DNA of 64,000 bases from contig DATIII010000008.1 of NCBI GenBank assembly GCA_035479795.1, positions 94,487 to 158,486 of the forward strand, read 5' to 3'. The DNA comes from Candidatus Saccharimonadales bacterium. GTDB taxonomy: Bacteria > Patescibacteriota > Saccharimonadia > UBA4664 > SCTI01. Positions 1 through 64,000 of the stretch are shown here, one piece after another. Under the pieces are notes generated by a model. It made no database searches. It worked only from the letters and a program-made list of their open reading frames with translations, and was not told where the DNA came from. The stretch's first letter is position 1; each line of letters opens with the position of its first letter. Made by a program: the position numbers and the translations under genes.

Positions 1-208
1 ACTCCCCTTTGTTGCTTCTATTTTAGCAAGCAGCCAAGGAGTAAAAAAGACTTGAAATTGGTTATGCTTGTGGTATTCGGACCAAAACCTAATAACTGAT
101 TCTAAACAGTAAAATTCCAGGAAAAACCGAAGCCCGCAAACGAGACGTATATTAATACGGCGAGTGCGGACTGGAAGTTTTGGCGAAGAGGCTTGCGCTT
201 AGAGTCAG

Positions 209-475
209 TTATTGCTGGAGCTGACTACCGGCATCCTGGAGGTAGTGCCCAATAAAAGGCAGTCCGCCGAGCAAATGCAGAATCCAGATCAGAACCGCCA
301 CGATGACGGTCGCTCCAATAACGGTACCGAAACCGGTAAAAATCCCGCGCACAAAGGCGCTTTTGATCTGGCGCCGGGTGTTCCCTAGCAGATCAATGTA
401 GTCGTCAATTAGAGCTGACTCAACCGCCCGGCCGAGCTTTTCGTAGTCCTCAGGGGTGATCTTAGTTTTTTTCAC
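209..475 (-). CDS. small membrane protein, hypothetical
   Basis: 88-aa ORF with a C-terminal hydrophobic segment; start/stop overlap with the next gene. Confidence 0.4.
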   Translation of the reverse strand: MKKTKITPEDYEKLGRAVESALIDDYIDLLGNTRRQIKSAFVRGIFTGFGTVIGATVIVAVLIWILHLLGGLPFIGHYLQDAGSQLQQ

Positions 476-959
476 CTGCGTCCTTATCCTTGGCTACATC
501 TTTGGCCCTCTCTTGAGCCGAGTCCACTACCTTGCGGGTCGTCTTCTCCAGTTCGGAAATGACACTGTTGCCCTCGTTGATAAGTCGCTTCACGTCCTGG
601 AGCGATTCGTCCTTGACGCCCTTGGCACGACCGGCCAGTTTGGCTGCCGAATCCTGCAAATCATTCTTTAATATCTCGGCCTTAGTAATCAAACGCTGGC
701 TTTCTTCATAAGCCTCGCCGCGCAGATCCTTGGCCGCCTTTTTAAGGTTTTTAATCCGACCATCGAGCTCGGCCTCCATCTCACCCAGGCGAATATCGGT
801 GTCTTTCTTCAGCTCAGCCGCTTTCTTCTTTAAATCGGCCTGGGTTTCCTTGCCACTTTTAGGTGCCAACAATAAAGCAACTATCGAGCCCACAACGGCG
901 CCGATGATACTACCTTTAATAAATCCCTTACTGTGTTCCTTCACTCTTTTGTCTCCCAT
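462..959 (-). CDS. YtxH-like stress protein (N-terminal GxxxGAxxG...APKSGKET motif, Lys/Glu-rich coiled coil)
   Basis: Motif GSIIGAVVGSIVALLLAPKSGKETQ is typical of the YtxH family; operon-like overlap with neighbours. Confidence 0.55.
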   Translation of the reverse strand: MGDKRVKEHSKGFIKGSIIGAVVGSIVALLLAPKSGKETQADLKKKAAELKKDTDIRLGEMEAELDGRIKNLKKAAKDLRGEAYEESQRLITKAEILKNDLQDSAAKLAGRAKGVKDESLQDVKRLINEGNSVISELEKTTRKVVDSAQERAKDVAKDKDAGEKN

Positions 960-1228
960 TATTCGTCACCCTTGCGGCGCTTGAATTTGCCTCGAATACT
1001 ACGAGCAAGGACAGCCGCTAGCGCCGAAGCCGCCGCCGGCCCCACTTTACGACCAAAATATTTCGTAAAATCGCTGGCGCTTTCAGTGGCTTCGTCAATC
1101 CGCCCGGTAATCCGCCGAATACTGGTGAAAATCTTCAGCAGAATGACAACCAATATGATGCCCAGAATCAGCAAAATACTGAAGCCAATGCCGAGAATGA
1201 TGAGTAAAACAGATTCGAGTGTTCCCAT
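959..1228 (-). CDS. DUF948/YtxG-like small membrane protein
   Basis: 89 aa with an N-terminal TM helix and a charged tail; start/stop overlaps the YtxH-like gene (ATGA). Confidence 0.4.
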   Translation of the reverse strand: MGTLESVLLIILGIGFSILLILGIILVVILLKIFTSIRRITGRIDEATESASDFTKYFGRKVGPAAASALAAVLARSIRGKFKRRKGDE

Positions 1229-1291
1229 GTAAGCTTCCTTTTGTACCTATTATCAGTAGTTTGCCTGATTAGCGCAAGCCGAGCGCCTTGG

Positions 1292-1849
1292 TTAACGATC
1301 CTTCTTTTTGGCCAGCAGTACCCATTCCCGGCGCTCGATATAGGAGTTCGGGAAGATATGCAGGTAACCCTTTTCATCTCGCACCCGTGTGCGCCGCATG
1401 TCCATGGCCTCCACCACGCCTTCGACGCCCGGCTGACCCGGCTCTTCGGCCACCCGCACAACATCACCAACGCTAAAGTCATGGTCTTTCGCCAGGAAAA
1501 TACCGGCCAGAATGTCTTGAACAATTGTTACTGAGCCATTACCCAAGGCTAGGCCAATGGCAGCCACGGCAGCCGAGAAGGCAAATGCAACATTACTGAG
1601 CCCTAGAGCCTGTAGGGTCACAATCGTCAAGAAGACTGATAGCAAGATATCGATCAGCGAAACAATAATGCCGCGCAGGCCCTTAGGCATGCGAATGAAG
1701 GACAGCAGCCAGCTGGCAATCCAAGACAGGATTCTGATGACGACTAAGCCGACCAGCAGGGTGGCAGCCGCCGTCGGCAGCTTAGGCAAGAGATCATTGA
1801 TATTTTGGGCTAGGGAATCAAATAGATGGGATGGCGAAGTATCAATCAT
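1292..1849 (-). CDS. mechanosensitive ion channel, MscS family (small)
   Basis: TM helices followed by a beta-rich domain (…VGDVVRV…GVVEAMDMRRTRVRDEKGYLHIFPNS…) characteristic of MscS. Confidence 0.75.
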   Translation of the reverse strand: MIDTSPSHLFDSLAQNINDLLPKLPTAAATLLVGLVVIRILSWIASWLLSFIRMPKGLRGIIVSLIDILLSVFLTIVTLQALGLSNVAFAFSAAVAAIGLALGNGSVTIVQDILAGIFLAKDHDFSVGDVVRVAEEPGQPGVEGVVEAMDMRRTRVRDEKGYLHIFPNSYIERREWVLLAKKKDR

Positions 1850-1852
1850 ACA

Positions 1853-1888
1853 TAACAGGATACAGGATACAGGATTGAGGATACAGAC
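1853..1888. repeat. heptanucleotide tandem repeat (GGATACA-like x3-4) in the 39-bp gap between the mscS start and the gatB stop
   Basis: Direct reading: acaggatacaggatacaggattgaggatacagac. Confidence 0.6.
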
Positions 1889-3334
1889 TTACTTCTTAAG
1901 CTTATCCTTAAGAATCTCATTCACCATCGGCGGGTTGGCCTGACCTTTAGATAGTTTCATTACCTGGCCAACTAAGAATCCAAGGGCCTTGGCCTCACCT
2001 TTTTGGTAATCCGCTACCGGTTTTGGATTATCTTTAATCACTTGATCCGTCCAGGCTTCTAGCTCGCCCGCATCAGATTGCTGCAACAGGCCCTCACGCT
2101 CCGCCACATGATGCGCACCTTCATCGTTTTCCCAGAGCATAGCAAGCAAAGCTTTGGAATTTGTAGAACTTAGCTTGCCGGCCGCTACCATTTCACCCAC
2201 CGCTGCCACGGTCAGCGAGGACACGTCGGATTCTCTCAGTGACTTGCCCTTGGCCTCAGCCAGACGTAGCATGTCGCCTACCAACCAGTTAAAGGCAAAC
2301 TTGGCCTGCTCGGGGTTTTCAATGTTTAACTGCAGCCAAAGTTCCGCGGCTTCAATGTTTGCCACCAGAGTTTCAACCTCCCGGCCAGAAATGCCAGCAC
2401 CAGCCAGCTCCTGCCGGAGCTCCATTGGCATCTTTTCTGGCATCCCATTACTAGCAACCTTTAACATGTCACTTGTCACCTGTACGGGCGGCAAATCCGG
2501 CTCGGGGAAATAGCGGTAATCATGCGCCTCCTCCTTCGTCCGCTGGCTGAACGTCTCGCCCTTACTTTCATCCCAACCCCGTGTTTCCTGAACCACCTTT
2601 TCACCGGCGTCGAGAATCTCCGCCTGGCGCTTCATCTCATACTCGACCACTCCGGCCACTGCACGGAATGAATTAAGATTTTTACTCTCAGTCCGTGTTC
2701 CGAATTCCTTCTGCCCCGCTAGTCGCAACGACACGTTTACATCAAACCGCATGTTGCCGTAGTACAGGTCACAGTCACTGACTCCGGCATAGCGCATTAA
2801 GTGATACAGTTCCTCGGCATAAGCTTTAGCCTCGGCCGCACTGCGCATATCCGGCTCGCTGACAATCTCGAGAAGCGGTGTGCCGGCTCGGTTAAGGTCG
2901 ACCAGTGAATAATCTTTGCCAGCCGGATGAGTCAGCTTGCCGGCATCAGCCTCGAGATGGGCTCGAGTGATACCGACTCGCTTAGTCTCACCCTCGAATG
3001 GAAACTCCACAAACCCATTGCCAATAATCGGCTCGTCGAACTGAGTGATCTGATAACCACTGGGGCTGTCCGGGTAAAAGTAATTTTTGCGATCAAACTT
3101 GGTATGAAATTCCAACATATCCGAGTAGGCGTTGAGCGCCAAACCGGCCTTTAGTGCCAGCTCCACCGCCGCCTTGTTCAGTACCGGCAGCGCGCCGGGC
3201 AGAGCAATACAAACCGGGCAGACATGGGCGTTTGGCTTGGCCTCACGGCTGTCATTATTACAGCCACAAAACAGCTTCGACTTTGTCGCTAGCTGCACAT
3301 GGGTCTCAATACCAATTACGACTTCGTATTTCAT
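1889..3334 (-). CDS. gatB: Asp-tRNA(Asn)/Glu-tRNA(Gln) amidotransferase subunit B
   Basis: N-terminus MKYEVVIGIETHVQL…CGC and a C-terminal GatB/YqeY domain; 481 aa. Confidence 0.95.
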   Translation of the reverse strand: MKYEVVIGIETHVQLATKSKLFCGCNNDSREAKPNAHVCPVCIALPGALPVLNKAAVELALKAGLALNAYSDMLEFHTKFDRKNYFYPDSPSGYQITQFDEPIIGNGFVEFPFEGETKRVGITRAHLEADAGKLTHPAGKDYSLVDLNRAGTPLLEIVSEPDMRSAAEAKAYAEELYHLMRYAGVSDCDLYYGNMRFDVNVSLRLAGQKEFGTRTESKNLNSFRAVAGVVEYEMKRQAEILDAGEKVVQETRGWDESKGETFSQRTKEEAHDYRYFPEPDLPPVQVTSDMLKVASNGMPEKMPMELRQELAGAGISGREVETLVANIEAAELWLQLNIENPEQAKFAFNWLVGDMLRLAEAKGKSLRESDVSSLTVAAVGEMVAAGKLSSTNSKALLAMLWENDEGAHHVAEREGLLQQSDAGELEAWTDQVIKDNPKPVADYQKGEAKALGFLVGQVMKLSKGQANPPMVNEILKDKLKK

Positions 3335-3888
3335 ATTTGTCTGCCTTCAATAAATTCATACGAAATCCGATCAACTATTTCTCTATGATCTGTAGCCTTT
3401 ATTATTTCTAGTGCCTCATCTTCATACGGTCTGAAACTTTCAGGCAAAATGTTGATCAACTTATTGGCCGCCACACCTTTATCGAACGCTGGATGCCCTA
3501 ACACGCCGAGCCTGAGCAGGTACCATGATGCAATAAACAGCGAGCAGGGGTATTTTTTGTTCTGGACATACTTAACCAATGACTGCTTAGACTTCTCATT
3601 TTTCATAAGGTTAAGAGTTTCATCGCAAAGTGGGATTAGCTGAGATTCCCTGTACATAAAGTCGGGCGCAAAACCTTTCTCGGCCAGCCATTTGCTGTAT
3701 GCCTCATAGTCAAAGCTTGGGTCCGGGAATGAGTAATCATCTACGAGCACTACCAGATTATGGGATTCGCCGGCAGTATCGAGTTTATCTGTGACGGTTT
3801 TTAGTTCATCAATCGCGACTTCGTGTTCTTTCCGAATTTGATCGTTTGTATATATATGAGCATATTCAACTGAGACGTCAGTCTTCAC
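3331..3888 (-). CDS. hypothetical protein; AT-richer insertion inside the gat operon
   Basis: 185-aa ORF overlapping the gatB start by 4 bp; no recognisable motif; visibly lower GC than its neighbours. Confidence 0.5.
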   Translation of the reverse strand: MKTDVSVEYAHIYTNDQIRKEHEVAIDELKTVTDKLDTAGESHNLVVLVDDYSFPDPSFDYEAYSKWLAEKGFAPDFMYRESQLIPLCDETLNLMKNEKSKQSLVKYVQNKKYPCSLFIASWYLLRLGVLGHPAFDKGVAANKLINILPESFRPYEDEALEIIKATDHREIVDRISYEFIEGRQI

Positions 3889-4307
3889 AACGCCCCCTTC
3901 AGCTCTGACATAATGGCATCGAATGTCTCATCTGAAATCTCAGCAACTTGCATTTGAGTCTTGAGAGGCCAGTCAATGTCGGTCATCTTGGCGCCGGCAA
4001 CCTCTACCGGCCTGGAATATCGGGGGACGAAGTGGAAGTGAGGGTTCGGGTCCTTCATCATAAAAGCAGCATAATTGTATTTTTCAGCTCCGAAAACTTT
4101 TGCGGTAATATGCTCACTGAAAGCTGAAACCTCCGCAAATTCCGCCCATTCTTCGGCCGATAATTCGCCGAAGTTTGATACATCTGACTTTATCGCAAGT
4201 ACTAGCGTGCCAGCGGTTATCTGTGTTGGACGCAGTAAAACGACCCAGTATTTAAACTCCTTGAGCAGAGTCCTTGGATAACCCCGTGAAATAATCGTTT
4301 GGTTCAC
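3885..4307 (-). CDS. HIT-like family protein (putative nucleotide hydrolase/transferase)
   Basis: …NPHFHFVPRY… resembles a histidine-triad-like motif; 140 aa; translationally coupled to flanking genes. Confidence 0.45.
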   Translation of the reverse strand: MNQTIISRGYPRTLLKEFKYWVVLLRPTQITAGTLVLAIKSDVSNFGELSAEEWAEFAEVSAFSEHITAKVFGAEKYNYAAFMMKDPNPHFHFVPRYSRPVEVAGAKMTDIDWPLKTQMQVAEISDETFDAIMSELKGAL

Positions 4308-4729
4308 AGCGCCCCCAGATCTTTAAGCGCCTGATAGTAGGCCGCCACTGCCTCGTGGGCTTGCTTCGGCACCAAGTCAAAAGTGACTTCGTGGGCCAGG
4401 GCGTTGCGGAGTTTATGGGCCTCCCAAACGGCATTACGATTGCTGAGATTTTTTTGGGCGCGCTTGAGCCGCTCGGCCATGGTTTCGCCACCATAACCAG
4501 ATTGGCGCATGACGTAGTCGAGTAATTTGTCGGCTTCAGCCACGGCACTTTTCAGGTTGGACCCGGTGCCCGAATTCATAGCTTGAATAGCCTGCCAGCG
4601 CTGATGCACCAGCTCTTTATTAACATGCGCCTTCTTGCCGCCCACCTTTTTTGGTGCAGTCTGAGAGCCAGAAACCACGGCGAGCACTAACAAGCCAGCA
4701 GCCAGGACGGCAATCAAAAACCAGATCAT
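4304..4729 (-). CDS. hypothetical membrane-anchored protein
   Basis: 141 aa with an N-terminal TM helix; overlaps the gatA stop by 4 bp. Confidence 0.45.
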   Translation of the reverse strand: MIWFLIAVLAAGLLVLAVVSGSQTAPKKVGGKKAHVNKELVHQRWQAIQAMNSGTGSNLKSAVAEADKLLDYVMRQSGYGGETMAERLKRAQKNLSNRNAVWEAHKLRNALAHEVTFDLVPKQAHEAVAAYYQALKDLGAL

Positions 4730-6132
4730 GCCAGCAGCTCCTCGGCCGCCGCCGCGGCGTCCAAAAGTACCTCTTCGCCTTTTTGCGGCGCGATTAGTTG
4801 CAGTCCGATTGGCAGACTATCAGTCTCTCCGGCCGGGATGCTTATGGCACAGTTACCAACCAGGTTTACAGCCACAGTATCAACATCGTTTAAATACATG
4901 GCCAATGGGTCTGACTTTTCACCAAGTTTAAATGCAGTGGTTGGAGCTGTCGGGCTAATCAGGAGGTCGAACTCTTTAAAGGCTTCATCAAACTCTTTGA
5001 CCAACAGCGTACGGACCTTTTGCGCCTGTTTGTAATAGGCATCGTAGTAACCGCTCGAAAGAACGTAGGTGCCAATAATAATCCGCCGCTTGGCCTCCGC
5101 GCCAAAGCCTTCATCTCGGCTCTTCAGGAAGGTTTCGCTTAATGTTTTCGCATCGCTAGAGCTATGTCCGAATCTAATACCATCATAGCGTGACAGGTTA
5201 GAACTGACTTCAGCCGGTACCAAAATGTAATAACAGGCCAATGCCAGATCAACCGATGGCAGGCTGACTTCTTCGACCGTCGCGCCGGCTGATTTAAACT
5301 TTTCGGCTGCATCCAGAACCGCCTGCCTGACCTCTGGCTGGGTGCCTTCGGCCAAATATTCTTTGATTAGGCCGATCTTAAGGTTTTTGAGATTGCCACT
5401 CCGCCCGCCGGATCGCAATGACAACTTAGAAGAATCGATTGTTGTAGAATCGTTCGGGTCCTGTCCAGCCATGACATCCAAAACCAGTGCGGCATCGGCC
5501 ACAGAGTTAGTCAGCGGGCCAATCACATCAACTGAGCTACCCATGGCCACCACACCGTAGCGAGACACTAATCCATAGGTCGGTTTCAGGCCGACGACGC
5601 CGCTGAGTGCTGCTGGCTGGCGGATGGAGCCGCCGGTATCCGTACCCAGCGCAAAGCACGCCAAGCCTAGCGCCACGGCCGCGGCCGAGCCGCCGGATGA
5701 ACCGCCGGGCACGCGCGACTTATCATGCGGGTTTTTGGTCGGGCCAAAGTCGCTATTCTCGGTTGAAGAGCCGTGGGCAAAAGCGTCCAAATTAGCCTTG
5801 GCCACCATAATCGCCCCCTCGGCCTCAAGCTTTTCGATCACAGTAGCTTGATAAGGTGCCTGGAAGGGCTTGAGGATGTTACTGGAAGCAGTGGTGTGCG
5901 TACCACTGGTAAGGAAATTATCTTTAGCGATAAATGGAATGCCGGCCAGCTTGCCTTGTTTATTTGCCTTTTTAGCCTGATCCAGCGCGCGCTCGTTAAC
6001 TTCTAAAATAGCGTGGTAATCTTCATTGGCTTTAATCGCCTCTAAGCTGGCCTTAACCAGATCCACCGGATCGAGTTTGCCGGCTTGGACATCGGCCACT
6101 AGCTCGGCAATCGGTCGCTTAAGATCAATCAT
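4726..6132 (-). CDS. gatA: Glu-tRNA(Gln) amidotransferase subunit A (amidase signature)
   Basis: GGSSGGSAAAVA amidase signature. Likely start is the internal Met (MIDLKRPI…) at 6132, giving an 8-nt overlap with the gatC stop; the ORF track extends it to 6171. Confidence 0.93.
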   Translation of the reverse strand: MIDLKRPIAELVADVQAGKLDPVDLVKASLEAIKANEDYHAILEVNERALDQAKKANKQGKLAGIPFIAKDNFLTSGTHTTASSNILKPFQAPYQATVIEKLEAEGAIMVAKANLDAFAHGSSTENSDFGPTKNPHDKSRVPGGSSGGSAAAVALGLACFALGTDTGGSIRQPAALSGVVGLKPTYGLVSRYGVVAMGSSVDVIGPLTNSVADAALVLDVMAGQDPNDSTTIDSSKLSLRSGGRSGNLKNLKIGLIKEYLAEGTQPEVRQAVLDAAEKFKSAGATVEEVSLPSVDLALACYYILVPAEVSSNLSRYDGIRFGHSSSDAKTLSETFLKSRDEGFGAEAKRRIIIGTYVLSSGYYDAYYKQAQKVRTLLVKEFDEAFKEFDLLISPTAPTTAFKLGEKSDPLAMYLNDVDTVAVNLVGNCAISIPAGETDSLPIGLQLIAPQKGEEVLLDAAAAAEELLA

Positions 6133-6421
6133 TATTAAGTACCCGCTTGACCCTATACTGCCCATCTTCAAAGTCGGGAGCGTTCAGTTTGAGGTCGTCG
6201 TAGCTCAAACCCTCCCGAACCTCGTCTTCACGCCAAACATCGACCAGTCCCGTGACTTGATCGGTTGGCTCGACCCCCTCAACATCAACTTCCTGGAGCT
6301 GTTCGACAAAGCCAACAATTTTAGCGAGCTCGTCGGCTAATTTGCTAACTTCGGCCTCCTGCAAGCCCATATTGGCCAGCTCGGCCACGCGGCGGACTTC
6401 ATCCGGAGTGATCTTTGACAT
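6125..6421 (-). CDS. gatC: Glu-tRNA(Gln) amidotransferase subunit C
   Basis: 98 aa, MSKITPDEVRRVAELANMGL…; first gene of the gatCAB operon. Confidence 0.9.
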   Translation of the reverse strand: MSKITPDEVRRVAELANMGLQEAEVSKLADELAKIVGFVEQLQEVDVEGVEPTDQVTGLVDVWREDEVREGLSYDDLKLNAPDFEDGQYRVKRVLNND

Positions 6422-6424
6422 AGG

Positions 6425-6462
6425 TCTTATTGTAGCGATTTAAGGTTACAGGAGCAAAAAAT
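6425..6462 (-). promoter_or_regulatory. putative sigma70 promoter for gatCAB (minus-strand TTGCTC-17-TACAAT); the -10 lies about 7 nt from the gatC ATG, suggesting a leaderless mRNA
   Basis: Reverse complement reads TTGCTCctgtaaccttaaatcgcTACAATaagacctATG. Confidence 0.4.
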
Positions 6463-6491
6463 TGACATTAGCATAACCACGAGAGCATAAT
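6463..6491 (+). promoter_or_regulatory. strong sigma70-like promoter (TTGACA-18-CATAAT) facing into the GC-rich non-coding block
   Basis: ttgacattagcataaccacgagagcataat; divergent from, and overlapping, the gatC promoter. Confidence 0.5.
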
Positions 6492-6496
6492 TCGGG

Positions 6497-7131
6497 GCAT
6501 GAGATGGGGCAATAGCCCTGTAGTACCCAACAAACTTGGCTACTGAGGCGTCGGGTCACCACCGTTCAATGGAATCTCGTCTGCCTCGCCCGCTTGCGCT
6601 TGGACTCCAGTCCCTTAGTGCGTCGGGTTAGGTGTTTTCCGTCTGGAGACGGAGCCGGTAGCCAAAATAACTGCGAGAGACCGGCCTTAGCCGGGATAGC
6701 CCGCTCCATAGGTGAAGCTGCTTATCCGCCCTAGAGCGGATCATGCGCCTCTCGCACCCTCGTGCCGGGACAGGTGGCCATAAGGTTCTGGAGCTTCCAT
6801 AAGGGGAACCTCCACCTGTCTCGGCCGACCACTTCGCTAGAACGATCCCAGCCTACGGGCATGGCCCGGTCTCGCGATAGGCGGGCCGCCCCCCGGCCCG
6901 AAAATGGGTGCGCGCTTTGCGCTGGACCGCGAGCGCGCACCCACCTCTTCGCCGGTTGAAAATCTGGCCATAGTCTCTAGGGGACGAGACTGTTCAGAAC
7001 CGGCGTCGGTGCGGCGGTCCATCACGTCGCAGCGGGGTGCGTGAGTCGTGCCACGCACCCCAAAAACTTTGCCACTGGCAAAGCGGGTTGGTGCGACCTC
7101 GCCAATCTGACTCCGGTTCACCCCGGGGATC
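6497..7131 (+). ncRNA. candidate large structured ncRNA; RNase P RNA (rnpB)-like motifs present but assignment unconfirmed
   Basis: ~630 nt with no plausible ORF on either strand and visibly high GC, bounded by a promoter and an intrinsic terminator. RNase-P-like motifs occur in the expected order: ccgtctggagacgg (P3-like hairpin) at 6636-6649, GCTCCATAGG at 6703-6712, CATAAGG twice at 6767-6773 and 6787-6793 (E. coli M1 has one copy, downstream of its CUCCACC element), AACCTCCACC at 6797-6806, and TTCAGAACCGGCGTCGG at ~6982-6998 (P4 3'-strand-like). Confidence 0.35.
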
Positions 7132-7166
7132 CGAACGACACCGGGGCTGGCGCCCTTCAGCGCCAG
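7132..7166 (+). terminator. rho-independent terminator (GGGGCTGGCGC-loop-GCGCCAGCCCC followed by TTTT)
   Basis: Perfect 11-bp GC-rich stem followed by a T run. Confidence 0.7.
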
Positions 7167-7270
7167 CCCCGTTTTACGTAATTATCCCTCCGTCATTCTC
7201 AGCTCGCCCAACTATCATTCTCGAGCGCAGCGAAGGATCTTTAGAGTCTAAGACTCCAATGCCATTTTTT

Positions 7271-7299
7271 CCCAGGCAGCCAGAGCCTGGGGTTTCTTC
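7271..7299 (+). terminator. second plus-strand intrinsic terminator (CCCAGGC-loop-GCCTGGG followed by GTTTCTT)
   Basis: 7-bp stem followed by a T-rich tract. Confidence 0.45.
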
Positions 7300-7513
7300 C
7301 ACAGCTTTTGAAGTGAGCAAAAGCTGTCCAAAACTGGCCGCGTAGAAGTTCACAGACTTGAAGCACTCCTTAATCCAAACCAATCTGAGCTGCGGAACTC
7401 GCTTCGCTCAAACAGTCCTCGCTTTTACAGATTTGGTTTGGATTGGTCGCTTTCAGGCTGCTCCATACGCGGGGATAGGGGAGGCCTGGATCCTCAATCC
7501 TGGATTCTGGATG

Positions 7514-9535
7514 CTATTTAAGTAGTTTCAGCAGGCCGGTTTCATCAATTTGCTTTGTGCCGTGCTTCTCGGCCTGTTTCACCTTACTTCCACCTGGAGA
7601 ATCGCCAATTATCAGATAGGTTGTATCTTTGGTGACGCTGTTTTGGAGCTTGCCGCCGAGAGCCACGATTTTTTCGCTAGCCGCCTCACGGCTAAATGCG
7701 TCAAGAGTCCCGGTAATCACAAAGCTCTGGCCGGTCAACCGTCCCTCGACCCGTTTACGCTCAACCGGGCGTACGCCAACCGCAGTCAATTTTTCGAGAT
7801 AATTTTGATGTCGCTTCGAATTTAGCCATTCATAGACGCTGCCGGCCACGACTTTGCCAATGCCCGCAACGTCCTGCAGTTCATCCAGTGAGACCTGCCT
7901 GAAGCGGTTAAGTGAGCCAAAGTGATCTGCCAAATCAATGGCAGTCTGCTGTCCAACATGGCGAATACCTAGAGCGTAGATAAAACGATCAAAGCTAATA
8001 TTTTTGCGATCTTGGATCGAGTCGACCAACTTACGAGCCGAAATATCGGCGAATCGCTCTAGCTTTACCAGTTGATCGTAGGTAAGTGAAAACAGATCGG
8101 CCGCGTCCTCCACCAGCTCAGCATCGATCAGCGCCTCCACATTCTTCTCGCCCATCCCCTCAATATCGTAGGCATCTTTGGAGGCAAAATGTACCACGCG
8201 ACCCCACTTTAGCGCGGGGCAATCAAAGTTAACACAACGCCAAACCGCTTCCTCGCTGCCCTTTCCCAGTGGCTGGCCGCAAACCGGACAGTTCTTCGGC
8301 ATTACAAAGGGCTTTTCCTTACCGGTTCTAAGCTTTGGCAGCGGCGCTACCACCTCCGGAATAATGTCCCCTGCCTTCTGGACAATGACGGTGTCACCAA
8401 TCCGAATATCCTTGCGGGCTACCTCGCCGGCATTGTGCAATGTGGCCATTTTGACAGTTGAGCCCGCAATTTTCACAGCCTCGAGCACAGCAAAGGGCGT
8501 AGCCGCACCGGTTCGCCCAATCGACACCATAATCTCCTTCAGGATAGTTGTCGCTTGCTCAGCCGGAAACTTATAGGCTACTGAACCGCGCGGGGCTTTA
8601 CCAACTACCCCCAGGGCGTTATAGATGGCCGTATCGTTTATAGTCGCCACCAGCCCATCGGTGCCATATGGCAGGTCGTGTCGCTTGTCCTCCCACTTAT
8701 GAGCAAACTTCATGATACCCTCGACTCCTTCAACCACCTCGCTATGGGGTTCCACCTTGAAACCCAGTTTGGCCGCCAACTCATGCTGAGCCCCGTGAGT
8801 ATCGAGACCGGGTACATTTGTCGCCAGTGCATATACATGAAAGCTCAGCGGTCTGGCTGCCACTAGCGCCGGATCTAGTTGGCGGATGGTGCCAGCGGCC
8901 GTATTGCGAGGGTTGGCAAACAACGGCTGACCCGCCTCTTCTCGCTCGGCATTGAGCCTACCGAAAACGGCTTTGTACATCATTACTTCCCCACGCACTT
9001 CAAACCGTCCCCGATATACAACATCAGGCACTCCGGGGTCACGACGCAGCACCAACGGTACCTGATCAATCGTCCGAATATTAGCTGTCACATCCTCACC
9101 CGTGCGGCCGTCCCCACGAGTCAATGCCCGAACTAGTAGTCCATCTTCATAAATAACCGCCGCCGCCAAGCCGTCCATTTTGATTTCAACATAAAACTCT
9201 TCGTCCAGGCCAGGTTGTAGCTTTTTAATCCGATCGACCCACGCCCTAGCCTCGGCTTCGTCAAACACGTCTTGCAGGCTAAGCATGGGCGCAGTGTGGG
9301 CTACAGCCGCAAACTTGGAGCTCGGCTTACCCGCTACTCGCTGGGTCGGGGAATCAGGTGTAATTAGGTCTGGAAACTGATCTTCCAACTGGCTGAGCTC
9401 ATGTTTAAGGCTGTCGGCCGCCGCCTCGCTCATCGTCGATTTGTCTAGCACATGATAGTAATAACGATAGTCATTAATCTGCTCGCGCAGCTTGGCAATC
9501 CGCTCCGCCGCCTGGTCTTTCTCAGGCAGCGGCAT
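7514..9535 (-). CDS. ligA: NAD-dependent DNA ligase
   Basis: 673 aa with KMDGLA adenylation motif, zinc-finger Cys cluster (CPVCGQPL…C) and HhH/BRCT C-terminus. Confidence 0.95.
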   Translation of the reverse strand: MPLPEKDQAAERIAKLREQINDYRYYYHVLDKSTMSEAAADSLKHELSQLEDQFPDLITPDSPTQRVAGKPSSKFAAVAHTAPMLSLQDVFDEAEARAWVDRIKKLQPGLDEEFYVEIKMDGLAAAVIYEDGLLVRALTRGDGRTGEDVTANIRTIDQVPLVLRRDPGVPDVVYRGRFEVRGEVMMYKAVFGRLNAEREEAGQPLFANPRNTAAGTIRQLDPALVAARPLSFHVYALATNVPGLDTHGAQHELAAKLGFKVEPHSEVVEGVEGIMKFAHKWEDKRHDLPYGTDGLVATINDTAIYNALGVVGKAPRGSVAYKFPAEQATTILKEIMVSIGRTGAATPFAVLEAVKIAGSTVKMATLHNAGEVARKDIRIGDTVIVQKAGDIIPEVVAPLPKLRTGKEKPFVMPKNCPVCGQPLGKGSEEAVWRCVNFDCPALKWGRVVHFASKDAYDIEGMGEKNVEALIDAELVEDAADLFSLTYDQLVKLERFADISARKLVDSIQDRKNISFDRFIYALGIRHVGQQTAIDLADHFGSLNRFRQVSLDELQDVAGIGKVVAGSVYEWLNSKRHQNYLEKLTAVGVRPVERKRVEGRLTGQSFVITGTLDAFSREAASEKIVALGGKLQNSVTKDTTYLIIGDSPGGSKVKQAEKHGTKQIDETGLLKLLK

Positions 9536-10347
9536 TATTTTAGACCTTTGTAGTATCGATAAAGGTAAAGGTTAGAAAGTGGCAACACCGTTAGCGCGAT
9601 AACCACCTGAATGAGCACCAGTACAAAAACATTCTGAGTAAAGTTAGCTAGCAAGGCTAGAAGACCAATTGGCACCACCAGCATCAATGCCAGCAGAAAG
9701 ACCAGGGCGATCATGCGACCGAGAGTCATAACCACTTTGCCTTTGGTGAGCAGCCGACTATGCCTAATTGCCTCCCACGGGCCCAGGTCAGTCTCGAAGA
9801 TGGCATAGAGCCCCCACAAACCGCGGGTGATCATTACAATACTGGGCACCGAGACGATCAGGGCGAGCAACCCCATCAGGGTTTTTTCGGCCGGCGACAG
9901 GGCCGTGCCCGGAGCTACAACTCCAAAGGCGAAAATAAGTAATCCGAGTAGCAGCGGCAGCAGCATAACCGTTAGCATTAATGCCACCAGGATCATACGG
10001 ATAAACATGGCCGAGCCCTTGTAATAAGATTCCCTAACCCCCACCTGATCACCATTTAGGAGTTGGACGATGGCGTAAACCAAGGCCACATTCATGGCCA
10101 GCTGTGCAAAGGTTAGATAAGCCGAAAGCGTGGTGTCACTGCCCGGATCCACCGCCAAGTTGGCTAGTAAAGCCACCGGCAAAATAACCGTCAGGATTAT
10201 CAGAACCAGAGCCCGTTTGTGCTTTCTAAAATCTTTCATCGACTGTTTAAACAGCGTCCACGGCTTAGGGTGCTTCTGGTGCTGATCACGCCAACTAATG
10301 ATGGAATTGCGAAACCATTCGAGCGGATGTCGTAGGTTATTCATCAT
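9535..10347 (-). CDS. polytopic membrane protein, hypothetical
   Basis: 270 aa with several predicted TM helices; stop overlaps the ligA start. Confidence 0.5.
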   Translation of the reverse strand: MMNNLRHPLEWFRNSIISWRDQHQKHPKPWTLFKQSMKDFRKHKRALVLIILTVILPVALLANLAVDPGSDTTLSAYLTFAQLAMNVALVYAIVQLLNGDQVGVRESYYKGSAMFIRMILVALMLTVMLLPLLLGLLIFAFGVVAPGTALSPAEKTLMGLLALIVSVPSIVMITRGLWGLYAIFETDLGPWEAIRHSRLLTKGKVVMTLGRMIALVFLLALMLVVPIGLLALLANFTQNVFVLVLIQVVIALTVLPLSNLYLYRYYKGLK

Positions 10348-10474
10348 TGCGGCAATCCTGTTTCGATGCAGTTCAAGGACGAGCGAGCACCGTAAGCGAA
10401 GCGTACATGAAGGTACGTTAAGCGCGGAGCGGAAGTTCGGACGCCGAAATGTGCGATAGAGGCTTGCCGCTTCA

Positions 10475-11362
10475 TTATACCTTCCCCTCCATGTCTCGGA
10501 GTTTCCTAATCCGATCCTCGATTGGCGGATGGGTACTAAAGAGATTAGCTACCAAGGCACCAGCTTTGCGACCAGCCAACGGGTTAGAAATATACATGTG
10601 GGCGTTAGCCGTGGAGGCGTGGCGCAATGGGCGGCCGGCGTGCTCGATCTTCTCCAGCGCGCGAGCTAAACCTTCTGGATAGCGAGTCAGTAGCGCTCCC
10701 GAAGCGTCGGCCAAATACTCACGGCGGCGCGAAACGGCCAACTGCAGCAGGGTGGCCACGATCGGCGCCAGGATGGCTAGAACGATCCCAATGATCATGA
10801 ACACCGGATTATTATCTTCCTCGTCGTCACCACCAAAGAAGTTCCAGCGGAAAAAGAAATCACTCAGCAGCGAAACCACCGTCACCAGGACCATGACAAT
10901 CGCCATAAAACGAATGTCGTAGTTCCCAACGTGGCTCAGCTCGTGAGCCAATACACCCTCCAGCTCTTCCTTTTCCATCACCTCCAAAATGCCAGTCGTC
11001 ACCGCCACCACAGCATGCTTCGGGTCGCGACCAGTAGCAAAAGCGTTAGGTGATGGATCATCGATAATGTAGACCCTGGGCATCGGCAGACCGGCAGTGA
11101 TCGCAAGATTTTCCACAATCCGATATAACTCAGGCGCATCCTTTTTGGCCACCTCACGAGCACCAGAAAGACTCAGAGCAATCTGGGCTGAGGCATAATA
11201 CCCAATTGTGGCGTACGCCAGCGAGCCCAGGCCGGCGAACACAAAAATTCCGGGATGATTAGTCGCTCGGGCAAAAACGTACCCGAGTATGGACACAAAG
11301 CCGACGAAGCCTATGGTTAACAACCATGATCTGCGCTTATTTGCCGCAATCTGAGTGTACAC
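10475..11362 (-). CDS. htpX: zinc metalloprotease HtpX (M48 family)
   Basis: HELSHVGNYD (HExxH) motif plus N-terminal TM helices; 295 aa. Confidence 0.85.
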   Translation of the reverse strand: MYTQIAANKRRSWLLTIGFVGFVSILGYVFARATNHPGIFVFAGLGSLAYATIGYYASAQIALSLSGAREVAKKDAPELYRIVENLAITAGLPMPRVYIIDDPSPNAFATGRDPKHAVVAVTTGILEVMEKEELEGVLAHELSHVGNYDIRFMAIVMVLVTVVSLLSDFFFRWNFFGGDDEEDNNPVFMIIGIVLAILAPIVATLLQLAVSRRREYLADASGALLTRYPEGLARALEKIEHAGRPLRHASTANAHMYISNPLAGRKAGALVANLFSTHPPIEDRIRKLRDMEGKV

Positions 11363-11364
11363 GG

Positions 11365-11658
11365 CTAGCCCTTAAGTAGCTTATTAAGCAATATATCGGC
11401 GGCGGCCGTATCGATGGCCGGATAAATTTTATTTACCAACTCCAGCACGGCGGCTAACCGAACCAGCGGCTCGGGGTTGAGTTTGTGCTGGGCCATCAGA
11501 TCGGCCGCTACAGCTGCCGGTACATCGGCAATGGCCTGACGAATGTGATGGGCTAGGACATTGGTTTCCGAGTCGCTAAATTCCTCGCCCACGCTAACTA
11601 GCTCCTTGGCCAGTGCCAGGGCATTCTTCCACGAATCTGTACGCTTAATTTCATCCAA
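11365..11658 (-). CDS. hypothetical protein
   Basis: 97-aa ORF between lemA and htpX in the same orientation. Confidence 0.4.
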   Translation of the reverse strand: MDEIKRTDSWKNALALAKELVSVGEEFSDSETNVLAHHIRQAIADVPAAVAADLMAQHKLNPEPLVRLAAVLELVNKIYPAIDTAAADILLNKLLKG

Positions 11659-11676
11659 CTTTTATCTAAACTCCAG

Positions 11677-12231
11677 CTAAAGCTTAACTTCGACTGGCTT
11701 ATCGATCTCCGCTTGGTTGTCGACTCCAAAGAATTCGCGAGCCTTAAAGCCCAACATGCCACCAAACAGGTTGGTCGGAAAAACTTGCAGCTTGGTGTTG
11801 AAATCACGGACATTACCGTTGTAGAAGCGGCGAGCCGCCTGAATCTTATCTTCGGTATCCACCAGCTCATCCTGTAGGGCTTTGAAGTTTTCGTTAGCCT
11901 TTAGCTGTGGGTAGGCCTCGGCCACGGCAAATAGGCTCTTTAGAGTACCGGCCAGCTGGTTTTCAGCCTGAGCCTTGTCCGCCATTCCGGTGGCGCCCAT
12001 AGCGGCACTGCGCGCGGCGCTGACATCAGAAAAGACCTTAGATTCGTGCGTGGCATAACCCTTGACCGTGGTGACCAGGTTAGGGATCAGATCGTACCGG
12101 CGCTTCAGCTGGACATTAATGTCGCTCCAGGCCTCGTCCGTCCGGTTCTTTGACTGAATCAGGCTATTGTAAACACCAATAACCCCAATCAGGATTACGG
12201 CTAATATTGCGATTACGATCCACATCGTCAT
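11677..12231 (-). CDS. lemA: LemA family protein
   Basis: N-terminal TM helix followed by a conserved LemA core (…NSLIQSKNRTDEAWSDINVQLKRRYDLIPNLV…RRFYNGNVRDFNTKLQVFPTNL…). Confidence 0.85.
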   Translation of the reverse strand: MTMWIVIAILAVILIGVIGVYNSLIQSKNRTDEAWSDINVQLKRRYDLIPNLVTTVKGYATHESKVFSDVSAARSAAMGATGMADKAQAENQLAGTLKSLFAVAEAYPQLKANENFKALQDELVDTEDKIQAARRFYNGNVRDFNTKLQVFPTNLFGGMLGFKAREFFGVDNQAEIDKPVEVKL

Positions 12232-12300
12232 GGTTTTGTACCTTGTTATTTTGGCTTATTATACCATTTTTGTGAGGTATTTGTATCTCAAAATACTACA

Positions 12301-12327
12301 CGCCCCCTCTAGTGAAAGAGGGGGCGC
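12301..12327 (-). terminator. strong GC hairpin (GCCCCCTCT…AGAGGGGGC) at the downstream end of the GC-rich island operon, just upstream of the lemA start
   Basis: ~9-bp perfect stem; the minus-strand read-out is followed by GTGTAGTATTTTGAG. Confidence 0.5.
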
Positions 12328-12329
12328 TG

Positions 12330-12692
12330 TTACTCGCGGAGGCGGGTAACGTCGAGGGTGACGCGGCTGACGTCGTCGATCTCGTTGCAGAGGCGCTTCG
12401 AAAGCTCCTCCATCCGCTTGAAAAAGTCCTCCTCGGGCTCCCCGTCATCCGGACATGCAGTAACCATCACGACCTTGCTGACATGAGGCTCATCACCCTT
12501 AACGCCTTTGGTCCTCAGCCGCGGCGGGCACCAGACCTCGAACGGACGGCCAGCCAGCTCATCGGCGATGATCAGCTTGGCAGCCCGCTGCACCTCACGG
12601 GCTCTCATGGCCGGCCTCGCAGGTCCCACTTCAGCCAATCCCAGCCGACAATCATCCCGACGGCAATTACTCCAGCGATTAGCCCGAGCCAA
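12330..12692 (-). CDS. hypothetical protein (GC-rich island); a shorter form may start at Met12617
   Basis: Minus-strand ORF tiling with the island operon; charged, protein-like composition. The overlapping plus-strand ORFs look like high-GC shadow frames. Confidence 0.4.
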   Translation of the reverse strand: MARANRWSNCRRDDCRLGLAEVGPARPAMRAREVQRAAKLIIADELAGRPFEVWCPPRLRTKGVKGDEPHVSKVVMVTACPDDGEPEEDFFKRMEELSKRLCNEIDDVSRVTLDVTRLRE

Positions 12693-12808
12693 GAATCGGA
12701 GGCAGCGACCGCCAAGGCACCTGGCAAGCTAGCCATGGCAGCGACAACTAGCCAGTAGTGCCTCTGACGCATGTAGGTCCGGAAATGGAACTTTCAGATT
12801 CTTCAACA

Positions 12809-13312
12809 CTACCGACTCCTCTCATAGGGGTTCTCCTCGGCCAGCTTGCGGGCGCGCTTTTCGATAATGCGCTCCTCCACACCGGTCAGCCGCATATTCG
12901 AAGGATGATGGCTGTCGCTCAAGACATAGCCGATGTAGATCCAGCAAAGACAGTCGAACAGATACTGGGAGCCATGATTGTTCAGGCCGTCACGGTTGGC
13001 TTTCCAAACTGCGTCTGCATGAACCCAGATTTCATGCGGAACCTTTGGCTTACCGGGGGTTCTTGCGGCGCTCTGAATGACCTTGAGCGTGCGCAAAACA
13101 TGATCACTGGACGTCAGTACGACCCTGACATCCCTTGCCTCGTCGGCGCTGCTTACAACCTCGACATGACGCTTGAACCATTCAGCACCCACTGACTGAC
13201 TGAGTCCATTGAGACTCACCCCAGCCTTTTCGGCAACCTGGCCCAAAGTGGCATTACCGCACAAATCATGCAGCGCCAGCAGAATCTGCTTCTGCCTAGT
13301 GTTTAGGCCCAC
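12809..13312 (-). CDS. HTH DNA-binding protein (LuxR/sigma-region-4-like N-terminal HTH), GC-rich island
   Basis: GTG start preceded by GAGGTGAGGAA; N-terminus …TRQKQILLALHDLCGNATLGQVAEKAGVSLNGLSQSV… is HTH-like. Confidence 0.5.
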   Translation of the reverse strand: MGLNTRQKQILLALHDLCGNATLGQVAEKAGVSLNGLSQSVGAEWFKRHVEVVSSADEARDVRVVLTSSDHVLRTLKVIQSAARTPGKPKVPHEIWVHADAVWKANRDGLNNHGSQYLFDCLCWIYIGYVLSDSHHPSNMRLTGVEERIIEKRARKLAEENPYERSR

Positions 13313-13327
13313 TTCCTCACCTCGCTT

Positions 13328-13897
13328 TCAGAGTTGGATTTGGCTTGCGCCGGGCCGAAAGATGGGCTCATGTTCACCCCATCCGGGCTGGCCGCGGCAG
13401 TCGCTCACGATGCCGTCGATCTCCACCCGGCAGATAGGGCAATGAGTCTTGCCCTCGGCCACCAACGAGTCACGTAGCTCCAACGGCCGGTCAGCCAGCT
13501 CACGACGGATCTCATGCCAACGCTGCTCCACGTCTTCCAGGGCTCGCCCCAATGCCCCACGAAGCCGGCCAAGATCGCCAAACGGAAAGCCCTGCCCACC
13601 GGTGGCCGACAGGTAGGAGCGGCCAGTATCACCAATCGGGTCTATCTGACTGAGAGCTTGAGTCAGATCGACATGGAGCTGCCGCCAAGGGGTAGTTCTG
13701 TCTAGATCGTCTTCGCGCCAGCGGATGGCCGAGGTCCGACGAGCATCGACCGATGCCGGCGTGCCGCGTAGCTCGAGCATGCGGGTGCACGGCAGCGGTT
13801 CACCACAGCCCTCGCAGACCGGCCGGTAATTCATAGGTCGATGGCCCTCAGCAGCGGCCGGATCAGGCAGGGTTGACGTCAGAGTTGGTGGCGCCAT
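13328..13897 (-). CDS. zinc-ribbon protein (two CxxC…C knuckles), GC-rich island
   Basis: Strong RBS AAGGAG 7 nt upstream; motifs CEGCGEPLPC and CPICRVEIDGIVSDC. Confidence 0.5.
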   Translation of the reverse strand: MAPPTLTSTLPDPAAAEGHRPMNYRPVCEGCGEPLPCTRMLELRGTPASVDARRTSAIRWREDDLDRTTPWRQLHVDLTQALSQIDPIGDTGRSYLSATGGQGFPFGDLGRLRGALGRALEDVEQRWHEIRRELADRPLELRDSLVAEGKTHCPICRVEIDGIVSDCRGQPGWGEHEPIFRPGASQIQL

Positions 13898-13918
13898 TAG
13901 TTTCTCCTTTTCAAGGTT

Positions 13919-14410
13919 CTATGCCCACACCAACTGGTATGGAACTTTCTTTTGTATCCGCTCGATTGCCTCGTCCAGCAGCTTGCCCAGATTGTAGGGT
14001 TTCGGCTGGCTGGCGTTCCACAGGGCGTATCTGATTTGCCCTGCCGAAAAGCCCATGAAGCCAGCAATATCCCGCGGCTCCAATGCGGTCAGCTGATCGG
14101 CCAAGAGGATCGTCCACATCCGTGCCCAATCCTCCATGCCTTGACGCCCCTTGGGGAGACGAACGGGGTTTACGGGATAGGAACCACAGATGTCTTGAGC
14201 GATGGCCGTCAGGACGTCGTGGCCCAGATCGATCTCGGCCACGGCCTTGAGGTGGTTTTCGCGGCCTCCCTTATTCCAGATTGAGTAGCCCAGACAGGCG
14301 GCATCAAAACAGTTCCGGCACAGCCGGATTCCCTTGTACTTCTCGACTGCCCGAGGCGGCCCCTTGGTCCCCCAAGGGCAGCTCTCGCATTTTCCCTTGG
14401 GAGGCATTCT
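13919..14410 (-). CDS. zinc-ribbon plus putative C-terminal HTH protein, GC-rich island
   Basis: Start moved to the internal Met (MPPKGKCESCPW…CRNC…) with RBS GAGGTGA, because the ORF-track N-terminus is simply read-through of tRNA-Leu. Confidence 0.5.
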   Translation of the reverse strand, partial: RMPPKGKCESCPWGTKGPPRAVEKYKGIRLCRNCFDAACLGYSIWNKGGRENHLKAVAEIDLGHDVLTAIAQDICGSYPVNPVRLPKGRQGMEDWARMWTILLADQLTALEPRDIAGFMGFSAGQIRYALWNASQPKPYNLGKLLDEAIERIQKKVPYQLVWA

Positions 14411-14436
14411 CACCTCGTTTTGGTATTGGTGTTCAC

Positions 14437-14465
14437 AGATTAGATAAAGCCGACAATTATTGCAA
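14437..14465 (-). promoter_or_regulatory. putative promoter of the island operon (TTGCAA-17-TAATCT), abutting the tRNA-Leu 3' end
   Basis: Reverse complement reads TTGCAAtaattgtcggctttatcTAATCT. Confidence 0.3.
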
Positions 14466-14467
14466 AT

Positions 14468-14553
14468 TGGTGGGAGAGGTGGGACTCGAACCCACAAGCC
14501 CGTAAAGGCAGCGGATTTTAAGTCCGCCGTGTATACCATTCCACCACTCTCCC
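14468..14553 (-). tRNA. tRNA-Leu (anticodon UAA)
   Basis: Manual fold: 7-bp acceptor stem GGGAGAG/CTCTCCC, anticodon arm GCGGA-CTTAAAA-TCCGC, long variable arm, T-loop GTTCGAGTC, encoded CCA. Confidence 0.85.
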
Positions 14554-14568
14554 TGGAGGCACCTAGGG
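14554..14568. repeat. 15-bp direct repeat of the tRNA-Cys 3' end (tggaggcacctaggg), immediately 5' of tRNA-Leu(UAA)
   Basis: Exact 15/15 match to 14688-14702; looks like an att-site or integration-scar style duplication. Confidence 0.7.
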
Positions 14569-14687
14569 TATGTCGCTTCGCGACCTCCTTGCGGTGCTCG
14601 GAACATGCCTGAGCAAGCTCGGCGCGTTCCTGCGCTCCTCATCCACCGAACCCTGGGTTTCGCTTCCCCAGATCGATTAACTCTAAT

Positions 14688-14761
14688 TGGAGGCACCTAG
14701 GGGAATCGAACCCCTGTAAAAGGTTTTGCAGACCTCTGCGTAACCACTCCGCCAAGGTGCC
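14688..14761 (-). tRNA. tRNA-Cys (anticodon GCA)
   Basis: Manual fold: acceptor stem GGCACCT/AGGTGCC, anticodon arm GAGGT-CTGCAAA-ACCTT, T-loop GGTTCGATTCC, discriminator U plus CCA. Confidence 0.85.
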
Positions 14762-14884
14762 AACGATAAGATTATACATTGGCGCTATCAGATATAAAAC
14801 GCTATTGCCTAGCGGCATTGCCAAGACGCACCGAGGATGTCATAATCGGTATACGAGTATGCCCCACAAACCCAGGAGGGACAC

Positions 14885-15276
14885 TGGTGAAGACTCGATT
14901 TAACCGTAGTGAAGGCTTCGAAGCACTCGTCGCCCAGGTTCACCGGCAGTTTGCCACCGACCCGAGGACGACCCACGAGATCTGCGAAGCAACCACTACC
15001 CCTCGCGCCAAGTGCGAGAGGTGGATAACGCCCTTTGGCGGCAGTACCTGCGTTCAAATGCTGCTCGCCGAATACGACACAGGTGGCCGGCTCTGCCAGC
15101 TGTCCGTCATCTCGGCCGATGGCCGCTGGCACGAGCTGGTTTCTGAAAACAACGGCGACGCCCCTGCTGGCAGACTGTCGCTTTGGACCGATACGGAATT
15201 GGCCCGAGCCACTGCAGCCAAGCTGCGACACTGTTTTAGGTGGCAGCGCCGCCCTAGCCTGGCCCTCGCGGCCTAG
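14885..15276 (+). CDS. hypothetical protein (GC-rich; GTG start after AGGAGGG)
   Basis: Plus-strand ORF with a strong RBS; the competing antisense ORF lacks one. Confidence 0.4.
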
Positions 15277-15318
15277 AACGCCATACAGCCGTTCTCTGAC
15301 ATGGATGTTGGAGGACGG

Positions 15319-16068
15319 CTAGTTGTTTTTATAAGCTTTTTGCCTGGCCGAGTGGCTTACGAAGTCAGAAAGTAACATCAGCCAGCTGTCATCCTGCTTG
15401 TACAACCATTCCGGATGAAACTGGGTCGCCATAATATAATGATTGCCATCTCCTTCCAGCACCTCAATGACGTTATCAGGAGCCATGGCCGCAATCTTTA
15501 AGCCCGGGGCAACGATATCCACGGCCTGATTATGCAGTGAGTTTACAGTCACGACATCACGTCCCATGATCTGGCGCAAGTGGGACTGCGGCCGGACGTG
15601 GATTTCATGAACAGGCAGGTCGAATTGTTTCTTTTTAAATGACTCGTCATGGTCGATCTCGGCATGACTCTGCGACGGGATGGTCTGATGCAAACTCCCG
15701 CCCATTACCACATTCATAATTTGAAGGCCGCGGCATACGCCAAACACCGGCTTTCGATCCAAAACACACCAACTGGCCATTACCATTTCGGCTTTATCCA
15801 CCCGAAGACTCGGCCGGTCAAGTTTACGTTGTATTTCCTGATGATAGAAACCCGGATCAATATCGCCGCCGCCACAGAACAGCATGCCGTCCAGAGTTTG
15901 ATAAATGCGCTTTAGGCTGGCAGTTTCAACCAACGGTACCAAAACCGGGGCTCCCCCGGCCGCCTCGATGGCTTCCACATAAGCCCCCAAAACGCCTTGG
16001 CGTTGCGGATACCATGACCGAGCCTCGTCATCCACCTCGCGGCAAACAATTCCCACCAGCGGTTTCAT
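15319..16068 (-). CDS. class I glutamine amidotransferase-like / peptidase C26 (gamma-glutamyl hydrolase family, PuuD-like)
   Basis: GVCRGLQ nucleophile elbow and a downstream His; 249 aa. Confidence 0.75.
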   Translation of the reverse strand: MKPLVGIVCREVDDEARSWYPQRQGVLGAYVEAIEAAGGAPVLVPLVETASLKRIYQTLDGMLFCGGGDIDPGFYHQEIQRKLDRPSLRVDKAEMVMASWCVLDRKPVFGVCRGLQIMNVVMGGSLHQTIPSQSHAEIDHDESFKKKQFDLPVHEIHVRPQSHLRQIMGRDVVTVNSLHNQAVDIVAPGLKIAAMAPDNVIEVLEGDGNHYIMATQFHPEWLYKQDDSWLMLLSDFVSHSARQKAYKNN

Positions 16069-16141
16069 AGTTCTTATGCTACGCCTTTATCCCGCCACAG
16101 TAAACACTATTCACATCTGGAAAGTTATTTAAAAGTCCTGG

Positions 16142-16732
16142 TTAATGGAACTTCTGGCCGGTCTTGAGCATTTCCATGATTGCATCCAGCCGTTTTTGGC
16201 GAGTTTCCGGCTTTATGGCGGTGTTGAGGCGGAAAGCGATGGCGTATTTATTGGCTTTGCTAAGCGTATTGTAGAACTCCTCGGCCTCAGGGTACCGTGA
16301 AAGCAGTTTTAAGAAATCAGCCGGCGTCTCCATATTGGCGGGCGAATCATAGGCGGCCTCCCAGCGACCATCAGTTTTGGCCGCCTCGATCTGCACTAAA
16401 CCAGCCGGACGCATTTTTTTATTGGCGATCAACCGCTCCACGTTTTCAATATTCTTCTTCGACCAAATGCTGCGCGGTCGCCTGGGCGTGAACTTCTGGA
16501 TAAAACTAATGTCGTCGTACTTGTTTACCAGGCTATCAATCCAGCCGAAACATAAGGCAACATCGACTGCTCCTCCCCAGTCGAGGGTGGGTTTGCCAGA
16601 TGCTTTTTTATAAAAGCGCAGCCAAACCCCAGGCTCCTTAGAATGATTTGCTTCAAGCCATGAATAAAACTCATCCCCGGTCTTAAAACTTTTTATAACT
16701 AATCCGTCTTTTTGTAGTTTTGGCATAATCAA
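16142..16732 (-). CDS. YdeI/OmpD-associated family protein (DUF1801/1905-like)
   Basis: 196-aa ORF whose N-terminal region (MIMPKLQKDGLVIKSFKTGDEFYSWLEANHSKEPGVWLRFYKK…) matches the YdeI-like family from memory; a domain search was not run. Confidence 0.5.
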   Translation of the reverse strand: MIMPKLQKDGLVIKSFKTGDEFYSWLEANHSKEPGVWLRFYKKASGKPTLDWGGAVDVALCFGWIDSLVNKYDDISFIQKFTPRRPRSIWSKKNIENVERLIANKKMRPAGLVQIEAAKTDGRWEAAYDSPANMETPADFLKLLSRYPEAEEFYNTLSKANKYAIAFRLNTAIKPETRQKRLDAIMEMLKTGQKFH

Positions 16733-16805
16733 ATATTACTCCCCTACTCCTGGAAATGTCTATGTGGCTATGCTACAATTTGACGGTTCGCCAGCCTGGC
16801 GACGC

Positions 16806-16892
16806 GCGGACGTGGCGGAATGGTAGACGCGCCAGCTTGAGGGGCTGGTGACCGCTTAGGTCGTGGAGGTTCAAGTCCTCTCGTCCGCACCA
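16806..16892 (+). tRNA. tRNA-Leu (anticodon GAG)
   Basis: GCGGACG…CGTCCGCACCA; anticodon arm CCAGC-TTGAGGG-GCTGG; long variable arm. Confidence 0.85.
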
Positions 16893-16960
16893 GTAAGCAA
16901 TTATTTGTAATTTATCACCCATAGGTCATCATAGAAGTGACTCGACCGAAGGAGTGGCAC

Positions 16961-17506
16961 ATGAAGTTTGGGCGGCAAGGATCCGAAGCCGCCTTAATGC
17001 GGCGCAAGGTCCTATTTCTACTCGTCAACTCACGTGAGCCTAAGCGCCCTCGCGAACTAGTTGAGATGGGCTGGGGCAAGGATAGCGGCCACATCATCGA
17101 GCAAAAGGTAGGTTTGGCGCTGCGTTGGCTAAAAGATGCCGGGCTAGTCAGGCAGGTTCCGAACGAAACTCTGACATGGCCAAAATGGGAGGTCAACGAG
17201 CAAGCCCGAGTGATTTTTGCCGGAGAAGCTGAAACCGAATCTCTCCCGATCGCTATACCCGATCGAGACGTCTACCCCGAGATTAACGACGTCAACGGCG
17301 AAGACGGCATTCGCTTTGTCGGGGTGGATCAGGACCAATCGCGTGATGACGGAGATTTGGGCGTCCTAATCGAGGGCTACCACCCCGAGGTGATGCTGAC
17401 CCCGGAGGGAGCTGAGGAGTTAGCTGACCGGTTGCGCCAAGCTGCTGCCCGGGCTCGGTTTGAGCAACAGGGCCGTGGCGCTATAGGAGGCGAGGCTTCA
17501 TCGTGA
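16961..17506 (+). CDS. hypothetical protein with an N-terminal winged-helix-like region (GC-rich)
   Basis: Starts MKFGRQ…; followed by a GGGAGGGG-tttcgg-CCCCTCCC hairpin. Confidence 0.45.
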   Translation: MKFGRQGSEAALMRRKVLFLLVNSREPKRPRELVEMGWGKDSGHIIEQKVGLALRWLKDAGLVRQVPNETLTWPKWEVNEQARVIFAGEAETESLPIAIPDRDVYPEINDVNGEDGIRFVGVDQDQSRDDGDLGVLIEGYHPEVMLTPEGAEELADRLRQAAARARFEQQGRGAIGGEASS

Positions 17507-17530
17507 GGGAGGGGTTTCGGCCCCTCCCTT
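17507..17530 (+). terminator. GC hairpin after the 16961-17506 gene (weak U tract)
   Basis: GGGAGGGGtttcggCCCCTCCC. Confidence 0.4.
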
Positions 17531-17569
17531 GAAGCATCATCAAGCTATCTGTATGATTAATCAGGTTTA

Positions 17570-17646
17570 GGGCGATTAGCTCAGCTGGCTAGAGCACCTC
17601 GTTTACACCGAGGGGGTCGGGGGTTCGAATCCCTCATCGCCCACCA
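17570..17646 (+). tRNA. tRNA-Val (anticodon UAC)
   Basis: GGGCGATTAGCTCAGCTGG…; anticodon arm CCTCG-TTTACAC-CGAGG; T-loop GGTTCGAATCC; CCA. Confidence 0.85.
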
Positions 17647-17661
17647 TGCTATAATCTGCTT

Positions 17662-17883
17662 ATGTTTAGAAAATTCGATAAACACAAGCCATATTTTAGA
17701 GCTGTGGCCATGGCCACTATCTTGTGTGGAGCAGCCATCTTTGCCCTCGGAGTGGTTGAATTGCTATTCAACTTGTTCGGGACTACCAACTTTGTTAGCC
17801 CGGTAGGCAAGATAGCAGTTGGTCTAGTTGCGACCTCTCTAGGCTACATCCACCTCGAGCTCGAACAAATCCGCATCAAGTAG
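17662..17883 (+). CDS. small membrane protein, hypothetical
   Basis: 73 aa with two hydrophobic helices. Confidence 0.4.
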   Translation: MFRKFDKHKPYFRAVAMATILCGAAIFALGVVELLFNLFGTTNFVSPVGKIAVGLVATSLGYIHLELEQIRIK

Positions 17884-17941
17884 CTACTACTCAAGCGCTA
17901 TTTGTAAAAGTTGCCGTTTCTCGGTATGATTTTGTGGTTGC

Positions 17942-18017
17942 GGCGCCTTAGCTCAGCTGGTAGAGCAGTGGCCTGAAGAGCCTCGTGTCGCTGGTTCGAG
18001 TCCAGCAGGCGCCACCA
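17942..18017 (+). tRNA. tRNA-Phe (anticodon GAA)
   Basis: GGCGCCTTAGCTCAGCTGGTAGAGC…; anticodon loop CTGAAGA with one U-U mismatch in the anticodon stem; CCA. Confidence 0.8.
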
Positions 18018-18018
18018 T

Positions 18019-18094
18019 GCGGGTGTAGCTCAGTTGATAGAGCGCTTCCTTGCCAAGGAAGAGGCCCCGGGTTTGAGTCCCGGTACCCGCACCA
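18019..18094 (+). tRNA. tRNA-Gly (anticodon GCC)
   Basis: GCGGGTGTAGCTCAGTTGATAGAGC…; anticodon arm CTTCC-TTGCCAA-GGAAG; only 1 nt after tRNA-Phe. Confidence 0.85.
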
Positions 18095-18336
18095 AAAGGG
18101 AATTATAAAAGTGACTGACAAGATGGAAATCATACAACAAAGTCATAAGAGGGCAGAGGAATTCATTACCTTGGACGGGGCGATGCAGGCTCCGGGCGCG
18201 TCATAGGCTATTTGTTGTATACTTATCGCAGCATATAAGCCCGCGTACAGGGCGAATCCTAATCCCCAAAGGGAGTAATTCGCTAGCGGCTCTGCGCAAA
18301 ATTCGGGGACTTTTATTAATTAATAGGAGTCTTGCG

Positions 18337-18498
18337 ATGTCGAAAATGACAAAGGAAGAGCAGCTCGACTGGTACGAGCGATCGCATAAGAATTGGCGAT
18401 CGTGGGGTAGCTGGTTTAGCTGGGGGTCTCCGGTCGGGCTTGGATTATTTTTTATCCAAATAGCCGCTGCGATCTGGATTCTAACCCAAGCGTTCTAA
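18337..18498 (+). CDS. small Trp-rich membrane protein (53 aa, not in the ORF track)
   Basis: AGGAG RBS followed by ATG; MSKMTKEEQLDWYERSHKNWRSWGSWFSWGSPVGLGLFFIQIAAAIWILTQAF; followed by a terminator. Confidence 0.35.
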   Translation: MSKMTKEEQLDWYERSHKNWRSWGSWFSWGSPVGLGLFFIQIAAAIWILTQAF

Positions 18499-18499
18499 G

Positions 18500-18535
18500 A
18501 AAATAACACCCGCTGAACCGGGTGTTATTTTTATC
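18500..18535 (+). terminator. rho-independent terminator (AATAACACCCG-loop-CGGGTGTTATT followed by TTTAT)
   Basis: 11-bp stem followed by a T run. Confidence 0.7.
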
Positions 18536-18553
18536 GTTTGATATAGTTTAAGT

Positions 18554-18904
18554 ATGAAACTCGAGCGACTATACGCCACTAGCTTTGCCAGTATCTACCC
18601 TTATTATATTCGAAAAGCTGAGGCCAAAGGGCGCAGCAAGTCAGAGCTGGACGAGATTATTCGCTGGCTGACAGGCTACAGCCAACAGCAGCTAGAAGCC
18701 CAGATTGAGAAAAAGACTGGCCTCGAGGATTTTTATAGCCAAGGCAAGCTAAACCCGGCGCGAAAGTTAATCACTGGCGTGATTTGTGGCGTCCGCGTGG
18801 AAGATATCCAAGAACCAACCATGCAAGAAATCCGCTACCTTGATAAGCTTGTTGACGAGCTTGCCAAGGGCAAAGCGATGGAGAAGATTCTAAGAAAGGC
18901 CTAA
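18554..18904 (+). CDS. DUF2200 family protein
   Basis: [42 protein letters not shown] matches the DUF2200 N-terminal signature from memory. Confidence 0.55.
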
Positions 18905-18908
18905 AAAT

Positions 18909-19244
18909 CTACATTCCGGGGGCGGGTAGCAGCTCGTAAACCTCAACACTAAATTGACCAGTCTTGTCACTCAAAAATGGATGGCCATCCACTAGTTTCA
19001 CAGCCGCTTCCATATCCTCAGCCTGGAGAATACTAAATCCATTTAGCTGATCTGCCTGCCCCGCCGATCCATCATCAACTACCGACTGACCACCGGGAGC
19101 CATTGGCTGGCCCATGTCAGCAATAGCGGCACCGACCTTTTCCATCCAGGCTTTCCAGTTTTCCATTACCTTCTGCGTTGCATCTGGGCTCATTTGTTCT
19201 GGCGGAGTAGCCGGACCTTTGTATAGCAACATAAACTTTTTCAT
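18909..19244 (-). CDS. YciI-like (DGPF domain) protein
   Basis: MKKFMLLYKGP…ENWKAWMEKVG…GFSILQAEDMEAAVKLVDGHPF; ~110 aa. Confidence 0.55.
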   Translation of the reverse strand: MKKFMLLYKGPATPPEQMSPDATQKVMENWKAWMEKVGAAIADMGQPMAPGGQSVVDDGSAGQADQLNGFSILQAEDMEAAVKLVDGHPFLSDKTGQFSVEVYELLPAPGM

Positions 19245-19378
19245 AATTCCTCCTAATATTTAACTTATGCTTTGGCAAAGCCATAATTTAATAATAGGCC
19301 TTCGACCAAAAAGTTGATAGTGATAGTACTTTTCCGATAGATCTCCCGACTTGGCTCTAGATGACATCCTGAGTCCTG

Positions 19379-21013
19379 CTATGAGTGCGGCATGTGGTCG
19401 TAGAGGTGCTTCATTGAATATTCGTGACGAAGCAGTGGCTCCAAATCTTTTTTGGTGACATTCAATTTTATTCGTGGGTTAAAGATGCCTTTGGGGTCAC
19501 AGATTTTTTTGACCTCCAAAAATAGATCGTACATTTCTTTGCCATAGAGCTTCTCCAAATACGGCGCGCGTAGTAAGCCATCATTATGCTCACCGCAAGT
19601 TGAACCACCCATCTTGATCACCATGTTGTAATAGTCATCCATGACCTCGAACACCTTTTTGCGATCTTTCACCTTGGAAAGATCCATGAATGGCTGCATA
19701 TGGAAGTTGGCGTTGCCGGCGTGACCCCAGACGGCAATTTCTAATTTGTGTTTCTTCAGCAGTTTGTAGACCGCCTCTAAGAATTCAGGCAACTTTTCCA
19801 CCGGCACGACACCGTCTTCGATAATCGGCAGGGCCTTGGTGGGGCCATTGTTCATCCAGATAACGGCAGCGGCGCTCCGACGGATCTGCCATAGACGGTC
19901 CTGCTCTTTAATATCAACCGAGGTCCGTTGAGCATAGGCTAGTTTAGCCAAAATCTTTCCAGCTCGTCGACCCAAGACATTCTGCCGAAAATGCGAATGA
20001 TTATCGAATTCAATCAAAATCACAATCTTGGGCAGATCCCCTGGGGGCAGAAGGTCTTCCAGACTTTCTGGTCGGTTTTTCCGCAAGAAGTCGAGCAAAT
20101 AAAAGTCAACCACCTCCATGGCGCTGGGATTTAGCTTTTGCAATTTCAACACCGCCTCGCCGGCCTTCTCGATCGAGTCAAAATACCCAACCACTAAGTT
20201 GGTCCGTGGCTCATATTGGGCAGTAGCGAAAGTAATCTCGGTGGTAATCCCCAGTGTGCCCTGGGCCCCGACAAGCAGCTGCCCCAGATCAAACGAGCCA
20301 TCCTTGCCCTTAACTCGGGCTAGGGCATAGCCCGCTGAGTTTTTGCTCGTCTTTGGGCCGGCTTCTTTAATAAGTCCTAGATTATCTTGGATCAAGCCGT
20401 CGATTCCCCGATAGATCTCGCCCTCCCTGGTCGACAGTCCCTTCTTGCGGTTCAGCTCGCGCTTGCTAATCCGTTTGGTTTCAATAATGCTGCCGTCATC
20501 CAGCACCACGTTCATGCGCTTTACCCAGTCTCGAGTTGCGCCATACTTTAACGTCTTTTCGCCGCAGGTGTTATTGGCGACGGCCCCGCCCATGGTCGCA
20601 TAGTCGATCGACGAAGGATACGGCGGCAAGAAGCGATGATGTGTATGGAGTGTCTTCTGAAGGTCACCAAAGATAATTCCGGGCTGAACGGTCACCGTAT
20701 CCTTTGTCAGTTTGAGAATTTTGTTCATGACCGCCGGAAAAACCACCATGGCTCCGTCGCCCAGGGCTCCTCCGGCCTGATCCGTCCCCTTGCCACGCGC
20801 TATCAGACTGAATTTGCGTCCACTCTTGTCAGCCTCAGCTCGGGCGTAGCGCACAGCAGCGGCCACGTCGGCCTCACTCCGAGGATAAATGACGGCAGAA
20901 GGCATGATCGTAAAAACACTGCCGTCGGTAGCAAAATAGCTACGAGCATGATCGGCATCGGTTACACTGCCATCAATCAGTTTTTCAAGCTCTTTGATCT
21001 GACCGGATTTCAT
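19379..21013 (-). CDS. FAD-binding oxidoreductase (FAD-linked oxidase, GlcD/D-lactate dehydrogenase-like)
   Basis: 544 aa with an N-terminal FAD-binding PCMH-type fold (…GKGTDQAGGALG…VVFP…) and a C-terminal FAD-oxidase domain. Confidence 0.8.
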   Translation of the reverse strand: MKSGQIKELEKLIDGSVTDADHARSYFATDGSVFTIMPSAVIYPRSEADVAAAVRYARAEADKSGRKFSLIARGKGTDQAGGALGDGAMVVFPAVMNKILKLTKDTVTVQPGIIFGDLQKTLHTHHRFLPPYPSSIDYATMGGAVANNTCGEKTLKYGATRDWVKRMNVVLDDGSIIETKRISKRELNRKKGLSTREGEIYRGIDGLIQDNLGLIKEAGPKTSKNSAGYALARVKGKDGSFDLGQLLVGAQGTLGITTEITFATAQYEPRTNLVVGYFDSIEKAGEAVLKLQKLNPSAMEVVDFYLLDFLRKNRPESLEDLLPPGDLPKIVILIEFDNHSHFRQNVLGRRAGKILAKLAYAQRTSVDIKEQDRLWQIRRSAAAVIWMNNGPTKALPIIEDGVVPVEKLPEFLEAVYKLLKKHKLEIAVWGHAGNANFHMQPFMDLSKVKDRKKVFEVMDDYYNMVIKMGGSTCGEHNDGLLRAPYLEKLYGKEMYDLFLEVKKICDPKGIFNPRIKLNVTKKDLEPLLRHEYSMKHLYDHMPHS

Positions 21014-21041
21014 ATCTTAAACATAACAGCTTTGTAACCTG

Positions 21042-21839
21042 TTGACCAGACTCGACAGGTGTGACCGCAGAGGGCATAATTGTATGGTTATGAAGCGCGT
21101 ATACAATAACTGGCTGGTTCGGGCGACTCTTGGCTTTGCTGCTATGACTGGCGCTCGGGTAGTCTCAACCCTGCTACATATGACCACACTCGACAAGCTC
21201 TACAAGCCCAGAGATTTTCGACGGACCAGTCATATTGAACTCAGCGACGAGATAACCTCCAGCCTCCCGCGCTACTGCCAGACAGTTTATGGCCTGAAAA
21301 TGGATCCAATTAATCTAATGTTTATCGGCACCGAAGCCGGGCTGCGTCGAGCCTTCGAAAAGGCGGGCTGGCATGGCGCGCATCCCTCTACTCCCGTTCA
21401 TCTTTTTCTCGGTCTAGTCTCAAGTGTGTTTCGCCGGTCGTACAAACAAGGTCCGTTTATGCCGCTATTCGTCGATATCGGCATGCAAGATCTGGCGTTT
21501 CAAAAAACTACCAAGACTAACAAGTTTGCCCAGCGTCATCATATCCGCATCTGGCGCACTCGCCATAAATTGGGCGACCGTAATTACCTGTGGGTGGCCG
21601 CCGCTACTCATGAAACCGGCATGAAGGTTGTATGGTTACCTCCCTTCATCGTCCACCGCATGGATCCTGACTTGGATTATGAACGTGACTTTATCGCCGG
21701 CGAGCTAATCGAACAGGGCCATTTGATGGCCGGCGACCACCAGCTAAATGATGCAATTAAACGCACCAAGCCCAAACGCAATCCCAATAATGACCATTAT
21801 TACAGCGATGGTCGGGCCAAGGCCATCGAGATAGTTTAA
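21042..21839 (+). CDS. hypothetical protein, possibly LssY C-terminal-like (HHIRIW motif); true start may be Met21090
   Basis: N-terminal TM helix; RHHIRIWRT motif; divergent from the FAD oxidase gene. Confidence 0.4.
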   Translation: MTRLDRCDRRGHNCMVMKRVYNNWLVRATLGFAAMTGARVVSTLLHMTTLDKLYKPRDFRRTSHIELSDEITSSLPRYCQTVYGLKMDPINLMFIGTEAGLRRAFEKAGWHGAHPSTPVHLFLGLVSSVFRRSYKQGPFMPLFVDIGMQDLAFQKTTKTNKFAQRHHIRIWRTRHKLGDRNYLWVAAATHETGMKVVWLPPFIVHRMDPDLDYERDFIAGELIEQGHLMAGDHQLNDAIKRTKPKRNPNNDHYYSDGRAKAIEIV

Positions 21840-21890
21840 ACGAAAAACCCACCCTCACCGGCGGGCTTTCCGCAGCGGCGAAGATGGGCT

Positions 21891-22190
21891 TCAAACGAGG
21901 TGAGACCTGAGAAGCTGCGGAGACATGGGCTTCTCAGGGGCATATCCCCAATTCAGTGCGAACTTGGAGTCTTTGTCCTCCACCGTGTAGCAGACCTCGT
22001 CGCCCACATTCGGCGGCATTAGGTCGGGAACTCCTACGGAGTTTCGCTTGGCCTCAAAAGCCAGATTGATTGTCCCCTTCGGGTGCCGGCCATCGAGGTA
22101 GCGGAACTTAACTGACCGCCCCCGGTTGGCTGGAGCGATAAAACCCTCGCCGGTAGTTGGATCAAACTTCACAACGCTGCCGTATTTCAT
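21891..22190 (-). CDS. hypothetical protein with a cold-shock/OB-like N-terminus (GC-rich)
   Basis: MKYGSVVKFDPTTGEGFIAP resembles a CSD N-terminus; ATGA overlap with the upstream gene. Confidence 0.4.
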   Translation of the reverse strand: MKYGSVVKFDPTTGEGFIAPANRGRSVKFRYLDGRHPKGTINLAFEAKRNSVGVPDLMPPNVGDEVCYTVEDKDSKFALNWGYAPEKPMSPQLLRSHLV

Positions 22191-22444
22191 CAGCCATCAT
22201 CTCCCATGAAGCTTTCGATGATTTTCTCCAGACGCTGCTTGGCCTCTCGAATTTGAGACCCTGCCGCGTGGTTGGCACCATGAGCCAGCGAGGTCTGGGC
22301 CACTCCCAGCTGATCGGCTACCGATGTCAGATTGGTGACCATTCTCTGGCAAAATGCGTCGACCTCGTCACCTAGGCCTGCCTCCTCGATTTCACGCAGG
22401 TTCGGAAAGAAGCCCTTGGTCAGACTGCTCAAATGCCATGTCAT
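22190..22444 (-). CDS. small protein with a sigma-70 region-4-like HTH (GC-rich)
   Basis: …NLTSVADQLGVAQTSLAHGANHAAGSQIREAKQRLEK… resembles the recognition helix of sigma region 4. Confidence 0.4.
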   Translation of the reverse strand: MTWHLSSLTKGFFPNLREIEEAGLGDEVDAFCQRMVTNLTSVADQLGVAQTSLAHGANHAAGSQIREAKQRLEKIIESFMGDDG

Positions 22445-22583
22445 TTCAATACCCCTCTACCGTTTGCACGATTAACTGGGATTATACGCTTAAGGTTGTG
22501 AGGGTCAATATAATTGCTGGAGGGCGAGAGGACAGCGCTCGAATTACGTTCGCGCTAAAGCCCCACATCGATGAGGCGTTTAC

Positions 22584-22669
22584 TGGTGGGCGAGAGAGGA
22601 CTTGAACCTCCACGAGCTTGCGCTCACTAGTACCTGAAACTAGCGTGTCTACCATTTCACCACCCGCCC
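22584..22669 (-). tRNA. tRNA-Leu (anticodon CAG)
   Basis: GGGCGGG…CTCGCCCACCA; anticodon arm CTAGT-TTCAGGT-ACTAG; long variable arm. Confidence 0.85.
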
Positions 22670-22725
22670 GAGTGTGAATTTACACTCAGACAAGCTTAAC
22701 CCAGACAAGATAAAATTTCTAGTCG

Positions 22726-24480
22726 CTACTGACCGATCAATTTAGTCCGCACGGCCCAATGTTCAACGCCGTAAAAGCGATCGGATGGTGTGATGAGATG
22801 TTTGGTACTAAAGCCGTAAACTTCTTTGTTTTGAGCGTAAAGATAGTTTGGCGAATACAACATGACCGCCGGAGTATCAGCCACCCAAGCTTGGGCGAAG
22901 GCCTTGTACTTAGCGGCTCGCAGGCCAGGCTCACGAACGGTCCGTCCACCCTCCAGCGCCTTATCCACTGCTGGTGACTTGTACGCTGAAAGATTTAACC
23001 CGGGATCAGCTGCCTGCGACGAATGCCAAAAGGCATAAACATCGGGATCGGCCCCGACATTAATGCCGTACAGCAAGGCGTCGTATTTACGAGGACGGAT
23101 AAAGCTTTGTTGCAAGGTGGTTGGATCCACTTCCACAACGTGGACTCTAACGCCCACTTTAGCCCATTGATTTTTTATAGCGGTCGCCACTGCCCCATAG
23201 GTGCTGTCCGACTGGGTGACTAAATTAAGCTGCAGCACTTGATCTTGCTTTTTACGTGTTCCATCCGGCTGTTTCTTCCACCCAGCCGCCTCCAGCTCGG
23301 ACTCAGCGCCTTTTAAATCAAATCTGGGTTGATGGGCGACGCCCTTAATGGCCAGTTCTGTCGGCAGAAGTGGCGATGCTACTGGGGTGGCTTCCCCTCC
23401 CAAAGCTTCCTTAATTAGATCTCCACGGTTAGTGGCCTTGGCCAGTGCCTCGCGCACGGCTTTGTCTTGGAGCATCGGTGCCGAGTTCTTTAGAAATACA
23501 CCGACCTCATCTGGAGTAGTAAGCTCGCTGGCGTGTAGACTGGCCAGTTCGCGCGCCTCCGAAGCCTTGTCCCGCGGGGCTTTATTTACTCCCATTACCT
23601 GCCGCTTTATCAAGGCGTCATAGGCCTGTTCCGATGTGGAATAAGTTTTGAAAGTAATCGAGTCTAGGAGCGGTTTTTTGCCCCAATAGGCCGAGTTGGC
23701 CTTGAGTTCAACCTGACTTGCCGATGGGTCAAGCTGATCGAGTTTAAACGGCCCGGTACCCACTGGATGTTGATTAAAGCTGGCCACCCGCAGCTGGCTG
23801 GGCTCAGAATTTTCCAGCAAGTGGCGTGGGATGATGCCAATGGTTGTGGTGGTTAAAAAGGGCGTGAAGGGCTTGGGCAAGATTAGCTGCACGGTCAGAT
23901 CATCTGGCGTTTGAACCTTAACCCCCTTCCAGCTCAAATTGAGTGGAGAGCGAGTATCCGGATTTTGAACGGCCGCCAAAGTAAAGGCTACGTCAGCCGA
24001 GGAAAAGGGTACGCCATCATGCCATTTGACACCCTTGCGCAGTTTAAAGGTGTAGGTCCGGCCATCATCGCTAATCGCCCAGCTGCTTGCCAAGTCTGGC
24101 TCAACCTGGCCACTGGCGTTATAGCGAGTCAACCCATCAAACACCAGTCGGGTCACATCGGCACTGGCCGAACCCTCAGGCAGGATGGGATTAACATTTT
24201 TAATCGTCCCAGCCAGAGCTTCGGTATAGGTACCCCCCGCCAATGGCTGAATAAACAGCGTATTCTGGCGTAATCGTTCAACCTGTACGACCAAACCGAC
24301 ACCGACCAGCAGAATAAGCAGCCACCAACCAGCGGCAAAGCGGCGAATCATGGCCAATTGCCGCCATTTGCCGTAGAGATGCTGACGCGCATAGTCGGTC
24401 ACATCGACCCGTATTTTGGCAGCGTCGCGCCGATAGCGACGGATAGTTCGGTTGGCCCGAAAGCGGGTGTAAGATGGCAT
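22726..24480 (-). CDS. ABC transporter substrate-binding protein, family 5 (peptide/nickel, OppA/DppA-like)
   Basis: ~585 aa with an N-terminal TM/signal segment and the SBP family-5 fold. Start set at MPSYTRF… preceded by GAGG; the ORF track's longer N-terminus is rejected. Confidence 0.8.
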   Translation of the reverse strand: MPSYTRFRANRTIRRYRRDAAKIRVDVTDYARQHLYGKWRQLAMIRRFAAGWWLLILLVGVGLVVQVERLRQNTLFIQPLAGGTYTEALAGTIKNVNPILPEGSASADVTRLVFDGLTRYNASGQVEPDLASSWAISDDGRTYTFKLRKGVKWHDGVPFSSADVAFTLAAVQNPDTRSPLNLSWKGVKVQTPDDLTVQLILPKPFTPFLTTTTIGIIPRHLLENSEPSQLRVASFNQHPVGTGPFKLDQLDPSASQVELKANSAYWGKKPLLDSITFKTYSTSEQAYDALIKRQVMGVNKAPRDKASEARELASLHASELTTPDEVGVFLKNSAPMLQDKAVREALAKATNRGDLIKEALGGEATPVASPLLPTELAIKGVAHQPRFDLKGAESELEAAGWKKQPDGTRKKQDQVLQLNLVTQSDSTYGAVATAIKNQWAKVGVRVHVVEVDPTTLQQSFIRPRKYDALLYGINVGADPDVYAFWHSSQAADPGLNLSAYKSPAVDKALEGGRTVREPGLRAAKYKAFAQAWVADTPAVMLYSPNYLYAQNKEVYGFSTKHLITPSDRFYGVEHWAVRTKLIGQ

Positions 24481-24484
24481 ATGA

Positions 24485-24706
24485 TTACCTCTTGGAGAGT
24501 ATGCCCAAGATGATGGAAACCACAAACACGACTCCCGCCACAATGGTCGCGTTAAAGATTACCTTTTCGGCGCCGCGTTGACTGCGGTAAAAATTGGTGT
24601 CACCACCAAACCCGGCTCCTAAACTGGAACCACGGTGTTGCAGTAGAACTGTAGTTACAATTACCACCGCTGAAATAATCGTTAATGTATTGAATAAATT
24701 CTTCAT
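24485..24706 (-). CDS. secG: preprotein translocase subunit SecG
   Basis: 73 aa with two TM helices flanking the LLQHRGSSLGAGFGG glycine-rich loop. Confidence 0.8.
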   Translation of the reverse strand: MKNLFNTLTIISAVVIVTTVLLQHRGSSLGAGFGGDTNFYRSQRGAEKVIFNATIVAGVVFVVSIILGILSKR

Positions 24707-25075
24707 TTACTTGTGATTATGACGCGACCCTTCCAGCACGTCGGTAAGCAGATAGTTTACCAGCCAGATGATGACTGCGCCTAGTACCGCCTGCCCAAAG
24801 GAAGCCACGTGGAATGGGTGATAGAGCACGGTTACGAGGTACAGCATAAAGGCGTTGACCACAAAGGTAAAGAGACCGAGGGTCAGGACGATGGCTGGCA
24901 GCGCCAGTAAAATAATCAGCGGCCGGATAAAGGCGTTAACGATGGAGAAAACTAGCGCCGCCACAATTAGCACGGCCATCTTGTCATTGTAATCAATACC
25001 CGAAAGCAGGCTGGCAGCCACCCACAGACCGAGAAAGTTTAGCAGCCAGCGAAGAATGAATTTACGCACTAGCAT
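24707..25075 (-). CDS. phage holin family protein (4-TMS, PF04020-like)
   Basis: 122 aa with four TM helices; …WVAASLLSGIDYN…VNAFIRPLIILLALPAIVLTLGLFTFVVNAFMLYL…. Confidence 0.55.
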   Translation of the reverse strand: MLVRKFILRWLLNFLGLWVAASLLSGIDYNDKMAVLIVAALVFSIVNAFIRPLIILLALPAIVLTLGLFTFVVNAFMLYLVTVLYHPFHVASFGQAVLGAVIIWLVNYLLTDVLEGSRHNHK

Positions 25076-25437
25076 TAGTCGCCTTTGATTAACTTGTCGA
25101 CCTGTGAAGCTACATCTTCTGGGTTATGCTGCAACTTTGAGATGTATTTCAAAACGCCCAATTCCGAAGCTTCCGGCATTGATTCAAAATTGCTAACAAC
25201 CACAACTTTTAAGTCCTTGTTTTTATCGTCAGATCTAATTTCGCGCAGTAAGCCAATGCCGTCTAGGTTCGGCATGAGCATGTCGAGCAGCAGTAAATCT
25301 GGAGCCCCTTTTGCCAAAAGTTTTTGGCCTTCTAGGCCATCAGAGGCGGTTTCCACCTCATGTCCAAGCTTGGACAGCGCAGCCGAATAGGCTGTGCGCA
25401 AGCCGGTATCATCATCAACAACATATACTTTAGCCAT
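25075..25437 (-). CDS. response regulator, receiver domain only (CheY-like)
   Basis: DDD…LLLDMLMPNLDG…K; 120 aa with no output domain. Confidence 0.8.
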   Translation of the reverse strand: MAKVYVVDDDTGLRTAYSAALSKLGHEVETASDGLEGQKLLAKGAPDLLLLDMLMPNLDGIGLLREIRSDDKNKDLKVVVVSNFESMPEASELGVLKYISKLQHNPEDVASQVDKLIKGD

Positions 25438-25828
25438 TTTTTACCTCGCTTTTCTCTCCGGCGGATGCCATGGCTTCTTTAATAATCCCTACCATTTCTT
25501 TCGGCGTAAAGCTCGACTTCGTCAGGTACTTAGATGCCCCAAGCTGCATTGCATCCTTCACATCACTTGGCACCGACATATTGGAAAAGACAATAATCTT
25601 AGTTTTGGGGTGCTTATTCTTGGCATCAAAGGCCTTTAGAAATTCCAGGCCGTTCAGGTTAGGCATTAGCATATCCAGTAGAATCACATCTGGATTTTCC
25701 TGTTGGGCTAGTCGTAAGCCTTCAATGCCGTCGGGAGCCGTCTTGGTCTCATAACCCTCCATCGTCAGCACGGTATCATAGGCGCTTTGCAAAATTGCAT
25801 CATCTTCAATTATTAGAACCTTAGGCAT
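25430..25828 (-). CDS. response regulator, receiver domain only (CheY-like)
   Basis: IEDD…ILLDMLMPNLNGLEFL…; 132 aa. Confidence 0.8.
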   Translation of the reverse strand: MPKVLIIEDDAILQSAYDTVLTMEGYETKTAPDGIEGLRLAQQENPDVILLDMLMPNLNGLEFLKAFDAKNKHPKTKIIVFSNMSVPSDVKDAMQLGASKYLTKSSFTPKEMVGIIKEAMASAGEKSEVKNG

Positions 25829-25834
25829 AAATTT

Positions 25835-26065
25835 TTAGAGGTTTCCTAGTTTGTCGACGCATTCATCGACCATTTTTTTATCATCCGTTAACAGAGCTAG
25901 GGAAACCTTAACCCACTCGACCAGTTGGGGCAAGTCCTGATTGGTCAGCTCGTCGGGCTTCTTTTTTAAATGAAACTCGATTTGGCGATCAATAAAGCGG
26001 GGCGCGGCCGGCCCTAGGTAATTTTCAGTGATACCAACCACTTGTTGGTGCAATGTGGCATTCAT
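25835..26065 (-). CDS. hypothetical small protein
   Basis: 76 aa; start/stop coupled to neighbouring genes. Confidence 0.4.
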   Translation of the reverse strand: MNATLHQQVVGITENYLGPAAPRFIDRQIEFHLKKKPDELTNQDLPQLVEWVKVSLALLTDDKKMVDECVDKLGNL

Positions 26066-26994
26066 CAGGCCACCTCTTCGATTTTAGATAGTTGACGGGC
26101 TCCGCGGGCCAAAAATCCGTAGCCGACGGCGATTATCAACAGGAGAAAATAAACAATACCAAGTATGCCCGATAGGCCCATGGCGGCTAAGGCGGGGCCG
26201 ACGGCGGTAAGGAACTGGCCCATAATCGAAACCACCACAACGGTCGCTAGGCCGATCGCCAAGGAACTGAATGCCTGCCGGTAAATTACACCCTTAACCC
26301 GCAATCGATACTCCATTATATTGGTGGTTGCCAATAGACCGAGCAGCCAGGTAATGCCATACGGGAGCACAATGGTCAGGATAATCAGCCAGTCCGGCAA
26401 GAAATACGACGAAAACTTATTAATGTCCGGCGTATCGCTGCGGTAGCTATTACCAAACAGAGTCAAAGCATAGACGGCGGTCATTACGACTGCTATTAAC
26501 GCCGCTGCCTGTCGATTACGACGGAGCGACTTATGTTGATTAGCCCGGACCAAACTTTGACTACCCCGAAAAATCTGGAAAAAGGCCACCAGCGGCAAAA
26601 ATACGGCCACGTATTCGCTCAATATCCGCCACCCGGCACCCGCTCCCAACTGCACCATAGCGGAGTTGAAGGCCGATATCATACTGCCCACTATCAAGCT
26701 AAAAACCAAGATCAGCACACCATCGGCAAAGCGGCGAAAGTTGCCTCCCTCCTTAGTCTCCCGAAGCAGCGTAGCGTAGCGTGACACACCTAGTGAACTG
26801 TAAATGGCCAGCATCCAAATAATGAAAATGGGGATTAATAGTGACAGAATCAACAGCCGAATGTCACCGGCGCTCAGACCATAATTGGTGGCGTTGGGAT
26901 TCTGGGGTGTTACAAACGAGACAGTAGTATAAACCGCAGCGGCCACCAACCCGGCAACGTAGGGAAAGAGAGATTTATCCCCGGACTTTTGCAT
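26065..26994 (-). CDS. polytopic membrane protein, hypothetical
   Basis: 309 aa with about 8-9 TM helices; sits between the histidine kinase and the response regulators. Confidence 0.5.
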   Translation of the reverse strand: MQKSGDKSLFPYVAGLVAAAVYTTVSFVTPQNPNATNYGLSAGDIRLLILSLLIPIFIIWMLAIYSSLGVSRYATLLRETKEGGNFRRFADGVLILVFSLIVGSMISAFNSAMVQLGAGAGWRILSEYVAVFLPLVAFFQIFRGSQSLVRANQHKSLRRNRQAAALIAVVMTAVYALTLFGNSYRSDTPDINKFSSYFLPDWLIILTIVLPYGITWLLGLLATTNIMEYRLRVKGVIYRQAFSSLAIGLATVVVVSIMGQFLTAVGPALAAMGLSGILGIVYFLLLIIAVGYGFLARGARQLSKIEEVA

Positions 26995-27047
26995 GAAGCG
27001 CTTCCTTTTTTGCTAATTATACAATAGTACTAGATTTTTTAAAATGC

Positions 27048-29015
27048 TTATGGTTTGCTGGCTGGCGGTTCCAGAACGCTTTGCGCATTTGGCTTTTTCG
27101 GCGGTTCCAGGGGCAGCTCCAGTGTGAAGATAGTCCCCTTGCCTACGGTAGAGTCGACCATCAGCTTGCCGTGATGTAGTAAAACGATGTTCCGGGTCAA
27201 ATACAGGCCTAAGCCCGTGCCGCCGCGTTGAGTTGATAGCCTATTGTCAATGCGCGAGAAACGCTTAAAAAGCTTCGAAATATCAACTTTAGCAATACCA
27301 ACACCACTGTCGCTAACTACCACTTGCAGCTTTTGCTTCGATTGCGAAAGTACGACGGTGATTTTTCCACCATCGGGAGTGTATTTACTAGCATTGGACA
27401 CCAAGTTGTCTACCACCATACGGATCAGTTTCGGGTCCAACGTGGCTTTGACATCGCCGGCTGGTAGATCCAGTTCAATCTTTTGTTTGCGCTCTTTAAT
27501 CGTAAGTGTCTGCTCATCAACCGTATCCTTGACCAAACCTTTTACATCGGTTGGCAGAAAATCCGGAGTAATGCGGCCGGCATCAATCCGCGCCACGTTC
27601 AACATGTCGTTGACGATTTGGAGCTGACGCTCGTTAGTATCGTAGACTTTCTTCACAAATGATAATTGCTTTGCGGTCAGCTTGCCGGCGTAACCATCGA
27701 TTAGCATCGACACAAAGGCCTTAACACCGGTAGCTGGAGTTCGAAGCTGGTGCGAAGCCAATGACACGAATTCTTCCTTAGCCTCTTCCAGCTGCCGCTC
27801 CTTGGTAATATCACGAAACACCTCAATAGCGCCGATTGGCTTGCCCTTTAAAACCACGGGGGATACCGTAATGGCCGCCGGAAAACTGGTGCCGTTTTTT
27901 CTCCTATACAGCACGGCTTCCGTAACAACTTGACCGGTTGTCAGCGCCTTAGTAATTGGCCGATCGAGTGGGTCTATCTTTGCGCCTTCTTCATCGGCTG
28001 CCTTGATCAGCCCCGGGAACCACTTGCCTTCAACCTCTTCAGGCTTATAACCCAGAGTGGCCAAGCCGGCGGGGTTGATTCGCGATATATTTCCCTTTTC
28101 GTCGATGACTATAAGGCCCTCACCGATACTCGTCAATAAGGCCTCATCACGCAGGCGGCTAGCTTCGGCATGCACCTTCTCCTCACTGAGGTCCTCAAGC
28201 ATATTCAACATAGCCTTTTGAGTATCCTCCGGCGAAGCTGGAGTCTCCCCCGTTCTAAACTCTGCCACTGGAGCTTGATTGCCAATCGGTTTGCCCAACT
28301 GACGCTTAAATTCAATCATTTTCAATTCACGATCAACGGTTAGGCGATTGAGTTTGTCCGCCTCATTTTTAGCATGAGTAATTAATATATTCGCCTCTTC
28401 CAAACTATGAATCATGCCTGAGAGCTGCTTGTTTGCTCGCTCGAGCTCCCTACTGCGATCCTCCAGCTCAAATTTGTTGGTATCAATCAGCCGCTGATCG
28501 AGATAGACCAACACTGATACCACGATTAAACTTATGAGCATTTGTCGCAGGTTGGCTAGCGAATATGGTGTACCGACTATACCAACTGCCTCTAGCAAGC
28601 CCACCGCCACGATGTCGAGCAAGAACAAGCTCATCCAAACGGTACCGACCCGCCGGCCGTGCAAAAAATAGGCCACGACTGGGAACACGAACACCCAGTA
28701 AGTACCGGTATTTTCCAAACCTCCAACTAAAATCAGAAATGTCAGTGACACGCCCAAAATTAGTGTCATTCCCACCGCGGCCGTTTCAACCTGACGTGTC
28801 AAGCGCAGCCATAAAGCATTTAGACTCACCAAGCCGCCCAGACCTAGCTCAAACCAACCCTTAAAGGCTTCCCCACCCCATACGTGAATTACGCCGAAGA
28901 TACCAAAGACGACCACTCCTACCGGGGAAAATCTCCATAGAAGATCATAGCGCTCCCGCTCGGTCTTAGACCGTCGCCGCTCGCGCAAAACTTTTTTGAT
29001 TGCCGGGTCAGTCAT
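27048..29015 (-). CDS. sensor histidine kinase (multi-TM N-terminus, PAS domain, HisKA/HATPase)
   Basis: H-box SHQLRTPATGVKAF, N-box and G-boxes (…DSGVGI…GGTGLGL…); 655 aa. Confidence 0.85.
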   Translation of the reverse strand: MTDPAIKKVLRERRRSKTERERYDLLWRFSPVGVVVFGIFGVIHVWGGEAFKGWFELGLGGLVSLNALWLRLTRQVETAAVGMTLILGVSLTFLILVGGLENTGTYWVFVFPVVAYFLHGRRVGTVWMSLFLLDIVAVGLLEAVGIVGTPYSLANLRQMLISLIVVSVLVYLDQRLIDTNKFELEDRSRELERANKQLSGMIHSLEEANILITHAKNEADKLNRLTVDRELKMIEFKRQLGKPIGNQAPVAEFRTGETPASPEDTQKAMLNMLEDLSEEKVHAEASRLRDEALLTSIGEGLIVIDEKGNISRINPAGLATLGYKPEEVEGKWFPGLIKAADEEGAKIDPLDRPITKALTTGQVVTEAVLYRRKNGTSFPAAITVSPVVLKGKPIGAIEVFRDITKERQLEEAKEEFVSLASHQLRTPATGVKAFVSMLIDGYAGKLTAKQLSFVKKVYDTNERQLQIVNDMLNVARIDAGRITPDFLPTDVKGLVKDTVDEQTLTIKERKQKIELDLPAGDVKATLDPKLIRMVVDNLVSNASKYTPDGGKITVVLSQSKQKLQVVVSDSGVGIAKVDISKLFKRFSRIDNRLSTQRGGTGLGLYLTRNIVLLHHGKLMVDSTVGKGTIFTLELPLEPPKKPNAQSVLEPPASKP

Positions 29016-29052
29016 GGGGTAAGCATAACAGTTTTGCTATCCTGTGGCCAGA

Positions 29053-30537
29053 TTAGCGACCGAGGAATTGCTGCAAAGCCCGCGCCCGAACATCACCGAC
29101 GGCGGCAGACAACTCATCATGGCTCGCCTCTTTAACCCCACGGACGCTGCCAAATTGCTTAATTAGCTTCTTACGCGTGGCTGGGCCAATCCCCGGTACG
29201 TCGTCCAGCTGCGAAGCGGTTTGCCGCTTGCCTCGGAGTAAGCTGTGGTAGGTCACGGCAAAGCGATGGGCCTCATCACGCACCCGCTGGAGGAGCTGGA
29301 GAATGTGCGAGCTGTGGGGAAGTCTAACGACTTCGAAGTTGTTAGTTTTTTCTTCTCGTAACTTAATAATCTCCTCTTCGCGTTTGGCCAGCCCAATCGT
29401 CGGCAAGCTGACCCCAAGCTCGCTCATCACCCCCAGGGCCGCCGCCAGTTGCCCTTTACCACCGTCGATCAAGACTAAATCTGGCTTCGGCCACTGCTCA
29501 AGATTCTTGCCGCTGAATCGCCGCCGCATCACCTCGCGCATGTGCTCAAAATCGTCATTTCCGCCCTTGCGCATCTTGAACCGCCGATACTCTTCCTTAT
29601 GAGCCACACCATCCGTAAAGACAATCATGCTGGCCACATTGTCAGTTCCCTGCAGGTGCGAAATATCGTAAGCTTCAATCCGGCGCGGCAGGCCTTTGAG
29701 CTCCAACAGATCCGCCAAGCCCACCAAGGCCTGGTCACGCGATAGGTCGAATACCTCCTTGTCACCAAAAATCATTTGCTTCGATAGTGCCTGGATATTG
29801 CGTAATTGATTGCGTCGCACTGCCGCCGCCTCAAAATCTTGTTTTTTAGCCGCTGCCGCCATCTCTTTTTCTAGCTGCTTCACGAGCTTGGGCTTTTCCC
29901 CCTTGAAGTACATTTCCAGCCGACGCAAACTGCGCTTATAATCGGCCGATGTAATGGCACCAGCCTCTGGCCCCGGACACAGCCCAATGTGGAAGTGCAG
30001 ACAAGCTCGCGGCGGAGGCGGCGTCATAGAATGCGTTACATAAGGGAAAGCCTTGCGTAAATGCTTGAGTGCCTTGCGAACAGCATCACTCGAAGTATAC
30101 GGGCCAAAGTAATCGACGCAATCGTCCAATGGTCGTCGCACAATCTCCAACACCGGAAATTCATCCTGCATCGGAATGCGGATATAAATCCAGTGCTTAT
30201 CATCTTTAAGGTCAATATTGTATTTGGGCCGGTAGCGCTTAATAAACTCGGATTCCAGAAACAGCGCCTCTACCTCACTATCCACCGTAATCCAGTCAAG
30301 ATCGACAATGTCACCAACCAGCAGTGAAGTTTTGGCGTCACGGTGGCGCGATTGCTGGAAATACGAGCCAACTCGGTTTTTCAGATTAGCCGCCTTGCCA
30401 ATATAAATAATCTTGCCCTTGGCATCCTTATGGAAGTAAACTCCCGGCTCCTTGGGCAACTGCTTTAATTTTTGCACTAATTTATCAGGTTGGGACATCT
30501 GTCCTATTTTAGCATTCCATGTTTTAATATTGAGCAC
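29053..30537 (-). CDS. uvrC: excinuclease ABC subunit C
   Basis: GIY-YIG motif (GVYFHKDAKGKIIYIGKAANLKNRV), UvrC middle domain and C-terminal HhH. Confidence 0.95.
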   Translation of the reverse strand: MLNIKTWNAKIGQMSQPDKLVQKLKQLPKEPGVYFHKDAKGKIIYIGKAANLKNRVGSYFQQSRHRDAKTSLLVGDIVDLDWITVDSEVEALFLESEFIKRYRPKYNIDLKDDKHWIYIRIPMQDEFPVLEIVRRPLDDCVDYFGPYTSSDAVRKALKHLRKAFPYVTHSMTPPPPRACLHFHIGLCPGPEAGAITSADYKRSLRRLEMYFKGEKPKLVKQLEKEMAAAAKKQDFEAAAVRRNQLRNIQALSKQMIFGDKEVFDLSRDQALVGLADLLELKGLPRRIEAYDISHLQGTDNVASMIVFTDGVAHKEEYRRFKMRKGGNDDFEHMREVMRRRFSGKNLEQWPKPDLVLIDGGKGQLAAALGVMSELGVSLPTIGLAKREEEIIKLREEKTNNFEVVRLPHSSHILQLLQRVRDEAHRFAVTYHSLLRGKRQTASQLDDVPGIGPATRKKLIKQFGSVRGVKEASHDELSAAVGDVRARALQQFLGR

Positions 30538-30560
30538 GCAACTTCGACAAAGGAGCGGTT

Positions 30561-31112
30561 ATGAAAGGGCTGGCCGGATACCTGCTGCGCAAGGGCCTTA
30601 AGTCCTACCGCGTCGGCTGGGAGGCCACGATCAACGGCCACGAGTTGGCCTGGGTTGTGACCGACTACGGTCGGTTGATTTGCACCTGCGACATCAACCA
30701 AAGTGCTGACTTCGAGATTTACGAAACCCACAATCACTTCCACGATGGCTCGGAGCTGTGCTACTTCAAAGAAGTTGCTGCTCGCCTACGAGCTTTGGAG
30801 CTGCGCCGAGAGCTGGTCGGCAATCAATCCGTATACCACTTCGTCGACGAGGACCTCCAAGCCCTTGTCGACACGTTATACCAGAAATGGCTCAACCACC
30901 AGTTCATCGGCTGCAGTGATAGTGAGGATTGGGGCGCACCGGAAATCTGCGCCGTACTGGGACTTGACCCCTCAGAGCATGATGGCGACTACTTCGCTGG
31001 CGAGGAATATGAGCGCGTTAAGTCCGCCATGTCCAACGCCAAGCGAAAACTCGGAATTTCTGAAGAAGTATGCGGTAATTTTGAACAGCTACCCGGAGAG
31101 CATCATGACTAG
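30561..31112 (+). CDS. hypothetical protein (partner of the XRE regulator)
   Basis: 183 aa with no recognised motif; its stop overlaps the next start (ATGACTAG); divergent from uvrC with only 23 bp between the two start codons. Confidence 0.5.
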   Translation: MKGLAGYLLRKGLKSYRVGWEATINGHELAWVVTDYGRLICTCDINQSADFEIYETHNHFHDGSELCYFKEVAARLRALELRRELVGNQSVYHFVDEDLQALVDTLYQKWLNHQFIGCSDSEDWGAPEICAVLGLDPSEHDGDYFAGEEYERVKSAMSNAKRKLGISEEVCGNFEQLPGEHHD

Positions 31113-31425
31113 CCCCAGATCTCACGCTTTCGGCGAACTGGTGGATCATGCCCTCTGGGAAAAGGCCATGACTACTACTGAGCTGGCAAGCACGATCGGC
31201 GTTAACCCCGCCACGCTCTACCGTTACTTGGAAGGCTACCTCGAGCCGAAGGCGACTAAAGTCCTGCAGATTTGCGAGCTACTGAACCTGGATGTGCTCC
31301 ATGCATTTCACCTGCTAGGCTGGCTCCCCGATAAGTACGCCGACGAAGTCACAATCATCGCCGCTGCTCACCGCGCCGACCAGATGCTGGCCAAGCTGCG
31401 TACAATGATCGACGACCTGCCGTAA
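31106..31425 (+). CDS. XRE-family HTH transcriptional regulator
   Basis: …TTTELASTIGVNPATLYRYLEG… is a classic HTH_XRE; 106 aa. Confidence 0.65.
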
Positions 31426-31440
31426 CCAACGGCTAAATTG

Positions 31441-31482
31441 CCCACTCCAAGGAGCCTGCCTTGGGTGGGCTTCTTTATTTGG
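31441..31482 (+). terminator. intrinsic terminator (CCCACTCCAAGG-loop-CCTTGGGTGGG followed by CTTCTTTATTT)
   Basis: Imperfect 11-bp stem followed by a T-rich tract. Confidence 0.55.
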
Positions 31483-31522
31483 GCCCAGCATGGTAGCGTT
31501 AAAGCAATAATAAGGAAGCGCC

Positions 31523-31825
31523 ATGACACCCGAAGCCGCTCCTCAGCCAGCCCCCGAAAATCAATCGGAACATAAAGCTGAAGTTATTCCAATTCGGCCG
31601 GAGGCTACCAAGTGGCCCAGTGACGAATTGGCTCAGGCCGAAATGAAACTAGCCGCTACTCAGCGCTCAGAAAAAGCCAATCTGGCTCGTCCGATTAGCG
31701 AACAGGACCCGATGATGACTCAAATTAGAGAAGAAATCGTTGGCAATCTGACAGATCACATTGCCGATCTGAAGGCCAACCGCACAACCGAAGCCGAAAA
31801 ATCAGACGACCAGATCGCCGCCTGA
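31523..31825 (+). CDS. hypothetical acidic protein
   Basis: 100-aa ORF with an RBS-like AAGGAAG upstream. Confidence 0.4.
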   Translation: MTPEAAPQPAPENQSEHKAEVIPIRPEATKWPSDELAQAEMKLAATQRSEKANLARPISEQDPMMTQIREEIVGNLTDHIADLKANRTTEAEKSDDQIAA

Positions 31826-31906
31826 TTTAATCATTACAACTATTGACTTTTTAAAGTTTTTATGCTATTATTCTTGTCGCCCAAATTCGATAGAAAGGAA
31901 TTTGAC

Positions 31907-32272
31907 ATGGGCAAGAAGTTGGTCAAGCTGGTTTTGAAAAGGGCTGGCATCACGGCTACCGATCGAGCCATTGAGGCTCTTGAGGACCGTACCAACGAGG
32001 AGAATCGCCAACTGCTTCGGCAGGTCGACATCCTCTGCGGCTGTGTAGTTGCTGCGATGGTTTTGGTCGCGCTAGTAAGCGCCATTTCCATGATCAGTTC
32101 GCAGTCGCTTAGCGGCGTCGGCTTTCTGATCGGCGGCATCGCCAGTGTCTTCATGGCCCTGTGGGCCAGAAGGATGTTTCGCTGGCTGCTCCGTCTGGAG
32201 CAAGCCGGCAAGATGGCCGGGGAGATCAATGAGCTCTGCCGCAACCTATGGCAAAGCCGACACACCATCTAG
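31907..32272 (+). CDS. small 2-TM membrane protein, hypothetical
   Basis: Start taken at MGKKLVKL…. Confidence 0.45.
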   Translation: MGKKLVKLVLKRAGITATDRAIEALEDRTNEENRQLLRQVDILCGCVVAAMVLVALVSAISMISSQSLSGVGFLIGGIASVFMALWARRMFRWLLRLEQAGKMAGEINELCRNLWQSRHTI

Positions 32273-32326
32273 CCGCCCCAGGCGCAAGGTAACCAGAAGA
32301 ACGGTCCGAAATCCGTCGCCCCCTTG

Positions 32327-32359
32327 CAACGCCTCGCAACCCGCGAGGCGTTTTCTTTT
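32327..32359 (+). terminator. rho-independent terminator (CAACGCCTCGC-loop-GCGAGGCGTT followed by TTCTTTT)
   Basis: Stem followed by a T tract; lies between the cassette and the uvrA 3' end. Confidence 0.65.
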
Positions 32360-32361
32360 GC

Positions 32362-35217
32362 CTATTTAGTAACGGGTACCTTAGATTTTGTGCCCAACAA
32401 GCGGCGCAGATATTTCCCGGTATGAGAATGATGTACCTCCGCCACCTGCTCGGGAGTACCCTCGGTGATCACCGTACCGCCGCCATCTCCGCCCTCGGGG
32501 CCCATGTCGATCACCCAATCCGCCGACTTAATAATGTCTAGATTGTGTTCGATAACCAAAACGGTATTGCCGCTTTCAACCAACGCATTTAGGACCTCAA
32601 GCAACTTTTTAACATCCTCAAAGTGCAGACCGGTAGTCGGTTCATCCAAGATGTAAAGTGTTCGGCCAGTCGAGCGTCGGGCCAGCTCGGTGGCTAATTT
32701 AATCCGTTGAGCCTCCCCGCCACTGAGCGTGGTGGCCGGCTGGCCCAAGCGAATATAACCTAAGCCCACGCTATTTAGAGTTTCAATTTTACGTTTAATG
32801 GCCGGGATATTTTCAAAGAAGCTAAGTGCCTCTTCAACCGTCATTTCCAGCACATCGGCAATGGTTTTGCTTTTATAGTGGATTTCCAGAGCCTCGCGAT
32901 TGTAGCGCTTGCCCTTACACTCCTCACAGGTTACATAGACGTCTGGCAAGAAGTGCATTTCGATTTTAATAATGCCATCGCCTTTGCAAACCTCACAGCG
33001 GCCGCCCTTGACATTAAAGCTGAAACGGCCGGCCTTATACCCACGAATTTTGGCCTCTGGCGTACCGGCAAATAGTTCACGAATATCGCCGAATACACCG
33101 GTATATGTAGCCGGGTTCGAACGTGGTGTGCGACCAATGGGACTTTGATCAACGCTAATCACTTTATCGAGATTTTTCAGCCCCTCAATATCATCATGTT
33201 TTCCAGGCACATCACCAGCTCGGTGAAAGACCTGGGCCAGTTTTTTAGCCAAAATGTCATTAATCAGGCTGGATTTTCCAGAGCCAGATACACCGGTAAC
33301 CGTCACAAACTGACCCAAAGGAATCTTTACATCAACGCCTTTAAGATTGTGCTCACGAGCATTCTTAATCTCAATACTATTTCCATTACCCTGGCGCCGT
33401 TGGGCTGGCACCGGCAGCTCCAGTTTACCCGCCAGATACTGCCCAGTCAGACTGGTCGGGTGGGCCGTTACCTCATCTGGCGTGCCAGCCGCTACCACCT
33501 CACCGCCGTGCTCACCCGCCATTGGCCCAATATCAATCAGCCAGTCGGCCGTGCGCATGGTATCTTCGTCGTGCTCCACCACAATGACGGTATTGCCCAG
33601 ATCGCGCAGGCGCACCAAGGTCGAAATCAACCGGTCATTGTCGCGTTGATGCAGGCCAATCGACGGCTCATCTAAGATATAGAGCACACCCATCAAGCTG
33701 GACCCAATCTGAGTCGCCAAGCGAATCCGCTGAGCCTCACCACCAGCCAGGGTGTTAGCACTACGATCTAAGGTCAGATAATTCAAGCCAACATCGCCGA
33801 GGAACTGTAGTCGAGCGCGGATTTCTTTCATTATCTGCTGGGCAATCTTTTGATCACGTTCGTTAAAGTCAATTCCATTAAAGAAGCTGCTGGCCGCTTC
33901 GATCGATAGTGTCGTTACATCTACAATCGACTTATCGCCAACCGTTACCGCCAGCATTTCCGGCTTCAGCCGTTTGCCATTACAAACCGGGCACTGGTGC
34001 TCTGCCATGTATTTGGCAATCTCACGCCGTACGAAGTCTGAATCGGTTTCGTGATAACGCCGTTCCAAATTCGGTACCACACCTTCAAAGGTCGTGTGAT
34101 AAGTGCGACCGCCAGGACCACGCATGGTGATGCCCTCATTGCCAGCGCCGTAGAGAATAATTCGTAACTCTTCCGGCTTCATCTGGCTAACTGGCACATC
34201 TATGGAAAAGCCAAAATGTTTGGCGGCGGCTTCAATCAAACGCGTATACCAGGTAACTCGAGCTGTTGTCCTGCTCCAGGGGCGAATAGCCCCTTCGGCC
34301 ACGCTTAGGCGACGATTAGGAATAACTAGCTCCGGATCTACCTCGAGCTTGGTGCCCAAACCGGTGCAGTGAGGGCAGGCCCCATGGGGTGAGTTGAACG
34401 AAAAATTGCGGGGAGCGATGTCGGGTAAACCGACCTCACGGTGCACCGGACAGGCGTAATGTTCGCTGTAGATAGCGATCTTTTCTCCGCCGGCTGGCGG
34501 ATCGGCTTCAAGGATTTTAACCACACCCTCGCCCAGCGCCAGGGCTTGCTCCACCGAATCAATCATGCGTTGGCGCTCCTCCGCCTCCACCGTCATTCGA
34601 TCTACCACTGCCTCGACGGTGTGCTTTTTCTGCTTATCTAGGTCTGGGAATTCAGTAATATCCATGACGATGCCGCCCACTCGCACCCGGCTGTAACCGG
34701 CCTTTTTGAGTTCTTGGACGATCGTCCGATGTTCGCCCTTCTTGTCGTCAACCACCGGTGCCAGAATCATAATCCGCGTCCCCTCCGGCAGCTCCATGAC
34801 CTGTTCGACAATCTGGCCGGAAGTTTGACGAGTAACTTCACGCCCACAAATTGGACAGTGCGGTACGCCCACGCGCGCCCAGAGCAAGCGCATATAGTCA
34901 TAAATTTCGGTCACAGTACCCACCGTCGAGCGCGGATTGCGACTGGAGGATTTTTGATCAATTGAAATGGCCGGGCTCAAGCCGTCAATCTGATCGACGT
35001 CTGGCTTTTCCATTAACCCTAAGAATTGGCGGGCATAGGCACTCAAGCTTTCGACATAGCGCCGTTGGCCTTCGGCGTAGATGGTATCAAAAGCCAGCGA
35101 GGATTTACCTGATCCGGACAGTCCGGTGATAACAACTAATTTGTCACGGGGGATTTCGACATTGATGTTTTTGAGATTGTGCTCACGGGCCCCGCGCACC
35201 ACAATCTTATCCTGCAT
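32362..35217 (-). CDS. uvrA: excinuclease ABC subunit A
   Basis: 951 aa with two ABC ATPase modules ([10 protein letters not shown] / [10 protein letters not shown]) and zinc-finger Cys clusters. Confidence 0.95.
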
Positions 35218-35338
35218 TCCCAGAGTAATTCCTCTCTAAAACAAGAAGTAAGTATACATAAATTTGACCGGTTTATCAAGACTTGAAGGCAAGCAAAAGG
35301 GCTCACTTTCGTGAGCCCAATCGCACCTACGCCTGTGT

Positions 35339-35857
35339 TCATCCCTGGCCGATGACGGCAGATCCATCGATCCAGGTCTTCAGCTTCGGCCATCTCACGA
35401 CGGCCAGGATCAGCATCGGGACCAGCCATAGCCAGCCGACGCCGCCGAAGGCAGTGACGAAGTAGATCAGAGGAACTACCAGTATTGAGACGATCCCATG
35501 GCAAATCACCATGTTGATCGTAACCGCCAGAGGTGAGTTCTTTGAGTAAGCCACCCCGATCCCAGTCAAAGCCAGAACCTCGCCTAGAGTGATCGCTAAG
35601 GCGACAGGGTGATCGAGCCCCAGCGGAAGCCAGAACAGGCCGGCGTACGTCCCCAGGGTGAGGACGAAGTCGCTGATCCCATCGATGTCAACATCTCCCC
35701 CTGCCTTCCCGCTCTTGCGAGCGATCGGGCCATCAATCATGTCGGTAGCCCAACTGGCGCCGGCCAGAGTGGCCGCCAGTTGGTAATTGTGCGCGACCGC
35801 CGCGACGATGATCGGTAGGGCCATGATGGCCCGGGTCACTGAAACAGCATTAGCCAT
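35339..35857 (-). CDS. CDP-alcohol phosphatidyltransferase family protein (GC-rich)
   Basis: DMIDGPIARKSGKAGGDVDIDGISD fits the D(x)2DG(x)2AR…G…D(x)3D signature; multi-TM. Confidence 0.6.
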   Translation of the reverse strand: MANAVSVTRAIMALPIIVAAVAHNYQLAATLAGASWATDMIDGPIARKSGKAGGDVDIDGISDFVLTLGTYAGLFWLPLGLDHPVALAITLGEVLALTGIGVAYSKNSPLAVTINMVICHGIVSILVVPLIYFVTAFGGVGWLWLVPMLILAVVRWPKLKTWIDGSAVIGQG

Positions 35858-35938
35858 AGCCTTGAACCCTCCTCAGGGTTGGATTGTTAGGTGCGATCGG
35901 AATACTATAGCATAAAAAGTATAAAATTACAAGAGCAG

Positions 35939-37930
35939 CTAGCGCTTTGTGTTTCGAGCGGCTTTTTGGGCTTCCTTTATCTCCTCAATCTGATCGCGCA
36001 GGGCGGCGGCCTTTTCGAACTGGAGATTTTCGGCAGCCAACTCCATCTGCTTGGTCAGCTCACTAACCAAATGCTTGCGCTCATCTTTAGGAATGTCGTC
36101 AATCTTAAATTCCTTAACATCGGCGGTTTCGGCCGCCTGCTCCGAACGCATCCGCTCGGCCAGGGCCTTCTTGATGCCAGCCGGGGTAATGCCGTGCTCA
36201 TTATTGTAGACCTCCTGCAGGGTTCGGCGCTTCTCAGTGGTTTCAATGGCTGCCTGCATTGAACGCGTACGGTTATCGGCGTACATTATAACTCGTCCCT
36301 CCACATGGCGAGCCGCTCGGCCAATAGTTTGAATGAGAGCCGATTCACTGCGCAAAAAGCCCTCCTTATCAGCATCCAGAATCGCCACCAAGCTGACTTC
36401 CGGCAGGTCCAACCCCTCTCGCAGCAGGTTGATGCCGACAACTACATCGTAAACTCCCGATCGGAGATCATGTAGAATATCGACCCGTTCCAGAGTGTCA
36501 ATCTCGGAATGCAAATATTGCACCTTGATGCCTAGCTCCGCCAGGTATTCCGATAAGTCTTCAGCCATGCGTTTGGTAAGAGTCGTAACCAGTACCCGCT
36601 GGCCCTTTTTGACCGTTTCACGGATCTCACTAATGAGATCGTCCACCTGATGGTTTGTCGGGCGCACTTCAATCTGGGGGTCCAGCAGGCCGGTTGGCCT
36701 AATCACCTGTTGCGCCACCTGGCTCGATCGCTTCACCTCCCATTCGGCCGGAGTCGCCGAAACATAGATGGCTTGGTTGATATGGCGTTCGAATTCATCA
36801 AACTTCAATGGCCGGTTATCGAGCGCCGAAGGCAGACGGAAACCGTACTCCACCAGCGTTTCTTTACGTGCCCGGTCGCCATTAAACATCCCCCGCACCT
36901 GCGGAATCGTCATATGGCTTTCGTCGACAAAAAGCAGAAAATCATCTGGGAAATAGTCCAATAAAGTGGCTGGCTGCTCCCCCGGCTCGCGGTTACTTAG
37001 ATACCTGGAATAATTTTCAATGCCGGGTACGAAGCCAGTTTGCTCCATCATTTCAAGGTCAAAATTAGTGCGTTGCTTGAGCCGCTGGGCTTCAAGTAGT
37101 TTATTTTCAGATGCAAGCTGAGCGAGACGAGTTTCGAGATCCACTTTGATCTCCCCAACGGCCTTCATCAACTTTTGATGCGGAGTCACGAAGTGCTTTC
37201 CAGGAAAGATTCTCAAGTTCTGCCGTTCGTTCAAAACCTCACCCGTCAACGGTTCCACCTGTCGAATCCGTTCTACCTCATCGCCAAAAAACTCGATGCG
37301 ATAAGCAACTTCTTCGCCGACCGGAAAAACTTCAACCGTATCGCCACGCACCCGGAAGGTGCCACGGGTGAAGGCAATGTCATTACGGCTGTATTGAATG
37401 TCCGTCAGTAGCCGCAGCAATTTATCCCGTTTGCGCTTCTCACCTTGCTTCACCTCAACCGTCATGGATGTGTAATCTTCCACATTTCCGAGACCATAAA
37501 TACAGCTCACCGAAGCCACAATCAGCACATCTTTACGGGTCAGCAGGCTCATGGTGGCAGCATGCCGCAACCGGTCTATTTCTTCATTAATGGCGCTGTC
37601 TTTTTCGATAAAAGTGTCGCTGCGCGGAATGTAGGCCTCAGGTTGGTAGTAATCGTAGTAACTAACAAAGTACTGGACGGCGTTATCGGGGAAAAACTGC
37701 CGAAATTCGCCGTAGAGCTGGGCTGCTAAAGTCTTGTTGTGGCAAAGAATCAAGGTTGGCTTTTGGACGTTTTGAACAACATTGGCCATGGTAAAGGTCT
37801 TACCGGAACCGGTCACGCCCAGAAGCGTTTGCTCCTTATCGCCCCGCACCAAACCTCCCGAAAGCTGTTTAATTGCTCTCGGCTGATCTCCCGCCGGCTG
37901 ATACTGACTGCTTATCTTAAAATTAGCCAT
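35939..37930 (-). CDS. uvrB: excinuclease ABC subunit B
   Basis: 663 aa with helicase motifs (GVTGSGKT…), beta-hairpin region and a C-terminal UvrC-binding coiled coil. Confidence 0.95.
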
Positions 37931-38075
37931 CTCCTAATTATACAAGGTCGGACCTTTACCTGGGAAGAAATGCCTTTTCAGATCAACGGAAGGTCGGACC
38001 CTGTTGACTAAACGTAAGTTTTATGATATAAAAAGGCCGTCGTACATCTACAATTTCAACCGAAAGGAAGCCCAC

Positions 38076-38483
38076 ATGCGGCTCGCAGTAGCCCTGGCGA
38101 TCTTCTTCATCACCCTCTTCGCTATTGGTGTGTGGGCGAACTACCCGATCACCACGGCAATCTGCCTGGTGCTCGGCGCGGCTTTGATCGGCATCATGAT
38201 CTACAACGGCGTGACAGGCGGAGTCATCTTCGATCGCACGACCGACGAAGGTCGCCGAACGGAGGTTCGGGTGGTAACTCTCGGCATTCTGCTGTTTGTC
38301 CTAGGGGCCTTTGCCGCTTGGGCCGGCCGTCAGAAGTTGGGCCACTGGGGCGAAACAGCCTTCACCACCGTCACCATCGCCGTCATCTTGGCGGCCATCG
38401 CCTTCGGCGTCGTGACCTGGGTGCTCAGCTACGCCGGGATTGACCTTGGCAAGAAGAAGAAAAAGAAGGACGACAACAAGTAG
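38076..38483 (+). CDS. membrane protein, hypothetical (Lys-rich C-terminal tail)
   Basis: Start at MRLAVALAIFF… after AAGGAAG; four TM helices; followed by a terminator. Confidence 0.5.
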   Translation: MRLAVALAIFFITLFAIGVWANYPITTAICLVLGAALIGIMIYNGVTGGVIFDRTTDEGRRTEVRVVTLGILLFVLGAFAAWAGRQKLGHWGETAFTTVTIAVILAAIAFGVVTWVLSYAGIDLGKKKKKKDDNK

Positions 38484-38515
38484 ACGTACGGATCGGCGCT
38501 AGGCCTCGGACTATC

Positions 38516-38560
38516 CCACCATCAGGTGGGCCCGAGCGCCTGGCGCCTTTTCTGTTTTTT
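38516..38560. terminator. bidirectional terminator region (CCACC-atca-GGTGG and GCGCC-tg-GCGCC hairpins followed by TTTTCTGTTTTTT)
   Basis: Lies between convergent genes 38076-38483 (+) and 38559-39113 (-). Confidence 0.5.
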
Positions 38561-39113
38561 ATTTAGCGTATTTGATATCTAAAATAGTGATCAGTCGGTC
38601 CACCAGGCGAGCGGGGTCGTCGTCGAAAATCACCGTATGCCGGTTGCGCTTGGCCGCCTTCAAAACTTCCTTGATTGCATCGGTCACGCCCCCCGACCCG
38701 GTAACAATTCCAATCGGCGTCTTTTCTTCGAATGCCACCGCAAATTCTTGCAGTGTCCCGACCCGGCCGCCAATGGTTACTACAGCATCAGCCGAGCGAA
38801 CTAACAACAGATCCCGACCGGTATAACCAAACCCCGTGCAGAGGATACTGTCGAAGTTAGCTACCGGTAGTCGGTAAACTTTAATGTGCTCACGCCGAGA
38901 AACAGCTGGAGAAAAACCAATGGATACCCCGCCGGCCTGCTTGGCCGCCTTAGCGGCCGCGTCCGGCAGTCCAGATGTCGCGCCGGTAATCAAAACTTGT
39001 CCGCGCTCGGCAATTCGCTTGCCTGCTGCCTCCGCTAATTTGGCAGAATGCGTAACCGCCGCCCCTCTGGCCGAGCCGGAAACACAAATCTGATAGGGGT
39101 ACCCCGATTTCAT
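38559..39113 (-). CDS. LOG-family / TIGR00725 Rossmann-fold nucleotide-binding protein (putative nucleotide N-glycosidase)
   Basis: GGRVGTLQEFAVAF matches the LOG PGGxGTxxE motif; 184 aa. Confidence 0.7.
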   Translation of the reverse strand: MKSGYPYQICVSGSARGAAVTHSAKLAEAAGKRIAERGQVLITGATSGLPDAAAKAAKQAGGVSIGFSPAVSRREHIKVYRLPVANFDSILCTGFGYTGRDLLLVRSADAVVTIGGRVGTLQEFAVAFEEKTPIGIVTGSGGVTDAIKEVLKAAKRNRHTVIFDDDPARLVDRLITILDIKYAK

Positions 39114-40339
39114 AAGGTTTCAGGCTTAATCATGGCGTTATCTAATTTCATGAGTAGTTGTTCCTCGAGCTCCTTCTGCCCGAAGTACCTGGCAAACACT
39201 TCGTTCCACAACGACTCGCGGAAATGATACAGATAACGATCTTCAAATTTTAAGCCGTTCGAGTAACTTAGACTGACATCCATGAGGTTAAAAGTGACAG
39301 TCTCGCCAGTTTTTAGCGTCGCCACATAATCCATATCGCGCCACATCGCCAAATCGGGATCAACCTGATACAGCAGGTTCTCGGCCTTACGCCAATGCAA
39401 ATCCTCAGGCTGGACGTGTGGTTCAAAAATTTCCGGATGCGACTCGTTTTTGAGCTTGCCAAAGTAGCGCTGAATCACCCGCCAATGGATATGTCCGTGA
39501 TCGATCAGGGGGATGTCCGGCGTATCCGCGATCAAAGTTTCCGCCACAATCTGCCCAAAGTTTTTCTTGGGCTGCATCAGTTTAAAGAACGCACTGTACA
39601 GCCGAATCTCATTAAAGTAATGAAAAATCAGTGGCATAACCTTAAGGGTCACACCCGGCATCCGTTCGATCGTCATCGGCATAACACAAATAGCACCCAA
39701 CTCCTTCAGGTTGGTAATATTGTGCAGTTTCTTTTGAATAAAATGTTCGGCAATGTCACCCCATTTATTCGGGTCAAACTGAACAATTCTAATATTGCGG
39801 GCCTCAAAATCAGCCGGCTTCAGTTTGGAATACTTGGCGTTAAATTTATTCAGCCAGTCAGCTTCTTCCGCAAATCTCAGCGAGCCGTAGATCTCGAATA
39901 GATCCTCTTTTTCCAGTAGGCCTTCTAGTGAATCATGCCCCAGCCGTTTCATCACAGCCTTCGGCGGCATTGATTTAAGCATACCTTCCGCCACCTCGGT
40001 TTTAATAAACCAGCCATCGCGGGGCATCTGGACCTGCTCGATTCGGCGCACAACCAACGGGATCATTTCGTGTACATCCTCAGGATCATGCCCGCCGATA
40101 GTGTGGGCAAGATGCTCATCCTGTCGCTTAACTCTTTCGACTAATGCTTTGTACAGATCAGGTCCGCTGCAGCCGGCGTCAAGGCCCAGATCAGAAATCA
40201 CACTGCCAGCTTTCTGGGCAATCTCACCGGCCAAAGCAGCATCGATGCCCTTTTTACCTGTGCGCTTTTCCAGCTCCTGCAGTGCTTGGTCAAATAATGG
40301 CTCTTTGGCTTGAAGAAAGGTCGCGAGTCGGCTGCGCAT
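39110..40339 (-). CDS. hypothetical protein (409 aa), operonic between the LOG-family and PfkB genes
   Basis: Start/stop overlaps on both sides; no motif recognised. Confidence 0.5.
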   Translation of the reverse strand: MRSRLATFLQAKEPLFDQALQELEKRTGKKGIDAALAGEIAQKAGSVISDLGLDAGCSGPDLYKALVERVKRQDEHLAHTIGGHDPEDVHEMIPLVVRRIEQVQMPRDGWFIKTEVAEGMLKSMPPKAVMKRLGHDSLEGLLEKEDLFEIYGSLRFAEEADWLNKFNAKYSKLKPADFEARNIRIVQFDPNKWGDIAEHFIQKKLHNITNLKELGAICVMPMTIERMPGVTLKVMPLIFHYFNEIRLYSAFFKLMQPKKNFGQIVAETLIADTPDIPLIDHGHIHWRVIQRYFGKLKNESHPEIFEPHVQPEDLHWRKAENLLYQVDPDLAMWRDMDYVATLKTGETVTFNLMDVSLSYSNGLKFEDRYLYHFRESLWNEVFARYFGQKELEEQLLMKLDNAMIKPETL

Positions 40340-41313
40340 CAGATAGAAACTCGCTTAACTTTCATTTTCTTTATTTTCGACACCCCCCGAAGTATGCCGC
40401 TTTTGGCACCGACCGACTGCACAACCGAAGTCGAGTTGGCACTAGCCAGTGTCAGAGCATCTTCAATCGGCCAGCCCCGGGCAATAGCGGCTACAAAGCC
40501 CGAGCAAAAGGCGTCGCCTGCACCAGTGCGATCCAAGACTTTAACCCTCTGGTATTGACCAGCGAAGTAGATTACCTGACCATCTGAAGCATAACTACCA
40601 CCGGGCCCATCAGTTAGGACAATGTAGGGGCAATAGGGCATGGCGTTAAGCATGGTGTCCACGGGCGACTCGCCCCCAAACAGCCTGGCCATTTCCTCGC
40701 GGTTGGCAATCAATATGTCCACGGCCTGCAGATAGCCCCGCAGTTTTTTGGCATTAGCCAACTCCCCCGCACCGGGATTTAGAGCAACTCGAACATCGTT
40801 GCGATGAGCGGTTTGCAACAGGTTCTTTAATAAATCCATATTCCCAGCCAAAGAAGAAATGTACATCCATCCACCCTTCATTTGATGGAGCGAAAAGTCG
40901 TTTGTTTTGAGAGCATGCGAGGCGCCTCGGTAGGCTAGGATCGTGCGCTCGCCGTTATCAGCTAGCAAGATCACCGAGTAGCCCGTCCCGAGTCTGTCAT
41001 CCACCCGAACGTGGGCAGTATCAACCCCTTCACGTTTAAGGACTCGCAGGACTTCCGCACCGGCCGGATCCTTACCGAGTTTGCCCGCAAACTGCGCATT
41101 CATCCCTTGCCGAGCAAAAGTAACTGCCGCATTAGTAGCTCCACCACCGGTGTCAAAAAAAACGTGGTCGAGCTCGAGCTTGGCTCCCAACGGAAACTGC
41201 TCGACAAAACTGTGACTACGCACGTCGCGCTTGGCATGCAACGCCTTGCCCGCCGCAAAGACGTCTTGGGTCGCCGCCCCCACGCAAATAATATCGATAT
41301 CTCTAGGATCCAT
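40339..41313 (-). CDS. PfkB-family carbohydrate/nucleoside kinase (ribokinase-like)
   Basis: DTGGGATNAAV and DRTGAGDAFCSGFVAA signatures; 324 aa. Confidence 0.85.
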   Translation of the reverse strand: MDPRDIDIICVGAATQDVFAAGKALHAKRDVRSHSFVEQFPLGAKLELDHVFFDTGGGATNAAVTFARQGMNAQFAGKLGKDPAGAEVLRVLKREGVDTAHVRVDDRLGTGYSVILLADNGERTILAYRGASHALKTNDFSLHQMKGGWMYISSLAGNMDLLKNLLQTAHRNDVRVALNPGAGELANAKKLRGYLQAVDILIANREEMARLFGGESPVDTMLNAMPYCPYIVLTDGPGGSYASDGQVIYFAGQYQRVKVLDRTGAGDAFCSGFVAAIARGWPIEDALTLASANSTSVVQSVGAKSGILRGVSKIKKMKVKRVSI

Positions 41314-41378
41314 GCCTAAATTATACCGCTTATGGTATTTGAAAAATAGTCACAAATACCGATATACAATCTGAAACT

Positions 41379-42125
41379 CTACTCAAATTTCATTGATTTA
41401 AGTATTTGTTCAGCCATGATGAGGTTCGGAAGAGCGTAGTATTTATCAGCTGGCAGTTTAGACTGCGTAAAGGTTTGGGGATAAGCGCCGTAAGCCCAGA
41501 CCCGACCGGTATCATCATCTTTGGCGCCTTTTTTATTAAAGATAAGATAGGGCGGAAAGCTACGAATCTCCTTAATTTTCACAAATGCGTCGACATCGTA
41601 ATCACCTTTATACAGGGTATAAAGGCCGATTGTCTTTTGGCCTAAGTCACGCCGGCTCGGGTAGGTCGCAAGATAATACTTGATCAAATAGGTGTCGGCC
41701 GAACCTCCTGATACCGTGGCCGGTGCGGCACTGTATGTTTCAACATAGGGGCAGCCGTCGTCTTCTTGCTCTTCCATACTGCAGCCCCCACCTATACCAC
41801 TGGGATTGTTATAAACATAAAACTCAAAGCCATCAGGAGCCGTCAACTTGCCAGTGTCGGTTTTCCACGTATCCTGGACCTCTAACTTAATATCCGAGCT
41901 CCAGTTGGCCGGATACCTAAAACTCAAACCATTAATTGTCGACTTATAAGTAGCCCAGCCTTTGTATGGGTCAGTCTTGGCGGCGGGAACTTTCGACTCG
42001 GAAGTAACCGTCTTGGCGCCATGATTTTGATAGGCAAAGTAGGCCGCTGTACCAATCGCAAAGATGGCTACCACTACCAGAAGTCCTTCGAGTACTGCGA
42101 GCCCTGTTTGATTAATTTTTTTCAT
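41379..42125 (-). CDS. type IV pilin-like protein (prepilin-type N-terminus with Glu+5)
   Basis: MKKINQTG|LAVLEGLLVVVAIFAI… followed by a secreted domain containing a Cys pair. Confidence 0.5.
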   Translation of the reverse strand: MKKINQTGLAVLEGLLVVVAIFAIGTAAYFAYQNHGAKTVTSESKVPAAKTDPYKGWATYKSTINGLSFRYPANWSSDIKLEVQDTWKTDTGKLTAPDGFEFYVYNNPSGIGGGCSMEEQEDDGCPYVETYSAAPATVSGGSADTYLIKYYLATYPSRRDLGQKTIGLYTLYKGDYDVDAFVKIKEIRSFPPYLIFNKKGAKDDDTGRVWAYGAYPQTFTQSKLPADKYYALPNLIMAEQILKSMKFE

Positions 42126-42160
42126 TTTAGACCTTTTGTTTTGGTAATTGGTTATGCTTA

Positions 42161-42799
42161 TTATCCTATGCCGTCAAGCTGGGGCGTATCCAGTGATTTC
42201 CAGATATACCAAGACGCGATTGATTCATACCCCTCCCATTTACCCTTGGCCGCGAGTTGGCGGATTTTCAAATCGTCAGGGAGGTCGCGTAAACCATACA
42301 GAATTCTAATGCCATTGCGCACGCCCAAATCGCCGACGGGTAGAACCTCTAGCCGCCCCAGGCAAAAAATCAGAAACATATGGGCCGTCCATTCGCCAAT
42401 GCCCTTCACGTCGGTTACCTCCACTACGATCTCGTCATTAGTAAGGTTAGATATACGCTTCAAATCAAGTCGTCCATCCTGTACATGAGCCGCCAAATCC
42501 TTGATGTATTTAACTTTTGAATTAGACAGTCCAACCCCACGGAGAACCTCATCGCTCATCTGGAGAACCTCATCTGGCCGCGGAAAGCCCTTGTGACCCA
42601 GGTCGGCAAATCGCTGGCGAATAGTACTAGCTGCTTTAACGCTGAGCTGCTGGCCAATAATGGAACTGGCCAAGGCTTGAAAATAGTTACTGTGCGGCTG
42701 GATATCTGGACGTGGATTGCGACTAATAACCAGAGCTAAAACTGGATCATTAGCCGAAATAACCTCGATGCCCTCGGAAATCTTGTCCTGAAAATCCAT
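42161..42799 (-). CDS. HhH-GPD base-excision DNA glycosylase (AlkA/3-methyladenine glycosylase II-like)
   Basis: HhH-GPD motif (…LPVGDLGVRNGI…) with a catalytic Asp. Start taken at the ATG (MDFQDKI); the ORF track's TTG extension overlaps the fba 3' end. Confidence 0.75.
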   Translation of the reverse strand: MDFQDKISEGIEVISANDPVLALVISRNPRPDIQPHSNYFQALASSIIGQQLSVKAASTIRQRFADLGHKGFPRPDEVLQMSDEVLRGVGLSNSKVKYIKDLAAHVQDGRLDLKRISNLTNDEIVVEVTDVKGIGEWTAHMFLIFCLGRLEVLPVGDLGVRNGIRILYGLRDLPDDLKIRQLAAKGKWEGYESIASWYIWKSLDTPQLDGIG

Positions 42800-42806
42800 C
42801 TGATAT

Positions 42807-43706
42807 TTAGGATTTGTTGACAGAGGCGTCGTAGACGGCAGCGATGGTGGACTCAAGCTTGGCGCCAAATTCTGCGTCTGATTGGTCAGCCTTTAAGCCT
42901 TCAGCCAATACTCGGCTAAAGCTGGCAATCACATCGTGATTTTGCCGCAATCGCCGGTTCGCTTCGTTTCCGTCATAGCCACCGGAAAGCGCCACTACTC
43001 TTACTACCCGTGGGTGCTTTGTGAACGGCTCATACAAATCGGGCTGCTCCGGCAGGGTCAGCTTGAGCATAACCATCTGATCTTCGCCTAGTTTATCCAA
43101 ATGGGCATTCAGCTGATCAAACAGCTCTTTTTCGCATTCGGCCTTATCAGGGGCATGAATATCTACCTCAGGCTCAATAATGGGCACGAGATTTTTACTC
43201 ATTATCTGGTGGGCGCAGTCGAACTGTTGCTCGACAACCTTGGCAATCCCATCGGCATTATGGCCTTTGATCACCGACCGCATCTTAGTTCCAAAAATAT
43301 GTTTTTCCACCGCTCTATCAAGCAAAGCGTCTAAATCCGGCATCGGCTTCATGAGCTGAACACCACCCACTTCTTCAGCCAGGCCATTATCTATCTTTAA
43401 AAAGGGCACAACCTTTTTCTGCTCCCATAAGTAATCGGCACTATCCTGGCCTTCAATCTGACGCTCCATGGTTGCCTTGAATAAGATGGCACCTAGAATA
43501 CGGTCGCCACTAAAAACGGGGCTGGTAACTATCCGACTACGCATCTGGTGGACCAGATCAAACATCTGCTCCTCACCCGAATAAGCCGTTTCCGAAATGC
43601 CATAACTGGCCAAGGCCTTAGGCGTACTTCCGCCCGACTGATCTAGGGCCGCCACAAAGCCTTTACCATCGCGCATCTTGGCTAGCTGTTCCTGATTTGG
43701 ATTCAT
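42807..43706 (-). CDS. fba: fructose-bisphosphate aldolase, class I
   Basis: N-terminus …[22 protein letters not shown]… is typical of bacterial class I FBA (Fda-like); 299 aa. Confidence 0.8.
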
Positions 43707-43708
43707 AA

Positions 43709-44689
43709 TTACTCCTTAATTAGCTCCTCCGCCGCCTTCATTATATGTGGTGCTGTCAGGCCAAAGTGCTCAAGTAGCTCATCTGGCTTGCCGGATTCAC
43801 CGAACCGATCACGCATGCCAATCCGTCTAACCGGTACCGGAAAGTTTTCACTCAGCAGCTCGGTCACGGCGGATCCTAATCCACCGGCAATCTGGCTTTC
43901 TTCACAGGTGACTACCCGTCCAGTTTTCTTGACCGACTTTAATATGGTAACTGAATCTAATGGTTTGACTACGGCGGCGTTGATCACTTCGGCCTCGATT
44001 CCCTTTTGTTTTAATTTTTCAGCAGCCAGCAGCGCCTGATGAACCAAGAGTCCGCAGGCGACGATAGTAATGTCTTCGCCCTCACGCAATATCTGAGCTT
44101 TATTCAGCGCAAACGGAGTATCGGGAGTTGTGATAACAGCCGATTTTTCGCGGGCCAGCCGAATGTAGGCCCCGCCCGGATGGCTGGCCAGAGCAATGGT
44201 GGCTTTTTCGGCTTCGACTGAGTCGCACGGTACCACCACTGTCATATTCGGTAGTACCCGCATTAGCGCAATGTCTTCTAGCATCTGGTGGGTGGCGCCA
44301 TCAGGGCCAACCGATACGCCGGCATGCGAACCGGCAATTTTAACATTGGTTTCATTTAAACAAACTGTCGTACGTATCTGTTCCCAGTTGCGGCCGGGCG
44401 AAAAGGCAGCATAGCTGGATACAAAGGGAATCTTCCCAGCCAGAGCCATGCCAGTGGCCACCGTCACCAAGTTCTGTTCGGCCACCCCAACCTCAACAAA
44501 TCTTTCCGGAAAAGCTTTGGCAAAACCGTCCATTTTGGTCGAATCAGTTAGGTCGGCGCAAAGAGCCACCACATTTGGCAGTCGCTCACCGAGCTTTACC
44601 AGCCCACTGCCGAAGCCATCACGAATAGCCTGTTGTTTAACTTCCGGGCTGAGCGCATCCGGTGTTAGTTTCATCTCGGTGTTCATCAT
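43709..44689 (-). CDS. transketolase, C-terminal subunit
   Basis: 326 aa with Pyr-binding and C-terminal transketolase domains. Confidence 0.9.
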
Positions 44690-45096
44690 TTTCTAATTCC
44701 CCTTGAATACTGCCTTTGGCGCCAAGCATCTGTAACGAGAATTATCATACTAATGACAACTAAGGGTACTACTATGATTGGCCCTAAATTAAAATGGCCC
44801 TCAGACTGGGCGCCATACCATAATGGCAAAATAAATGATGCGATCAACATCGCAATGAAATTCTTACGTGACAGCGTTATCAAATACCCAACCATAACTA
44901 GCGCGGCGCAAATTGCGATGAACCCATAAATAAAGGCAAAGATTGCAAGCGTATTAGTAAGACCGGATATTGAACTATTAACCACTAACCCGCTGCCAAA
45001 AAGTATCAACTGCGTAATGGGAATAATTGCCGGTATTGCGAGCCACATGGCTACTGGCCAAGTTCGATAATTTAAGTTAACCATCAGCCTAGTCAC
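44686..45096 (-). CDS. membrane protein inserted between the transketolase subunit genes
   Basis: 136 aa with four TM helices; 4-bp overlaps on both sides. Confidence 0.5.
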   Translation of the reverse strand: MTRLMVNLNYRTWPVAMWLAIPAIIPITQLILFGSGLVVNSSISGLTNTLAIFAFIYGFIAICAALVMVGYLITLSRKNFIAMLIASFILPLWYGAQSEGHFNLGPIIVVPLVVISMIILVTDAWRQRQYSRGIRK

Positions 45097-45971
45097 TATT
45101 CATGCTCCCCGCGAATCCGGCCTTGGAGGGTCCGTAACTCATGCAGGGCGATCTTGGCTTGCTCAGCCTTGGGCGGTGATCCAGGCGGCTCAATGGTGCC
45201 AGGCGGGTTGCCGTGCCAGTGAAAGTCATATTCCATAAAATCTACCCCTTTGCCCGGAATCGTATGCGCCACGATAACTGTAGGCTTATTTTCGACGGCT
45301 TTGGCCAGATTGCAGGCGTCGATGACGGCTTGAATATTGTGGCCGTCCACCTCCATCGTATGCCAGCCAAAGGCCTTGAATTTCTCGGCCAAATCACCAA
45401 GCGGCATAACCTTTTCGGTTGGCCCATCAATCTGGATATTATTGCGGTCGACTATCACCGTTAGATTGCTCAAGTTGTATTTGGGTGCAAACAGGGCAGC
45501 TTCCCAAATATTACCCTCGTCAAGCTCACCATCGCCAGTTAGGCAATAGACTCTTCTGTCTTTTTTACCGTCCATTTTAAAGGCCAGTGCCAAGCCACAT
45601 GCAGCACTCAAACCGGAGCCAAGTGGACCGCTGGTCGTCTCCAGCCCGGGCAGTCGCAGCCTCTCAGGATGGCCTTGTAGCCGAGAGCCGAATTTACGCA
45701 GAGTCTTCAACTCTTTCACCGGAAAGTAGCCAGCCCGAGCCATGGCCGCGTAACGGATTGGCACAATATGTCCGTTGGACAAGATCAAGCGGTCGCGTTC
45801 GGGCCAATCAGGATTTTTAGGGTCATGTTTGAGAATTCGAAAATACAGGGCTGTAAAAATGTCGGCCATTCCGAGTGGGCCAGCCGAATGCCCGCTACCG
45901 GCCGCCACCAGCATTTCGATAACGTCTTGGCGCAGTTGATTGGCCTGCTTGTCTAGCTCAGCGACGGTCAT
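45096..45971 (-). CDS. transketolase, N-terminal (TPP-binding) subunit
   Basis: 291 aa with the GDG…N TPP motif (…LTGDGELDEGNIWEA…). Confidence 0.9.
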   Translation of the reverse strand: MTVAELDKQANQLRQDVIEMLVAAGSGHSAGPLGMADIFTALYFRILKHDPKNPDWPERDRLILSNGHIVPIRYAAMARAGYFPVKELKTLRKFGSRLQGHPERLRLPGLETTSGPLGSGLSAACGLALAFKMDGKKDRRVYCLTGDGELDEGNIWEAALFAPKYNLSNLTVIVDRNNIQIDGPTEKVMPLGDLAEKFKAFGWHTMEVDGHNIQAVIDACNLAKAVENKPTVIVAHTIPGKGVDFMEYDFHWHGNPPGTIEPPGSPPKAEQAKIALHELRTLQGRIRGEHE

Positions 45972-46606
45972 ACCGGCACCTCGGCCTTCATCTGGATCAC
46001 GTCGTAGGCCTGCTCGGGCATGGGCGAACTCTGAAGGTAGGCACCAACGAACAAAACGTCAGCATCTTTGGCCACAATCTGCTTCGCCACCACGTCGGTC
46101 ACGCCCCCATCGACGCCAACTTCCACGCTGGGATTGAGCTGGCGAACGGCGGCGATTTTTTCTAGCGGCCCGGCTTGGAACTGGCCGCCATTGTGGCCCA
46201 AGTGGCCAGTGAAAATAAGTACGTGGTCGGCCAGCTTAATTAGTTCGGCCGCCGAATCAACCGTCGTCTCGGGCAGGATAGCCACACCGGCTTTGACATC
46301 GAGCTCATGGCAATGATTGATGAGGGATGCGAGATCGCCGTTAGATTCGGCATGAAAGATAATCAACTCAGGATGCAAGCTTAAAGCTGACTCGATCTGG
46401 CTAGCCGGATCTTTGACCATCAGATGCAGGTCAACAGCCAACCCGGTATCAAAATGCACCTGGGCCAGGCTGATCGTGGGATTATCGGCAAACTGGCCAT
46501 CGCAAATGTCGATATGAACTCGCGGCGATAATGAAGTCGCCAACTTTAGCCGCTGATCATACTCGGCCGGGCTGGTGGCGAGCACCGTCGGCACCACTTT
46601 AGCCAT
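45968..46606 (-). CDS. rpe: ribulose-phosphate 3-epimerase
   Basis: TIM-barrel Rpe motifs (…HIDICDGQF…DLHLMV…GVDGGV…). Start taken at MAKVVPT… with a GGGGGA RBS; the ORF track's N-terminal extension is rejected. Confidence 0.85.
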   Translation of the reverse strand: MAKVVPTVLATSPAEYDQRLKLATSLSPRVHIDICDGQFADNPTISLAQVHFDTGLAVDLHLMVKDPASQIESALSLHPELIIFHAESNGDLASLINHCHELDVKAGVAILPETTVDSAAELIKLADHVLIFTGHLGHNGGQFQAGPLEKIAAVRQLNPSVEVGVDGGVTDVVAKQIVAKDADVLFVGAYLQSSPMPEQAYDVIQMKAEVPV

Positions 46607-46729
46607 TATTAAAAATCCCCCAGCTTGATGGAGTTCAAGGAAAAACCAGTCCCTGCAGCGAGGCGTAGTGCGACTACGTCGAGCGAAGCGACGCTGATTT
46701 GACGCTGAAATACGCAAACTGGAGGGTTT

Positions 46730-47182
46730 TTAGCCACCGTATATTTCCTCTATTTGTTCAAGTCGACGCTTGTGTCTTTCAAGGCCAGAAAATTTTTGAT
46801 CAATAAAGGCGTCTACCACGGCTAAGGCCGTATCGATGTCGATCATATTTGCCGGCAGCACCAGCACATTGGCATCGTCGTCATGACGCGCGGCGCGGGC
46901 TTCCTGCGGGCTCCAGACCAAGGCCGCTCGGATTCCCGGAACTTTATTGGCTGCCATGGCCATCCCCTGGCCGCTACCACACAACAAAATACCATAGGCC
47001 TCACCGTCTCCCTCGCCTAGCAGCTTGGTACAAACACTAAAGGCATATTTGGGATAATCATCGTCTTTGTTGAATGTCACCGCCCCCTCATCCTCAACGC
47101 CAATACCCTTATGAGCCAGGTGATCCAAGACCTGATTCTTCATCTCGAACCCTTTATGGTCAGAGCCCAGAAATACGACCAT
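46730..47182 (-). CDS. rpiB: ribose-5-phosphate isomerase B
   Basis: 150 aa, …LLCGSGQGMAMAANK… RpiB/LacAB fold. Confidence 0.85.
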   Translation of the reverse strand: MVVFLGSDHKGFEMKNQVLDHLAHKGIGVEDEGAVTFNKDDDYPKYAFSVCTKLLGEGDGEAYGILLCGSGQGMAMAANKVPGIRAALVWSPQEARAARHDDDANVLVLPANMIDIDTALAVVDAFIDQKFSGLERHKRRLEQIEEIYGG

Positions 47183-47241
47183 TTACAGTACTCCCAAAAC
47201 GATATGACGGTAGAGAGGAATTAACGCCGCAGATAGCGCCG

Positions 47242-48264
47242 TCATATCGTTTTCCCGACATTTATAACCTGTTCAACGAGTCGGTTCGAATACCCCCACT
47301 CGTTATCGTACCAAGCCACAACCTTCACCAAATTTCCGCCAACCACGTTTGTCAGCTTCAAATCCACAATGGCCGAATGAGTATTGCCGCGATAATCGGT
47401 AGAAACCAATTCTTCTTCAGTAGCGGCGAGGATCCCTTGAAGCTTGGGGCTATGACTGGCCTTGGTTAAAGCCGCATTTACCTCTTCGACCGTAGTATCT
47501 TTCTTACTGACAAAGGTGATATCAGCGATCGAAACCACCGGCGTGGGGACCCGAATGCTCATACCGTCAAAGATACCCTTTAGCGCCGGGTAGGCCAGAG
47601 CCGCTGCCTTAGAGGCACCAGTAGTGGTGGGCACAATGTTTTCAGCCGCATTGCGAGCTTCGCGCAGGTCCTTGGCCGGAGCATCTTGCAGCTTTTGGCT
47701 GGCCGTGTAGGAGTGAACCGTAGTCATTAAGGACTTTTCAACTCCAAAAACTTCATCCAAAACCACCATGACCGGTGTGATGCAGTTGGTGGTACACGAG
47801 GCATTTGAAACAATCTTATGTTCTGATGTAATTTTGTCCTCGTTAGCCCCAATCACAAAGGTTTCGTGGGCTTCGTGATGAGCTAAATCACCTTTTTCCG
47901 GGGCGCTCAGCACAACTCGCTTGGCTCCGGCCTTCAAATGTGACTCGAGAGCTTCATGGGTGGTGAAAAAGCCGGTGCTTTCAATGACCACATCTACCTT
48001 CAGGTCCTTCCAGGGCAGAGTAGCCGGATCTTTTTCGGCCAGAACTGCAATCTTTTTACCGCCCACAATCAAGTGTTTTTCATCGTGCCCGACTTCTTCG
48101 TGGTAAAGACCGTAGTTCGAGTCGTGTTTGAGTAAGTGGGCCAGCGTTTCGGTATCTGTTAAATCATTAACCGCCACCACTTCGAGCTCATGATGAGCGT
48201 TGGCAATCTTAAAGGCATTGCGGCCAATGCGCCCAAAGCCATTAATTGCTACTTTTATTGCCAT
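47242..48264 (-). CDS. gap: glyceraldehyde-3-phosphate dehydrogenase
   Basis: INGFGRIGR Rossmann motif and ASCTTNC active site; 340 aa. Confidence 0.95.
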   Translation of the reverse strand: MAIKVAINGFGRIGRNAFKIANAHHELEVVAVNDLTDTETLAHLLKHDSNYGLYHEEVGHDEKHLIVGGKKIAVLAEKDPATLPWKDLKVDVVIESTGFFTTHEALESHLKAGAKRVVLSAPEKGDLAHHEAHETFVIGANEDKITSEHKIVSNASCTTNCITPVMVVLDEVFGVEKSLMTTVHSYTASQKLQDAPAKDLREARNAAENIVPTTTGASKAAALAYPALKGIFDGMSIRVPTPVVSIADITFVSKKDTTVEEVNAALTKASHSPKLQGILAATEEELVSTDYRGNTHSAIVDLKLTNVVGGNLVKVVAWYDNEWGYSNRLVEQVINVGKTI

Positions 48265-48372
48265 ATTTCCCTCTTTATTGTTTTTGTTTTTGGCTAATCT
48301 TATCTACATCTTATAAGCATAAGAGCTATTATGCAATGTTTTGTCAGGTCTTACGGTAGTAGTGACAACCCG

Positions 48373-49002
48373 CTATTCGTTGGCGGTGAAATTGAAGCTA
48401 GCTGGAATGGGATTTGGCAGTTCGGACTCGGTGCCATAGGTCAGAACGATTTCCTGATGAGCTTCCAGCTTTAACTGGCGCGGATCACCGGTATACTCAT
48501 GACCGTTTACATAAACTCGCACTCTGCTATCATCCTTCGAGCCGTAACCACCTAGATGATCTTTATCAAATTTCACGCCCCAGATATCCATAAACTGGCC
48601 AAAGTAAAAATCCTGCTTCTTCGGCGACTCAACATGGATAACTCCGCGCGTGTCATGGGTATGTAGCTCGGTTATAAAACCTGCGGCCTCGTTGATGCCA
48701 ATCTCGGGAACAACCTCGACGGCCTTACCATGCACAAAAATATCCAGGTGCTGGTGAATATGGAAATCGACAGCTTCTTGCGGTAGAGCCGGCATACCAA
48801 TCTTATCCAAGCGTTCTTTTAGCTTGTCAGTATTCTTGGGCCATGGCGCTTCTGAGGTTAACAGGCCGGGCAAACCGTCTGACGTGGCACTGGGCTTAAC
48901 TGACTGATCGGGGGACTTATCGGAATTGCCGCCCAACATGAAAACGCCAACTAGGCCGGCAACGACCAGTGCCAAGACAATCCACAATCCGTACTTCCTC
49001 AT
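48373..49002 (-). CDS. secreted His-rich protein, hypothetical
   Basis: N-terminal TM/signal segment; HIHQH and HTHDTRGVIH motifs; overlaps the ppa start. Confidence 0.45.
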   Translation of the reverse strand: MRKYGLWIVLALVVAGLVGVFMLGGNSDKSPDQSVKPSATSDGLPGLLTSEAPWPKNTDKLKERLDKIGMPALPQEAVDFHIHQHLDIFVHGKAVEVVPEIGINEAAGFITELHTHDTRGVIHVESPKKQDFYFGQFMDIWGVKFDKDHLGGYGSKDDSRVRVYVNGHEYTGDPRQLKLEAHQEIVLTYGTESELPNPIPASFNFTANE

Positions 49003-49526
49003 TTGGCGGCCCTGGCAATCGATTCTTTAATAACCTGCTTGGCCTCGGCCGCATCCCCCCAGCCCAAAACCTTGGTTGAGCCTTGCTGCTTTAAATCCTT
49101 GTAGTGATTAAAGTGGTGCTCAATCTTTTGCTTCCAAGCAGGGTGTAAATCATCCATCGACTGGATCGTGTCACCGACATTGCGGTCATCCAGTGGTACG
49201 CAAATAATCTTATGGTCGGCGTCACCACCGTCATCAAAATTCATAATGCCGAGCACCTTGGCCTGCAGATAAACTCCCGTAGGCAAAGGCTCGTTGGTGA
49301 TAATCAGGGCGTCGAGCTCGTCTCCGTCGTCGTCCAGAGTACGCGGAATAAAACCGTAATTGACCGGCTTGGCAAAGATACTCGGCTCCACCCGATCAAG
49401 CTCAAAACAGGCCAGCTCACGGTTCCACTCGATCTTCAGTGTCGACCATTTAGGGATCTCCACCACCGTATTGATGATGCCGTTTTGGTAATCTCCAGCG
49501 TCTAATATTTTGTTAAAATCAGGCAT
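48999..49526 (-). CDS. ppa: inorganic pyrophosphatase (family I)
   Basis: …EIPKWS…DGDELDALI…DDGGDADHKII…; 175 aa. Confidence 0.9.
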   Translation of the reverse strand: MPDFNKILDAGDYQNGIINTVVEIPKWSTLKIEWNRELACFELDRVEPSIFAKPVNYGFIPRTLDDDGDELDALIITNEPLPTGVYLQAKVLGIMNFDDGGDADHKIICVPLDDRNVGDTIQSMDDLHPAWKQKIEHHFNHYKDLKQQGSTKVLGWGDAAEAKQVIKESIARAAK

Positions 49527-49534
49527 TCCTTCTC

Positions 49535-49960
49535 CTATTCCGTCACCGTTACCGTGGCGTGCATGGACGACATCGAGGCATGTGGTACACAGTAATATTT
49601 GTAAGTCCCAGCCGTATCAAAGCTAAAGCTGTAAGTCTCACCCTTACCGAGCAGTGGGCTGCTTAATCCCTTCTGGGGCGAATCATCCTCGCTGACGATA
49701 TCGTGCCGTACGCTGTCTTGGTTAGTCCACGTTACCCTAGTACCCTTTTTAACCGTTAGAGTTTGGGGCATGAAGGTAAAGTTTTCTATGCTAACCGCCT
49801 GAGCAGTGGCGGATGGAGACTGGCTTTGCTCGGCTTTTTGACTTTTCTGGCTGGAGTTACCAGCTGTGCTAGAAGGACTTTGAGCCGGACGCGCCAACAT
49901 CATAAAGGCCACAAAACCAATAACTACGACTCCAATAACTCCGATTATCCAATTCCGCAT
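49535..49960 (-). CDS. cupredoxin (type-1 copper, plastocyanin/amicyanin-like)
   Basis: Signal/TM N-terminus, His ligand …VRHDIV… and C-terminal YYCVPHASM (C-x2-H-x2-M). Confidence 0.7.
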   Translation of the reverse strand: MRNWIIGVIGVVVIGFVAFMMLARPAQSPSSTAGNSSQKSQKAEQSQSPSATAQAVSIENFTFMPQTLTVKKGTRVTWTNQDSVRHDIVSEDDSPQKGLSSPLLGKGETYSFSFDTAGTYKYYCVPHASMSSMHATVTVTE

Positions 49961-49973
49961 AGTTTCTCCTTAT

Positions 49974-50008
49974 TTCGACTTTCGACTTTCGACTTTCGAC
50001 TTTCGACT
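49974..50008. repeat. perfect heptanucleotide tandem repeat (TTCGACT)x5, equal to (AGTCGAA)x5 in the cupredoxin sense, between a TATAAT-like box and the AAGGAG RBS
   Basis: Direct reading: tat ttcgact ttcgact ttcgact ttcgact ttcgact tataat. Confidence 0.9.
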
Positions 50009-50049
50009 TATAATATTGTACCTTGGCAGCGCCAAAATCCAAGCTCTAG

Positions 50050-50988
50050 CTACTTTGCCACGTGATGAGGTGCCAGATAGTGACGGATTGATAAGGCCGC
50101 ACTGACCCCTTCACCGACGGCGCTGGCAATCTGCCCAATACTGCCAGCACAGACGTCCCCGGCGGCGTAGACTCCTGGTAGTGATGTGGCGAAGTCGTTG
50201 CCCACCTTCACCAGCCCTCTCTTATCGAGCTCGACGGCTCCGCCCAGCCAGCCGGTGTTGGGTAGCAGACCCACGAACACGAATACCCCATCAGTTTCGA
50301 GCTGACCCTTTGCCTTCGTGGCGTTATCAACCGTTTCCACACCCGACACTTTATGCCCTTCGGCCAATATTTTAGTAATCGAAGTATTGAATTTAACTTC
50401 TACATTGGGCAGTTTCTGAATCTGTTCAACCAGCACCTCGGCGCCCCGAAATTCACTGCCTCTCACGAGCATGGTAATGTGGCTGGCGAACTTAGCCAAA
50501 AACAATGTTTCTTGGAGAGCGGTGTTACCGCCTCCCACCGTTACCAGGCGCTTGCCCCGGTAGAGCGGACCATCACAGGTGGCGCAGTAATGCACCCCCC
50601 GTCCGCCGAGTTCCGTCTCGCCGGGCACTTCTAGGTGCTTGTAAGATGAGCCGGTGGCGATCAAAACGCTCTTGGCCAGGACGGGATCGCTATTAGTTTT
50701 TAAGGTTAACAGCTCATCGGAACGTTCAAGGCCGGCAACATCAACTCCAGTGCGAATTTCGGCTCCGAAACGTTCGGCCTGTTTGCGCATCAAATCGGAA
50801 AGTTCCAGGCCGCCGATGCCCTCTGGGAAACCCGGATAATTATCGACGATTTCGGTGGTGGCAATCAGACCACCAATCACACCATGATCAAGTACCACCG
50901 TTTCGAGGTCTTCGCGGGTGGTATACACGGCCGCGGACAGTCCGGTGGGGCCAGCGCCGACAACGGCTACATCGTAGATCTTGGCCAT
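50050..50988 (-). CDS. trxB: thioredoxin-disulfide reductase
   Basis: GAGPTG FAD motif and CATCDG redox centre; 312 aa. Confidence 0.9.
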   Translation of the reverse strand: MAKIYDVAVVGAGPTGLSAAVYTTREDLETVVLDHGVIGGLIATTEIVDNYPGFPEGIGGLELSDLMRKQAERFGAEIRTGVDVAGLERSDELLTLKTNSDPVLAKSVLIATGSSYKHLEVPGETELGGRGVHYCATCDGPLYRGKRLVTVGGGNTALQETLFLAKFASHITMLVRGSEFRGAEVLVEQIQKLPNVEVKFNTSITKILAEGHKVSGVETVDNATKAKGQLETDGVFVFVGLLPNTGWLGGAVELDKRGLVKVGNDFATSLPGVYAAGDVCAGSIGQIASAVGEGVSAALSIRHYLAPHHVAK

Positions 50989-51245
50989 CAGATCCCCAGG
51001 GCGTGAGCCAGGCGCGGCTGGTCAAAGCCAAGAATATGTTCCTCGGTGTCATCAGCCTTTTTGACTACTGTAAAAGGCACTCCCATTTGGCCGCTTAAAT
51101 TTATAAATTCCTCGGCCGCCTGAGCATCGGTATCCACCCGCACTTCATCAAACTTGATGTCGTGTTGCTTTAAAAATTCCTTTTCGGCATGGCAGTAGGC
51201 ACAGACGCCGGTGGTGTACATAGTGACACTTTTGATTTTGGACAT
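50988..51245 (-). CDS. glutaredoxin-like protein (NrdH/Grx, CxxC)
   Basis: …MYTTGVCAYCHAEKEFL…GVPFTVV…; start taken at MSKIKS with a GGGAG RBS. Confidence 0.7.
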   Translation of the reverse strand: MSKIKSVTMYTTGVCAYCHAEKEFLKQHDIKFDEVRVDTDAQAAEEFINLSGQMGVPFTVVKKADDTEEHILGFDQPRLAHALGI

Positions 51246-51304
51246 TGATTTCTCCCCTTTTGTGTTGATTATACCTATCCCAGCCACGACTGGCCAGTAA
51301 ATGC

Positions 51305-51448
51305 TTATGCTTTACGCCCAGCTAGTTGATTGTAGATAAACGCAACCAGTGCCACGACCAGCAATATATGTATCAGGCCGCCGCCTATATGCACGAACAA
51401 GCCAAGCAGCCAGAGGATTAACAGTATGCCCACAATTGTCATTATCAT
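51305..51448 (-). CDS. small membrane protein, lmo0937-like (47 aa, not in the ORF track)
   Basis: GGAGATGG RBS; MIMTIVGILLILWLLGLFVHIGGGLIHILLVVALVAFIYNQLAGRKA. Confidence 0.45.
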   Translation of the reverse strand: MIMTIVGILLILWLLGLFVHIGGGLIHILLVVALVAFIYNQLAGRKA

Positions 51449-51517
51449 TATTCCATCTCCTTAAATCTTAATCCTAAAATTCTTAACCCTAAGAAGCTTT
51501 AGGCAGTTTTCCAAAAA

Positions 51518-52615
51518 CTAGTCGTGGACCATCTGAGCACCTACAAGATGCGCCGCCACATCTGCCAGCGCGGCTTCGGCCTTGGCATCTAAGTTCAAAC
51601 TTTTAAGATTATTCAAAGCCGTTCGGAGATAATCGTTTATCATCTCATGAGCTGCCTGTTTGGCACCGCAGCCTACAATCAGCTCTTGCAGATTTTCCAC
51701 TTCTGACTTTTTTAGCGGGCGCCCAATGCCCAGTTTACCAGCCAGCTCCTCACGATCCTTGCCGTCCAGTTTCTCCAGCGCTAGCATAATCGGGATCGTC
51801 GGCTTACCCTCAACGACATCACCCATCACCTGCTTCCAATCAGTCTCATCGCTAAACAGATCAGAAAGGTCATTGTGGAGCTGAAATGCTAGCCCCAGCG
51901 GCACCGCCACTTCCTCCCACTTTGAAGCCTCGACTTGGCTGGCTCCGGCCAGGATGGCCCCAAGTTTGAGCGGGGCGATAAATGTATAGCTGGCGGTTTT
52001 GTAGCGGTTAATCTTGTTGAGTTGGTCAATCGATGGCTGCGGACCGTCGGGGCGCAGCCACATTAAATCAAGCTGTTGGCCGGCAGCCACTTCGGTAAAT
52101 ATCAGACGATTAAAGACTTTAAGTAGCTCTAGACGAATCTTATCTGGCATCGCTGCCTGCAATATTGGTTCGCTAGCCAGCCCGGCCACTACATCGCCGG
52201 CCACGATTGCTAAACTGTCGCCATAATGAGCTGCCTCGCCAGAAATCATTTTGTCTTCAGCTTGACGGCGATAAATAGCATTAATCGTCGGGTGGCCATG
52301 GCGCACATCATCGCGGTCCATGACATCATCATGAATAAGCAGAAATAGGTGGTACAACTCCTGGCTCAGTGCCACGTCCAAAATCAGCTCTTCATCGCGG
52401 CCGCCATGAGCCCGATAAGCTACATAGGCCAGGTAGGGCCGTAGTCGCTTGCCATCGGACGCAATACTTGCAATGTAACCCAACATTTCACCATACAGTG
52501 GGTCCAGCACGGTGGCCTCTGATATTTTTAACTCAAAAAAGTTAGCGACCCGCTGATCAATAGCTTGTTTAACCTGTTTTGGGGTTTTTATTTCGGCCGA
52601 GGCGGCGGTTTTCAT
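51518..52615 (-). CDS. polyprenyl synthetase family protein (e.g. geranylgeranyl/farnesyl diphosphate synthase)
   Basis: First Asp-rich motif LIHDDVMD and second motif …DDLSD…; 365 aa. Confidence 0.85.
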   Translation of the reverse strand: MKTAASAEIKTPKQVKQAIDQRVANFFELKISEATVLDPLYGEMLGYIASIASDGKRLRPYLAYVAYRAHGGRDEELILDVALSQELYHLFLLIHDDVMDRDDVRHGHPTINAIYRRQAEDKMISGEAAHYGDSLAIVAGDVVAGLASEPILQAAMPDKIRLELLKVFNRLIFTEVAAGQQLDLMWLRPDGPQPSIDQLNKINRYKTASYTFIAPLKLGAILAGASQVEASKWEEVAVPLGLAFQLHNDLSDLFSDETDWKQVMGDVVEGKPTIPIMLALEKLDGKDREELAGKLGIGRPLKKSEVENLQELIVGCGAKQAAHEMINDYLRTALNNLKSLNLDAKAEAALADVAAHLVGAQMVHD

Positions 52616-52651
52616 GCGTACAACTATACTCCGAGAGATGATGGTTACAAG

Positions 52652-53020
52652 CTATTTCTTCAGCAGCGTTTGAATTTTTGCGGCCAGCTCTGATGGTGTG
52701 GTGGTGACCTTAACAATATATTCGGTGATGCCCAGCGACTTGGCCTCATCCATAACCCGAGGCGAATCGATATTAGTAAATACCAAGATCTTCATATCCG
52801 GGAAGCGCTGACTCACCTTTTCCTGCTTCAGAAACTCGACTCCGGAAATACCTGGCATTAATAAATCCAAAACCATGACATCAGGAGTATCAGCTTGCAG
52901 CTGCTTGGCGGCTTCTTCGGCATTTCCGGCAATCATCATTTGATACCCGGCATGGGTCAGACCGTGAGCAAAGGCGTTTCGGATGTCGGCGTCGTCTTCG
53001 ACTATGAGAACTTTGGCCAT
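52652..53020 (-). CDS. response regulator, receiver domain only
   Basis: VEDDADIRNAF…VLDLLMPGISGVEFL…; 122 aa. Confidence 0.8.
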   Translation of the reverse strand: MAKVLIVEDDADIRNAFAHGLTHAGYQMMIAGNAEEAAKQLQADTPDVMVLDLLMPGISGVEFLKQEKVSQRFPDMKILVFTNIDSPRVMDEAKSLGITEYIVKVTTTPSELAAKIQTLLKK

Positions 53021-53091
53021 AACGTAACGATTATACTAAATAAAAGACCCCGCCGCAGCGGGACCTTTTATTGGTCATGCCGCGGAGGGGG

Positions 53092-53703
53092 CTAGCTGTA
53101 CTCGGCAGCGCTCAGCTCGAGCTCGATCTGATTGAGATGGCGCTGTAAGCGCTGCAAGGTCAGGTCCAGCGGCTCCTCAATGCAGCCCTCGAGCTGCTCA
53201 AGAGCGTCCTTCAGCTGTCGCCTACGAAGGTGGACTTCCCTGAGGGCGAGTTCTTCCGGAGAGCCGCCTTTGGTTATATAGCTCAGCACACGCTCCCGGA
53301 TCTTCTCGGGGGTTGCCTGTTGGTTGTAAAGAATTCGAGCCGCCACGCCCCCGTTTTCGTGCACCAGTCCGAGCAGGATGTGTTCGGGGCCGATGTAGTT
53401 GTGGCCCAGGATGAGAGCCTCGCGTAATGCCAGCTCAATCACCTTTTTTGACCTTGGAGTGAGCGCAATTTCTCGGCCCGGCTCCGAAGGCTCCGTACGA
53501 CCGGCGATGCCCTCAACCTCCAGACGAACATGACTGAGCTCGACATCAAGCTCGCGCAAGACCCGGGCCGCCAGACCCTGTTCTTCGAGAAACAAGCCAA
53601 GCAGAATGTGCTCAGTACCGACGTAGTTGTGCTTCAGCCTCTCGGCCTCCTGCTTTGCCAGGACTATGACCTGACGGGCCCGCTCGGTAAACCTTTCAAA
53701 CAT
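53092..53703 (-). CDS. Clp N-terminal domain repeat protein (ClpC/ClgR-like N-domain)
   Basis: Two Clp_N repeats (…GTEHILLGL… / …GPEHILLGL…); start taken at MFERFTER with an AGGAGG RBS. Confidence 0.7.
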   Translation of the reverse strand: MFERFTERARQVIVLAKQEAERLKHNYVGTEHILLGLFLEEQGLAARVLRELDVELSHVRLEVEGIAGRTEPSEPGREIALTPRSKKVIELALREALILGHNYIGPEHILLGLVHENGGVAARILYNQQATPEKIRERVLSYITKGGSPEELALREVHLRRRQLKDALEQLEGCIEEPLDLTLQRLQRHLNQIELELSAAEYS

Positions 53704-53804
53704 GATGACCTCCTGGTCACGCGCTAGTCCGTTTAGACTTAAGAAGGACAATACCACTTTTTTTATTTTTTTCAAGACTTGGAGATTAGGTTTATAATAA
53801 TCTG

Positions 53805-54788
53805 ATGAAAAAGATTCCGATTACCGCAATCACGGGCTTTTTGGGCTCCGGCAAAACCACCCTGCTCAATCACATTCTGACCAATAATCAGGGCTTAAAA
53901 ATTGGCGTGGTGGTGAATGACTACGGCGACATCAATATCGACCAGAAATTGGTGGCCGGACAGACCGATAAAACCCTCGAGCTGACTAATGGCTGCATTT
54001 GCTGCAGCCTGGGGACTCTTGAGCTGGATGAAGCCATCGGCCAGTTTGCCTACCCTGGCAGCGATATCGATTACATTGTGATCGAGGCTAGCGGCTTGGC
54101 TGAACCGGCCGACTTAGCGCTGACCCTACGCGAAGCCAGCGGCCGTCACACCCGGCTCGACAGCATCGTGACCGTGCTGGATGCAGCCAATCTAGAAAGT
54201 AACGCCGAGGCTCATACCACCGCCCTGCAGCAAATCGAGTACAGTGACTTTGTAATCATTAATAAGACGGATCTGGTTGATAGGGAAAAAATTGATCAGA
54301 TCAAAATGTTAATAACCGGTATAAACAATCGTGCCCGTATTTTCACAACTGACCATTCCCAGATAGATGTCCGGCTACTTCTCGACAAGGATGCCCACGA
54401 TCTAGACTTCAAAATCGAACATAATCACACCAAACACCTCCACGATGATTACCAAACTGTCAGTTTTTCTTCCGACCAGCCACTAGATCCGGTGGCCTTC
54501 CAGCAATTCGTGAATGACCAAATTCCGCCGGAGGTCTACCGAGCCAAGGGCTTTGTGAATCTGGGCAAAAAGGGGCATCGTCGCAAATATATCTTCCAGC
54601 TGGTTGGTAAACGAGCCGATTTAAGCTGGACAGACTGGGGCGAGGAAAAGCCGCAAACCCAGCTGGTCTTTATCGGCCGAGATTTTAATCAAAAACAGTT
54701 AATAGCCAATCTTGAGTCGGCCATCGATAAACAGTCGGATAAGTACGACCCGGATCAGCAGGTAGTCTTACCTAAGCACCGGAGTTAG
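53805..54788 (+). CDS. COG0523 (CobW/YeiR/ZigA-like) metal-chaperone GTPase
   Basis: Walker A GFLGSGKTTLL and GCICCS motif; 327 aa. Confidence 0.85.
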   Translation: MKKIPITAITGFLGSGKTTLLNHILTNNQGLKIGVVVNDYGDINIDQKLVAGQTDKTLELTNGCICCSLGTLELDEAIGQFAYPGSDIDYIVIEASGLAEPADLALTLREASGRHTRLDSIVTVLDAANLESNAEAHTTALQQIEYSDFVIINKTDLVDREKIDQIKMLITGINNRARIFTTDHSQIDVRLLLDKDAHDLDFKIEHNHTKHLHDDYQTVSFSSDQPLDPVAFQQFVNDQIPPEVYRAKGFVNLGKKGHRRKYIFQLVGKRADLSWTDWGEEKPQTQLVFIGRDFNQKQLIANLESAIDKQSDKYDPDQQVVLPKHRS

Positions 54789-54797
54789 CAGAGCCCG

Positions 54798-55358
54798 TCA
54801 AACGACGGGCTCTTTAGGGCGGCTGGTCATGTAGCGACCGTTGATACCTGGGCGACGAGCGGCCAAGGCGTCTTCAATGTTGTAGTCGAGGCGTTCAAGA
54901 GTGATCATCGGCGACACCCAAAACTCCAGGCCGGCGAAATCGTCGGATCCCAGGTAGTGCGCAGCGCGGGGTCGCAAGACTCGCAGATCATCAATCCGCT
55001 CGACGAGAAAGTGCTTACCGTCCTGATCCAGCGGGAAGGCGTAGGCGAACAACATCTGGGCCATGTCGTCGCGCAGGCTGTACTCGACGACCCGGTTATC
55101 TTCACAGGCGCCGACGAAGAAGCCTTGAGAACCGGACAGCAGGCAGGGGTGGTTTGACCGCAGTACCCGAAAAGCCTTCGGGATGCGCTCGACCTCGAGG
55201 ATCAGGCGGCAGTAGACCCCATCTACCACGCCGGCGATGTAAAAGCTGGTGAAGGGCTTGATGGTCTCCAGATCAACCTTGACCTTCGGAATGCCCAGCA
55301 CATAGGCCAGCTCGTGTGGCCTGGGGCGCTCCAGCCCCAGCAGTTTCTTGAAATTCAT
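54798..55358 (-). CDS. hypothetical protein (GC-rich)
   Basis: Start taken at MNFKKLLGL with an AAGGAG RBS; no motif recognised. Confidence 0.45.
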   Translation of the reverse strand: MNFKKLLGLERPRPHELAYVLGIPKVKVDLETIKPFTSFYIAGVVDGVYCRLILEVERIPKAFRVLRSNHPCLLSGSQGFFVGACEDNRVVEYSLRDDMAQMLFAYAFPLDQDGKHFLVERIDDLRVLRPRAAHYLGSDDFAGLEFWVSPMITLERLDYNIEDALAARRPGINGRYMTSRPKEPVV

Positions 55359-55454
55359 GGTGCTCCTTGCATCGGACGCAGGTGAACCCATTCTTAGCCT
55401 TTGCCAAACAAAAAACAAGAGGCCACAAGAGACCTCTTGTTTTTAGAAACTACT

Positions 55455-55853
55455 TTATTGTGGCCAGATAGCCAGCAAAGCTCCGTTGATGACGAGGACT
55501 ACCAGGAAGTAGCCGACGTTGATGTAGTACAGCTTCTTCGGCCGGCTTTCAAAAATATAGCTGGTGGCGTAGGTGGTAGCCACAAAACCAAGCCATACTA
55601 GAAATCCAACCTTGGCACCCAGCCACAAGCTGTCGGCACCCCGCCAGTGGACCAGCAGGCCCAAAATCCAGGCCTGAACCAACGCACCGACGGTAGTCAG
55701 GGCGTAGCCCTGGCCGCCTCCGCTCATGTCTTCCATCTTTTTGCCAACCGCCTTCGACCAGGCTTCGGCAAATAAGGCCTTCGAATACCACAAGTATCCG
55801 ACAACCATATTAATGGCGGCTGCTACGATCACCGCCCAAATACTTACGTCCAT
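55455..55853 (-). CDS. DUF1761 family membrane protein
   Basis: MDVSIWAVIVAAAINMVVGYLWYSKALFAEAW… matches the DUF1761 N-terminus from memory. Confidence 0.55.
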   Translation of the reverse strand: MDVSIWAVIVAAAINMVVGYLWYSKALFAEAWSKAVGKKMEDMSGGGQGYALTTVGALVQAWILGLLVHWRGADSLWLGAKVGFLVWLGFVATTYATSYIFESRPKKLYYINVGYFLVVLVINGALLAIWPQ

Positions 55854-55955
55854 TATTATTCCTCCTTTTATGGCTAGCGTACGCCTAAAAATACATGTTG
55901 TCCACGATTATTAACGTTTTGTGTCGACTGGTAGCCAACCCCAAACACGACTATA

Positions 55956-56333
55956 ATGGCCGCCATGAGTTTAAACCCAGAATTAGTCAGGCAATTCCAA
56001 AGCTTTGTTGAGGATTTTATGAGCCAAACCGCTGTTACCAAAGTAGATGGTGACTACTTTGATCTCCCCGGCACCGTCGTCTATACCCAGGCTAAAAAAT
56101 CCCTGCCGGAAAAAGGCCGACTGGAGATTAATGTATCCGACCCTAGCGTTCGCGATCGTTTCACCTGGAATGCCGAGATCACGCTCGACCGCCGGTCAAA
56201 CGATATTTTTAAACATATTTTGCTCAATGGCGACGGTAGCGTCGTCGAAACCTATGGAAAACGGGTTATTGAAGTCACCGATGAGACCGCTGCCGAACTA
56301 CTAAACCAATTGGCTACTGCCGCTAAGCTTTAG
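55956..56333 (+). CDS. hypothetical protein
   Basis: 125-aa soluble ORF; convergent with the PAP2-like gene. Confidence 0.45.
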   Translation: MAAMSLNPELVRQFQSFVEDFMSQTAVTKVDGDYFDLPGTVVYTQAKKSLPEKGRLEINVSDPSVRDRFTWNAEITLDRRSNDIFKHILLNGDGSVVETYGKRVIEVTDETAAELLNQLATAAKL

Positions 56334-57268
56334 CCAGAAAGCGGTTTGGCCCCGTATTTATTGGCGATGCGAGTGTGTAACCGACGACCATGGTGTCCGT
56401 AGCGATTGGCGATCAGAGCTGTCAGCCAGTAGGCAATAAACACATAGGCCACACCCACCATCGCATCAAACACATAGTGCTCGCCCATGTAAACGATGCC
56501 GATCCAGATGGCAATCGGATACCAGGCCAAAGCCAGCGCCCACTTCCAGCCAAAGGCGCGATTGACGAAGAGTACGATCATTAATGGGTAGGCCGAATGC
56601 AGCGAAGGTACAGCGGCCGTGAGATTGGGGCTGAGGTATTGATAGATAGTCGGAAAATTATGAACGCCCAGGGCCCACCAGACATCGCTTGAGATCTTGT
56701 GGATGGTTGGAATCAGATGCATTTCGGAAGCCATCCAGGGCGGTGCTGCTGGGAAGGCGATGTAGGTTAAGAAGCCGCCGTAGGAAAGAATGAGAAAGGC
56801 CAGCCCGTAGCGCAAATAATGCTGCGGTCGGTATTTCCAGATAAGAACCGCGGCAATCATGGGCGCCACAAAATGGCACATATAGAGCAGATAGAAGAAA
56901 AAGTCATACCAGACAGCGTGCCCTGAATACCACCATTGTTGAAGCACTACGGTGGGCAAGTGTCCGCCAAACAGCCACTTATCAAAATCAATCATTTCGG
57001 TGAAATGCACATGTTTAGATAGGAATGGCACCACGCCGCGCAGGCTGTCGTAAGCAAGCAAGGCTGCCACAAATGGGCCGAAGTTCACAAAAAATTGCCG
57101 GCCCTGGCCGTATAACAAGAAGAGGAAGAAAAACATGATGAAGAGTAGGTCCGGCGTCCAAAAAGCCCGCCAAAAAACTAAGATATAAACCATGCAGACG
57201 ATGTAGAAAAGTCGCATGCCGCGAACGGTCAGGGGGTGTTTTCCGAAGAAAGCCAGTTTATCGCGCAT
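56330..57268 (-). CDS. PAP2-superfamily membrane protein (PAP2_3 / inositolphosphotransferase-like)
   Basis: PSLHSAYP and GEHYVFD motifs resemble PAP2 motifs II and III; multi-TM. Confidence 0.5.
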   Translation of the reverse strand: MRDKLAFFGKHPLTVRGMRLFYIVCMVYILVFWRAFWTPDLLFIMFFFLFLLYGQGRQFFVNFGPFVAALLAYDSLRGVVPFLSKHVHFTEMIDFDKWLFGGHLPTVVLQQWWYSGHAVWYDFFFYLLYMCHFVAPMIAAVLIWKYRPQHYLRYGLAFLILSYGGFLTYIAFPAAPPWMASEMHLIPTIHKISSDVWWALGVHNFPTIYQYLSPNLTAAVPSLHSAYPLMIVLFVNRAFGWKWALALAWYPIAIWIGIVYMGEHYVFDAMVGVAYVFIAYWLTALIANRYGHHGRRLHTRIANKYGAKPLSG

Positions 57269-57328
57269 CGGCCGGAAGTGTCATTACACTATTATACCGC
57301 TTGTGCAGCTGAGGATCAGCTGAAGCCC

Positions 57329-58738
<1,410 letters not shown>

Positions 58739-58798
58739 TCAAGTTCCTCGTTGCAAAATGTGAACATACTCCGCCTTACTTCGTATGGCGGAGTTCTT

Positions 58799-59344
58799 TT
58801 ATAGCCTTTTGGCGTGCAAGACTGTAACTGATAAACCGAGTGTCACCAAACTCAGCAGCCAAGCCAAGGCGACCATTGTTTGTAGCTGGGCCTCGCGCTC
58901 TTCAACTTCCTTTAAACTGCGAGCCGCCAGCACAAAGCCGGGTTTTTTGCCATCGTGATGGGCAATGACCGCCGCTAACCTTACATTAGCCGTCGGCTGC
59001 CAAGTGATTCTTTCCTCTCCCACTTTGCGGGTGTTCGCAAAAACCCCGGCCGGTAGCTCCGGAGTTTTTCCGTCTAATTCGACATTTGAATCAACCACCT
59101 TGCCTTGATCATCGTAGATGATTGCAAAAGGCGTCAGACTTTTTGACGGGTCAATTTTGGGAACTTGGCCCAGTTCCACATCTGTGCCCTGAGTGATCTG
59201 ACCAGCCAAACCAATTACCATACTAGCCTGTGGGTCATTGGCATTTTGGCGATAATTCTGCTGTACCGCCGCATAGATGGTAACGAAAATGATAGTGATA
59301 ATGACGGCCTGGCCAAGCCAAAAGATAAGCTTTCGCATAAGCAT
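58799..59344 (-). CDS. membrane protein, hypothetical (TM-periplasmic domain-TM)
   Basis: 181-aa ORF. Confidence 0.45.
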   Translation of the reverse strand: MLMRKLIFWLGQAVIITIIFVTIYAAVQQNYRQNANDPQASMVIGLAGQITQGTDVELGQVPKIDPSKSLTPFAIIYDDQGKVVDSNVELDGKTPELPAGVFANTRKVGEERITWQPTANVRLAAVIAHHDGKKPGFVLAARSLKEVEEREAQLQTMVALAWLLSLVTLGLSVTVLHAKRL

Positions 59345-59406
59345 ATTGTAAATCCTTAATACTCTAATGCCTAATGCCTAAGCACAAATATTTAGGATTT
59401 TTTAGC

Positions 59407-60609
<1,203 letters not shown>

Positions 60610-60712
60610 GAATACCTTTCTACAAATCTTTGATGAACAGCCAGATCTAAAGATTAGTAGGTATTCATCCGAGTTAATTTAAGGCTATTTTAACAGATTA
60701 TTAGCGGCCTGT

Positions 60713-61336
60713 CTAGACTTTGATGGGTTGCCGGCCAACCAAACCGAGTAGCCGGTCTTCCAGACTAGCATCAGCTGGCACCTCAACCCGTGGTCCGTAA
60801 ACCCCCATCTGGCGATACTGCTCCACCACCCCTTCAGTTTGCTCCCACATTCCCTGCACCAGCTCCTCGGGCATGCCTGGCTCCACGCCAATTAGTTTGG
60901 CGATGTCGTAGGTGCGAAAAAACCGAAAGCTGGTGATATGCGACAGATAGTCTTTGGCGGGAAAGTCACCATAACTTAGGTGGCAAATCCGCTCGGCTTC
61001 ATAATGATTTTTAACGGCGTCTAGCGCCTTATCCACGATGACGGAGTAATTTTTCGCCGGATCATCTCCCAGCAAATCACCATCAAACTTGTCTTTACCG
61101 ACATCCTCCATCTTGCGACCCGCCAGGACATCCGGTACCCAAGCTTCGTCGTAGGCGTGGTAATTGACAATTTTGCGCAGATCCAAGTCTTCCTGTTTGC
61201 GCCCGATCGGAAACCACTCCGGTATCGGCATAGACCATTGATCGGCTTTAATTTGTAAAATCACCTTGCGCAAAGCCTCATCGGCGCCGGTAAATACCTC
61301 TGGCTCGCTCATTGCTGCCTCCATTTGGTTAATCAA
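60713..61336 (-). CDS. hypothetical protein
   Basis: 207-aa soluble ORF; family not recognised. Confidence 0.45.
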   Translation of the reverse strand: MINQMEAAMSEPEVFTGADEALRKVILQIKADQWSMPIPEWFPIGRKQEDLDLRKIVNYHAYDEAWVPDVLAGRKMEDVGKDKFDGDLLGDDPAKNYSVIVDKALDAVKNHYEAERICHLSYGDFPAKDYLSHITSFRFFRTYDIAKLIGVEPGMPEELVQGMWEQTEGVVEQYRQMGVYGPRVEVPADASLEDRLLGLVGRQPIKV

Positions 61337-61359
61337 GCTCTAGTAAGCCATAATAAGCT

Positions 61360-61827
61360 ATGGCTATGCGTATTGGATACGTTAAAATTTCTGAACTGCC
61401 CCGCCTTTCCCGGCTGTTTCGGAGTGCCTTAGTTGACGACTTTCGCTATTTCCCAAGGGCGGCTTTCGAGCAAGCCCGTCGTGACAATTCACTGCCACGG
61501 CTGGCGGCTTCGTGGTTAAAACCCGGCCGGATTCTGGCCGTGGCAGTCGAGGGACGGAACGTGGTTGGCTATAGCATTGCCTCGGCTGAAGATCCCCTGC
61601 GCTCGCAGCTCTACTGGCTGTATGTCCGGCCATCGCATCGCGGCCAGGGTGTTAGCGGCCAGTTACTCGACTTTACCCACCGCCAAATGCGAGCCCAGGG
61701 ATCATTGCTGGTCCAACTGGTAACTCGCGACTTTGCCGATTATTACGCCCAGCGCGGCTATAAACTGGCAGGGCAATACCAAATTAATGGCGTTGACATG
61801 CATCTGATGGAGCTGGCCTTAAGATGA
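61360..61827 (+). CDS. GNAT family N-acetyltransferase
   Basis: …LYVRPSHRGQGVSGQLL… acetyl-CoA binding motif. Confidence 0.75.
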   Translation: MAMRIGYVKISELPRLSRLFRSALVDDFRYFPRAAFEQARRDNSLPRLAASWLKPGRILAVAVEGRNVVGYSIASAEDPLRSQLYWLYVRPSHRGQGVSGQLLDFTHRQMRAQGSLLVQLVTRDFADYYAQRGYKLAGQYQINGVDMHLMELALR

Positions 61828-63101
61828 AGCGCTATCGCACCCCCCTGGTTAGCGGCCTGGTACTTTTCCTGGGACTAATTGCCATAAATATGGCGGCCTT
61901 GTATTTTCAGCAACGCCCAATCACCACGTATGTCCCCCCAATGAAGCAATCACCGGCCAAGCACGGCCAACTGGTCCAAATAGTCAGCACCCAGGCCCTT
62001 AGTGCCGAACAGGCCATGGCCGAGGCGCGGCAAAACTACGGCCCAATGATCGCTGCGTCACCGGCCGTAACTCGTACCGAGCTGGTATTTGGTCTGCTTG
62101 ATAAGGATGGTCGAGAGGCTGATGTCCATGCCCGAGCCTACGTGCCCGCCATGCCGATTAGCGCCGTTATTGTCTTGGCACCCGGCACCACCGGCATTGG
62201 TGATCAATGTGCCCCCAGCGTCGAGCAGCCCTCGGTTCATAATTGGGCTAACTATCAGTCACATGCTTTGGCCTACGCCGCCCGCGGGTTTATGGTAGTG
62301 GTGCCGGATTATGAGGGCCATCGCGATCCAGCTCGGATTCATCATTACATGTCGGGAGAATTAGAAGGCCGAGCGGTACTTGATAGCATTAGTGCCAGCC
62401 GCCAAATTCCCGAGGCCAGCGTTCTGAGCGCTGCCACCCCCAACTTCGTAACCGGATACTCACAAGGAGGCCATAGCGCCTTTTGGGCCGACAAAATTAA
62501 TGCCACCTACTCACCAGGAACCAAAATAGCTGGAGTTATTGGCTGGGGTCCAGTCATGGATGTCCAGGAGACCCTGGCCGACGTGACCCAAGGCGCTAAC
62601 ATTAACTGGTTTGGGCCTTACGTTCTCTATAGCTATCAAAACTTGTACGGCACCAACTATCATATTGACCGGATCCTCCAGCCGCGCTGGGTTTATGGTC
62701 TTAACACCGATGTTACCAGTCACTGCATCGATAGTGATATTGCCTATTGGGGGACCCATCCGGACAATGTTTATACACCCGATTTCTTGAATAATCTGCG
62801 CAAGGCTAATTTACCCGAAGCCCTTTACGGCAAGCTCGGCCAACAGCTGGCTGCTAATGTGGCCGACGACGCCACAACCGCCACACCTAAGTTAATCAAC
62901 GCAGGTGAACAAGATAATGTGGTCCTGCCCAGACAGCAGGCAGCAGCCAAGATCCAACTTTGCCAGCATAGCCGCGGGCCGGTGAGAGTTACCCTCTACC
63001 CTGAAACCACCCACTATAACGCCATGGTCCACAGCTTTGAGGATTCAATTGTATGGATGCAGCAAATTATGGCTGGGCAGACCCCAGCGGGAAACTGCTA
63101 A
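61824..63101 (+). CDS. secretory lipase / alpha-beta hydrolase family protein
   Basis: N-terminal TM helix and a GYSQGG nucleophile elbow; 425 aa; 4-bp overlap with the GNAT gene. Confidence 0.55.
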   Translation: MKRYRTPLVSGLVLFLGLIAINMAALYFQQRPITTYVPPMKQSPAKHGQLVQIVSTQALSAEQAMAEARQNYGPMIAASPAVTRTELVFGLLDKDGREADVHARAYVPAMPISAVIVLAPGTTGIGDQCAPSVEQPSVHNWANYQSHALAYAARGFMVVVPDYEGHRDPARIHHYMSGELEGRAVLDSISASRQIPEASVLSAATPNFVTGYSQGGHSAFWADKINATYSPGTKIAGVIGWGPVMDVQETLADVTQGANINWFGPYVLYSYQNLYGTNYHIDRILQPRWVYGLNTDVTSHCIDSDIAYWGTHPDNVYTPDFLNNLRKANLPEALYGKLGQQLAANVADDATTATPKLINAGEQDNVVLPRQQAAAKIQLCQHSRGPVRVTLYPETTHYNAMVHSFEDSIVWMQQIMAGQTPAGNC

Positions 63102-63105
63102 AGCC

Positions 63106-63513
63106 CTACTCCTGCTTAGCGCCGGCGATGTTCATCATCCACTCCACGCCGTACTTGTCAGTTAGCGAGCCAAAAACATCGCCCCAAAATTGCTTTTCGA
63201 GTTTTTGAAACACTTCGCCGCCTTCGGCCAGCTTGTCGAAGATTGCGTGCAGCTCATCAGAATCCGCTTCCTCGCCACCGAGCGAGAGAGAAATCTTTTT
63301 AGCCGTGTCGCTCGCCTTTTCGGTATCGCTGGCCATTAGCTTCACGTCGCCTTCGAGCGTGGCATGCATCACCCAATCCGGCTCGCCACCTTGACCGGCC
63401 TGCTCGTATGTTTGGATTGTTAATTCACCCCCAAAGATGCTTTTGTAAAATTCCATTGCCTCTTTGGCCTGTCCGTGGAAGAAAATGTAAGGCTCGAGTT
63501 TGATGATAGCCAT
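63106..63513 (-). CDS. VOC family protein (glyoxalase/bleomycin-resistance fold, PhnB-like)
   Basis: 135 aa; …PYIFFHGQAKEAMEFYKSIFGG…. Confidence 0.7.
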   Translation of the reverse strand: MAIIKLEPYIFFHGQAKEAMEFYKSIFGGELTIQTYEQAGQGGEPDWVMHATLEGDVKLMASDTEKASDTAKKISLSLGGEEADSDELHAIFDKLAEGGEVFQKLEKQFWGDVFGSLTDKYGVEWMMNIAGAKQE

Positions 63514-63565
63514 TGATGATTCCTTTGTTTATCCCGGCCATTATAGGCTTGGCGAGGCTAAAAAA

Positions 63566-64000
63566 CTATAGATTATTTCCCTTGAGCCGGATGCTCAAAC
63601 CTATCCCGCCGAATTTTTCGGCCACAAAGGCCGGCTCAGAAGTCGTACTCAATTTTTTGTCATAGCGGTATCCTATGTCATTGAAGCCGACCAATTCATC
63701 GACCTGCTCAATGCGATTTTTAATTACCCATCTCGCAAAAGCACCTCGAGCAACTTTGGCATGTACAGTTACGAATGCTGGCTCGCCTGTTTTTGGGCTA
63801 ACAGTCAGAAACCGCGGCGCGATAATACGATCTGTATTCACAAACGGCGTTATGGTTTTGGTGTACTCAACGGCCGAGAGATTGAGGATTAAACCATGGG
63901 TGGGCAAAGTTTCGGCGATGGATCTGCCCCAAAATTTATAAAGATTCTCGTATGGCTCATCTGGTAACCGGTAACCCATCTCCAATCGATAAGGCATTAC
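63566..64000 (-). CDS. yaaA: peroxide stress protein YaaA (UPF0246), 3' part only; the gene continues beyond the window edge
   Basis: …YRLEMGYRL…LYKFWG…FVTVHAKVARGAFARWVI… aligns with the C-terminal half of E. coli YaaA. Confidence 0.7.
   Translation of the reverse strand, partial: VMPYRLEMGYRLPDEPYENLYKFWGRSIAETLPTHGLILNLSAVEYTKTITPFVNTDRIIAPRFLTVSPKTGEPAFVTVHAKVARGAFARWVIKNRIEQVDELVGFNDIGYRYDKKLSTTSEPAFVAEKFGGIGLSIRLKGNNL

Follow-up and report, generated by a model that had tools for sequence, protein, structure and literature searches.

What does a perfect array of a heptanucleotide do in the leader of a gene for a copper protein? The array in question lies on the minus strand at positions 49973..50009 of a 64-kb stretch of DNA (64,000 nt in full, hereafter the window). 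It is 37 nt long and reads A(AGTCGAA)5A in the sense direction (TTTCGAC ×5.3 on the plus strand). Tandem Repeats Finder gives a period of 7, 5.3 copies, 100% matches, no indels, and a score of 74, which makes the array the top-scoring repeat of the window. The sequences bordering it on its two sides are CCAAGGTACAATATTATA and TAAGGAGAAACTATGCGG, and a TaqI-type site (TCGA) is present in every unit. The longest perfect period-7 run found in 200 shuffles is 18 nt, as against 37 nt in the array. All matches of the two-unit 14-mer GTCGAAAGTCGAAA fall within the array, and four or more matches were obtained in none of 100 dinucleotide shuffles. The array is not a chance feature, and the original prediction of a perfect (AGTCGAA)×5 in the cupredoxin leader is confirmed to this extent. 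Perfect units of 1–9 nt joined head to tail far above chance, which characterize an SSR, are present here.

Next downstream of the array is the gene (49535..49960, minus strand) for a cupredoxin of the plastocyanin/azurin family (141 aa; Pfam PF00127 and PF13473). The match to PF00127 (4.7e-17) and the type-1 copper ligands His86, Cys124, His127, and Met130, which are invariant across the homologues, bear out the earlier assignment as a type-1-copper protein. The N terminus consists of a hydrophobic membrane anchor and a Ser/Gln-rich linker. The identical protein in NCBI is HSX41662.1, from a MAG of 'Candidatus Saccharimonadales bacterium'. An inorganic pyrophosphatase gene (48999..49526, minus strand; PF00719 at 1.2e-47) begins 8 nt past the cupredoxin stop codon, and the two genes are probably on one transcript. 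Upstream of the array lies trxB, a thioredoxin-reductase-like gene (50050..50988, PF07992). The cupredoxin gene had been described as divergent from trxB, but trxB runs from 50988 to 50050 on the same strand and is co-directional with it. The 89-nt spacer between the trxB TAG stop codon (50052-50050) and the cupredoxin ATG (49960) holds the array. The whole co-directional run comprises genes for a response-regulator receiver, a polyprenyl synthase, DUF5670, glutaredoxin, and TrxB, then the array, and then genes for the cupredoxin, the pyrophosphatase, a 209-aa protein, GAPDH, and RpiB. A terminator scan gave no terminator-like site between trxB and the array, so that transcriptional read-through from trxB is possible.

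More distant homologues of the cupredoxin have another neighbor. On two Saccharimonadales-like contigs (L006, 3001-4231, and L133, 2501-4289), a cupredoxin homologue is directly followed by a Ferric_reduct (PF01794) membrane protein, suggesting that these homologues form a cupredoxin and ferric-reductase-like electron-transfer module. The cupredoxin gene in the window precedes the pyrophosphatase gene, not a ferric reductase gene as in these contigs.

The position of the array within the spacer should be noted. In the sense direction the spacer reads TAG(trxB stop)-ctagag-CTTGGATTTTGGCGCTGCCAAGGTACAATA-ttat-A(AGTCGAA)5A-TAAGGAGAAACT-ATG. The block CTTGGATTTTGGCGCTGCCAAGGTACAATA (50014..50043, minus strand) is conserved with the nearest relative (L004, described below) and is promoter-like, a function assigned from this conservation. 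It contains a palindrome, TTGGC-N3-GCCAA (50023-50035), at its sole occurrence in the window, and a −10-like hexamer, TACAAT (50020-50015). The original prediction had taken TATAAG as the −10 element; this hexamer runs two bases into the first unit, and the hexamer conserved in L004 is TACAAT. The array begins 5 nt past TACAAT and stops 1 nt short of a Shine-Dalgarno sequence, AAGGAG (49966..49971, minus strand; assigned from the consensus), which lies 5 nt 5' of the ATG. A simple sigma-70 consensus scan does not flag the block at 50014-50043; its conservation suggests that it may function as a promoter, with the transcription start located upstream of, or at, the beginning of the array. The array is non-coding, since the cupredoxin ATG is preceded at 12-10 nt by an in-frame TAA. 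A reading as an N-terminal extension or uORF was considered and rejected: this TAA is directly 5' of the ATG, and the 57-aa ORF with a TTG start across the array has no Shine-Dalgarno sequence and begins upstream of the putative −10 hexamer.

The distance from the −10-like hexamer to the cupredoxin ATG is 54 nt in the window; it would be 19 nt with zero units and 26 nt with one. In other genes of the window, −10-like hexamers lie 21-26 nt 5' of the ATG, one example being the glutaredoxin gene with TATAAT at 22 nt, and the length of the cupredoxin leader is atypical for this genome. Genes with this 21-26-nt distance form one of two classes in the window and have very short leaders. In the other class, strong TATAAT hexamers lie just 6-9 nt 5' of the predicted ATG of several genes (for example, those with starts at 37930, 41313, 53804, and 53020), so that these mRNAs may be leaderless or the starts mis-called.

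We compared the locus with its relatives. Among 5.8 billion proteins, the nearest relative of the cupredoxin (68% identity) is encoded on contig L004, where the synteny is the same as in the window except that trxB and the cupredoxin gene are separated by a MarR-family gene (155 aa). After the MarR stop codon, L004 has CTTGGTTTTTGGCAACGCCAAGGTACAATA, a near-match of the window block including TTGGC-N3-GCCAA and TACAAT. Only 23 nt (aagactattaaaggaagcctgct) separate TACAAT from the ATG in L004, without any repeat. In the other syntenic relative, L130 (55% identity, TrxB-cupredoxin-pyrophosphatase), TATAAT is likewise 23 nt from the ATG, and the repeat is missing. Both relatives retain the pairing of the cupredoxin and pyrophosphatase genes. 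The heptamer AAGACTA in L004 aligns with AAGTCGA in the window, and from this correspondence a heptamer native to the leader seems to have expanded in place into the array. In 80 more distant cupredoxin loci (286 kb, JGI metagenomes), neither a perfect period-7 array nor an SSR before the gene was found. Across these loci the repeat is species-specific, and its perfection suggests that it is either young or continually homogenized by slippage. The MarR gene (L004, 2480-2947) is absent from the window (50014-50049), which keeps the promoter-like block downstream of it. L004 also carries a perfect palindrome, GTTAAGC-T-GCTTAAC, immediately 5' of marR; this palindrome and TTGGC-N3-GCCAA are possible MarR operators.

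The window contains two further heptad arrays. The repeat reported earlier for the mscS leader does exist at 1855-1886, in a degenerate form with 84% matches and 4.6 copies by Tandem Repeats Finder. Read on the minus strand, the leader at 1850-1888 is CTGTATCC TCAATCC TGTATCC TGTATCC TGTTATGT-ATG. The imperfect array occupies nearly all of the 39-nt spacer from gatB (1889..3334) to the MscS-like gene (1292..1849, PF00924), a spacer with no obvious Shine-Dalgarno sequence. The third array, TTAGGCA ×2.6 in the sense direction, is perfect and lies at 59364-59381 in the 62-nt spacer of two co-directional minus-strand genes; it is 19 nt 5' of an ATG at 59344, and AAGGA is found in the intervening sequence. 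Among periods from 6 to 12, only period 7 is represented in the window by perfect arrays with 2.5 copies or more (three arrays). All three heptad arrays of the window sit just 5' of a start codon, and their heptamers are unrelated, the other two using TGTATCC and TTAGGCA.

Arrays of the same unit occur far outside this species. At least three tandem copies of AGTCGAA were found in more than 120 places in species genomes of many phyla, a count uncalibrated against control heptamers. By context, 67 are coding (51 forward and 16 reverse) and 68 are intergenic; within 100 nt of a start, the two orientations are found 9 and 10 times, respectively, showing no bias. Five CPR examples are in unrelated contexts. 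Given these heterogeneous contexts, the arrays in other phyla were rejected as evidence for a conserved element, and AGTCGAA is read as a generic slippage-prone heptamer. About half of the matches lie inside ORFs, mainly in the orientation that encodes K/S/E/R/V-rich peptides. The unit is arrayed on at least seven contigs of one cyanobacterial MAG, Hydrococcus sp. Prado102 (L021, L023, L033, L050, L056, L070, and L073). In Bacteroidota (L029, L032, L063, L066, L086, and L120), it forms long arrays, reaching 13 copies, in which the variants AGTTGAA, AGTCAAA, and AGTCGGG are often interspersed.

The copy number was examined in a second assembly of the same organism, GCA_964594805.1, whose locus (L001) was found by an exact-protein look-up. 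Of the two flanks of the array in L001, one (2805 nt) matches the window at 100% identity and the other (3475 nt) at 99.97%. The sole SNP in 6.3 kb is at window position 47235 in the intergenic spacer between the GAPDH and RpiB genes (T in the window and G in GCA_964594805.1), and it shows that the two assemblies are not one consensus. The array in L001 consists of eight units plus AGTCG, 100 N, and A plus eight units, with the scaffold gap inside the array; its edges are 62 and 58 nt long, partial bases included. We infer that these edges represent an unresolved 7-nt cycle in a de Bruijn graph of k = 55 (55+7 and 55+3; 58 is congruent to 37 modulo 7). Read in this way, the array would be at least 65 nt long, or nine units, in that data set. 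Five copies in the window thus stand against at least nine in the second assembly, and the copy number given by the original prediction holds for the former and not for the latter. A copy number that differs between near-identical genomes is another mark of an SSR, and it is seen here between two short-read assemblies.

The Logan contigs (k = 31) of SRR9179559, SRR9179560, and SRR9179562 end exactly 30 nt (k−1) inside the array on both sides, breaks that indicate only that the array in these runs is 37 nt or longer. The imperfect heptad array in the mscS leader (window 1850-1888) served as a control; it was compared among the window, GCA_964594805.1, and one Logan contig spanning it, and is identical base for base in the window, L137, and L138. 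With this control array invariant in three assemblies, the perfect array is the single place where the assemblies disagree. The five copies of the window could themselves reflect a collapse during assembly and not a true allele. Both MAGs probably derive from one sequencing project, as assemblies made by third parties. The organism was observed solely in the SRR91795xx runs and in the two NCBI MAGs, and an exact-match scan of JGI metagenomes for the right flank of the array gave zero matches. The absence of the repeat from relatives is half of what the original prediction had named as its refutation, but the other half, an invariant copy number, is not what the assemblies show. Length variation together with absence from relatives points to a young, species-specific expansion rather than to a refutation.

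We consider it rather likely that the array is a species-specific, slippage-prone microsatellite, (AGTCGAA)n, which expanded in place and alters the length of the leader, with an effect on expression that is graded or absent. The leader of the cupredoxin-pyrophosphatase unit of this uncultured bacterium of the Saccharimonadales (Saccharibacteria, CPR) would originally have been very short, one of its heptamers would have expanded in place, and the differences in length between the assemblies would have arisen by replication slippage in the living population. Each change in copy number would then lengthen or shorten, in 7-nt steps, the 5' untranslated leader, or the trxB-cupredoxin intercistronic spacer in the case of read-through. 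The consequence may be a graded effect, as with the 7-bp repeats of the hmw genes in Haemophilus influenzae, or none, and would not be ON/OFF. Transcript stability, elongation through a self-pairing tract, and ribosome standby are possible routes of a graded effect. The data fit a neutral repeat equally well. Variation of the array length is likely, and a role in regulation would be putative and probably modest.

The variation itself might be an artefact, in which case the array would have one fixed length that one or both assemblies misreport, and the repeat would be functionally inert. We regard this as unlikely. In its favor, all the sequences are short-read de Bruijn assemblies, seemingly from one project (SRR91795xx), and 37 nt equals 30+7, the shortest array that gives a cycle at k = 31. 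However, a 37-nt array joined to both of its flanks at k of about 39 or more requires such k-mers in the reads, the edges of 62 and 58 nt in GCA_964594805.1 need at least 65 nt of array, and the SNP at 47235 separates the consensus sequences of the two assemblies. Long perfect arrays are, moreover, intrinsically unstable through SSR mutation. If the variation in length is accepted, it could still act as a classical ON/OFF switch of the cupredoxin operon through altered promoter geometry, and the setting of a perfect, length-variable SSR beside a promoter-like block and before the gene for a membrane-anchored extracytoplasmic protein speaks for such a switch. We nevertheless hold the switch to be very unlikely, because the array lies outside the −35/−10 spacer (downstream of the conserved −10 hexamer), outside the spacer between the Shine-Dalgarno sequence and the ATG, and outside the reading frame, with the in-frame TAA before the ATG, and because the apparently indispensable pyrophosphatase is in the same unit. 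With this gene only 8 nt past the cupredoxin stop codon, OFF states would probably be costly, and read-through from trxB could supply transcripts in any case. Of the slipped-strand phase variation that had been proposed, the difference in length between near-identical assemblies stands, but the spacings on which ON/OFF switching would depend are unchanged by it.

Two other readings assign the function to the repeated units or to the RNA. Iterated sites for a DNA- or RNA-binding regulator, such as S1, Csp, or a CsrA-like protein of the kind proposed for the TAACTGA direct repeats, could be suspected from the position right before the Shine-Dalgarno sequence, a placement similar to theirs (PMC4679880), and from the two further heptad arrays just 5' of a Shine-Dalgarno sequence or ATG between co-directional genes. 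Direct-repeat operators or iterons are expected to be conserved or to recur at promoters. AGTCGAA outside the array, in contrast, has five one-mismatch matches in the 64-kb window as compared with 3.8 expected, which is the chance level and leaves no dispersed copies, and the array is absent in L004 and L130, which retain the promoter block. The three arrays of the window use unrelated heptamers, those of AGTCGAA in other phyla are both coding and intergenic without orientation bias, and a 7-bp period would place successive sites on different faces of the helix. We therefore find iterated regulator sites, which the original prediction had also offered, quite improbable. A structured cis-regulatory RNA in the leader, either a riboswitch or an attenuator, is largely refuted and retains hardly any probability. 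The UCGA core is self-complementary, and the ensemble energy is predicted to drop by about 2.7 kcal/mol with each extra unit. However, a search of the leader against Rfam gave no match at the gathering threshold or at E ≤ 1 save one meaningless lncRNA match, the fold of the leader is no more stable than those of dinucleotide shuffles (z = 0.35), and nothing of it is conserved in the relatives. For each of three assumed 5' ends, the predicted energy for opening the region from the Shine-Dalgarno sequence to the AUG stays the same between 3 and 25 copies. This flat opening energy speaks for a small or absent effect of structure on translation.

The microsatellite reading has a stronger form, in which the array would be a contingency-type 'rheostat': slippage would tune a surface-exposed blue-copper carrier and the co-transcribed pyrophosphatase across the population, perhaps in place of the MarR-type regulator whose gene occupies exactly this position in the nearest relative. 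We consider this form unlikely. In the candidate phyla radiation, it would be the first described system of expression variation based on an SSR. Should the variation in length be real and alter expression, ultra-small, host-dependent Saccharibacteria would share the localized-hypermutation strategy of host-adapted pathogens, hypermutation would target a redox and surface protein, and the array length in reads would be a simple population marker. If the array is neutral, it is just a young microsatellite, an ordinary finding. As a practical point, the printed copy number is untrustworthy, since tandem arrays near or above the k-mer length of the assembler collapse or break.

Several known systems can be compared with the array. 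The cyanobacterial STRR-type heptanucleotide repeats, associated with Mazel et al. (1990), reportedly form genome-wide families. They resemble the array in being tandem heptamers in non-coding DNA, whereas AGTCGAA is found at a single locus in the 64-kb window.

In Beggiatoaceae, Cyanobacteria, and Bacteroidetes, direct repeats of TAACTGA precede start codons, and a role in translation has been proposed for them (MacGregor 2015; PMC4679880). A genome has about 169 sites of this one heptamer, most of which lack a canonical ribosome-binding site (PMC4679880). The likeness is in tandem intergenic heptamers placed a few to about 13 nt 5' of a start codon. However, the AGTCGAA array is at one site of the window, where the other arrays have different heptamers, and a strong AAGGAG Shine-Dalgarno sequence stands between it and the ATG. 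The AGTCGAA array thus lacks the defining features of the TAACTGA family, namely a single heptamer recurring at numerous sites and the lack of a canonical ribosome-binding site.

The SSR contingency loci of Haemophilus, Neisseria, Campylobacter, and Mycoplasma share with our locus a perfect SSR beside a gene for an extracytoplasmic protein and a length that differs between near-identical genomes. Typical contingency SSRs lie within the reading frame or in the −35/−10 spacer and cause ON/OFF switching. The AGTCGAA array, unlike these, is in the leader, and only graded effects are expected from it. It falls under the definition of a hypermutable SSR, but not under that of a classical phase-variable contingency locus. 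A literature search gave no paper joining Saccharibacteria, phase variation, and tandem repeats.

The closest system by mode of action would be that of the hmw1A and hmw2A promoter regions of nontypeable H. influenzae, which carry 9-28 copies of 7-bp repeats, more copies generally going with less mRNA (PMC2424069). In both cases, perfect tandem heptanucleotides lie between a promoter, here one inferred from conservation, and the coding region of a surface protein, and the copy number varies among close variants; the hmw effect is graded and not ON/OFF. The array in the window differs in the sequence of its unit, in the phylum, in having housekeeping genes in the downstream unit, and in the copy numbers seen, only 5 and at least 9. 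If the analogy holds, the AGTCGAA array may act on the cupredoxin-pyrophosphatase unit by degrees, as the hmw repeats do on their genes.
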